Below, piece by piece: positions 1 to 64,000 of a DNA stretch of 64,000 bases. How positions within the stretch are numbered: position 1 is the stretch's first letter; each line of letters opens with the position of its first letter. The DNA is taken from assembly GCA_964016885.1 (NCBI GenBank), contig OZ024760.1:33108001-33172000 (forward strand), read 5' to 3'. The notes below the pieces were generated by a model. The model was not told where the DNA came from. It did not search any database and worked only from the letters and a program-made list of their open reading frames with translations. A program made the position numbers and the translations under genes. Source of the stretch: Eledone cirrhosa. Taxonomy: Eukaryota.

Positions 1-818
1 GGCTGTATGGTGCTTGCATACGAACAGCAATGTAGCATGGCAGTGAGACCTTGGTATTGTGTGCAGAGGATATACGCAGACTGGAGAGGAACGAAGCTTG
101 CATGCTCCGCTGGATGTGTAATAGTAATATACGTGAACGGCAAAGCATAAACGAACTAAGGGAAAAATTAGAAATAAGAGGGATCAGATGTTGTTTACTC
201 GAGAGAAGACTACATTGGTATGGTCACGTGATGCGCATGAAAGACGACAGCTGTATAAAAAAAGTGCAGGGCAATAAAAATAGACGGTAGCCACGGAGTA
301 GGCAGACCTAGAAAAACCTGGGACGAGCTGATAAACTCCGACCTCACACACTTACACCTCTCCAAGACAATGTCACTGGACCGAGACCTTTGGCGCTACA
401 CAGTAATAGAGAACACCCGCCTTACCTAAGTACAAAGTAAAACCTACTACAGTCAGTAGGCACCTCTAACAAAATACACCCCCGTCCCACTACCCCCACC
501 CCATCCACACCACCCCTTTCAATGTAAAGTTATGTTGGTACCACAACATCCAGCCCGAAACAAATGAGGTCGTGTAGGTGTCACGACAAAAAAACACACA
601 GTCCACGCTGTAATGTGGTCGTGTAGGTAACACGGTAAAAACCTCCCAGTTCCACACTGTAAATGTGGTTGGTGTTTGGAAGGGCATCCAGCTGTAGAAA
701 ACCCTCCAGACAGTCCTATGCGAGCAAGACAACCACTCTTGCCTCAAGTGGGAAAACTCCCGTCCAAACCCATGCAAGCGTGGAATATGGACGTTAATCG
801 ATGATGATGATGATGATG
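1..818 (+). mobile_element. RTE-clade non-LTR retrotransposon, decayed 3' fragment (copy A) with (GAT)n tail
   Basis: Translation across a frameshift gives the RTE ORF C-terminus ...HGSET-LCAEDIRRLERNEACMLRWMC...RRLHWYGHVMRM...GRPRKTWDELINSDL...DRDLWR. A 3' UTR follows, then (GAT)n at 800-818 running into a (TA)n tract. The left side is cut by the window edge. Confidence 0.85.
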
Positions 819-826
819 TGTATATA

Positions 827-862
<36 letters not shown>

Positions 863-863
<1 letters not shown>

Positions 864-1748
864 CTGACTGCTGTTGGTTGTAGCGGGAGTGGACAGACCT
901 CCCTGCCTTTGCTTCTATCTTTGCACACGGCACTTGAGGGAGTTGCTTCCACTTCATTTGTTCTCATCTCGGGAACAATTTTGAGTGGCGCCGGTTCGTA
1001 GTTTGAACTCGGGAATTTTGTGTTCTCTCTCCGAGTGAAAGGATCCTTCTGACGAGAGTTTGTCTTTGCAATGGATGCCGTAGGGACTGTCCGTTTGTTT
1101 TTGGGACTCGAAGCCGATTCGGTAAGGGTAGCCATGGTGGGAGGGTTAGTTTTTTAGGATTTGTTTTGAAGCTTTTTCTTGTTTGCTAAACCTTGATTAT
1201 GTATGTTCTGGCTCGTTAATTTGTTGACCTGCCGTTGAGTCACATTGGCGTGTGGTTGGACAGTGCATGTGTCCCTGAGCGACTTGTGCGTGTGGGGATG
1301 TATACTTTATTATTGTTATTCTCCTCTTGGTCGAGAAGAGGATTTGGTCGTTCTGACTGCTGCTAGTTGTTGCGGGAGTGGACTGACCTCCATGCCTTTG
1401 CTTCTATCTTTGCACGCGGCACTTGAGGGAGTTGCTTCCACTTCATATGTTCTCATCTCGGGAACAATTTTGAGTAGCGCCGGTTCGTAGTTTGAACTCG
1501 GGAATTTTATATTCTCCGAGTGGGGGGATCCTTCTGACAAGAGTTTGTCTTTGCAATGGATGCCGTAGGGACTGTCCGTTTGTTTTTGAGACTCGAGGCC
1601 GATTCGGTAGAGGGGGCCATGGTGGCTAAGATTAGTTTTTTGAAGTTTGTTTTGAAACTTTTTCTTATTTGCTGAAACTTGATTATGTGTATTCTGGCTC
1701 GTTGATTTGTTGACCTACCGTTGGGCCACGTTGGCGTGTGGTTGGACA
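863..1748. repeat. Diverged direct duplication, period ~489 bp (863-1262 vs 1352-1748)
   Basis: TCTGACTGCTG...TGTGGTTGGACA occurs twice with scattered substitutions. Both copies encode similar minus-strand peptides (…[22 protein letters not shown]…SSNYEPA-LKIVPEMRT…). Bounded by (TA)n on both sides. Confidence 0.85.
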
Positions 1749-1773
1749 ATACATATGTATATATATATGTATG

Positions 1774-1805
<32 letters not shown>

Positions 1806-1839
1806 TGTATGTGTATATATATATATGTGTATATATATG

Positions 1840-1920
<81 letters not shown>

Positions 1921-1925
1921 ATATA
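1749..1925. repeat. (TA)n/(TG)n microsatellite
   Basis: Long TA dinucleotide run with TG interruptions, read directly. Confidence 0.95.
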
Positions 1926-2539
1926 TCCGACCTCACACACTTGCACCTCTCCGGGACAATGTCGCTGGACCGAGATCTTTGGCGCTGCACGGTTGTGCAG
2001 AGGGCCCGCCTTGCCTGAGTGCAAAGCGAAACCTACAGTCGGTAGGCACCTCTAGCAAGGTGAACCCCCGTCCCACTGCACCCGCCCATCCGCACCACCT
2101 CCTTAAATGTGAAGTTGTGTTGGTGCGACAGCATCCAGTCCGAGACAAATGAGGTTGTGTGGGTGTCACGACAAGGAAACACGCTGTCCACACTGTAATG
2201 TGGCCGTGTAGGCAGCACGGTGGGAACCTCCCAGTACACACTGTGAACGTGGTTGGAGTTGGGAGGGGCACCCAGCCGTAGAAAACCCGCCAGACGTGTA
2301 GGTGTCACGACAATGAAACACACAGTCCACGCTGTAATGTGGTCGTGTGGGTGACACGGTAAAAGCCTCTCAGTCTACACTGTAGACGTGGTTGGTGTTG
2401 GGAAGGGCATCAAGCCGTGGAAGGCCCGCCAGACAGTCCTGAGCAAGACAACCAATCTTGCCTCCGGTGGGACAATTACCGTCCAGACCCATGCTGGCGT
2501 GGAGGGTGAACGTTGGACGATGATGATGATGATGATGAT
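1926..2539 (+). mobile_element. RTE-clade LINE, short 5'-truncated 3' fragment (copy B) with internal ~140-bp duplication and (GAT)n tail
   Basis: Homologous to ~337-818 ([20 protein letters not shown], same 3' UTR). A UTR segment at ~2157-2295 is repeated at ~2296-2435. Ends in (GAT)n at ~2518-2539. Confidence 0.85.
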
Positions 2540-2585
2540 ATATATGGAATGTCTACATCACAATACCGGATTGACAACATTTCAA

Positions 2586-2764
2586 TGTGTGCATATATAT
2601 ATATATATATATGCATATATGTATAAATGTGTACATGAATGTACACATTTTTACATATATGTATATATATATATATGTACAGATATGTATATATATATAT
2701 ATGTATACATATGTATATATATATATATATATGTATACATATGTATATATATATATATGTATAC

Positions 2765-2831
<67 letters not shown>

Positions 2832-3146
2832 TGTATAAATGTGTACATAAATGTACACATTTTTACATATATGTATATATATATATATGTACACATATAT
2901 ATATATATATATGTATACATATGTATATATATACATATATGTACATATATATACATATATGTACATATATATATATATATGTACATATATATATATATGT
3001 ACATATATATACATATATGTACATATATGTATATATATATATGTACATATATGTATATATATATATGTACACGTCTGTATATATATATATATATGTGTAC
3101 ACATATGTATACATATATATATATACATCTGTATATATATGTACAC

Positions 3147-3183
<37 letters not shown>

Positions 3184-3237
3184 TGTACATATATGTATAT
3201 AAATATGTACATATATATGTACAACGTATATATATAT
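2586..3237. repeat. Degenerate TA/TG/CA microsatellite containing TGTACATA motifs (proto-satellite)
   Basis: Irregular (TA)n with recurring ATGTACAT/ATACATAT motifs. A ~45-bp block is duplicated (~2619 and ~2831). Confidence 0.85.
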
Positions 3238-3357
3238 AGTTGTCGTCAGTGTGTGAAGGAGTACAAGTCTGTAGCAGGCTTCAAAAGCCAGATCTGAGGG
3301 TCACACATCTGAATCTGACAAGCGACTGCAATACTCTTAGCGTGAGTTTGCAGCCAT
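3238..3357 (+). mobile_element. Extreme 3' end of a second RTE-like LINE family (degenerate C2H2 finger plus terminal stem-loop)
   Basis: Reads [16 protein letters not shown], then (H)LRV(H) across small indels, a C-terminal C2H2-like motif of the kind seen in some RTE ORFs. A hairpin CTGCAA-T-ACTC/ttagcgt/GAGT-TTGCAG (3326-3353) sits just before the repeat tract. Confidence 0.55.
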
Positions 3358-4403
3358 GTGTATATATGTACATGTATGTGTATATATGTACATGTATGTG
3401 TGTATATAAGTACATGTATGTGTATATATGTACATGTATGTGTATATATGTACATGTATGTGTATATATGTACATGTATGTGTATATATGTACATGTATG
3501 TGTATATAAGTACATGTATGTGTATATATGTACATGTATGTGTATATATATACATGTATGTGTATATAAGTACATGTATGTGTATATATGTACATGTATG
3601 TGTATATATATACATGTATGTGTATATAAGTACATGTATGTGTATATATGTACATGTATGTGTATATATATACATGTATGTGTATATAAGTACATGTATG
3701 TGTATATATGTACATGTATGTGTATATAAGTACATGTATGTGTATATATGTACATGTATGTGTATATATGTACATGTATGTGTATATAAGTACATGTATG
3801 TGTATATATGTACATGTATGTGTATATATGTACATGTATGTGTATATAAGTACATGTATGTGTATATATATATACATGTATGTGTATATAAGTACATGTA
3901 TGTGTATATATGTACATGTATGTGTATATATATACATGTATGTGTATATAAAAACATGTATGTGTATATATGTACATGTATGTGTATATATGTACATGTA
4001 TGTGTATATAAGTACATGTATGTGTATATATGTACATGTATGTGTATATAAGTACATGTATGTGTATATATGTACATGTATGTGTATATATATACATGTA
4101 TGTGTATATAAGTACATGTATGTGTATATATGTACATGTATGTGTATATATATACATGTATGTGTATATAAGTACATGTATGTGTATATATGTACATGTA
4201 TGTGTATATAAGTACATGTATGTGTATATATGTACATGTATGTGTATATATGTACATGTATGTGTATATAAGTACATGTATGTGTATATATGTACATGTA
4301 TGTGTATAACTTTGAATAACTTTGAATAACTTTGAAATGTTTTGGCCAGTATTGGCCCAGGCCATGTCTAACTTAATAGCACCACCTGGCGAAGTCTTTC
4401 AAT

Positions 4404-7400
4404 TCAGGATTTGGGCACCATGGCCCATTCGAGAAGAGAATTACTGTTTGCGGAGACATATCCGGGTGTGGGTGGTTTGTCCGGGATTACTTGGAGGAAT
4501 TTGTCCAAAGACTTCTTGAATTTTGTGTGGTCAGTTTCTGTTTTGACGTGTCCTGGTGTGATGTTGAAGAGAGCAGGGCCGATTGAGGTGAAATAATTGT
4601 GCCGTATTGTTGTTATGAGTTGCGATTTAGATTTTTGAATGGGACGGATAGCACGGGGCCCAAGCCTTGGGTGTATCTTGAAGGCGATGCCAACATCATT
4701 TGGGCAGTGATGATGGAACATTTTCCACATCATGCAGATAATATAACGCTCACGGCGACGTTGGAGTGAGTAAAGTTTCAGGTTTTCCAATCGACCCCAG
4801 TAGTCAAGGTCTGACATGCCATCTATCTTTTTGGTGATTGCCCTTTGAGGAGCTTCAAGTTTCATGATACTTTGTTTCGTGTGGGGAGACCACAGTGGAC
4901 AACAGTATTCAAGGTGTGGGCGGGCGAAAGTAGAGAAGAGAAGGATAATGGTGCGGGAATCTCTCGACTGGAAGGTTCTGAGGATCCAGGAACACATTCT
5001 GCGGGCCATGTCAACTTTGCTGCTTATATGCGTGGTCCAGCTTATGTTGCTGTCCACGGTTACTCCCAAGTCTCTGATGTTGTTAGATGCCACGAGAGTT
5101 TCCCCGGAGGGAAGGGAGTACGGGAGTTTCAGAGCATCCTCTTTTCCAAAGTGGATCAGTTCGAATTTGTCTTCGTTCAATAACATGTTGTTCTTTTCTG
5201 CCCATTGGGTAACAGCCAGTAGGTCTGACTGAAGGCTTATCCGGTCATCCACGCCATTGATGACCTTTTGGAGCTTGGAATCATCAGCAAAAATTTTAAT
5301 GTTGCTGTGTTTGATGATGTCAGTGATGTCATTAATATAGATGATGAAGAGAAGTGGGCCCAACACAGTGCCTTGTGGGACTCCACTACTGACTTTGGCT
5401 GGGCTTGATTTGACTCCCTCAACTACAACATGTTGGGTTCTGTTTGACAGGAAGCTCTTGATCCACTGCAGCAGCTTTCCAGTGACACTAATATTGGACA
5501 GCTTTCTCAGTAGAATGTTATGATCAACCCTGTCAAAGGCCTTGCTGAAATCAAGGTAGATAACATCAGTGTTGGAACCCTCTCCCAAGGCTCTCAAAAT
5601 GTCATCAAAGTGATGCAGTAGTTGCGTCAGGCAATCCCTTCCATTACGGAATCCATGCTGGTTGGAGTTCAGCATATTGTTACTCTCAAGGAAGTGGGCC
5701 ATTCGCGATCTCACCACTCGCTCAAATACCTTAATGATATGAGAGGTGAGTGAGATTGGACGGTAATTCACGGCAAGGGATTTGTTTCCCTTTTTGAAAA
5801 CTGGGACAACAGACTGGGATAGAAGGTTTTCTGGCACATATCCAGCATCCAGTGAGTTCCGCCACAGATTGGCAAGAGGAGAAGCAAGTTGGTGTTGACA
5901 CGCCTTCAAGACACAAGCAGGGAACCTATCGGGACCTACTGCTGAATTATGCTTGATTTCCTTTATTGCCGCCAAGACATCAGGGGCGCCAAACGTTATG
6001 TCCGATAAGGTGTAATGGGGAGTAACATCGCCGATACAGCCCAGATCGGCCATATCAGGATTGCTGAAAACAGAGCAGTATTGTTTCTGCAGTATCTCAC
6101 CCATGGTTTTAGCATTGTCTTGAAGAGTGCCATTTTCATCAATTAGAGGGCCAACAGTAGAGCCAGTGATTTTGTGTTTTTTTGCAAATGAAAAGAAGAC
6201 TTTGGGATTGAGTTTGATCTTCTCAATGGCCCAGGCCTCTTCAGCTCTTCTCTGATTGTTGATGAGGGACATTATGTTGTTTTGGAGGTTATGTTTTTTA
6301 ATCTCTAGTGATGAAATGGCAGTCAAGTTGATGTGTTGCTGCTGACAGTATTTCAGCTTGTTGATTTTTTTGTTCGTTCTCTTAATTTTTCTGATGAGCG
6401 TTTTTCTATTTCTAGGGATTCTGCTCTTAGATTTGTTTATAGTTCTTAATGGGGTGTGTTTAGCACATATGTTTGTAACAGTGTCCACAAATGTCTGCCA
6501 GGACTTTTTGATGTTAGTGGGTGTATGAGTGTGCGTGAAGGACCAGTCGACATGTGCAAGATCATGACTGATCGCTTCCCAGTTTGCATTGTGGAAATCC
6601 ATAGCGTCAAACGGATGGACAGGAGAGATGACATTGGGTTTGTATATTGGACGGTGGAATCTCAGATCACAGAGAACCATGTCATGATCAGAGATAGAGT
6701 TTTCTCCACTGCAATATTGTGGATATTGTCAGTGTGATTGCTGAAAATTAAGTCTAGGACGTTTTTGTGGCACCTCGTTGGTTCGAGCACTAGTTGGGAT
6801 AGGAAGAAATCATCCATGAAGTCAAGAAGCGATTCCACAGCTTCCCTGTCAGAGGTTGAGGCAGAAGAACCTGGTGGCAGGGTGTTTGTGGACCAGTCAA
6901 CTCCGGGGAGGTTGAAGTCCCCCATCATTAAGATGTTGTCAGGGTGACACTCTTGGATGAAACACTTTATGCTGTTGAGGCATTCCTTGAAGCATGGTAC
7001 AGGCGTTTGGGGTGGCCTATAGAGCCCAACTACTAATAGGTTGTTGGTTTGACTGAATACAGTGACTGCCTCACAGTATCCATTAGTGAATATGTTCATA
7101 GCCTCTGTTGAGAAAGAATTATGGACATAAATGGCAGTTCCGCCCTTTCTTCTGCCAGCGCGATCAGCACGGATGGCTTTGAAATTTTTCACTTTCACCT
7201 CGGCTTCCAAGTGGAGGTTACTGAGATGGGTTTCAGTGAGGACGAAGAAAGGGATGTGGTTTGGATGGACATCAATCCAGTCCTCCAGGAATTTGATCTT
7301 CCATTTTTGAGTATTGGTGGAAGGGCTGATGCCTTGGGCGTTAAGCAAAAATGTAGAGGCGAGAGTGGATGGTTTTAATTGTTTTGGTGTGTTGTTAATT

Positions 7401-7516
7401 TGTTTGTTTGTTAATGGCAGCAATGGGAGTTTGTGCAGTGGGGTGATAGTGGAGGGTGGTGCTGGGTGATAGCTCGAATGTTTTTTTCCAGTTCTTTTGC
7501 CAGATTCATTATGGCT
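4404..7516 (-). pseudogene. LINE ORF2 (AP endonuclease + reverse transcriptase), copy 1, split by a 1-bp deletion near 6694
   Basis: APE motifs LLNAQG, LTETHL, GLYRPP, MGDFNLP, LDLIF, (S)DH. RT motifs YRPISLTS, QHGFR, YLDFSKAFDRVDH, SGVPQGTVLGPLLF, FADD. Copy 1 reads GATCAGAGATAGAG where copy 3 reads GATCAGAGAGTAGAG, which explains the two ORFs 6662-7423 and 4404-6680. Confidence 0.92.
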
Positions 7517-8540
7517 AAAAAAGAGGAAGAAGTTTCCTGTTTAGAAGACTGTTGGTGACTATGGTAGTGGTTATTTTTATGTAGGTTATGGTTTTTGTTT
7601 TTGCTTTTATTTTTAATTTTATTTTCATTTATCCGACGGGTCCCCGGGAGATGGGTAAAGGGACAATCCCGGTCTAAACACAATCTGTCTCGCAGGGAAA
7701 AACGGCAGATTTGTGGATTCCTTGTTTGAGTTATTGGTGGTTGTGTTGGTGTTAAATTAGAGTATGTATTATGGTGGTGGCTGTTTGTGGGGATAGATCG
7801 TTTTGTCCTAGGTAAATGGGTGAATTTGCAGCCACTATCCGTACATATTCTATAGCGTAGAGAGTAGCGGCAAATGATGGGGTTTCGAGTGGGTGGGTAT
7901 GTGGGTGTGGGTGTTGTGAGAGGTGTAGATGATGGTTTGGGTAGGATTTGACGACCTTTGTGGACTGTGGGAGGGAGAGTTCTTGTTCTGGTATTAGAAG
8001 GTAAATTCCTTGACATAGCAGTAGACAAAAATGTTGTAGTAGTAGTAGTAGTAGTAGGCAGAGATGTTGGCAGTGGTGATGATTGGACTGCTGGGCCAGA
8101 GAAAGGATGTGGCGTTTCATGCTGTGAGACAGAGGCTACTGGGGGGTCAATAGTTTCATTTAGTAGATCGGCCATTGTTGATGAATCAAGGAGTGGTTCA
8201 CACTGTTGTTGTCGTTGTCGTTGTTGTTGTTGTTGCTGTTGTTGATGTTGTTGTTGTAGCTGTTGTTGATGTTGTTGTTGTAGCTGTTGTTGTTGTTGCT
8301 GTTGTAGCTGCTGTTGTTGTTGTTGCTGCTGCTGGACAGCATTCGAAGAGAAAACACACCGTAGTTTATCCAAATGTTTATTGATTAATTTAAAAGCAAT
8401 TTCGATTTGCTTTAATTTATTTTGAATCTGTTGTTCAGATCGAGTTTTCAAAAATTGAACTGTACGTTTAGCAATGTCGTTCAGAGATGAAGCATGTATG
8501 TCTTCAGTTTGGGAAAGGCAATGCCATGTGTTTATTAGAA
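7411..8540 (-). CDS. LINE ORF1 (5'-truncated): coiled-coil-like segment, polyQ, Pro/Thr-rich linker, two CCCH zinc fingers
   Basis: Open frame from the 5' junction to TAA at 7413-7411. Q-rich tract ~8203-8335. CRYSLRYRICTDSGCKFTH (7872-7816) and CRFSLRDRLCLDRDCPFTH (7707-7651) are both C-x8-C-x4-C-x3-H. Confidence 0.8.
7516..7522 (-). promoter_or_regulatory. Candidate -1 ribosomal frameshift slippery site U-UUU-UUA linking ORF1 to ORF2
   Basis: ORF1 codons are TCT TTT TTA GCC. The -1 frame (AGC CAT AAT…) is open into the endonuclease. The previous stop in that frame is at 7543-7541, and there is no ATG before the APE catalytic motifs. Confidence 0.6.
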
Positions 8541-9452
8541 TGTACATGTACATGTATGTGTGTACATGTACATGTATATATGTACATGTATGTGTATATA
8601 AGTACATGTATGTGTATATATGTACATGTATGTGTATATATATACATGTATGTGTATATAAATACATGTATGTGTATATATGTAAATGTATGTGTATATA
8701 TGTACATGTATGTGTATATAAGTACATGTATGTGTATATATGTACATGTATGTGTATATATATACATGTATGTGTGTATATAAGTACATGTATGTGTATA
8801 TATGTACATGTATGTGTATATATGTACATGTATGTGTATATAAGTACATGTATGTGTATATATGTACATGTATGTGTATATATATACATGTATGTGTATA
8901 TAAGTACATGTATGTGTATATATGTACATGTATGTGTATATATATACATGTATGTGTATATAAGTACATGTATGTGTATATATGTACATGTATGTGTATA
9001 TAAGTACATGTATGTGTATATATGTACATGTATGTGTATATATGTACATGTATGTGTATATAAGTACATGTATGTGTATATATGTACATGTATGTGTATA
9101 TATATACATGTATGTGTATATAAGTACATGTATGTGTATATATGTACATGTATGTGTATATAAGTACATGTATGTGTATATATGTACATGTATGTGTATA
9201 TATGTACATGTATGTGTATATAAGTACATGTATGTGTATATATGTACATGTATGTGTATATATGTACATGTATGTGTATATAAGTACATGTATGTGTATA
9301 TATATACATGTATGTGTATATAAGTACATGTATGTGTATATATGTACATGTATGTGTATATATATACATGTATGTGTATATAAATACATGTATGTGTATA
9401 TATGTACATGTATGTGTATATATGTACATGTATGTGTATATAAGTACATATA

Positions 9453-10780
9453 TAACTTTGAATAACTTTGAAATGTTTTGGCCAGTATTGGCCCAGGCCA
9501 TGTCTAACTTAATAGCACCACCTGGCGAAGTCTTTCAATTCAGGATTTGGGCACCATGGCCCATTCTAGAAGAGAATTACTGTTTGCGGAGACATATCCG
9601 GGTGTGGGTGGTTTGTCCGGGATTACTTGGAGGAATTTGTCCAAAGACTTCTTGAATTTTGTGTGGTCAGTTTCTGTTTTGACATGTCCTGGTGTGATGT
9701 TGAAGAGAGCAGGGCCGATTGAGGTGAAATAATTGTGCCGTATTGTTGTTATGAGTTGCGATTTAGATTTTTGAATGGGACGGATAGCACGGGGCCCAAG
9801 CCTTGGGTGTATCTTGAAGGCGATGCCAACATCATTTGGGCAGTGATGATGGAACATTTTCCACATCATGCAGATAATATAACGCTCACGGCGACGTTGG
9901 AGTGAGTAAAGTTTCAGGTTTTCCAATCGACCCCAGTAGTCAAGGTCTGACATGCCATCTATCTTTTTCGTGATTGCCCTTTGAGGAGCTTCAAGTTTCA
10001 TGATACTTTGTTTCGTGTGGGGATACCACAGTGGACAACAGTATTCAAGGTGTGGTCGGGCAAAAGTAGAGAAGAGAAGGATAATGGTGCGGGAATCTCT
10101 CGACTGGAAGGTTCTGAGGATCCAGGAACACATTCTGCGGGCCATGTCAACTTTGCTGCTTATATGCGTGGTCCAGCTTATGTTGCTGTCCACGGTTACT
10201 CCCAAGTCTCTGATGTTGTTAGATGCCACGAGAGTTTCCCCGGAGGGAAGGGAGTACGGGAGTTTCAGAGCATCCTCTTTTCCAAAGTGGATCAGTTCGA
10301 ATTTGTCTTCGTTCAGTAACATGTTGTTCTTTTCTGCCCATTGGGTAACAGCCAGTAGGTCTGACTGAAGGCTTATCCGGTCATCCACGCCATTGATGAC
10401 CTTTTGGAGCTTGGAATCATCAGCGAAAATTTTAATGTTGCTGTGTTTGATGATGTCAGTGATGTCATTAATATAGATGATGAAGAGAAGTGGGCCCAAC
10501 ACAGTGCCTTGTGGGACCCCACTACTGACTTTGGCTGGGCTTGATTTGACTCCCTCAACTACAACATGTTGGGTTCTGTTTGACAGGAAGCTCTTGATCC
10601 ACTGCAGCAGATTTCCAGTGACACCAATATTGGACAGCTTTCTCAGTAGAATGTTATGATCAACCCTGTCAAAGGCCTTGCTGAAATCAAGGTAGATAAC
10701 ATCAGTGTTGGAACCCTCTCCCAAGGCTCTCAAAATGTCATCAAAGTGATGCAGTAGCTGCGTCAGGCAATCCCTTCCAT
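9453..10780 (-). mobile_element. Same CR1-like LINE, copy 2 (1.33 kb, 5'-truncated within RT)
   Basis: Near-identical to 4317-5644 with private substitutions (e.g. VTGNLL vs VTGKLL, WYPH vs WSPH). Two tail units. The 5' junction shows CAT microhomology to the satellite. Confidence 0.95.
9540..10780 (-). pseudogene. 5'-truncated ORF2 fragment (RT C-terminal half), copy 2
   Basis: GRDCLTQLL…YLDFSKAFD…PQGTVLGP…FADD…EWAMVPKS*, open but lacking the N-terminus. Confidence 0.9.
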
Positions 10781-11145
10781 GTATGTGTATATATGTACAT
10801 GTATGTGTATATAAGTACATGTATGTGTATATATGTACATGTATGTGTATATATATACATGTATGTGTATATAAGTACATGTATGTGTATATATGTACAT
10901 GTATGTGTATATATATACATGTATGTGTATATAAGTACATGTATGTGTATATATGTACATGTATGTGTATATAAGTACATGTATGTGTATATATGTACAT
11001 GTATGTGTATATATGTACATGTATGTGTATATAAGTACATGTATGTGTATATATGTACATATATGTGTATATATGTACATGTATGTGTATATAAGTACAT
11101 GTATGTGTATATATATATATACATGTATGTGTATATAAGTACATG

Positions 11146-13836
11146 TAACTTTGAATAACTTTGAAATGTTTTGGCCAGTATTGGCCCAGGCCATGTCTAA
11201 CTTAATAGCACCACCTGGCGAAGTCTTTCAATTCAGGATTTGGGTACCATGGCCCATTCGAGAAGAGAATTACTGTTTGCGGAGACATATCCGGGTGTGG
11301 GTGGTTTGTCCGGGATTACTTGGAGGAATTTGTCCAAAGACTTCTTGAATTTTGTGTGGTCAGTTTCTGTTTTGACGTGTCCTGGTGTGATGTTGAAGAG
11401 AGCAGGGCCGATTGAGGTGAAATAATTGTGCCGTATTGTTGTTATGAGTTGCGATTTAGATTTTTGAATGGGACGGATAGCACGGGGCCCAAGCCTTGGG
11501 TGTATCTTGAAGGCGATGCCAACATCATTTGGGCAGTGATGATGGAACATTTTCCACATCATGCAGATAATATAACGCTCACGGCGACGTTGGAGTGAGT
11601 AAAGTTTCAGGTTTTCCAATCGACCCCAGTAGTCAAGGTCTGACATGCCATCTATCTTTTTCGTGATTGCCCTTTGAGGAGCTTCAAGTTTCATGATACT
11701 TTGTTTCGTGTGGGGAGACCACAGTGGACAACAGTATTCAAGGTGTGGTCGGGCGAAAGTAGAGAAGAGAAGGATAATGGTGCGGGAATCTCTCGACTGG
11801 AAGGTTCTGAGGATCCAGGAACACATTCTGCGGGCCATGTCAACTTTGCTGCTTATATGCGTGGTCCAGCTTATGTTGCTGTCCACGGTTACTCCCAAGT
11901 CTCTGATGTTGTTAGATGCCACGAGAGTTTCCCCGGAGGGAAGGGAGTACGGGAGTTTCAGAGCATCCTCTTTTCCAAAGTGGATCAGTTCGAATTTGTC
12001 TTCGTTCAGTAACATGTTGTTCTTTTCTGCCCATTGGGTAACAGCCAGTAGGTCTGACTGAAGGCTTATCCGGTCATCCACGCCATTGATGACCTTTTGG
12101 AGCTTGGAATCATCAGCGAAAATTTTAATGTTGCTGTGTTTGATGATGTCAGTGATGTCATTAATATAGATGATGAAGAGAAGTGGGCCCAACACAGTGC
12201 CTTGTGGGACTCCACTACTGACTTTGGCTGGGCTTGATTTGACTCCCTCAACTACAACATGTTGGGTTCTGTTTGACAGGAAGCTCTTGATCCACTGCAG
12301 CAGCTTTCCAGTGACACCAATATTGGACAGCTTTCTCAGTAGAATGTTATGATCAACCCTGTCAAAGGCCTTGCTGAAATCAAGGTAGATAACATCAGTG
12401 TTGGAACCCTCTCCCAAGGCTCTCAAAATGTCATCAAAGTGATGCAGTAGTTGCGTCAGGCAATCCCTTCCATTACGGAATCCATGCTGGTTGGAGTTCA
12501 GCATATTGTTACTCTCAAGGAAGTGGGTCATTCGCGATCTCACCACTCGCTCAAATACCTTAATGATATGAGAGGTGAGTGAGATTGGACGGTAATTCAC
12601 GGCAAGGGATTTGTTTCCCTTTTTGAAAACTGGGACAACAGACTGGGATAGAAGGTTTTCTGGCACATATCCAGCATCCAGTGAGTTCCGCCACAGATTG
12701 GCAAGAGGAGAAGCAAGTTGGTGTTGACACGCCTTCAAGACACAAGCAGGGAACCTATCGGGACCTACTGCTGAATTATGCTTGATTTCCTTTATTGCCG
12801 CCAAGACATCAGGGGCGCCAAACGTTATGTCCGATAAGGTGTAATGGGGAGTAACATCGCCGATACAGCCCAGATCGGCCATATCAGGATTGCTGAAAAC
12901 AGAGCAGTATTGTTTCTGCAGTATCTCACCCATGGTTTTAGCATTGTCTTGAAGAGTGCCATTTTCATCAATTAGAGGGCCAACAGTAGAGCCAGTGATT
13001 TTGTGTTTTTTTGCAAATGAAAAGAACACTTTGGGATTGAGTTTGATCTTCTCAATGGCCCAGGCCTCTTCAGCTCTTCTCTGATTGTTGATGAGGGACA
13101 TTATGTTGTTTTGGAGGTTATGTTTTTTAATCTCTAGTGATGAAATGGCAGTCAAGTTGATGTGTTGCTGCTGACAGTATTTCAGCTTGTTGATTTTTTT
13201 GTTCGTTCTCTTAATTTTTCTGATGAGTGTTTTTCTATTTCTAGGGATTCTGCTCTTAGATTTGTTTATAGTTCTTAATGGGGTGTGTTTAGCACATATG
13301 TTTGTAACAGTGTCCACAAATGTCTGCCAGGACTTTTTGATGTTAGTGGGTGTATGAGTGTGCGTGAAGGACCAGTCGACATGTGCAAGATCATGACTGA
13401 TCGCTTCCCAGTTTGCATTGTGGAAATCCATAGCGTCAAACGGATGGACAGGAGAAATGACATTGGGTTTGTATATTGGACGGTGGAAACTCAGATCACA
13501 GAGAACCATGTCATGATCAGAGAGTAGAGTTTTCTCCACTGCAATATTGTGGATATTGTCAGTGTGATTGCTGAAAATTAAGTCTAGGACGTTTTTGTGG
13601 CACCTCGTTGGTTCGAGCACTAGTTGGGATAGGAAGAAATCATCCATGAAGTCAAGAAGCGATTCCACAGCTTCCCTGTCAGAGGTTGAGGCAGAAGAAC
13701 CTGGTGGCAGGGTGTTTGTGGACCAGTCAACTCCGGGGAGGTTGAAGTCCCCCATCATTAAGATGTTGTCAGGGTGACACTCTTGGATGAAACACTTTAT
13801 GCTGTTGAGGCATTCCTTGAAGCATGGTACAGGCGT
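11146..13836 (-). mobile_element. Same CR1-like LINE, copy 3 (2.69 kb, 5'-truncated within the endonuclease)
   Basis: Near-identical to 4317-7006. Two tail units. The 5' junction AGGCGT|ATAT shows GT microhomology to the satellite. Confidence 0.95.
11233..13836 (-). pseudogene. 5'-truncated but uninterrupted ORF2 (C-terminal half of APE + full RT), copy 3
   Basis: TPVPCFKECL…GDFNLP…LLSDHDMV…RT motifs…VPKS*, with no stops or frameshifts. Confidence 0.9.
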
Positions 13837-16800
13837 ATATATGTACATGTATGTGTTTATATTTACATGTATGTGTATATAAGTACATGCATGTGTATAT
13901 AAGTACATGTATCTGTATATATATACATATATCTGTATATATGTACATGTATGTGTATATACGTACATGCATGTGTATATAAGTACATGTATGTGTATAT
14001 ATGTACATGAATGTGTATATATGTACATGTATCTGTATATATGTACATGTATGTGTATATAAGTACATGTATGTGTATATATGTACATGTATGTGTATAT
14101 ATGTACATGTATGTGTATATATGTACATGTATGTGTATATAGGTACATGTGTGTGTATATATGTACATGTATGTGTATATAAGTACATGTATGTGTATAT
14201 ATGTACATGTATGTGTATATAAGTACATGTATGTGTATATATGTACATGTATGTGTATATATGTACATGTATGTGTATATATGTACATGTATGTGTATAT
14301 AAGTACATGTATGTGCATATATGTACATGTATGTGTATATATGTACATGTATGTGTATATATGTACATGTATGTGTATATATGTACATGTATCTGTATAT
14401 ATGTACATGTATGTGTGTATATAAGTACATGTATGTGTATATATGTACATGTATGTGTATATATGTACATGTATGTGTATATATGTACATGTATGTGTAT
14501 ATAGGTACATGTGTGTGTATATATGTACATGTATGTGTATATAAGTACATGTATGTGTATATATGTACATGTATGTGTATATATGTACATGTATGTGTAT
14601 ATATGTACATGTATGTGTATATAGGTACATGTATGTGCATATATGTACATGTATGTGTATATATGTACATGTATGTGTATATAAGTACATGTATGTGTAT
14701 ATATGTACATGTATGTGTATATAAATACATGTATGTGTATATAAGTACATGTATGTGTATATATGTACATGTATGTGTATATAAGTACATGTATGTGTAT
14801 ATATGTACATGTATGTGCATATATGTACATGTATGTGTATATATGTACATGTATGTGTATATAAGTACATGTATGTGTATATATGTACATGTTTGTGCAT
14901 ATATGTACATGTATGTGTATATATGTACATGTATGTGTATATATGTACATGTATGTGTATATATGTACATGCATTTGTATATATGTACATGTATGTGTAT
15001 ATAAGTACATGTATGTGTATATATGTACATGTATGTGTATATATGTACATGTATGTGTATATGTACATGTATGTGTATATAAGTACATGTATGTGTATAT
15101 AAGTACATGTATGTGTATATATGTACATGTATGTGTATATATGTACATGTATGTGCATATATGTACATGTATGTGTATATATGTACATGTATGTGTATAT
15201 AAGTACATGTATGTGTATATAAGTACATGTATGTGTATATATGTACATGTATGTGTATATATGTACATGTATGTGCATATATGTACATGTATGTGTATAT
15301 ATGTACATGTATGTGTATATACGTACATGTATGTGTATATATGTACATGTATGTGTATATATGTACATGTATTTGTATATATGTACATGTATGAGTATAT
15401 AAGTACATGTATGTGTATATATGTACATGTATCTGTATATATGTACATGTATGTGTATATAAGTACATGTATGTGTATATAAGTACATGTATGTGTGTAT
15501 ATGTACATGTATGTGTATATATGTACATGTATGTGTATATAAGTACATGTATGTGTATATATGTACATGTATGTGTATATATGTACATGTATGTGTATAT
15601 ATGTACATGTATGTGTATATAAGTACATATATGTGCATATATGTACATGTATGTGTATATATGTACATGTATGTGTATATATGTACATGTATTTGTATAT
15701 ATGTACATGTATGAGTATATAAGTACATGTATGTGTATATATGTACATGTATCTGTATATATGTACATGTATGTGTATATAAGTACATGTATGTGTATAT
15801 AAGTAAATGTATGAGTGTATATGTACATGTATGTGTATATATGTACATGTATGTGTATATATGTACATGTATGTGTATATATGTGCATGTATGAGTATAT
15901 ATGTACATGTATGTGTATATATGTATATGTATGTGTATATATGTACATGTATGTGTATATATGTACATGTATGTGTATATAGGTACATGTGTGTGTATAT
16001 ATGTACATGTATGTGTATATAAGTACATGTATGTGTATATATGTACATGTATGTGTATATAAGTACATGTATGTGTATATATGTACATGTATGTGTATAT
16101 ATGTACATGTATGTGTATATATGTACATGTATGTGTATATAAGTACATGTATGTGCATATATGTACATGTATGTGTATATATGTACATGTATGTGTATAT
16201 ATGTACATGTATGTGTATATATGTACATGTATCTGTATATATGTACATGTATGTGTGTATATAAGTACATGTATGTGTATATATGTACATGTATGTGTAT
16301 ATATGTACATGTATGTGTATATATGTACATGTATGTGTATATAGGTACATGTGTGTGTATATATGTACATGTATGTGTATATAAGTACATGTATGTGTAT
16401 ATATGTACATGTATGTGTATATATGTACATGTATGTGTATATATGTACATGTATGTGTATATAGGTACATGTATGTGCATATATGTACATGTATGTGTAT
16501 ATATGTACATGTATGTGTATATAAGTACATGTATGTGTATATATGTACATGTATGTGTATATAAATACATGTATGTGTATATAAGTACATGTATGTGTAT
16601 ATATGTACATGTATGTGTATATATGTACATGTATGTGTATATAAGTTCATGTATGTGTATATAAGTACATGTATGTGTATATATGTACATGTATGTGTAT
16701 ATATGTACATGTATGTGTATATATGTACATGTATGTGTATATAAGTACATGTATGTGTATATATGTACATGTATGTGTATATATGTACATGTATGTGTGT

Positions 16801-19800
16801 ATATGTACATGTATGTGTATATATGTACATGTATGTGTATATAAGTACATGTATGTGTATATATGTACATGTATGTGTATATATGTACATGTATGTGTAT
16901 ATATGTACATGTATGTGTATATAAGTAGATGTATGTGTATATATGTACATGTATGTGCATATATGTACATGTATGTGTATATATGTACATGTATGTGTAT
17001 ATAAGTACATGTATGTGTATATATGTACATGTTTGTGCCTATATGTACATGTATGTGTATATATGTACATGTATGTGTATATAAGTTCATGTATGTGTAT
17101 ATAAGTACATGTATGTGTATATATGTACATGTATGTGTATATATGTACATGTGTGTATATATGTACATGTATGTGTATATATGTACATGTATGTGTATAT
17201 ATGTACATGTATGTGTATATAAGTACATGTATGTGTATATATATGTACATGTATGTGTATATAAGTACATGTATGTGTATATATGTACATGTATGTGTAT
17301 ATATGTACATGTATGTGTTTATATTTACATGTATGTGTATATAAGTACATGCATGTGTATATAAGTACATGTATCTGTATATATATACATATATCTGTAT
17401 ATATGTACATGTATGTGTATATACGTACATGCATGTGTATATAAGTACATGTATGTGTATATATGTACATGAATGTGTATATATGTACATGTATCTGTAT
17501 ATATGTACATGTATGTGTATATAAGTACATGTATGTGTATATATGTACATGTATGTGTATATATGTACATGTATGTGTATATATGTACATGTATGTGTAT
17601 ATAGGTACATGTGTGTGTATATATGTACATGTATGTGTATATAAGTACATGTATGTGTATATATGTACATGTATGTGTATATAAGTACATGTATGTGTAT
17701 ATATGTACATGTATGTGTATATATGTACATGTATGTGTATATATGTACATGTATGTGTATATAAGTACATGTATGTGCATATATGTACATGTATGTGTAT
17801 ATATGTACATGTATGTGTATATATGTACATGTATGTGTATATATGTACATGTATCTGTATATATGTACATGTATGTGTGTATATAAGTACATGTATGTGT
17901 ATATATGTACATGTATGTGTATATATGTACATGTATGTGTATATATGTACATGTATGTGTATATAGGTACATGTGTGTGTATATATGTACATGTATGTGT
18001 ATATAAGTACATGTATGTGTATATATGTACATGTATGTGTATATATGTACATGTATGTGTATATATGTACATGTATGTGTATATAGGTACATGTATGTGC
18101 ATATATGTACATGTATGTGTATATATGTACATGTACGTGTATATAAGTACATGTATGTGTATATATGTACATGTATGTGTATATAAATACATGTATGTGT
18201 ATATAAGTACATGTATGTGTATATATGTACATGTATGTGTATATATGTACATGTATGTGTATATATGTACATGTATGTGTATATAAGTTCATGTATGTAT
18301 ATATAAGTACATGTATGTGTATATATGTACATGTATGTGTATATATGTACATGTATGTGTATATATGTACATGTATGTGTATATAAGTACATGTATGTGT
18401 ATATATGTACATGTATGTGTATATATGTACATGTATGTGTGTATATGTACATGTATGTGTATATATGTACATGTATGTGTATATAAGTACATGCATGTGT
18501 ATATATGTACATGTATGTGTATATATGTACATGTATGTGTATATATGTACATGTATGTGTATATAAGTACATGTATGTGTATATATGTACATGTATGTGC
18601 ATATATGTACATGTATGTGTATATATGTACATGTATGTGTATATAAGTACATGTATGTGTATATATGTACATGTTTGTGCATATATGTACATGTATGTGT
18701 ATATATGTACATGTATGTGTATATATGTACATGTATGTGTATATATGTACATGTATTTGTATATATGTACATGTATGAGTATATAAGTACATGTATGTGT
18801 ATATATGTACATGTATGTGTATATATGTACATGTATGTGTATATAAGTACATGTATGTGTATATATGTACATGTATGTGTATATATGTACATGTATGTGT
18901 ATATATGTACATGTATGTGTATATATGTACATGTATGTGTATATATGTACATGTACGTGTATATATGTACATGTATGTGTATATATGTACATGTAAGTGT
19001 ATATAAGTACATGTATGTGTATATATGTACATGTATGTGTATATATGTACATGTATGTGTTTATATTTACATGTATGTGTATATAAGTACATGCATGTGT
19101 ATATAAGTACATGTATCTGTATATATATACATATATCTGTATATATGTACATGTATGTGTATATATGTACATGTATGTGTATATATGTACATGTATGTGT
19201 ATATAAGTACATGTATGTGTATATATGTACATGTATGTGCATATATGTACATGTATGTGTATATATGTACATGTATGTGTATATAAGTACCTGTATGTGT
19301 ATATATGTACATGTTTGTGCATATATGTACATGTATGTGTATATATGTACATGTATGTGTATATATGTACATGTATGTGTATATATGTACATGCATTTGT
19401 ATATATGTACATGTATGTGTATATAAGTACATGTATGTGTATATATGTACATGTATGTGTATATATGTACATGTATGTGTATATGTACATGTATGTGTAT
19501 ATAAGTACATGTATGTGTATATAAGTACATGTATGTGTATATATGTACATGTATGTGTATATATGTACATGTATGTGCATATATGTACATGTATGTGTAT
19601 ATATGTACATGTATGTGTATATATGTACATGTATGTGTATATATGTACATGTATGTGTATATATGTACATGTATGTGTATATATGTACATGTATTTGTAT
19701 ATATGTACATGTATGAGTATATAAGTACATGTATGTGTATATATGTACATGTATCTGTATATATGTACATGTATGTGTATATAAGTACATGTATGTGTAT

Positions 19801-22800
19801 ATAAGTACATGTATGTGTGTATATGTACATGTATGTGTATATATGTACATGTATTTGTATATATGTACATGTATGAGTATATAAGTACATGTATGTGTAT
19901 ATATGTACATGTATCTGTATATATGTACATGTATGAGTATATAAGTACATGTATGTGTATATATGTACATGTATCTGTATATATGTACATGTATGTGTAT
20001 ATAAGTACATGTATGTGTATATAAGTACATGTATGTGTGTATATGTACATGTATGTGTATATATGTACATGTATGTGTATATATGTACATGTATGTGTAT
20101 ATATGTACATGTATGAGTATATATGTACATGTATGTGTATATATGTATATGTATGTGTATATATGTACATGTATGTGTATATATGTACATGTATGTGTAT
20201 ATAGGTACATGTGTGTGTATATATGTACATGTATGTGTATATAAGTACATGTATGTGTATATATGTACATGTATGTGTATATATGTACATGTATGTGTAT
20301 ATAAGTACATGTATGTGTATATAGGTACATGTATGTGCATATATGTACATGTATGTGTATATATGTACATGTATGTGTATATAAGTACATGTGTGTGTAT
20401 ATATGTACATGTATGTGTATATAAGTACATGTATGTGTATATATGTACATGTATGTGTATATATGTACATGTATGTGTATATATGTACATGTATGTGTAT
20501 ATAAGTACATGTATGTGCATATATGTACATGTATGTGTATATATGTACATGTATGTGTATATATGTACATGTATGTGTATATATGTACATGTATCTGTAT
20601 ATATGTACATGTATGTGTGTATATAAGTACATGTATGTGTATATATGTACATGTATGTGTATATATGTACATGTATGTGTATATATGTACATGTATGTGT
20701 ATATAGGTACATGTGTGTGTATATATGTACATGTATGTGTATATAAGTACATGTATGTGTATATATGTACATGTATGTGTATATATGTACATGTATGTGT
20801 ATATATGTACATGTATGTGTATATAGGTACATGTATGTGCATATATGTACATGTATGTGTATATATGTACATGTATGTGTATATAAGTACATGTATGTGT
20901 ATATATGTACATGTATGTGTATATAAATACATGTATGTGTATATAAGTACATGTATGTGTATATATGTACATGTATGTGTATATATGTACATGTATGTGT
21001 ATATAAGTTCATGTATGTGTATATAAGTACATGTATGTGTATATATGTACATGTATGTGTTTATATGTACATGTATGTGTATATATGTACATGTATGTGT
21101 ATATAAGTACATGTATGTGTATATATGTACATGTATGTGTATATATGTACATGTATGTGTGTATATGTACATGTATGTGTATATATGTACATGTATGTGT
21201 ATATAAGTACATGTATGTGTATATATGTACATGTATGTGTATATATGTACATGTATGTGTATATATGTACATGTATGTGTATATAAGTAGATGTATGTGT
21301 ATATAAGTACATGTATGTGTATATATGTACATGTATGTGTATATAAGTACATGTATGTGTATATATGTACATGTATGTGTATATATGTACATGTATGTGT
21401 ATATAAGTTCATGTATGTGTATATAAGTACATGTATGTGTATATATGTACATGTATGTGTATATATGTACATGTATGTGTATATATGTACATGTATGTGT
21501 ATATAAGTACATGTATGTGTATATATGTACATGTATGTGTATATATGTACATGTATGTGTGTATATGTACATGTATGTGTATATATGTACATGTATGTGT
21601 ATATAAGTACATGTATGTGTATATATGTACATGTACGTGTATATATGTACATGTATGTGTATATATGTACATGTATGTGTATATATGTACATGTATGTGT
21701 ATATATGTACATGTATGTGTATATATGTACATGTATGTGTATATAAGTACATGTATGTGTATATATATGTACATGTATGTGTATATAAGTACATGTATGT
21801 GTATATATGTACATGTATGTGTATATATGTACATGTATGTGTTTATATTTACATGTATGTGTATATAAGTACATGCATGTGTATATAAGTACATGTATCT
21901 GTATATATATACATATATCTGTACATATGTACATGTATGTGTATATACGAACATGCATGTGTATATAAGTACATGTATGTGTATATATGTACATGAATGT
22001 GTATATATGTACATGTATCTGTATATATGTACATGTATGTGTATATAAGTACATGTATGTGTATATATGTACATGTATGTGTATATATGTACATGTATGT
22101 GTATATATGTACATGTATGTGTATATAGGTACATGTGTGTGTATATATGTACATGTATGTGTATATAAGTACATGTATGTGTATATATGTACATGTATGT
22201 GTATATAAGTACATGTATGTGTATATATGTACATGTATGTGTATATATGTACATGTATGTGTATATATGTACATGTATGTGTATATAAGTACATGTATGT
22301 GCATATATGTACATGTATGTGTATATATGTACATGTATGTGTATATATGTACATGTATGTGTATATATGTACATGTATGTGTATATATGTACATGTATGT
22401 GTATATAGGTACATGTATGTGCATATATGTACATGTATGTGTATATATGTACATGTATGTGTATATAAGTACATGTATGTGTATATATGTACATGTATGT
22501 GTATATAAATACATGTATGTGTATATAAGTACATGTATGTGTATATATGTCCATGTATGTGTATATATGTACATGTATGTGTATATATGTACATGTATGT
22601 GTATATAAGTTCATGTATGTGTATATAAGTACATGTATGTGTATATATGTACATGTATGTGTATATATGTACATGTATGTGTATATATGTACATGTATGT
22701 GTATATAAGTACATGTATGTGTATATATGTACATGTATGTGTGTATATGTACATGTATGTGTATATATGTACATGTATGTGTATATAAGTACATGTATGT

Positions 22801-24906
22801 GTATATATGTACATGTATGTGTATATATGTACATGTATGTGTATATATGTACATGTATGTGTATATAAGTACATGTATGTGTATATATGTACATGTATGT
22901 GCATATATGTACATGTATGTGTATATATGTACATGTATGTGTATATAAGTACATGTATGTGTATATATGTACATGTTTGTGCATATATGTACATGTATGT
23001 GTATATATGTACATGTATGTGTATATATGTACATGTATGTTTATATATGTACATGTATTTGTATATATGTACATGTATGAGTATATAAGTACATGTATGT
23101 GTATATATGTACATGTATGTGTATATATGTACATGTATGTGTATATAAGTACATGTATGTGTATATATGTACATGTATGTGTATATATGTACATGTATGT
23201 GTATATATGTACATGTATGTGTATATATGTACATGTATGTGTATATATGTACATGTACGTGTATATATGTACATGTATGTGTATATATGTACATGTATGT
23301 GTATATAAGTACATGTATGTGTATATATGTACATGTATGTGTATATATGTACATGTATGTGTTTATATTTACATGTATGTGTATATAAGTACATGCATGT
23401 GTATATAAGTACATGTATCTGTATATATATACATATATCTGTATATATGTACATGTATGTGTATATATGTACATGTATGTGTATATATGTACATGTATGT
23501 GTATATAAGTACATGTATGTGTATATATGTACATGTATGTGCATATATGTACATGTATGTGTATATATGTACATGTATGTGTATATAAGTACATGTATGT
23601 GTATATATGTACATGTTTGTGCATATATGTACATGTATGTGTATATATGTACATGTATGTGTATATATGTACATGTATGTGTATATATGTACATGCATTT
23701 GTATATATGTACATGTATGTGTATATAAGTACATGTATGTGTATATATGTACATGTATGTGTATATATGTACATGTATGTGTATATGTACATGTATGTGT
23801 ATATAAGTACATGTATGTGTATATAAGTACATGTATGTGTATATATGTACATGTATGTGTATATATGTACATGTATGTGCATATATGTACATGTATGTGT
23901 ATATATGTACATGTATGTGTATATATGTACATGTATGTGTATATATGTACATGTATGTGTATATATGTACATGTATGTGTATATATGTACATGTATTTGT
24001 ATATATGTACATGTATGAGTATATAAGTACATGTATGTGTATATATGTACATGTATCTGTATATATGTACATGTATGTGTATATAAGTACATGTATGTGT
24101 ATATAAGTACATGTATGTGTGTATATGTACATGTATGTGTATATATGTACATGTATGTGTATATAAGTACATGTATGTGTATATATGTACATGTATGTGT
24201 ATATATGTACATGTATGTGTATATATGTACATGTATGTGTATATAAGTACATATATGTGCATATATGTACATGTATGTGTATATATGTACATGTATGTGT
24301 ATATATGTACATGTATTTGTATATATGTACATGTATGAGTATATAAGTACATGTATGTGTATATATGTACATGTATCTGTATATATGTACATGTATGTGT
24401 ATATAAGTACATGTATGTGTATATAAGTACATGTATGTGTGTATATGTACATGTATGTGTATATATGTACATGTATGTGTATATATGTACATGTATGTGT
24501 ATATATGTACATGTATGAGTATATATGTACATGTATGTGTATATATGTATATGTATGTGTATATATGTACATGTATGTGTATATATGTACATGTATCTGT
24601 ATATATGTACATGTATCTGTATATATGTACATGTATGTGTATATATGTACATGTATGTGTATATATGTACATGTATCTGTATATATGTACATGTATGTGT
24701 ATATATGTACATGTATGTGCATATATGTACATGTATGTATATATATGTACATGTATGTGTATATATGTACATGTATGTGTATATATGTACATGTATGTGT
24801 GTATATGTACATGTACATGTATGTGTATATATGTACATGTATGTGTATATATGTACATATGTATACGTATGTGCATATATGTGCATATATGTACATATAT
24901 ATGCAT

Positions 24907-25664
24907 ATCATCATCATCATCTTCTTTTAAAGTATATTTTCCTCATTAGCATGGGTTAGATGGGGGTTGTCCCACTTAAGGCAAGTTTGGTCGGTTTTCC
25001 ATGGCTGGATACCCTTCCTAACACCAACCACATTTACAGTGTGGAACTGGGAACTTTTTACCGTGTTACCTACACGACCACATTACAGCGTGGACTGTGT
25101 GTTTTTTTGTCTGACACCTACACGATCTTGATCTCCGTATCTCACTTATTTGGACTGGATGTGGTGGTACCAACTTTACAGAGAGAGGGTTTTGTAGGTG
25201 GGAGGATGTAGTAGGGGTAGTGGATTGGGGTGATTATTTGGTTAAGAGGTGCCTACTGACTGTAGGTTTCGCTTTGTTCATAGGCAAGGCAGGTGTTCTG
25301 TATTACTGCGTAGCGCCAAAGATCTCGGTCCAGTGACATTGTCTTAGAGAGGTGCAAGTGTGTGAGGTCGGAATTTATCAGATCGTCCCAGGTTTCTCTG
25401 GGTCTACCTACTCCGTAACTACCATCAATTTTGATCGCCCTGCACTTTTTTATACAGCTGTCGTCTTTCATGGGCATCACGTGACCATACCAAAGTAGTC
25501 TTCTCTCAAGTAAACAACATCTGTTCCCTCTTATTCGTAATTTCTCACTTAGTTCATTTATGCTTTGCCGTTCACGTATATTACTATTACACATCCAGCG
25601 GAGCATGCAAGTTTCGTTCCTCTCCAGCCTGCGCAGGTCCTCTGCACACAATGCCCAGGTCTCA
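24907..25664 (-). mobile_element. RTE-clade LINE 3' fragment (copy C), same family as 1-818, inverted
   Basis: ETWALCAEDLRRLERNETCMLRWMCNSNIRERQS…LWYGHVM…GRPRETWDDLINSDL… The (GAT)n tail is seen as (ATC)n at 24907-24921 and abuts the 20-bp satellite. Confidence 0.88.
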
Positions 25665-25935
25665 TGCATATATGTGCATTTAAGTATGTATGTACATACA
25701 TGTATGTATGTGCATATATATATATATATATATGTACATATATGTGTATGTATGTGCATATATGTACTTGTGTATATATGTGTACATATGCACAAGCATA
25801 TTCATGTATCTGCACATGTATGCATTTATATTCATGCATGTGTACACATCTACATGTATGTGCACATATACACATGTGTGTGCATATATATGCACATATG
25901 CTCATATCTGCACATATGTGTGTAAGTATATATAA
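25665..25935. repeat. Degenerate TA/TG/CA low-complexity tract
   Basis: Irregular ATGTGCATAT/TGTACAT motifs, read directly. Confidence 0.8.
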
Positions 25936-26042
25936 ATGAGTGTGTGTTTCTATGTCAGTTATTTACTACGTATGCACTACCTGAGGGTGTATAGCTATGG
26001 GAATGTATATCTGTGTATATATATATATACTTTTATATTATA

Positions 26043-27087
26043 CTAGCAGTAAAGCCCGGCGTTGCTCGGGGTCGCTCAGTAGCTGTGTTAAAGTTACAAT
26101 GTTAAGTTTCTTTCTTGGCTTAAAAACTGTAGTGTCTACTGTGCAGACTTGCATGTGGTGTTTTTGATTAATATTCCCTCAACCAACAATATGCCTTATG
26201 AAGTTAAGAAAACATAACGATAACCCGAATGTTATAACAAAAGAGGATGCTGGGGATAAAAACTGCACTGGTTATTTATTAACAAAGATCGAAAATGTAA
26301 ACACTGCAACGCAGAGAAAAACATTAGCGTAACCAAATTATCAGTTATGTCTGTCTGCACGCCTATATCACCTCTCTGCACGACTATCTGTCTGCACGCG
26401 TATATCACCTCTCTGCACGACTATCTGTCTGCACGACTATCTGTCTGCACGCCTATATCACCTCTCTGCACGACTATCTGTCTGCACGCCTAACGAAATT
26501 TACAGATACAGCCTGGCGTTGCTCGGGGTCGCTCAGTAGCTGTGTTAAAGTTACAATGTTAAGTTTCTTTTTTGGCTTAAAGTCTGTCTGCACGCCTAAC
26601 GAAATTTACAGATACATATATTTTAAATAAACTTATATAATTTTTGCTTTTTTTTTACGAAATATTTGCTTGTTTTACGTAGTCTTTAAATAGACTTGTT
26701 TTCAAGTAAAAATATTGTTTTAAAAGGCTTTTAAATGGAATTGAAGCAAAACGGAAGTTTAGTGTTCGAACTGATGAATTTTGCAGTGTGTTAATGTCAT
26801 TTTAAACGCTGAGAAAGCCAGCGTAATTTTTTAATTTTTGCACGCAGACGCTCAATGTAAACAGAACAAAGGGAAATAACTGATCACTTACGCTCAAAAA
26901 TCGATACATTATATTCGATTTCGTCAGATAGGGCGGGTCAATTTGAAATATTTTTTTTTCCGATGTCTTCGCTACGGCTCAATGTACAAGTATAGCAATT
27001 TCGGTGCAATTCCGTGAGAGATTCTAAGAGGAGATGTGTGCCAAAAATCGATAGACAGACAGACAACCACAGTTTTATATATATAGA
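26043..27087 (-). mobile_element. Non-autonomous Helitron (~1045 bp)
   Basis: On the minus strand: host A|TCTATATATATAAAA…GTCTGTCTGTC at the 5' end, and hairpin CCCGAGCAACGCCGGG ~8 nt before terminal CTAG|T host. These are canonical TC…CTRR ends at an AT target with no TSD. Internal CTATCTGTCTGCACG-type minisatellite at ~26349-26490. Confidence 0.85.
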
Positions 27088-27134
27088 TATACACACTATT
27101 GTTCTTATGTATAGTGCTAAGTTGTATAACAGTA

Positions 27135-30100
27135 TCCACCCTATAAAGTTGTGGAGCTGGTACCATCATAGAGAGTACCCTGTCCACCCTATAAAGCTGT
27201 GGAGCTGGTGCCACGATAGAGAGTACCCTGTACACCCTATAAAGCTGTGGAGCTGGTGCCACGATAGAGAGTACCCTGTCCACCCTATAAAGTTGTGGGG
27301 CTGGTGCCACGATAGAGAGTACCCTGTCCACTCTATAAAGTTGTGGGGCTGGTACCACGATAGAGAGTACCCTGTACACCCTATAAAGCTGTGGAGCTGG
27401 GGCCACGATAGAGAGTACCCTGTCCACCATATAAAGCTGTGGAGCTGGTGCCACGATAGAGAGTACCCTGTACACCGTATAAAGCTGTGGAGCTGGTGCC
27501 ACGATAGAGAGTACCCTGTCCACCCTATAAGGTTGTGGGGCTGTTACCACGATAGAGAGTACCCTGGCCACCCTATAAAGCTGTGGAGCGGGGGCCACGA
27601 TAGAGAGTACCCTGTCCACCCTATAAAGTTGTGGAGCTGGTTCCACGATAGAGAGTACCCTGTCCACCCTATAAAATTGTGGAGCTGGTTCCACGATAGA
27701 GAGTACCCTGTACACCCTATCAAGCTATGAAGCTGGGGCCACGATAGAAAGTATCCTGTCCACCCTATAAAGTTGTGGGACTGGTACCACGATAGAGAGT
27801 ACCCTGATCACCCTATAAAGCTGTGGAGCTGGTACCACGATAGAGCGTACCCTGTCCACCTTATAAAGCTGTGGAGCTGGGGCCACGATAGAGAGTACGC
27901 TGTCCATCCTATAAAGTTGTGGAGCTGGTAAGACTATAGAGAGTACCCTGTCCACCCTATAAAGTTGTGGGGCTGGTACCACAATAGAGAATACCCTGGC
28001 CACCCTATAAAGTTGTGGGGCTGGTACCACGATAGAGAATACCCTGGCCACCCTATAAAGCTGTGGAGCTGGTGTCACGATAGAGCGTACCCTGTCCACC
28101 TTATAAAGCTGTGGAGCTGGGGCCACGATAGAGAGTACCCTGTCCAACCTATAAAGTTGTGGGACTGGTACCACGATAGAGAGTACCCTGTCCACCCTAT
28201 AAAGTTGTGGGGCTGGTACCACGATAGAGAGTACCCTGGCCACCCTATAAAGCTGTGGAGCTGGTGTCACGATAGAGCGTACCCTGTCCACCTTATAAAG
28301 CTGTAGAGCTGGGGCCACGATAGAGAGTACCCTGTCCACCCTATAAAGTTGTGGGGCTGGTACCACGATAGAGAGTACCCTGTCCACCCTATAAAGTTGT
28401 GGGGCTGGTACCACGATAGAGAGTACCATGGCCACTCTATAAAGCTGTGGAGCTGGTGTCACGATAGAGCGTACCCTGTCCACCCTATAAAGCTGTGAAG
28501 CTGTGGTCACGATAGAGAGTACCCTGTCCACTCTATAAAGCTGTGGAGCTGGGGCCACGATAGAGAGTACCCTGTCCACCCTATAAAGCTGTGGAGCTGG
28601 GGCCACGATAGAGAGTACCCTGTCCACCCTATAAAGTTGTGGAGCTGGTTCCACGATAGAGAGTACCCTGTACACCCTATAAAGCTGTGAAGCTGGGGCC
28701 ACGATAGAAAGTATCCTGTCCACCCTATAAAGTTGTGGGACTGGTACTACGATAGAGCGTACCCTGATCACCCTATAAAGCTGTGGAGCTGGTACCACGA
28801 TAGAGCGTACCCTGTCCACCTTATAAAGCTGTGGAGCTGGGCCCACGATAGAGAGTACGCTGTCCACCCTATAAAGTTGTGGAGCTGGTACCACGATAGA
28901 GAGTACCCTGTCCACCCTATAAAGTTGTGGGGCTGGTACCACGATAGAGAATACCCTGGCCACCCTATAAAGCTGTGGAGCTGGTGTCACGATAGAGCGT
29001 ACTCTGTCCACCTTATAAAGCTGTGGAGCTGGGGCCACGATAGAGAGTACCCTGTCCAACCTATAAAGTTGTGGGACTGGTACCACGATAGAGAGTACCC
29101 TGTCCACCCTATAAAGTTGTGGGGCTGGTACCACGATAGAGAGTACCCTGGCCACCCTATAAAGCTGTGGAGCTGGTGTCACGATAGAGCGTACCCTGTC
29201 CACCTTATAAAGCTGTAGAGCTGGGGCCACGATAGAGAGTACCCTGTCCACCCTATAAAGTTGTGGGGCTGGTACCACGATAGAGAGTACCCTGTCCACC
29301 CTATAAAGTTGTGGGGCTGGTACCACGATAGAGAGTACCATGGCCACTCTATAAAGCTGTGGAGCTGGTGTCACGATAGAGCGTACCCTGTCCACCCTAT
29401 AAAGCTGTGAAGCTGGGGTCACGATAGAGAGTACCCTGTCCACTCTATAAAGCTGTGGAGCTGGGGCCACGATAGAGAGTACCCTGTCCACCCTATAAAG
29501 CTGTGGAGCTGGGGCCACGATAGAGAGTACCCTGTCCACCCTATAAAGTTGTGGAGCTGGTTCCACGATAGAGAGTACCCTGTACACCCTATAAAGCTGT
29601 GAAGCTGGGGCCACGATAGAAAGTATCCTGTCCACCCTATAAAGTTGTGGGACTGGTACTACGATAGAGCGTACCCTGATCACCCTATAAAGCTGTGGAG
29701 CTGGTACCACGATAGAGCGTACCCTGTCCAGCTTATAAAGCTGTGGAGCTGGGCCCACGATAGAGAGTACGCTGTCCACCCTATAAAGTTGTGGAGCTGG
29801 TACCACGATAGAGAGTACCCTGTCCACCCTATAAAGTTGTGGGGCTGGTACCACGATAGAGAGTACCCTGGCCACTCTATAAAGCTGTGGAGCTGGTGTC
29901 ACGATAGAGCGTACCCTGTCCACCTTATAAAGCTGTGGAGCTGGGGCCACGATAGAGAGTACCCTGTCCACCCTATAAAGTTGTCGAGCTGGGGCCACGA
30001 TAGAGAGTACCCTGTCCACCCTATAAAGTTGTCGAGCTGGTGCCACGATAGAGAGTACCCTGTCCACCCTATAAAGTTGTCGAGCTGGTGCCACGATAGG

Positions 30101-30327
30101 GAGTACCCTGTCCACCCTATAAAGTTGTCGAGCTGGGGCCACGATAGAGAGTACCCTGTCCACCCTATAAAGTTGTCGAGCTGGTGCCACGATAGAGAGT
30201 ACCCTGTCCACCCTATAAAGCTGTGTAGCTGGTGCCACGATAGAGCGTACCCTGTCCACCCTATAAAGTTGTCGAGCTGGTGCCACGATAGAGAGTACCC
30301 TGTCCACCCTATAAAGCTGTGGAGCTG
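27135..30327. repeat. 48-bp minisatellite, ~66 copies, with ~912-960-bp (19-20-mer) higher-order repeats
   Basis: Unit CCCTATAAAGCTGTGGAGCTGGTGCCACGATAGAGAGTACCCTGTCCA. The diagnostic variant GAAAGTATCC recurs at ~27748, ~28707 and ~29619. Confidence 0.97.
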
Positions 30328-30371
30328 GATGTGGTGGTGGTGGTGGGGGGGGGGGGGGGAGGGGAAAGGTT

Positions 30372-30716
30372 TAGATAGAGACATTAGAGGAAATACACAA
30401 AGTGTGGGGTGGGGAGGGAGGTTGGAGAGAAGAAGGCTTACATTTCACACACACACACATATATATATATATATGTGTGTGTGTGTATACATATATGTGC
30501 GTGTGTGTGTGTATATATATATATGTGTATGTATATATATATATGTGTGTGTATATATATATATATATATATACGTGCGCGTGTGTGTGTGTGTATGTAT
30601 ATATGTGTGTGTATGTATGTATAAATGTGTGTGAAAGTCTATATACTTATATGTGAAATGTAAGCCTTCTTCTCCCCAACTCACACTGTCTGTACTTCCT
30701 CTAACGTCTCTATCTA
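30372..30716. repeat. Imperfect inverted repeat (arms 30372-30449 and 30652-30716) around a TA/TG microsatellite
   Basis: TAGATAGAGACATTAGAGGAA…GAGAAGAAGGCTTACATTTCACA is matched in reverse complement by TGTGAAATGTAAGCCTTCTTCTC…TTCCTCTAACGTCTCTATCTA. Confidence 0.8.
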
Positions 30717-31279
30717 CTCCCCCCTCTACTCCTATCCCTCCCTCTACTACTCCCCCTCCCACTACTCCACCCACTCCCACTACTCCTTTTATCTTTGAAA
30801 AAGAAAAGAAAGATAAAATTACCTGTCTTTGTCTCAAGTTGTCATTCTCTCCTTACACCACAATAGTCTCACCTCCACCACCAACACCTCCTCCACCACC
30901 ATCACCTCCTCCTCCTCCACCACCATCAACATTTCTCCTTTTTTAACCACCGCCACCATCTTTTCCGTTTTTCCCCTCTCACTCTCCCCATCTCTTTCCC
31001 TCTCACTCATCACCCCCAGTTCACTCCCCCCACGATCCACCTCATTCTGCTTGCTTATTTTACTTATTTTGTCTATTTGTCCACTCACATACCTGTCCAC
31101 CTGCTTACTGTCTGTTCGTGTGTCTAAGGAAATCGTGAAATAAGTTAAGTCCCGCCAAGGAGGTGAGTTGTGAGTTTTCAGGGCAGAGCCCTTCTTATTC
31201 AGTAATTTGTGTCTCAGATTTTAAAAAAAAGAAACGTTTTCAACGATGAAATACGATTTATCCACCAACGATTTATCCA

Positions 31280-31387
31280 CCCATCTATCTATCTGTATAT
31301 CTATCTAACTATCTTTCTATCTCTCTCTCTCTCTATCTATCCATCTATTTACCTATTTATCTATCTACTTGTCCCTCTGTCCGTCTA

Positions 31388-31422
<35 letters not shown>

Positions 31423-31495
31423 GTCTGTCTGTCTATCCGTCTTTGTACATATAAGTATTTACCTGCGTACCTGTCTATCAGTCTGTCTGTCTGTC
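31280..31495. repeat. (TCTA)n/(TCTG)n tetranucleotide microsatellite
   Basis: Read directly. Confidence 0.9.
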
Positions 31496-31569
31496 AGGTA
31501 ATTTTACAACTCTTTTGTCATTTTACTATCCCTCAATCCATCAGTTTTGAAAAATGTGTTGTTATTATG

Positions 31570-31754
31570 TAGCGCGTCGGACAATATGCTTTGCAGCATA
31601 GAGTTACGGCCCTTTATGTTCTGAGTTCAAATCCCGGCGGGGTTAGCTTAGTCTTCCATCTTTACAGGGTCGATAAAATAAATTACTAGTAATACACTGG
31701 TGTCTATTTAATCGACTTTTCCCTCTCCCCCAAAAAACAATTATTATTATTATT
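31570..31754 (+). mobile_element. tRNA-derived SINE, 5'-truncated and diverged
   Basis: Pol III B-box GTTCAAATCC (31625-31634), central TTCCATC…GGGTCGATAAAATAA…CTGG…TAATCGACT body and (TTA)n tail. Resembles an abundant octopus SINE family from memory; no search was run. Confidence 0.7.
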
Positions 31755-31799
31755 CATTTTTCATTGCTCAGCTCCTAACACTAGAGATGTATCACAGTG

Positions 31800-34700
31800 T
31801 TACCCCAGTTCTCTACCAGTAAACTGGGCTAACACCCCTTATCTCAGCTTTACTACCAGTTAACTGGGGTAACACCCCTTACCTCATTTTACTACCAGTT
31901 AACTGAGGTAACACCCCTTATCTCAGCTTTACTACCAGTTAACTGAAGTAACACTCCTTATCTCAGCTTTACTACCAGTTAACTGGGGTAACACCCCTTA
32001 CCTCATTTTACTACCAGTTAACTGAGGTAACACCCCTTATCTCAGCTTTACTACCAGTTAACTGAGGTAACACTCCTTATCTCAGCTATGCTACCAGTGA
32101 ACTGAGGTAACACCCCTTATCTCAGCTTTACTACCAGTTAATTGAGGTAACACTCCTTATCTCAGCTATGCTACCAGTGAACTGAGGTAACACCCCTTAT
32201 CTCAGCTTTACTACCAGTTAACTGAGGTAACATCCCTTATCTCAGCTATACTACCAGTTAACTGAGGTAACACCCCTTATCTCAGCTTTACTCCCAGTTA
32301 ACTGGGGTACATCCCTTATGTCATCTTTACTACCAGTTAACTGAGGTAACGCCCCTCATCTCAGCTTTACTACCTTTTAACTGGGGTAACACCCCTTACC
32401 TCAGCTTTAATACCAGTTAACTGAGGTAACACTACTTATCTCAGCTTTACTACCAGGTAAGTGAGGTAACACCCCTTACCTCAGATTTACTACCAGTTAT
32501 CTGAGGTAACACTCCTTATCTCAGCTTTACTACCAGTTAATTGAGGTAACACTCCTTATCTCAGCTTTACTACCAGTTAATTGAGGTAACACTCCTTATC
32601 TCAGCTTTACTACCAGTTAACTGAGGTAACACTCCTTATCTCAGCTTTACTACCAGTTAATTGAGGTAACACCCCTTACCTCAGCTTTACTACCAGTTAA
32701 CTGAGGTAACATCCCTTATATCAGCTTTACTACCAGTTAACTGGGGTAACACCCCTTACCTCATTTTACTACCAGTTAACTGAGGTAACACCCCTTATCT
32801 CAGCTTTACTACCAGTTAACTGAGGTAACACCCCTTATCTCACCTTTACTACCAGTTAACTGAGGTAACACCCCTTATCTCAGCTTTACTACCAGTTAAC
32901 TGAGGTAACACCTCTTACCTCCGCTTTACTACCATTTAACTGAGGTAACACCCCTTACCTCAGCTTTACTACCAGTTAACTGGGGTAACATCCCTTATCT
33001 CAGCTTTACTACCAGTTAACTGAGGTAACACCCATTATCTCAACTTTACTACCAGTTAACTGAGGTAACACCCCTTACCTCAGCTTTACTACCAGTTAAC
33101 TGGGGTACATCCCTTATCTCAGCTTTACTACCAGTTAACTGAGGTAACACTCCTTATCTCAGCTATGCTACCAGTGAACTGAGGTAACACCCCTTATCTC
33201 AGCTTTACTACCAGTTAACTGAGGTAACACCCCTTACCTCAGCTTTACTACCAGTTAACTGAGGTAACACTCCTTATCTCAGCTTTACTACCAGGTAAGT
33301 GAGGTAACACCCCTTACCTCAGCTTTACTACCAGTTAACTGGGGTAACATCCCTTATCTCAGCTTTACTACCAGTTAACTGAGGTAACACCCCTTACCTC
33401 CGATTTACTACCATTTAACTGAGGTAACACCCCTTATCTCAGCTTTACTACCAGTTAACTGAGGTAACACCCATTATCTCAGCTTTACTACCAGTTAACT
33501 GAGGTAACACCCCTTATCTCAACTTTACTACTAGTAAACTGAGGTAACACCCCTTACCTCCGCTTTACTACCAGTTAACTGAGGTAACACCCCTTACCTC
33601 AGCTTTACTACCAGTTAACTGAGGTAACACCCCTTATCTCAGCTTTACTACCAGTTAACTGAGGTAACACCCCTTATCTCAGCTTTACTACCAGTTAACT
33701 GAGGTAACACTCCTTATCTCAGCTTTACTACCAGTTAACTGAGGTAACACCCCTTATCTCAGCTTTACTACCAGTTAACTGAGGTAACACCCCTTACCTC
33801 AGCTTTACTACCAGTTAACTGAGGTAACACCCCTTATCTCAGCTTTACTACCAGTTAACTGAGGTAACACCCCTTATCTCAGCTTTACTACCAGTTAACT
33901 GAGGTAACACCCCTTATCTCAGCTTTACTACCAGTGAACTGAGCTAACACCCCTTATCTCAGCTTTACTACCAGTTAACTGAGGTATCACCCCTTATCTC
34001 AGCTTTACTACCAGTTAACTGAGGTAACACCCTTTATCTCAGCTTTACTACCAGTTAACTGAGGTAACACTCCTTATCTCAGCTTTACTACCAGTTAACT
34101 GAGGTAACACACCTTATCTCAGCTTTACTACCAGTTAACTGGGGTAACATCCCTTACCTCAGCTTTACTGCCAGTTAACTGAGGTATCACCCCTTACCTC
34201 AAATTTACTACCAGTTAACTGAGGTAACACTCCTTATCTCAGCTTTACTACCAGTTAACTGGGGTAACATCCCTTATCTCAGCTTTACTACCAGTTAACT
34301 GAGGTAACACCCCTTATCTCAGCTTTACTACCAGTTAACTGAGGTAACACTCCTTATCTCAGCTTTACTACCAGTTAACTGGGGTAACATCCCTTATCTC
34401 AGCTTTACTACCAGTTAACTGAGGTAACACTCCTTATCTCAGCTTTACTACCAGTGAACTGGGGTAACACCCCTTACCTCAGCTTTACTACCAGTTAACT
34501 GAGGTAACACTCCTTATCTCAGCTTTACTACCAGTTAACTGAGGTAACACTCCTTATCTCAGCTTTACTACCAGTTAACTGAGGTAACACCCCTTACCTC
34601 AGCTTTACTACCAGTTAACTGAGGTAGCACCCCTTATCTCAGCTTTACTACCAGTTAAATGAGGTAGCACCCCTTATCTCAGCTTTACTACCACTGAACT

Positions 34701-37700
34701 GAGGTAACACCCCTTACCTCAGCTTTACTACCAGTTAACTGAGGTAGCACCCCTTATCTCAGCTTTACTACCAGTGAACTGAGGTAGCACCCCTTATCTC
34801 AGCTTTACTACCAGTGAACTGAGGTAACACTCCTTATTTCAGCTTTACTACCAGTGAATGAGGCAACATCCCTTATCTCAACTTTACTCCCAGTTATTTG
34901 AGGTAACACTCCTTATCTCAGCTTTACTACCAGTGAACTGAGGTAACATCCCTTATCTCAGCTTTACTACCAGTTAACTGAGGTAACATCCCTTATGTCA
35001 GCTTTACTACCAGTTAACTGAGGTAACACTCCTTATCTCAGCTTTACTACCAGTTAACTGAGGTAACACTCCTTATCTCAGCTTTACTACCAGTTAACTG
35101 AGGTAACACTCCTTATCTCAGCTTTACTACGAGTTAACTGAGGTAACACTCCTTATCTCAGCTTTACTACCAGTTAACTGAGGTAACACCCATTATCTCA
35201 GCTTTACTACCAGTTAACTGAGGTAACACTCCTTATCTCAGCTTTACTACCAGTTAACTGAGGTAACATCCCCTATCTCAGCTTTACTACCAGTGATCTG
35301 AGGTAACACTCCTTATTTCAGCTTTACTACCAGTTAACTGAGGTAACACTCCTTATTTCAGCTTTACTACCAGTTAACTGGGGTAACACTCCTTATCTCA
35401 GCTTTAATACCAGTTAACTGAGGTAATACCCCTTATCTCAGCTTTACTACCAGTTAACTGAGGTAACACTCCTTATCTCAGCTTTACTACCAGTTAACTG
35501 AGGTAACATCCCCTATCTCAGCTTTACTACCAGTGATCTGAGGTAACACTCCTTATTTCAGCTTTACTACCAGTGAACTGAAGTAACACTCCTTATCTCA
35601 GCTTTACTACCAGTTAACTGAGGTAACACCCCTTATCTCAGCTTTACTACCAGTGAACTGAGGTAACACCCCTTATCTCAGCTTTACTACCAGTTAACTC
35701 AGGTAACACTCCTTATTTCAGCTTTACTACCAGTTAACTGGGGTAACACTCCTTATCTCAGCTTTAATACCAGTTAACTGAGGTAACACCCCTTATCTCA
35801 GCTTTACTACCAGTGAACTGAGGTAACACCCCTTATCTCAGCTTTACTACCAGTTAACTGAGGTAACACCCCTTATCTCAGCTTTACTACCAGTTAACTC
35901 AGGTAACACTCCTTATCTCAGCTTTACTACCAGTTAACTGAGGTAACACCCCTTATCTCAGCTTTACTACCAGTGATCTGAGGTAACACCCCTTATCTCA
36001 GCTTTACTACCAGTGAACTGAGGGAACACTCCTTATCTCAGCTTTACTACCAGTTAACTGAGGTAACATCCCTTATCTCAGCTTTACTACCAGTTAATTG
36101 ACGTAACACCCCTTATCTCAGCTTTACTACCAGTGAACTGAAGTAACACTCCTTATCTCAGCTTTACTACCAGTTAACTCAGGTAACATCCCTTATCTCA
36201 GCTTTACTACCAGTGAACTGAGGTAACACCCCTTATCTCAGCTTTACTACCAGTTAATTGACGTAACACCCCTTATCTCAGCTTTACTACTAGTTAACTG
36301 AGGTAACATCCCCTATCTCAGCTTTACTACCAGTGATCTGAGGTAACACTCCTTATTTCAGCTTTACTACCAGTGAACTGAGGTAACATCCCTTATCTCA
36401 GCTTTACTACCAGTTAACTGAGGTAACACCCCTTATCTCAGCTTTACTACCAGTTAACTGAGGTAACACCCCTTATCTCAGCTTTACTACCAGTGAACTG
36501 AGGTAACACCCCTTATCTCAGCTTTACTACCAGTGAACTGAGGTAACACTCCTTATCTCAGCTTTACTACCAGTTAACTGGGGTAAAATCCCTTACCTGA
36601 GCTTTACTACCAGTTAATTGACGTAACACCCCTTATCTCAGCTTTACTACTAGTTAACTGTGGTAACACCCCTTATCTCAGCTTTACTACCAGTTAATTG
36701 ACGTAACACCCCTTATCTCAGCTTTACTACCAGTTAACTGAGGTAACACCCCTTATCTCAGATTTACTACCAGTTAATTGACGTAACACCCCTTATCTCA
36801 GCTTTACTACTAGTTAACTGAGGTAACACTCCTTATCTCAGCTTTGCTACCAGTTAACTGAGGTAACACCCCTTACCTCAGCTTTACTACCAGTTAACTG
36901 AGGTAACACTCCTTATCTCAGCTTAACTACCAGTTAACTGAGGTAACACCCCTTATCTCAGCTTTACTACCAGTTAATTGACGTAACACCCCTTATCTCA
37001 GCTTTACTACTAGTTAACTGAGGTAACACCCCTTATCTCAGCTTTACTACCAGTTAACTGAGGTAACACTCCTTATCTCAGCTTTACTACCAGTGATCTG
37101 AGGTAACACTCCTTATTTCAGCTTTACTACCAGTGAACTGAGGTAACACCTCTTATCTCAGCTTTACTACCAGTTAACTGAGGTAACACTCCTTATCTCA
37201 GCTTTACTACCATTTAACTAGGGTAACATCCCTTATCTCAGCTTTACTACCAGTTAACTGAGGTAACATCACTCATCTCAGTTTTACTACCAGTGAACTG
37301 AGGTAACACACCTTATCTCAGCTTTACTACCAGTTAATTGAGGTAACACTCCTTATCTCAGCTTTACTACCAGTTAACTGAGGTAACACCCCTTATCTCA
37401 GCTTTACTACCAGTTAACTGAGGTAACACTCCTTATCTCAGCTTTACTACCAGTTAACTGGGGTAACATCTCTTATCTCAGCTTTACTACCAGTTAACTG
37501 GGGTACATCCCTTATCTCAACTTTACTACCAGTTGACTGAGGTAACACCCCTTATCTCAGCTTTACTACCAGTTAACTGAGGTAACACTCTTTATCTCAG
37601 CTTTACTACCAGTTAACTGAGGTAACACCCCTTATCTCAGCTTTACTACCAGTGAACTGAGGTACCACTCCTTATCTCAGCTTTACTACCAGTTAACTGA

Positions 37701-40700
37701 GGTAACACCCCTTATCTCAGCTTTACTACCAGTGAACTGAGGTAACACCCCTTACCTCAGCTTTACTACCAGTGAACTGAGGTAACACTCCTTATCTCAG
37801 CTTTACTACCAGTGAACTGAGGTAACATCCCTTATCTCAGCTTTGCTACCAGTTAACTGGGGTACATCCCTTATCTCAGCTTTACTACCAGTGAACTGAG
37901 GTAAAACTCCTTATCTCAGCTTTACTACCAGTTAACTGAGGTAACACCCCTTATCTCAGCTTTACTACCAGTTAACTGGGGTACATCCCTTACCTCAACT
38001 TTACTACCAGTTAACTTGTGTACATCCCTTATCTCAGCTTTACTACCAGTTAACTGAGGTAACACACCTTATCTCAGCTTTACTCCCAGTTAACTGGGGT
38101 ACATCCCTTACCTCAACTTTACTACCAGTTAACTTGGGTACATCCCTTATCTCAGCTTTACTCCCAGTTAACTGGGGTACATCCCTTATCTCAGCTTTAC
38201 TACCAGTTAACTGAGGTAACACCTCTTATCTCAGCTTTACTCCCAGTTATCTGGGGTACATCCCTTACCTCAGCTTTACTACCAGTTAACTGAGGTAACA
38301 TCCCTAATCTCAGCTTTACCACCAGTTAACTGAGGTAACACCCCTTATCTCAGCTTTACTCCCAGTTAACTGGGGTACATTTCCTTACCTCAACTTTACT
38401 ACCAGTTAATTGAGGTACATCCCTTATCTCAGATTTACTACCAGTTAACTGAGGTAACACCCCTTATCTCATCTTTACTACCAGTTGACTTGGGTAACAC
38501 CCCTTACCTCAGCTTTACTACCAATTAAGTGAGGTAACACTCATTATCTCAGCTTTACTACCAGGTAAGTGAGGTAACACCCCTTACCTCAGCCTTACTA
38601 CCAGTTAACTGAGGTAACACCCCTTATCTCAGCTTTACTACCAGTGAACTGAGGTAACACCCCTTATCTCAGCTTTACTACCAGTTAACTGAGGTAACAC
38701 CCCTTATCTCAGCTTTACTACCAGTTAACTCAGATAACACTCCTTATCTCAGCTTTACTACCAGTTAACTGAGGTAACACCCCTTATCTCAGCTTTACTA
38801 CCAGTGATCTGAGGTAACACCCCTTATCTCAGCTTTACTACCAGTGAACTGAGGGAACACTCCTTATCTCAGCTTTACTACCAGTTAACTGAGGTAACAT
38901 CCCTTATCTCAGCTTTACTACCAGTTAATTGACGTAACACCCCTTATCTCAGCTTTACTACCAGTGAACTGAAGTAACACTCCTTATCTCAGCTTTACTA
39001 CCAGTTAACTCAGGTAACATCCCTTATCTCAGCTTTACTACCAGTGAACTGAGGTAACACCCCTTATCTCAGCTTTACTACCAGTTAATTGACGTAACAC
39101 CCCTTATCTCAGCTTTACTACTAGTTAACTGAGGTAACATCCCCTATCTCAGCTTTACTACCAGTGATCTGAGGTAACACTCCTTATTTCAGCTTTACTA
39201 CCAGTGAACTGAGGTAACATCCCTTATCTCAGCTTTACTACCAGTTAACTGAGGTAACACCCCTTATCTCAGCTTTACTACCAGTTAACTGAGGTAACAC
39301 CCCTTATCTCAGCTTTACTACCAGTGAACTGAGGTAACACCCCTTATCTCAGCTTTACTACCAGTGAACTGAGGTAACACTCCTTATCTCAGCTTTACTA
39401 CCAGTTAACTGGGGTAAAATCCCTTACCTGAGCTTTACTACCAGTTAATTGACGTAACACCCCTTATCTCAGCTTTACTACTAGTTAACTGTGGTAACAC
39501 CCCTTATCTCAGCTTTACTACCAGTTAATTGACGTAACACCCCTTATCTCAGCTTTACTACCAGTTAACTGAGGTAACACCCCTTATCTCAGCTTTACTA
39601 CCAGTTAATTGACGTAACACCCCTTATCTCAGCTTTACTACTAGTTAACTGAGGTAACACCCCTTATCTCAGCTTTACTACCAGTTAACTGGGGTACATC
39701 CCTTACCTCAACTTTACTACCAGTTAACTTGTGTACATCCCTTATCTCAGCTTTACTACCAGTTAACTGAGGTAACACACCTTATCTCAGCTTTACTCCC
39801 AGTTAACTGGGGTACATCCCTTACCTCAACTTTACTACCAGTTAACTTGGGTACATCCCTTATCTCAGCTTTACTCCCAGTTAACTGGGGTACATCCCTT
39901 ATCTCAGCTTTACTACCAGTTAACTGAGGTAACACCTCTTATCTCAGCTTTACTCCCAGTTATCTGGGGTACATCCCTTACCTCAGCTTTACTACCAGTT
40001 AACTGAGGTAACATCCCTAATCTCAGCTTTACCACCAGTTAACTGAGGTAACACCCCTTATCTCAGCTTTACTCCCAGTTAACTGGGGTACATTTCCTTA
40101 CCTCAACTTTACTACCAGTTAATTGAGGTACATCCCTTATCTCAGATTTACTACCAGTTAACTGAGGTAACACCCCTTATCTCATCTTTACTACCAGTTG
40201 ACTTGGGTAACACCCCTTACCTCAGCTTTACTACCAATTAAGTGAGGTAACACTCATTATCTCAGCTTTACTACCAGGTAAGTGAGGTAACACCCCTTAC
40301 CTCAGCCTTACTACCAGTTAACTGAGGTAACACCCCTTATCTCAGCTTTACTACCAGTGAACTGAGGTAACACCCCTTATCTCAGCTTTACTACCAGTTA
40401 ACTGAGGTAACACCCCTTATCTCAGCTTTACTACCAGTTAACTCAGGTAACACTCCTTATCTCAGCTTTACTACCAGTTAACTGAGGTAACACCCCTTAT
40501 CTCAGCTTTACTACCAGTGATCTGAGGTAACACCCCTTATCTCAGCTTTACTACCAGTGAACTGAGGGAACACTCCTTATCTCAGCTTTACTACCAGTTA
40601 ACTGAGGTAACATCCCTTATCTCAGCTTTACTACCAGTTAATTGACGTAACACCCCTTATCTCAGCTTTACTACCAGTGAACTGAAGTAACACTCCTTAT

Positions 40701-43700
40701 CTCAGCTTTACTACCAGTTAACTCAGGTAACATCCCTTATCTCAGCTTTACTACCAGTGAACTGAGGTAACACCCCTTATCTCAGCTTTACTACCAGTTA
40801 ATTGACGTAACACCCCTTATCTCAGCTTTACTACTAGTTAACTGAGGTAACATCCCCTATCTCAGCTTTACTACCAGTGATCTGAGGTAACACTCCTTAT
40901 TTCAGCTTTACTACCAGTGAACTGAGGTAACATCCCTTATCTCAGCTTTACTACCAGTTAACTGAGGTAACACCCCTTATCTCAGCTTTACTACCAGTTA
41001 ACTGAGGTAACACCCCTTATCTCAGCTTTACTACCAGTGAACTGAGGTAACACCCCTTATCTCAGCTTTACTACCAGTGAACTGAGGTAACACTCCTTAT
41101 CTCAGCTTTACTACCAGTTAACTGGGGTAAAATCCCTTACCTGAGCTTTACTACCAGTTAATTGACGTAACACCCCTTATCTCAGCTTTACTACTAGTTA
41201 ACTGTGGTAACACCCCTTATCTCAGCTTTACTACCAGTTAATTGACGTAACACCCCTTATCTCAGCTTTACTACCAGTTAACTGAGGTAACACCCCTTAT
41301 CTCAGCTTTACTACCAGTTAATTGACGTAACACCCCTTATCTCAGCTTTACTACTAGTTAACTGAGGTAACACTCCTTATCTCAGCTTTGCTACCAGTTA
41401 ACTGAGGTAACACCCCTTACCTCAGCTTTACTACCAGTTAACTGAGGTAACACTCCTTATCTCAGCTTTACTACCAGTTAACTGAGGTAACACCCCTTAT
41501 CTCAGCTTTACTACCAGTTAATTGACGTAACACCCCTTATCTCAGCTTTACTACTAGTTAACTGAGGTAACACCCCTTATCTCAGCTTTACTACCAGTTA
41601 ACTGAGGTAACACTCCTTATCTCAGCTTTACTACCAGTGATCTGAGGTAACACTCCTTATTTCAGCTTTACTACCAGTGAACTGAGGTAACACCTCTTAT
41701 CTCAGCTTTACTACCAGTTAACTGAGGTAACACTCCTTATCTCAGCTTTACTACCATTTAACTAGGGTAACATCCCTTATCTCAGCTTTACTACCAGTTA
41801 ACTGAGGTAACATCACTCATCTCAGTTTTACTACCAGTGAACTGAGGTAACACACCTTATCTCAGCTTTACTACCAGTTAATTGAGGTAACACTCCTTAT
41901 CTCAGCTTTACTACCAGTTAACTGAGGTAACACCCCTTATCTCAGCTTTACTACCAGTTAACTGAGGTAACACTCCTTATCTCAGCTTTACTACCAGTTA
42001 ACTGGGGTAACATCTCTTATCTCAGCTTTACTACCAGTTAACTGGGGTACATCCCTTATCTCAACTTTACTACCAGTTGACTGAGGTAACACCCCTTATC
42101 TCAGCTTTACTACCAGTTAACTGAGGTAACACTCTTTATCTCAGCTTTACTACCAGTTAACTGAGGTAACACACCTTATCTCAGCTTTACTACCAGTGAA
42201 CTGAGGTACCACTCCTTATCTCAGCTTTACTACCAGTTAACTGAGGTAACACCCCTTATCTCAGCTTTACTACCAGTGAACTGAGGTAACACCCCTTACC
42301 TCAGCTTTACTACCAGTGAACTGAGGTAACACTCCTTATCTCAGCTTTACTACCAGTGAACTGAGGTAACATCCCTTATCTCAGCTTTGCTACCAGTTAA
42401 CTGAGGTAACATCACTCATCTCAGTTTTACTACCAGTGAACTGAGGTAACACACCTTATCTCAGCTTTACTACCAGTTAATTGAGGTAACACTCCTTATC
42501 TCAGCTTTACTACCAGTTAACTGAGGTAACACCCCTTATCTCAGCTTTACTACCAGTTAACTGATGTAACACACCTTATCTCAGCTTTACTCCCAGTTAA
42601 CTGGGGTACATCCCTTACCTCAACTTTACTACCAGTTAACTTGGGTACATCCCTTATCTCAGCTTTACTCCCAGTTAACTGGGGTACATCCCTTATCTCA
42701 GCTTTACTACCAGTTAACTGAGGTAACACCTCTTATCTCAGCTTTACTCCCAGTTATCTGGGGAACATCCCTTACCTCAGCTTTACTACCAGTTAACTGA
42801 GGTAACATCCCTAATCTCAGCTTTACCACCAGTTAACTGAGGTAACACCCCTTATCTCAGCTTTACTCCCAGTTAACTGGGGTACATTTCCTTACCTCAA
42901 CTTTACTACCAGTTAATTGAGGTACATCCCTTATCTCAGATTTACTACCAGTTAACTGAGGTAACACCCCTTATCTCATCTTTACTACCAGTTGACTTGG
43001 GTAACACCCCTTACCTCAGCTTTACTACCAATTAAGTGAGGTAACACTCATTATCTCAGCTTTACTACCAGGTAAGTGAGGTAACACCCCTTACCTCAGC
43101 CTTACTACCAGTTAACTGAGGTAACACCCCTTACCTCAGCTTTACTACCAGTTAACTGGGGTACATCCCTTATCTCAGCTTTACTACCAGTGAACTGAGG
43201 TAAAACTCCTTATCTCAGCTTTACTACCAGTTAACTGAGGTAACACTCCTTATCTCAGCTTTACTACCAGTTAACTGAGGTAACACTCCTTATCTCAGCT
43301 TGCTACCAATTAACTGAGGTAACACTCTTTATCTCAGCTTTACTACCAGTTAACTGAGGTAACACCCCTTATCTCAGCTTTACTCCCAGTTAACTGGGGT
43401 GCATCCCTTACATCAACTTTACTACCAGTTAACTTGGGTACATCCCTTATCTCAGCTTTACTACCAGTTAAGTGAGGTAACACCCCTTATCTCAGCTTTA
43501 CTCCCAGTTAGCTGGGGTACATCCCTTATCTCAGCTTTACTACCAGTTAACTGAGGTAACACCTCTTATCTCAGCTTTACTCCCAGTTATCTGGGGTACA
43601 TCCCTTACCTCAGCTTTACTACCAGTTAACTGAGGTAACATGCCTAATCTCAGCTTTACTACCAGTTAACTGAGGTAACACCCCTTATCTCAGCTTTACT

Positions 43701-46700
43701 CCCAGTTAACTGGGGTTCATTTCCTTACCTCAACTTTACTACCAGTTAACTTGGGTACATCCCTTATCTCAGATTTACTACCAGTTAACTGAGGTAACAC
43801 CCCTTATCTCAGCTTTACTACCAGTGAACTGAGGTAACACCCCTTATCTCAGCTTTACTACCAGTTAACTGAGGTAACACCCCTTATCTCAGCTTTACTA
43901 CCAGTTAACTGAGGTAACACCCCTTATCTCAGCTTTACTACCAGTTAACTGAGGTAACACCCCTTACCTCAGCTTTACTACCAGTTAACTGGGGTACATC
44001 CCTTACCTCAACTTTACTACCAGTTAACTTGGGTACATCCCTTATCTCAGATTTACTACCAGTTAACTGAGGTAACATCCCTAATCTCAGCGTTACTACC
44101 AGTTAACTGAGGTAACACCCCTTATCTCAGCTTTACTACCAGTTAACTGGGGTACATCCCTTATCTCAACTTTACTACCAGTTAACTGGGGTACATCCCT
44201 TACCTCAACTTTACTACCAGTTAACTTGGGTACATCCCTTATCTCAGATTTACTACCAGTTAACTGAGGTAACATCCCTAATCTCAACGTTACTACCAGT
44301 TAACTGAGGTAACACTCCTTATCTCAGCTTTGCTACCAGTTAACTGGGGTACATCCCTTATCTCAACTTTACTACCAGTGAACTGAGGAAAAACTCCTTA
44401 TCTCAGCTTTACTACCAGTTAACTGAGGTAACACTCCTTATCTCAGCTTTGCTACCAGTTAACTGAGGTAACACTCTTTATCTCGGCTTTACTACCAGTT
44501 AATTGAGGTAACACCCCTTATCTCAGCTTTAGTTCCAGTTAACTGTGGTACATTCCTTACCTCAACTTTACTACCAGTTAACTTGTGTACATCCCTTATC
44601 TCAGCTTTACTACCAGTTAACTGAGCTAACACACCTTATCTCAGCTTTACTCCCAGTTAACTGGGGTACATCCCTTACCTCAACTTTACTACCAGTTAAC
44701 TTGGGTACATCCCTTATCTCAGCTTTACTACCAGTTAACTGAGGTAACACCTCTTATCTCAGCTTTACTCCCAGTTATCTGGGGTACATCCCTTACCTCA
44801 GCTTTACTACCAGTTAACTGAGGTAACATCCCTAATCTAAGCTTTACCACCAGTTAACTGAGGTAACACCCCTTATCTCAGCTTTACTACCAGTTAACTG
44901 AGGTAACACCCCTTATCTCAGCTTTACTCCCAGTAAACTGGGGTACATCCCTTACCTCAACTTTCCTACCAGTTAACTTGGGTACATCCCTTATCTCAGC
45001 TTTACTACCAGTTAATTGAGGTAACACCCCTTATCTCAGCTTTACTCCCAGTTAACTGGGGTACATCCCTTATATCAGCTTTACTACCAGTTAAGTGAGG
45101 TAACACCCCTTATCTCAGCTTTACTACCAGTTAACTGGGGTAACACCCCTTACCTCAGCTTTACTACCAGTTAAATGAGGTAACACTCCTTATCTCAGCT
45201 TTACTACCAGGTAAGTAAGTGAGGTAACACTCCGTACCTCACTTTACTACCAGTTAACTGGGGTACATCCCTTATCTCAACTTTACTACCAGTTAGCTGG
45301 GGTACATCCCTTATCTCAACTTTACTACCAGTTAACTGAGGTAACACTCCTTATCTCAGCTTTACTACCAGTTAACTGAGGTAACACCCCTTATCTCAGC
45401 TTTACTACCAGTTAATTGACGTAACACCCCTTATCTCAGCTTTACTACTAGTTAACTGAGGTAACACCCCTTATCTCAGCTTTACTACCAGTTAACTGAG
45501 GTAACACTCCTTATCTCAGCTTTACTACCAGTGATCTGAGGTAACACTCCTTATTTCAGCTTTACTACCAGTGAACTGAGGTAACACCCCTTATCTCAGC
45601 TTTACTATCAGTTAACTGAGGTAACACTCCTTATCTCAGCTTTACTACCATTTAACAAGGGTAACATCCCTTATCTCAGCTTTACTACCAGTTAACTGAG
45701 GTAACATCACTCATCTCAGTTTTACTACCAGTGAACTGAGGTAACACCCCTTATCTCAGCTTTACTACCAGTTAACTGAGGTAACACCCCTTATCTCAGC
45801 TTTACTACCAGTTAACTGAGGTAACAACCCTTATCTCAGCTTTACTACCAGTTAACTGAGGTAACACACCTTATCTCAGCTTTACTACCAGTTAATTGAG
45901 GTAACACTCCTTATCTCAGCTGTACTACCAGTTAACTGAGGTAACACCCCTTATCTCAGCTTTACTACCAGTTAACTGAGGTAACACTCCTTATCTCAGC
46001 TTTACTACCAGTTAACTGGGGTAACATCTCTTATCTCAGCTTTACTACCAGTTAACTGAGGTAACACCCCTATATCTCAGCTTTACTACCAGTTAACTGA
46101 GGTAACACCCCTTATCTCAGCTTTACTCCCAGTTAACTGGGGTACATCCCTTACCTCAACTTTACTACCAGTTAACTTGGGTACATCCCTTATCTCAGCT
46201 TTACTACCAGTTAATTGAGTTAACACCCCTTATCTCAGCTTTACTCCCAGTTAACTGGGGTACATCCCTTATCTCAGCTTTACTACCAGTTAAGTGAGGT
46301 AACACCCCTTATCTCAGCTTTACTACCAGTTAACTTGGGTAACACCCCTTACCTCAGCTTTACTACCAGTTAACTGGGGTAACACCCCTTACCTCAGCTT
46401 TACTACCAGTTAACTGGGGTACATCCCATATCTCAGCTTTACTACCAGTTAACTGGGGTACATCCCTTATCTCAACTTTACTACCAGTTAACTGGGGTAC
46501 ATCCCTTATCTCAACTTTACTACCAGTTAACTGGGGTACATCCCTTATCTCAACTTTACTACCAGTTAACTGAGGTAACACCCCTTATCTCAACTTTACT
46601 ACCAGTTAACTGAGGTAACACCCCTTATCTCAGCTTTACTACCAGTTAATTGAGGTAACACTCTTTATCTCAGCTTTACTACCAGTTAACTGGGGTAACA

Positions 46701-49700
46701 CCCCTTATCTCAGCTTTACTACCAGTGAACTGAGGTAACACTCCTTATCTCAGCTTTACTACCAGTTAACTAAGGTAACACCCCTTATCTCAGCTTTACT
46801 ACCAGTGAACTGAGGTAACACCCCTTACCTCAGCTTTACTACCAGTGAACTGAGGTAACATCACTCATCTCAGTTTTACTACCAGTGAACTGAGGTAACA
46901 CACCTTATCTCAGCTTTACTACCAGTTAATTGAGGTAACACTCCTTATCTCAGCTTTACTACCAGTTAACTGAGGTAACACCCCTTATCTCAGCTTTACT
47001 ACCAGTTAACTGATGTAACACACCTTATCTCAGCTTTACTCCCAGTTAACTGGGGTACATCCCTTACCTCAACTTTACTACTAGTTAACTTGGGTACATC
47101 CCTTATCTCAGCTTTACTCCCAGTTAACTAGGGTAACATCCCTTATCTCAGCTTTACTACCAGTTAACTGAGGTAACATCACTCATCTCAGTTTTACTAC
47201 CAGTGAACTTGGGTACATCCCTTATCTCAGCTTTACTCCCAGTTAACTGGGGTACATCCCTTATCTCAGCTTTACTCCCAGTTAACTGAGGTAACACCTC
47301 TTATCTCAGCTTTACTCCCAGTTACCTGGGGTACATCCCTTACCTCAGCTTTACTACCAGTTAACTGAGGTAACATCCCTAATCTCAGCTTTACCACCAG
47401 TTAACTGAGGTAATACCCCTTATCTCAGCTTTACTCCCAGTTAACTGGGGTACATTTCCTTACCTCAACTTTACTACCAGTTAATTGAGGTACATCCCTT
47501 ATCTCAGATCTACTACCAGTTAACTGAGGTAACACCCCTTATCTCAGCTTTACTACCAGTTAACTTGGGTAACACCACTTACCTCAGCTTTACTACCAGT
47601 TAACTGGGGTAACACCCCTTATCTCAGCTTTACTCCCAGTTAACTGAGGTAACACCCCTTACCTCAGCTTTACTACCAATTAAGTGAGGTAACCCTCATT
47701 ATCTCAGCTTTACTACCAGGTAAGTGAGGTAACACCCCTTACCTCAGCTTTACTACCAGTTAACTGAGGTAACACCCCTTACCTCAGCTTTACTACCAGT
47801 TAACTGGGGTACATCCCTTATCTCAGCTTTACTACCAGTGAACTGAGGTAAAACTCCTTATCTCAGCTTTACTACCAGTTAACTGAGGTAACACTCCTTA
47901 TCTCAGCTTTACTACCAGTTAACTGAGGTAACACTCCTTATCTCAGCTTGCTACCAATTAACTGAGGTAACACTCTTTATCTCAGCTTTACTACCAGTTA
48001 ACTGAGGTAACACCCCTTATCTCAGCTTTACTCCCAGTTAACTGGGGTGCATCCCTTACCCCAACTTTACTACCAGTTAACTTGGGTACATCCCTTATTT
48101 CAGCTTTACTACCAGTTAAGTGAGGTAACACCCCTTATCTCAGCTTTACTCCCAGTTAACTGGGGAACATCCCTTACCTCAACTTTACTACCAGTTAACT
48201 TGGGTACATCCCTTATCTCAGCTTTACTACCAGTTAACTGAGGTAACACCTCTTATCTCAGCTTTACTCCCAGTTATCTGGGGTACATCCCTTACCTCAG
48301 CTTTACTACCAGTTAACTGAGGTAACATCCCTAATCTCAGCTTTACTACCAGTTAACTGAGGTAACACCCCTTATCTCAGCTTTACTCCCAGTTAACTGG
48401 GGTTCATTTCCTTACCTCAACTTTACTACCAGTTAACTTGGGTACATCCCTTATCTCAGATTTACTACCAGTTAACTGAGGTAACACCCCTTATCTCAGC
48501 TTTACTACCAGTGAACTGAGGTAACACCCCTTATCTCAGCTTTACTACCAGCTAACTGAGGTAACACCCCTTATCTCAGCTTTGCTACCAGTTAACTGAG
48601 GTAACACCCCTTATCTCAGCTTTACTACCAGTTAACTGAGGTAACACCCCTTATCTCAGCTTTACTACCAGTTAACTGGGGTACATCCTTTATCTCAACT
48701 TTACTACCAGTTAACTGAGGTAACACCCCTTATCTCAACTTTACTACCAGTTAACTGAGGTAACACCCCTTATCTCAGCTTTACTACCAGTTAATTGAGG
48801 TAACACTCTTTATCTCAGCTTTACTACCAGTTAACTGGGGTAACACCCCTTATCTCAGCTTTACTACCAGTGAACTGAGGTAACACTCCTTATCTCAGCT
48901 TTACTACCAGTTAACTAAGGTAACACCCCTTATCTCAGCTTTACTACCAGTGAACTGAGGTAACACCCCTTACCTCAGCTTTACTACCAGTGAACTGAGG
49001 TAACACTCCTTATCTCAGCTTTACTACCAGTGAACTGAGGTAACATCCCTTATCTCAGCTTTGCTACCAGTTAACTGGGGTACATCCCTTATCTCAGCTT
49101 TACTACCAGTGAACTGAGGTAAAACTCCTTATCTCAGCTTTACTACCAGTTAACTGAGGTAACACCCCTTATCTCAGCTTTACTACCAGTTAACTGGGGT
49201 ACATCCCTTACCTCAACTTTACTACCAGTTAACTTGTGTACATCCCTTATCTCAGCTTTACTACCAGTTAACTGAGGTAACACACCTTAACTCAGCTTTA
49301 CTCCCAGTTAACTGGGGTACATCCCTTACCTCAACTTTACTACCAGTTAACTTGGGTACATCCCTTATCTCAGCTTTACTCCCAGTTAACTGGGGTACAT
49401 CCCTTATCTCAGCTTTACTACCAGTTAACTGAGGTAACACCTCTTATCTCAGCTTTACTCCCAGTTATCTGGGGTACATCCCTTACCTCAGCTTTACTGC
49501 CAGTTAACTGAAGTAACATCCCTAATCTCAGCTTTACCACCAGTTAACTGAGGTAATACCCCTTATCTCAGCTTTACTCCCAGTTAACTGGGGTACATTT
49601 CCTTACCTCAACTTTACTACCAGTTAATTGAGGTACATCCCTTATCTCAGATCTACTACCAGTTAACTGAGGTAACACCCCTTATCTCAGCTTTACTACC

Positions 49701-52700
49701 AGTTAACTTGGGTAACACCCCTTACCTCAGCTTTACTACCAGTTAACTGGGGTAACACCCCTTATCTCAGCTTTACTCCCAGTTAACTGAGGTAACACCC
49801 CTTACCTCAGCTTTACTACCAATTAAGTGAGGTAACCCTCATTATCTCAGCTTTACTACCAGGTAAGTGAGGTAACACCCCTTACCTCAGCTTTACTACC
49901 AGTTAACTGAGGTAACACCCCTTACCTCAGCTTTACTACCAGTTAACTGGGGTACATCCCTTATCTCAGCTTTACTACCAGTGAACTGAGGTAAAACTCC
50001 TTATCTCAGCTTTACTACCAGTTAACTGAGGTAACACTCCTTATCTCAGCTTTACTACCAGTTAACTGAGGTAACACTCCTTATCTCAGCTTGCTACCAA
50101 TTAACTGAGGTAACACTCTTTATCTCAGCTTTACTACCAGTTAACTGAGGTAACACCCCTTATCTCAGCTTTACTCCCAGTTAACTGGGGTGCATCCCTT
50201 ACCTCAACTTTACTACCAGTTAACTTGGGTACATCCCTTATTTCAGCTTTACTACCAGTTAAGTGAGGTAACACCCCTTATCTCAGCTTTACTCCCAGTT
50301 AACTGGGGAACATCCCTTACCTCAACTTTACTACCAGTTAACTTGGGTACATCCCTTATCTCAGCTTTACTACCAGTTAACTGAGGTAACACCTCTTATC
50401 TCAGCTTTACTCCCAGTTATCTGGGGTACATCCCTTACCTCAGCTTTACTACCAGTTAACTGAGGTAACATCCCTAATCTCAGCTTTACTACCAGTTAAC
50501 TGAGGTAACACCCCTTATCTCAGCTTTACTCCCAGTTAACTGGGGTTCATTTCCTTACCTCAACTTTACTACCAGTTAACTTGGGTACATCCCTTATCTC
50601 AGATTTACTACCAGTTAACTGAGGTAACACCCCTTATCTCAGCTTTACTACCAGTGAACTGAGGTAACACCCCTTATCTCAGCTTTACTACCAGTTAACT
50701 GAGGTAACACCCCTTATCTCAGCTTTGCTACCAGTTAACTGAGGTAACACCCCTTATCTCAGCTTTACTACCAGTTAACTGAGGTAACACCCCTTATCTC
50801 AGCTTTACTACCAGTTAACTGGGGTACATCCTTTATCTCAACTTTACTACCAGTTAACTTGGGTACATCCCTTATCTCAGATTTACTACCAGTTAACTGA
50901 GGTAACATCCCTAATCTCAGCTTTACTACCAGTTAACTGAGGTAACACCCCTTATCTCAGCTTTACTACCAGTTAACTGGGGTACATCCCTTATCTCAAC
51001 TTTACTACCAGTTAACTGGGGTACATCCCTTATCTCAACTTTACTACCAGTTAACTGAGGTAACACTCCTTATCTCAGCTTTGCTACCAGTTAACTGGGG
51101 TACATCCCATATCTCAACTTTACTACCAGTGAACTGAGGTAAAACTCCTTATCTCAGCTTTACTACCAGTTAACTGAGGTAACACTCCTTATCTCAGCTT
51201 TAGTTCCAGTTAACTGTGGTACATCCCTTACCTCAACTTTACTACCAGTTAACTTGTGTACATCCCTTATCACAGCTTTACTACCAGTTAACTGAGGTAA
51301 CACACCTTATCTCAGCTTTACTCCCAGTTAACTGGGGTACATCCCTTACCTCAACTTTACTACCAGTTAACTTGGGTACATCCCTTATCTCAGCTTTACT
51401 ACCAGTTAACTGAGGTAACACCTCTTATCTCAGCTTTACTCCCAGTTATCTGGGGTACATCCCTTACCTCAGCTTTACTACCAGTTAACTGAGGTAACAT
51501 CCCTAATCTCAGCTTTACCACCAGTTAACTGAGGTAACACCCCTTATCTCAGCTTTACTCCCAGTTAACTGGGATACATTTCCTTACCTCAACTTTAATA
51601 CCAGTTAATTGAGGTACATCCCTTATCTCAGATTTACTACCAGTTAACTGAGGTAACACCCCTTATCTCAGCTTTACTACCAGTTAACTTGGGTAACACC
51701 CCTTACCTCAGCTTTACTACCAGTTAACTGGGGTAACACCCCTTATCTCAGCTTTACTCCCAGTTAACTGAAGTAACACCCCTTACCTCAGCTTTACTAC
51801 CAATTAAGTGAGGTAACACTCATTATCTCAGCTTTACTACCAGGTAAGTGAGGTAACACCCCTTACCTCAGCTTTACTTCCAGTTAACTGAGGTAACACC
51901 CCTTACCTCAGCTTTACTACCAGTTAACTGGGGTACATCCCTTATCTCAGCTTTACTACCAGTGAACTGAGGTAAAACTCCTTATCTCAGCTTTACTACC
52001 ACTTAACTGAGGTAACACTCCTTATCTCAGCTTGCTACCAATTAACTGAGGTAACACTCTTTATCTCAGCTTTACTACCAGTTAACTGAGGTAACAGCCC
52101 TTATCTCAGCTTTACTCCCAGTTAACTGGGGTGCATCCCTTACCTCAACTTTACTACCAGTTAACTTGGGTACATCTCTTATCTCAGCTTTACTACCAGT
52201 TAAGTGAGGTAACACCCCTTATCTCAGCTTTACTCCCAGTTAACTGGGGTACATCCCTTATCTCATCTTTACTACCAGTTAACTGAGGTAACACCTCTTA
52301 TCTCAGCTTTACTCCCAGTTATCTGGGGTACATCCCTTATCTCAGCTTTACTACCAGTTAACTGAGGTAACATCCCTAATCTCAGCTTTACTACCAGTTA
52401 ACTGAGGTAACACCCCTTATCTCAGCTTTACTCCCAGTTAACTGGGGTTCATTTCCTTACCTCAACTTTACTACCAGTTAACTTGGGTACATCCCTTATC
52501 TCAGATTTACTACCAGTTAACTGAGGTAACACCCCTTATCTCAGCTTTACTACCAGTGAACTGAGGTAACAACCCTTATCTCAGCTTTACTACCAGTTAA
52601 CTGAGGTAACACCCCTTATCTCAGCTTTACTACCAGTTAACTGAGGTAACACCCCTTATCTCAGCTTTACTACCAGTTAACTGAGGTAACACCCCTTATC

Positions 52701-55700
52701 TCAGCTTTACTACCAGTTAACTGGGGTACATCCCTTATCTCAACTTTACTACGAGTTAACTTGGGTACATCCCTTATCTCAGATTTACTACCAGTTAACT
52801 GAGGTAACACCCCTTATCTCAGCTTTACTACCAGTTAACTGGGGTACATCCCTTATCTCAACTTTACTACCAGTTAACTGGGGTACATCCCTTAACTCAA
52901 CTTTACTACCACTTAACTGAGGTAACACCCCTTATCTCAGCTTTACTACCAGTTAACTGAGGTACACTCCTTATCTCAGCTTTGCTACCAGTTAACTGGG
53001 GTACATCCCTTATCTCAACTTTACTACCAGTGAACTGAGGTAAAACTCCTTATCTCAGCTTTACTGCCAGTTAACTGAGGTAACACTCCTTATCTCAGCT
53101 TTGCTACCAGTTAACTGAGGTAACACTCTTTATCTCGGCTTTACTACCAGTTAACTGAGGTAACACCCCTTATCTCGGCTTTAGTTCCAGTTAACTGTGG
53201 TACATCCCTTACCTCAACTTTACTACCAGTTAACTTGTGTACATCCCTTATCTCAGCTTTACTACCAGTTAACTGAGGTAACACACCTTATCTCAGCTTT
53301 ACTCCCAGTTAACTGGGGTACATCCCTTACCTCAACGTTACTACCAGTTAACTTGGGTACATCCCTTATCTCAGCTTTACTACCAGTTAACTGAGGTAAC
53401 ACCCCTTATCTCAGCTTTACTCCCAGTTAACTGGGGTACATCCCTTATCTCAGCTTTACTACCAGTTAACTGAGGTAACACCTCTTATCTCAGCTTTACT
53501 CCCAGTTATCTGGGGTACATTTCCTTACCTCAACTTTACTACCAGTTAATTGAGGTACATCCCTTATCTCAGCTTTACTACCAGTTAAGTGAGGTAACAC
53601 CCCTTATCTCAGCTTTACTACCAGTTAACTTGGGTAACACCCCTTACCTCAGCTTTACTACCAGTTAAATGAGGTAACACTCCTTATCTCAGGTTTACTA
53701 CCAGGTAAGTAAGTGAGGTAACACTCCTTACCTCACTTTACTACCAGTTAACTGGGGTACATCCCTTATCTCAACTTTACTACCAGTTAACTGGGGTACA
53801 TCCCTTATCTCAACTTTACTACCAGTTAACTGAGGTAACACCCCTTATCTCAGCTTTACTACCAGTTAACTGGGGTACATCCCTTATCTCAACTTTACTA
53901 CCAGTTAACTGAGGTAACACCCCTTATCTCAGCTTTACTACCAGTTAACTGAGGTAACACCCCTTATCTCAGCTTTACTACCAGTTAACTTAGGTAACAC
54001 TCTTTATCTCAGCTTTACTACCAGTTAACTGAGGTAACACTCCTTATCTCAGCTTTACTACCAGTTAACTGAGGTAACACCCCTTATCTCAGCTTTACTA
54101 CCAGTTAACTGAGGTAACACCCCTTATCTCAGCTTTACTACCAGTTAACTGAGGTAACACCCCTTATCTCAGCTTTACTACCAGTTAACTGAGGTAACAC
54201 CCCTTATCTCAGCTTTACTACCAGTTAACTGAGGTAACACCCCTTATCTCAGCTTTACTACCAGTGAACTGAGGTAACATCCCTTATCTCAGCTTTACTA
54301 CCAGTTAACTGAGGTAACACACCTTATCTCAGCTTTACTACCAGTGAACTGAGGTAACATCCCTTATCTCAGCTTTACTACCAGTTAACTGATGTAACAC
54401 ACCTTATCTCGGCTTTACTACCAGTTAACTGAGGTAACACTCCTTATCTCAGCTTTACTACCAGTTAACTGAGGTAACACTCCTTATCTCAGCTTTACTA
54501 CCTGTGAACTGAGGTAAAACTCCTTATCTCAGCTTTACTACCAGTTAACTGAGGTAACACTCCTTATCTCGGCTTTACTACCAGTTAACTGAGGTAACAC
54601 TCCTTATCTCAGCTTTACTACCTGTGAACTGAGGTAAAACTCCTTATCTCAGCTTTACTACCAGTTAACTGAGGTAACACTCCTTATCTCGGCTTTACTA
54701 CCAGTTAACTGAGGTAACACTCCTTATCTCAGCTTTACTACCTGTGAACTGAGGTAAAACTCCTTATCTCAGCTTTACTACCAGTTAACTGAGGTAACAC
54801 TCCTTATCTCGGCTTTACTACCAGTTAACTGAGGTAACACTCCTTATCTCAGCTTTACTACCTGTGAACTGAGGTAAAACTCCTTATCTCAGCTTTACAA
54901 CCAGTGAACTGAGGTAACATCCCTTATCTCAGCTTTGCTACCAGTTAACTGGGGTACATCCCTTATGTCAGCTTTACTACCAATGAACTGAGGTAAAACT
55001 CCTTATCTCAGCTTTACTACCAGTTAACTGAGGTAACGCCCCTTATCTCAGCTTTACTACCAGTGAACTGAGGTAAAACTCCTTATCTCAGCTTTACTAC
55101 CAGTTAACTGGGGTACATCCCTTATCTCAGCTTTGCTACCAGTTAACTGGGGTACATCCCTTATCTCAGCTTTACTACCAGTGAACTGAGGTAAAACTCC
55201 TTATCTCAGCTTTGCTACCAGTTAACTGGGGTACATCCCTTATCTCAGCTTTACTACCAGTGAACTGAGGTAAAACTCCTTATCTCAGCTTTACTACCAG
55301 TTAACTGGGGTAACACTCCTTATCTCAGCTTTACTACCAGTTAACTGAGGGAACACCCCTTATATCAGCTTTACTACCAGGGAACTGAGGTAAAACTCCT
55401 TATCTCAGCTTTACTACCAGTTAACTGGGGTACATCCCTTATCTCAGCTTTGCTACCAGTTAACTGGGGTACATCCCTTATCTCAGCTTTACTACCAGTG
55501 AACTGAGGTAAAACTCCTTATCTCAGCTTTGCTACCAGTTAACTGGGGTACATCCCTTATCTCAGCTTTACTACCAGTGAACTGAGGTAAAACTCCTTAT
55601 CTCAGCTTTACTACCAGTTAACTGGGGTAACACTCCTTATCTCAGCTTTACTACCAGTTAACTGAGGTAACACCCCTTATCTCAGCTTTACTACCAGTGA

Positions 55701-58700
55701 ACTGAGGTAACACCCCTTATCTCAGCTTTACTACCAGTTAACTGAGGTAACACTCCTTACCTCAGCTTTACTACCAGTTAACTGAGGTAACACCCCTTAT
55801 CTCAGCTTTACCACCAGTGAACTGAGGTAACACCCCTTATCTCAGCTTTACCACCAGTGAACTGAGGTAACACCCCTTATCTCAGCTTTACTACCAGTTA
55901 ACTGAGGTAACACTCCTTACCTCAGCTTTACTACCAGTTAACTGAGGTAACACCCCTTATCTCAGCTTTACTCCCAGTTAACTGGGGTACATCCCTTATC
56001 TCAGCTTTACTACCAGTTAACTGAGGTAACACCTCTTATCTCAGCTTTACTCCCAGTTATCTGGGGTACATCCCTTACCTCAGCTTTACTACCAGTTAAT
56101 TGAGGTAACATCCCTAATCTCAGCTTTACCACCAGTTAACTGAGGTAACACCCCTTATCTCAGCTTTACTCCCAGTTAACTGGGGTACATTTCCTTACCT
56201 CAACTTTACTACCAGTTAATTGAGGTACATCCCTTATCTCAGCTTTACTACCAATTAAGTGAGGTAACACTCATTATCTCAGCTTTACTACCAGGTAAGT
56301 GAGGTAACACCCCTTACCTCAGCTTTACTACCAGTTAACTGAGGTAACACCCCTTATCTCAGCTTTACTACCAGTTAACTGAGGTAACACTCCTTATCTC
56401 AGCTTTGCTACCAGTGAACTGAGGTAACACTCCTTACCTGAGATTTACTACCAGTTAACTGAGGTAACATCCCTTATCTCAGCTTTACTACCAGTTAACT
56501 GAGGTATCACCCCTTATCTCAGCTTTACTACCAGTGAACTGAGGTAACACTCCTTATCTCAGCTTTACTACCAGTTAACTGAGGTAACACCCCTTATCTC
56601 AGCTTTACTCCCAGTTAACTGGGGAACATCCCTTACCTCAACTTTACTACCAGTTAACTTGGGTACATCCCTTATCTCAGCTTTACTACCAGTTAACTGA
56701 GGTAACACCCCTTATCTCAGCTTTACTCCCAGTTAACTGGGGAACATCCCTTACCTCAACTTTACTACCAGTTAACTTGGGTACATCCCTTATCTCAGCT
56801 TTACTACCAGTTAAGTGAGGTAACACACCTTATCTCAGCTTTACTCCCAGTTAACTGGGGTACATCCCTTATCTCAGCTTTACTACCATTTAACTGAGGT
56901 AACACCTCTTATCTCAGCTTTACTCCCAGTTAACTGAGGTAACATCCCTTATGTCAGCTTTACTACCAGTTAACTGAGGTAACATCCCTAATCTCAGCTT
57001 TACTACCAGTTAACTGAGGTAACATCCCTTATCTCAGCTTTACTACCAGTTAAGTGAGGTAACACCCCTTATCTCAGCTTTACTCCCAGTTAACTGGGGT
57101 TCATTTCCTTACCTCAACTTTACTACCAGTTAACTTGGGTACATCCCTTATCTCAGATTTACTACCAGTGAACTGAGGTAACATCCTTACCTCAGCTTTA
57201 CTCCCAATTAACTGAGGTAACATCCCTTATCTCAGCTTTACTACCAGTTAACTGAGGTAACATCCCTTATCTCAGCTTTACTACCAGTTAACTGAGGTAA
57301 CACCCCTTATCTCAGCTTTACTACCAGTTAACTGAGGTAACACCCCTTATCTCAGCTTTACTACCAGTTAACTGGGGTACATCCCTTATCTCAACTTAAC
57401 TACCAGTTAACTTGGGTACATCCCTTATCTCAGATTTACTACCAGTGAACTGAGGTAACACCCCTTATCTCAACTTTACTACCATTTAACTGAGGTAACA
57501 CCCCTTACCTCAGATTTACTACCAGTTAACTGAGGTAACATCCCTTATCTCAGCTTTACTACCAGTTAACTGAGGTAACACCCCTTATCTCAGCTTTACT
57601 ACCAGTTAACTGAGGTAACACTCCTTATCTCAGCTTTACTACCAGTTAACTGAGGTAACACCCCTTACCTCAGCTTTACTACCAGTGAACTGAGGTAACA
57701 CTCCTTATCTCGGCTTTACTACCAGTTAACTGAGGTAACATCCCTTATCTCAGCTGTACTACCAGTTAACTGGGGTACATCCCTTATCTCAGCTTTACTA
57801 CCAGTTAACTGAGGTAACACTCCTTATCTCAGCTTTACTACCAGTTAACAGAGGTAACACTCCTTATCTCAGCTTGCTACCAATTAACTGAGGTAACACT
57901 CTTTATCTCAGCTTTACTACCAGTTAACTGAGGTAACACCCCTTATCTCAGCTTTACTACCAGTTAACTGAGGTAACATCCCTTATCTCAGCTTTACTCC
58001 CAGTTAACTGGGGTGCATCCCTTACCTCAACTTTATTACCAGTTAACTTGGGTACATCCCTTATCTCAGCTTTACTACCAGTTAACTGAGGTAACACCCC
58101 TTATCTCAGCTTTACTCCCAGTTAACTGGGGAACATCCCTTATCTCAACTTTACTACCAGTTAACTTGGGTACATCCCTTATCTCAGCTTTACTACCAGT
58201 TAACTGAGGTAACACCCCTTATCTCAGCTTTACTCCCAGTTAACTGGGGTACATCCCTTATCTCAGCTTTACTACCAGTTAACTGAGGTAACACCCCTTA
58301 TCTCAGCTTTACTACCAGTTAACTGAGGTAACACCCTTTATCTCAGCTTTACTCCCAGTTAACTGGGGTTCATTTCCTACCTCAACTTTACTACCAGTTA
58401 ACTTGGGTACATCCCTTATCTCAGATTTACTACCAGTTACCTGAGGTAACACCCCTTATCTCAGCTTTACTCCCAGTTAACTGGGGTACATCCCTTATCT
58501 CAACTTTACTACCTGTTAACTGAGGTAACACCCCTTATCTCAGCTTTACTACCAGTGAACTGAGGTAACACTCCTTATCTCAGCTTTACTACCAGTTAAC
58601 TGAGGTAACACTCCTTTTCTCAGCTTTGCTACCAGTGAACTGAGGTAACACTCCTTACCTGAGCTTTACTACCAGTTAACTGAGGTAACACTCCTTATCT

Positions 58701-61700
58701 CAGCTTTACTACCAGTTAACTGAGGTAACACTCCTTATCTAAGCTTTACTACCAGTTAACTGAGGTAACACTCCTTATCTCAGCTTTACTACCAGTTAAC
58801 TGAGGTACATCCCTTACCTCAACTTTACTACCAGTTAACTTGTGTACATCCCTTATCTCAGCTTTACTACCAGTTAACTGAGGTAACGCCCCTTATCTCA
58901 GCTTTACTCCCAGTTAACTGGGGTACATCCCTTATCTCAGCTTTACTACCAGTTAACTGAGGTAACACCTCTTATCTCAGCTTTACTCCCAGTTAACTGG
59001 GGTACATCCCTTACCTAAACTTTACTACCAGTTAACTTGGGTACATCCCTTATCTCAGCTTTACTACCAGTTAACTGAGGTAACACCCCTTATCTCAGCT
59101 TTACTCCCACTTAACTAGGGTACATCCCTTATCTCAGCTTTACTACCAGTTAACTGAGGTAACACCTCTTATCTCAGCTTTACTCCCAGTTAACTGGGGT
59201 ACATTTCCTTACCTCAACTTTACTACCAGTTAATTGAGGTACATCCCTTATCTCAGATTTACTACCAGTTAACTGAGGTAACACCCCTTATCTCAGCTTT
59301 ACTACCAGTTAACTTGGGTAACACCCCTTACCTCAGCTTTACTACCAGTTAACTGGGGTAACACACCTTATCTCAGCTTTACTCCCAGTTAACTGAGGTA
59401 ACACCCCTTACCTCAACTTTACTACCAATTAAGTGAGGTAACACTCATTATCTCAGCTTTACTACCAGGTAAGTGAGGTAACACCCCTTACCTCAGCTTT
59501 ACTACCAGTTAACTGAGGTAACACCCCTTATCTCAGCTTTACTACCAGTTAACTGGGGTACATCCCTTACCTCAACTTTACTACCAGTTAACTTGGGTAC
59601 ATCCCTTATCTCAGCTTTACTACCAGTGAACTGAGGTAACACTCCCTATCTCAGCTTTACTACAAGTTAACTGAGGTAACACTCCTTATCTCAGCTTTAC
59701 TACCAGTTAACTGAGGTAACATCCCTTATCTCAGCTGTACTACCAGTTAACTGGGGTACATCCCTTATCTCAGCTTTACTACCAGTGAACTGAGGTACAT
59801 CCCTTACCTCAACTTTACTACCAGTTAACTTGTGTACATCCCCTATCTCAGCTTTACTACCAGTTAACTGAGGTAACGCCCCTTATCTCAGCTTTACTCC
59901 CAGTTAACTGGGGTACATCCCTTATCTCAGCTTTACTACCAGTTAACTGAGGTAACACCTCTTATCTCAGCTTTACTCCCAGTTAACTGGAGTACATCCT
60001 TTACCTAAACTTTACTACCAGTTAACTTGGGTACATCCCTTATCTCAGCTTTACTACCAGTTAACTGAGGTAACACCCCTTATCTCAGCTTTACTACCAG
60101 TTAACTTGGATAACACCCCTTACCTCAGCTTTACTACCAGTTAACTGGGGTAACACCCCTTATCTCAGCTTTACTCCCAGTTAACTGGGGTACATTTCCA
60201 TACCTCAACTTTACTACCAGTTAATTGAGGTACATCCCTTATCTCAGATTTACTACCAGTTAACTGAGGTAACACCCCTTATCTCAGCTTTACTACCAGT
60301 GAACTGAGGTAAAACTCCTTATCTCAGCTTTACTCCCAGTTAACTGGTGTATATCCCTTATCTCAGCTTTACTACCAGTTAACTGAGGTAACACCTCTTA
60401 TCTCAGCTTTACTCCCAGTTAACTGGGGTACATCCCTTACCTAAACTTTACTACCAGTTAACTTGGGTACATCCCTTATCTCAGCTTTACTACCAGTTAA
60501 CTGAGGTAACACCCCTTATCTCAGCTTTACTACCAGTTAACTTGGATAACACCCCTTACCTCAGCTTTACTACCAGTTAACTGGGGTAACACCCCTTATC
60601 TCAGCTTTACTCCCAGTGAACTGAGGTAACACTCCTTATCTCAGCTTTACTACCAGTTAACTGAGGTAACATCCCTTATCTCAGCTGTACTACCAGTTAA
60701 CTGAGGTACATCCCTTATCTCAGCTTTACTACCAGTGAACTGAGGTAAAACTCCTTATCTCAGCTTTACTCCCAGTTAACTGGGGTATATCCCTTATCTC
60801 AGCTTTACTACCAGTTAACTGAGGTAACACCTCTTATCTCAGCTTTACTCCCAGTTAACTGGGGTACATCCCTTACCTAAACTTTACTACCAGTTAACTT
60901 GGGTACATCCCTTATCTCAGCTTTACTACCAGTTAATTGAGGTAACACCCCTTATCTCAGCTTTACTCCCAGTTAACTAGGGTACATCCCTTATCTCAGC
61001 TTTACTACCAGTTAACTGAGGTAACACCTCTTATCTCAGCTTTACTCCCAGTTAACTGGGGTACATTTCCTTACCTCAACTTTACTACCAGTTAATTGAG
61101 GTACATCCCTTATCTCAGATTTACTACCAGTTAACTGAGGTAACACCCCTTATCTCAGCTTTACTACCAGTTAACTTGGGTAACACCCCTTACCTCAGCT
61201 TTACTACCAGTTAAATGGGGTAACACCCCTTATCTCAGCTTTACTCCCAGTTAACTGAGGTAACACCCCTTACCTCAGCTTTACTACCAATTAAGTGAGG
61301 TAACACTCATTATCTCAGCTTTACTACCAGGTAAGTGAGGTAACACCCCTTACCTCAGCTTTACTACCAGTTAACTGAGGTAACACCCCTTATCTCAGCT
61401 TTACTACCAGTTAACTGGGGTACATCCCTTACCTCAACTTTACTACCAGTTAACTTGGGTACATCCCTTATCTCAGCTTTACTATCAGTGAACTGAGGTA
61501 ACACTCCCTATCTCAGCTTTACTACAAGTTAACTGAGGTAACACTCCTTATCTCAGCTTTACTACCAGTTAACTGAGGTAACATCCCTTATCTCAGCTGT
61601 ACTACCAGTTAACTGGGGTACATCCCTTATCTCAGCTTTACTACCAGTGAACTGAGGTAAAACTCCTTATCTCAGCTTTACTACCAGTTAACTGAGGTAA

Positions 61701-64000
61701 CACCCCTTATCTCAGCTTTACTACCAGTTAACTGAGGTAACATCCCTTATCTCAGCTTTACTACCAGTTAACTTGGGTACATCCCTTATCTCAGCTTTAC
61801 TACCAGTTAACTGAGGTAACACTCCTTATCTCAGCTTTACTACCAGTTAACTGGGGTACATCCCTTATCTCAGCTTTACTACCAGTTAACTGAGGCAACA
61901 CCCCTTATCTCAGCTTTACTACCAGTGAACTGAGGTAACATCCCTTATCTCAGCTTTACTACCAGTGAACTGGTCTAACACGCCCTATCTCACCTTTACT
62001 CCCAGTTATCTGGGGTACATCCCTTACCTCAACTTCACTATCAGTTAACTGAGGTAACATCCCTTACCTCAGCTTTACTACCAGTTAACTGAGGTAACAT
62101 CCCTTAACTCAGCTTTACTACCAGTTAACTGAGGTAACACCCCTTATCTCAGCTTTACTCCCAGTTAACTGGGGTACATCCCTTACCTCAACTTTACTAC
62201 CAGTTAACTTGGGTACATCCCTTATCTCAGCTTTACTACCAGTTAACCGAGGTAACACCCCTTATCTAGGCTTTACTCCCAGTTAACTGGGGTACATCCC
62301 TTATCTCAGCTTTACTACCAGTTAACTTGGGTAACACCCCTTACCTCAGCTTTACTACCAGTTAACTGGGGTAACACCCCTTATCTCAGCTTTACTCCCA
62401 GTTAACTGAGGTAACACCCCTTACCTCAACTTTACTACCAGTTAACTGAGGTAACACTCCTTATCTCAGCTTTACTACCAGGTAAGTAAGTGAGGTAACA
62501 CCCCTTACCTCACTTTACTGCCAGTTAACTGAGGTAACACCCCTTATCTCAGCTTTACTACCAGTTAACTGAAGTAACACTCCTTACCTGAGCTTTACTA
62601 CCAGTTAACTGAGGTAACACTCCTTATCTCAGCTTTACTACCAGTTAACTGAGGTAACACCCCTTATCTCAGCTTTACTCCCAGTTAACTGGGGTACATC
62701 CCTTATCTCAACTTTACTACCAGTTAACTTGGGTACATCCCTTATCTCAGCTTTACTACCAGTGAACTGAGGTAACACTCCTTACCTGAGCTTTACTACC
62801 AGTTAACTGAGGTAACATCCCTTATCTCAGCTTTACTACCAATTAACTGAGGTAACACTCCTTACCTGAGCTTTACTACCAGTTAACTGAGGTAACACTC
62901 CTTATCTCAGCTTTACTACCAGTTAACTGAGGTAACACTCCTTATCTCAGCTTTACTACCAGTTAACTGAGGTAACACCCCTTATCTCAGCTTTACTCCC
63001 AGTTAACTGGGGTACATCCCTTATCTCAGCTTTACTACCAGTTAACTGAGGTAACACCCCTTATCTCAGCTTTACTACTAGTTAACTTGGGTAACACCCC
63101 TTACCTCAACTTTACTACCAGTTAATTGGGGTAACACCCCTTATCTCAGCTTTACTCCCAGTTAACTGAGGTAACACCCCTTACCTCAGCTTTACTACCA
63201 GTTAACTGAGGTAACACCCCTTATCTCAGCTTTACTACCAGTGAACTGAGGTAACACCTCTTATCTCAGCTTTACTACCAGTTAACTGAGGTAACACCCC
63301 TTACCTCAGTTTTACTACCAGTTAACTGATGTAACACTCCTTACCTGAGCTTTACTACCAGTTAACTTGGGTACATCCCTTATCTCAGCTTTACTAACAG
63401 TTAACTGAGGTAACACCCCTTATCTCAGCTTTACTAACAGTTAACTGAGGTAACACCCCTTACCTCAGTTTTACTACCAGTTAACTGATGTAACACCCCT
63501 TATCTCAGCTTTACTACCAGTGAACTGAGGTAACACCCCTTATCTCAGCTTTACTACCAGTTAACTGAGGTAACACTCCTTATCTCAGCTTTACTACCAG
63601 TTAACGGAGGTAACACCGCTTATCTCAGCTTTACTACCAGTTAACTGAGGTAACACCCCTTATCTCAGCTTTACTACCAGTTAACTGAGGTAACACCCCT
63701 TATCTCAGCTTTACTCCCAGTTAACTGGGGTGCATCCCTTACCCCAACTTTACTACCATTTAACTTGGGTACATCACTTATCTCAGCTTTACTACCAGTT
63801 AACTGAGGTAACACCCCTTATCTCAGCTTTACTCCCAGTTAACTGGGGTACATCCCTTACCTCAACTTTACTACCAGTTAACTTGGGTACATCTCTTATC
63901 TCAGCTTTACTACCAGTTAACTGAGGTAACACCCCTTATCTCAGCTTTACTCCCAGTTAACTGGGGTACATCCCTTATCTCAGCTTTACTACCAGTGAAC
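31800..64000. repeat. 40/39-bp satellite array, ~800 copies, continuing past the window edge
   Basis: Unit CCAGTTAACTGAGGTAACACCCCTTATCTCAGCTTTACTA, with a 39-bp variant …AACTGGGGTACATCCCTT…. Kb-scale internal duplications and no TE interruptions. Confidence 0.98.

Follow-up and report, generated by a model that had tools for sequence, protein, structure and literature searches.

In Eledone cirrhosa, a young CR1-like LINE family occupies long alternating TA-rich repeats almost exclusively

Three LINE copies crowded into a 20-bp satellite of Eledone cirrhosa belong to a family whose copies, across the genome, are nearly all confined to long, alternating TA-rich repeats. The original prediction described them as insertions of a satellite-homing CR1-like retrotransposon; we reject satellite homing and find genome-wide targeting of long TA arrays instead. 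A habit of this kind is known from other retrotransposon groups, and the literature we searched did not yield it for CR1-like LINEs. With about 3,000 very young copies, 97% of them TA-flanked, and with intact members, the family is a test case for targeting by APE elements. It poses the question of whether such an element responds to sequence, to the shape of the DNA or to breaks made by the host, and it bears on how microsatellite-rich genomes absorb retroelements.

Results

Three independent insertions in one satellite

The window, meaning the whole stretch analysed, comprises 64,000 nucleotides (contig OZ024760.1, positions 33,108,001 to 33,172,000). A BLAST search of copy 1 against it returned exactly three LINE copies, all on the minus strand, so the prediction of three near-identical minus-strand copies within about 2.2 kb of satellite was right, coordinates included. 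The copies and the satellite around them are arranged as follows.

3356-4307, no strand: 20-bp satellite, proximal piece A; 96% purine-pyrimidine alternating; (TA)4 at 15.8 per kb
4308-8543, minus strand: LINE copy 1, near full length (BLAST and junction letters)
4308-4336, minus strand: 3' tail of copy 1, three 10-nt repeat units (from the sequence), with a short hairpin-forming stretch immediately upstream
4404-6728, minus strand: 3' part of copy 1 ORF2, reverse transcriptase (PF00078, E = 4e-31)
6662-7540, minus strand: 5' part of copy 1 ORF2, APE endonuclease (PF14529, E = 1.5e-11)
7411-8540, minus strand: copy 1 ORF1, 5'-truncated (open reading frame)
8544-9453, no strand: 20-bp satellite, proximal piece B; (TA)4 at 15.3 per kb
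9454-10780, minus strand: LINE copy 2, 1.3 kb, 5'-truncated, of a subfamily other than that of copies 1 and 3
10781-11146, no strand: 20-bp satellite, proximal piece C; (TA)4 at 21.8 per kb; monomer order carries on from piece B
11147-13836, minus strand: LINE copy 3, 2.7 kb, 5'-truncated, with an open ORF2 remnant (BLAST and junction letters)
13837-24908, no strand: 20-bp satellite, distal 11 kb; monomers more diverse; (TA)4 at 1.3 per kb; no LINE copy

Copy 1 is non-autonomous because its 5' UTR is missing, its ORF1 lacks the initial ~17 codons and a 1-nt deletion at 6694/6695 breaks ORF2 in two; copies 2 and 3, both truncated, are non-autonomous as well. Identity to copy 1 is 99.6% for copy 3 and 99.1% for copy 2. 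The junction letters bear out that each copy has its own 5' truncation, its own 3' junction and its own tail, of three, two and two 10-nt units in copies 1, 2 and 3. At their differing 5' ends, the copies have 2-3 nt of microhomology to the satellite, and each 3' junction lies at another position in the monomer; filler monomers occur at the 5' junction of copy 1. BLAST also agrees with the reported absence of copies from the distal 11 kb, the 48-bp array, the 32-kb 40-bp satellite and the flanks; searching the 10 kb that flank the window on each side revealed none either.

We found that the three copies are independent insertions, as had been proposed. When 34 copies are aligned over 1.3 kb, no minor allele is common to any two of the window copies; copy 1 carries five private alleles, copy 2 three and copy 3 one, and copy 2 additionally carries two subfamily alleles that are present in 9 and 11 copies elsewhere. 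The satellite itself offers a second line of evidence. The 13 + 13 monomers around copy 2 form a 26-monomer word that is found unbroken in piece A, and copy 2 therefore split a pre-existing higher-order array. The same monomer-order test matches the flanks of copy 1 over 7 monomers only and finds no match across copy 3, which sits where the proximal sub-array gives way to the distal one and the array type changes. Because no minor allele is common to the copies, and copy 2 both belongs to another subfamily and splits an array, tandem duplication or assembly expansion appears unlikely as the origin of the triple.

A young LINE family with CR1-like anatomy

Counting exact sequence patterns across the 3.0-Gb genome, we obtained 2,953 matches to the 28-nt 3' end versus 25 to a 26-nt motif at the start of ORF1. 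Among 18 long copies fetched, 10 have a common 5' end (4.6-5.2 kb) and both ORFs are open in five; 16 of the 18, anchored near the 5' part, extend to the 3' end. The first 30 copies have a median identity of 99.3%. With such identity and with intact-ORF members, the family is what it had been taken for, a young APE-RT LINE, of roughly 3,000 copies.

A fixed 3' end with a tail, variable 5' truncation and the lack of LTRs identify an APE-type LINE. Its ORF2 encodes an N-terminal APE domain (PF14529/PF03372) followed by RT (PF00078), and its best solved relative is human L1 ORF2p (E = 6e-22). It also shows APE-type motifs, and its RT and C-terminal motifs look CR1-like. All 44 copies examined end in one to three units of a 10-nt tail, which follows a 3' hairpin and contains no poly-A. 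Tandem-repeat tails behind a 3' hairpin also occur in L2 and other elements and are not diagnostic for CR1. The anatomy of the element looks CR1-like, CR1 being here a label taken from anatomy. Among the 120 homologues listed, 119 have no informative name; one is an uncharacterised ctenophore protein (41% identity). Intact ORF1 has 399 aa, with a putative Myb/SANT-like N-terminus, poly-Q and two putative CCCH-like fingers.

Several members showed further peculiarities. At L066:4073-4199 (minus strand), ORF2 spans 1,045 codons from stop to stop; it begins within the last part of ORF1, and no ATG precedes its endonuclease domain. The overlap contains T7 and A7 runs, and a frameshift or non-ATG start for ORF2 is possible from this arrangement. 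In three full-length copies (L073, L074 and L075), the 5' junction contains either a duplication of the 5' end or a piece copied from the tail, which suggests template jumps. Run X6, labelled as another organism, contains a low-depth contig with 9 differences in about 1.9 kb from window 4337-6223, and run X2 a diverged high-copy relative; these matches are not evidence of transfer. Contigs from four sequencing runs yielded neither usable flanks nor long reads spanning the locus.

Copies lie at long alternating arrays genome-wide

On the strand where our search yields one match per copy, 1,402 of 1,444 copies (97%) carry TATATA no more than 30 nt from their 3' end. The corresponding background is 13.6% of positions (95% interval 10-17.5%; 39 evenly placed 10-kb stretches, 390 kb). 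Random TA sites (33%) and random TATA sites (77%) are fairer yardsticks because as many as three letters of the TATATA may come from the tail; for the same reason, the 97% overstates the target's share.

Array length was then scored for 44 copies against the 390-kb background. On contig 1, an alternating run of at least 50 nt adjoins 27 of the first 30 copies. Of 17 long copies, three without the exact 3' motif were set aside, and 11 of the other 14 adjoin such a run. Combined, 38 of 44 copies lie at purine-pyrimidine alternating runs of this length, versus 51% of random TATATA sites (40-59%; p = 1e-4 against the upper bound); six lie at shorter runs (7-42 nt). On both measures, the predicted preference for alternating (TA/TG)n repeats held. 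Nearly all copies fall into one repeat class, as they do in target-specific non-LTR elements, whether judged by TATATA (1,402/1,444) or by alternating runs of at least 20 nt (42/44).

The arrays are older than the insertions. Most copies with both junctions have TA repeats on both sides, and the two flanks are alike in their interruption pattern (28 copies, mean cosine 0.51, 0/5,000 permutations). Arrays also turn over after insertion, as seen from the 6 of 28 copies whose flanks have no pattern in common and from the array change at copy 3. At each of the 44 junctions, the array carries on in phase with the tail. Its first letter could come from either tail or target, which hides the exact cut, and no target-site duplication is readable inside these arrays.

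The 20-bp satellite holds at most three of the 2,953 copies. With 2,950 3' ends elsewhere and the satellite dimer present at this locus only (62 of 62 genome matches to the exact pattern), an element homing to the 20-bp satellite fails on enrichment, and we dropped this candidate.

The satellite as a local TA-derived array

The satellite between and around the copies consists of pieces of 952, about 910 and 366 bp (2,231 bp in total), and exact stretches of 280-296 bp are common to pieces A, B and C. Its 20-mer is itself an alternating array (96% purine-pyrimidine), and the density of (TA)4 is 12-17 times higher in the occupied 2.2 kb than in the empty 11 kb. The 20-bp satellite is one local TA-derived alternating array, and the insertions occupy the portion of it where TA runs are densest. 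The window junctions themselves lie outside the TA-rich monomers, at a distance of about 1, 3 and 7 monomers. Neither the 40-bp nor the 48-bp array contains TATATA, which explains why no LINE copies occur there. The safe-harbour role given to the satellite in the original prediction is a putative evolutionary reading.

The surroundings of the copies hold other repeats. The distal satellite (13837-24908) is built of multi-kb higher-order repeats, with a marker monomer at 13855, 17317, 19059, 21841 and 23361; the switch of array type coincides exactly with copy 3. Three RTE-like LINE ends with (GAT)n tails (window 1-817, 1926-2537 and 24909-25664) each adjoin TA-type repeats, and the last of them bounds the 20-bp satellite distally. 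Between a TA array and the start of the satellite lies a 117-bp non-repeat piece (3239-3355), which has no match in the loci compared and translates to a C2H2-like end as in RTE ORFs. The 40-bp satellite (31813-64000) extends past the window, with 91 marker matches in the next 10 kb.

Clustering and orientation

At the density of the family, 13.3 kb of TA-type DNA should hold 0.16-0.21 copies, and the probability of at least three is 0.0006-0.0014. Genome-wide, we expect about 11-19 triples within 13 kb and 0.3-0.6 within a 2.2-kb span. Local hot spots are general for the family because the excess of close pairs also appears on contig 1, where 8 of 99 gaps are under 17 kb versus 1.04 expected (an 8-fold excess). 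Co-orientation, seen in the three window copies, is not a rule of the family: relative to array polarity, orientations are 14 versus 17 (37 alternating flanks). Among close pairs, 7 of 8 less than 17 kb apart and 2 of 9 at 17-50 kb have the same orientation, with cut-offs set post hoc, and we do not count this as evidence.

Other families in the same genome

An RTE family with 18,320 matches is likewise TA-enriched (21/30); 7 of 30 copies lie at long runs and 16 of 30 at runs under 20 nt. This family is older (94.7% versus 99.3% identity), and we dropped it as a control for strictness, the comparison being confounded by age. A second young CR1-like family (3,633 matches) has about 38% amino acid identity to the window family and a different 8-nt tail. 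Of its ORF2-confirmed copies, 11 of 14 lie at runs of at least 50 nt, and so do 3 of its 16 other matches; tail trimming was rough in this comparison. The TA-array habit is therefore not peculiar to the window LINE family and is common to other elements here, since the second CR1-like family behaves alike. The member of that family at L185:3092-6966 has a CCCH-like finger in ORF1, and 16 of 30 matches to its 3' motif are without ORF2 similarity; these 16 may be SINEs or short copies.

Discussion

Insertion probably proceeds by target-primed reverse transcription from nicks inside long TA arrays, with 1-3 nt of tail pairing. The element's own endonuclease would nick inside a long TA-rich alternating array, and long arrays would be favoured because of how they are shaped or how open they are (as hairpins or as unwound or nucleosome-poor DNA), not through reading of the 20-mer. 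A pyrimidine-ending primer could then pair with the U/A end of the tail over 1-3 bases, and reverse transcription would be primed from the nicked array DNA.

A rather doubtful alternative is that the element encodes recognition of (TA)n, read by the Myb/SANT-like domain of ORF1 or by an endonuclease loop, which would make the family a microsatellite-specific lineage like those of R1 and Tx1. The 97% of TA-flanked copies and the bias to long arrays are consistent with it. ORF1 matches PF13837 with E = 1e-4, but at 23 versus 27 bits this lies below the Pfam cut-off, as do the matches to CCCH-like fingers. One broken copy of the second family has a faint PF13837 match (E = 0.037), and Myb-like clusters occur among Atlas matches (score 0.83), a lead only. 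The single-sequence model of ORF1 (pTM 0.38) did not confirm a Myb fold: Foldseek gave no match, and VIA structure matches were to coiled coils only (best Z 5.8). Searching Pfam with ORF1 returned no match of RRM/CCHC, PHD, esterase or L1-like type, and searching for homologues of its N-terminus gave no match among 8 candidates. Separately, Z-DNA-binding domains were considered and rejected, as the matches to PDB sequences were at chance level (E = 0.5-0.8). Dedicated recognition also has to accommodate insertions that tolerate C, G and A interruptions and a 20-mer containing C and G, as well as an unrelated RTE family that is TA-enriched too (21/30).

It is unlikely that TA arrays broken or nicked by the host simply prime any active retroelement, whose own endonuclease would then not be needed. 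All three families examined are TA-enriched, and filler and duplicated ends at some 5' junctions would fit such capture, but 16 of 18 long copies reach the 3' end and tailed junctions run in phase, which is ordinary target-primed insertion, and 16 of 30 RTE copies lie at alternating runs under 20 nt. Very improbable, in our judgement, is that copies landed broadly and persisted only in TA arrays, or that the arrays grew later. This reading could draw on the differing flank patterns of some copies and on the change of array type at copy 3. It conflicts with copies that differ by 0-2 bases per 1.3 kb and already sit in arrays hundreds of bases long, and with copy 2, which splits a 26-monomer word that is intact nearby; it also seems implausible that a repeat-rich genome of 3 Gb would have been purged of almost every insertion outside TA DNA. 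Homing to the 20-bp satellite, or a triple made by duplication or assembly error, has almost nothing left to recommend it: three copies in 2.2 kb are rare even for a TA-targeter (0.3-0.6 expected genome-wide) and pieces A, B and C have exact 280-296 bp stretches in common, but 2,950 of 2,953 copies lie elsewhere, the window copies have no common minor allele, copy 2 comes from another subfamily, and contig 1 likewise has more close pairs than expected (8 versus 1.04).

We compared the family with known systems. Our literature search, with Repbase Reports, most subscription journals and supplements outside its reach, found no report of a (TA)n-targeting CR1, and the accessible parts of PMC4120745, PMC10294476, PMC5786205 and PMC13708176 mention none. 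The words 'Myb', 'SANT' and 'CCCH' have 0 occurrences in the main text of the paper that describes the ORF1 types of CR1 (Metcalfe and Casane 2014, PMC4120745). In the portions available, bird CR1 is reported with a short TTCT insertion bias only (PMC2612034), and young CR1 families of Octopus vulgaris are described with no remark on targets (PMC13282606). The window family resembles CR1-group LINEs (Jockey superfamily) in its two ORFs, APE and RT domains, short 3' UTR with a hairpin, tandem-repeat tail and frequent 5' truncation. It differs from them in its near-exclusive TA-array flanks and in an ORF1 with a Myb-like start and CCCH-like fingers.

The RTE-clade Tn-TA signature, as far as the available text describes it, is a short motif with readable duplications, and the tail repeat has been proposed to influence priming (PMC13295347). 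Both systems have TA at the insertion point, whereas the window family uses long alternating arrays in which no duplication is readable.

Microsatellites are targets in other clades. According to the sections available, R1-clade Mino inserts at AC repeats (PMC3124438), Togen inserts at (TG)n and HERO families also target microsatellites (PMC4640811); the latter source gives only early-branched RLE, Tx1 and R1 as the main target-specific groups, with CR1 not among them. The window family is like these microsatellite-targeting R1, Tx1 and RLE elements in inserting into multicopy simple repeats. Waldo, Kibi, Koshi and Dong are further microsatellite-targeting non-LTR elements. By architecture, the window family would belong to another clade, and unlike these elements it is TA-type, not AC/TG, tolerates interruptions and prefers long arrays. 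We offer only tentatively the idea that a branch of the CR1 lineage, present in at least two families about 38% alike, has evolved its own recognition of long (TA)n, either through a Myb/SANT-like domain captured into ORF1 or through an endonuclease that senses DNA shape, and would represent a further independent origin of microsatellite targeting beside R1 and Tx1.
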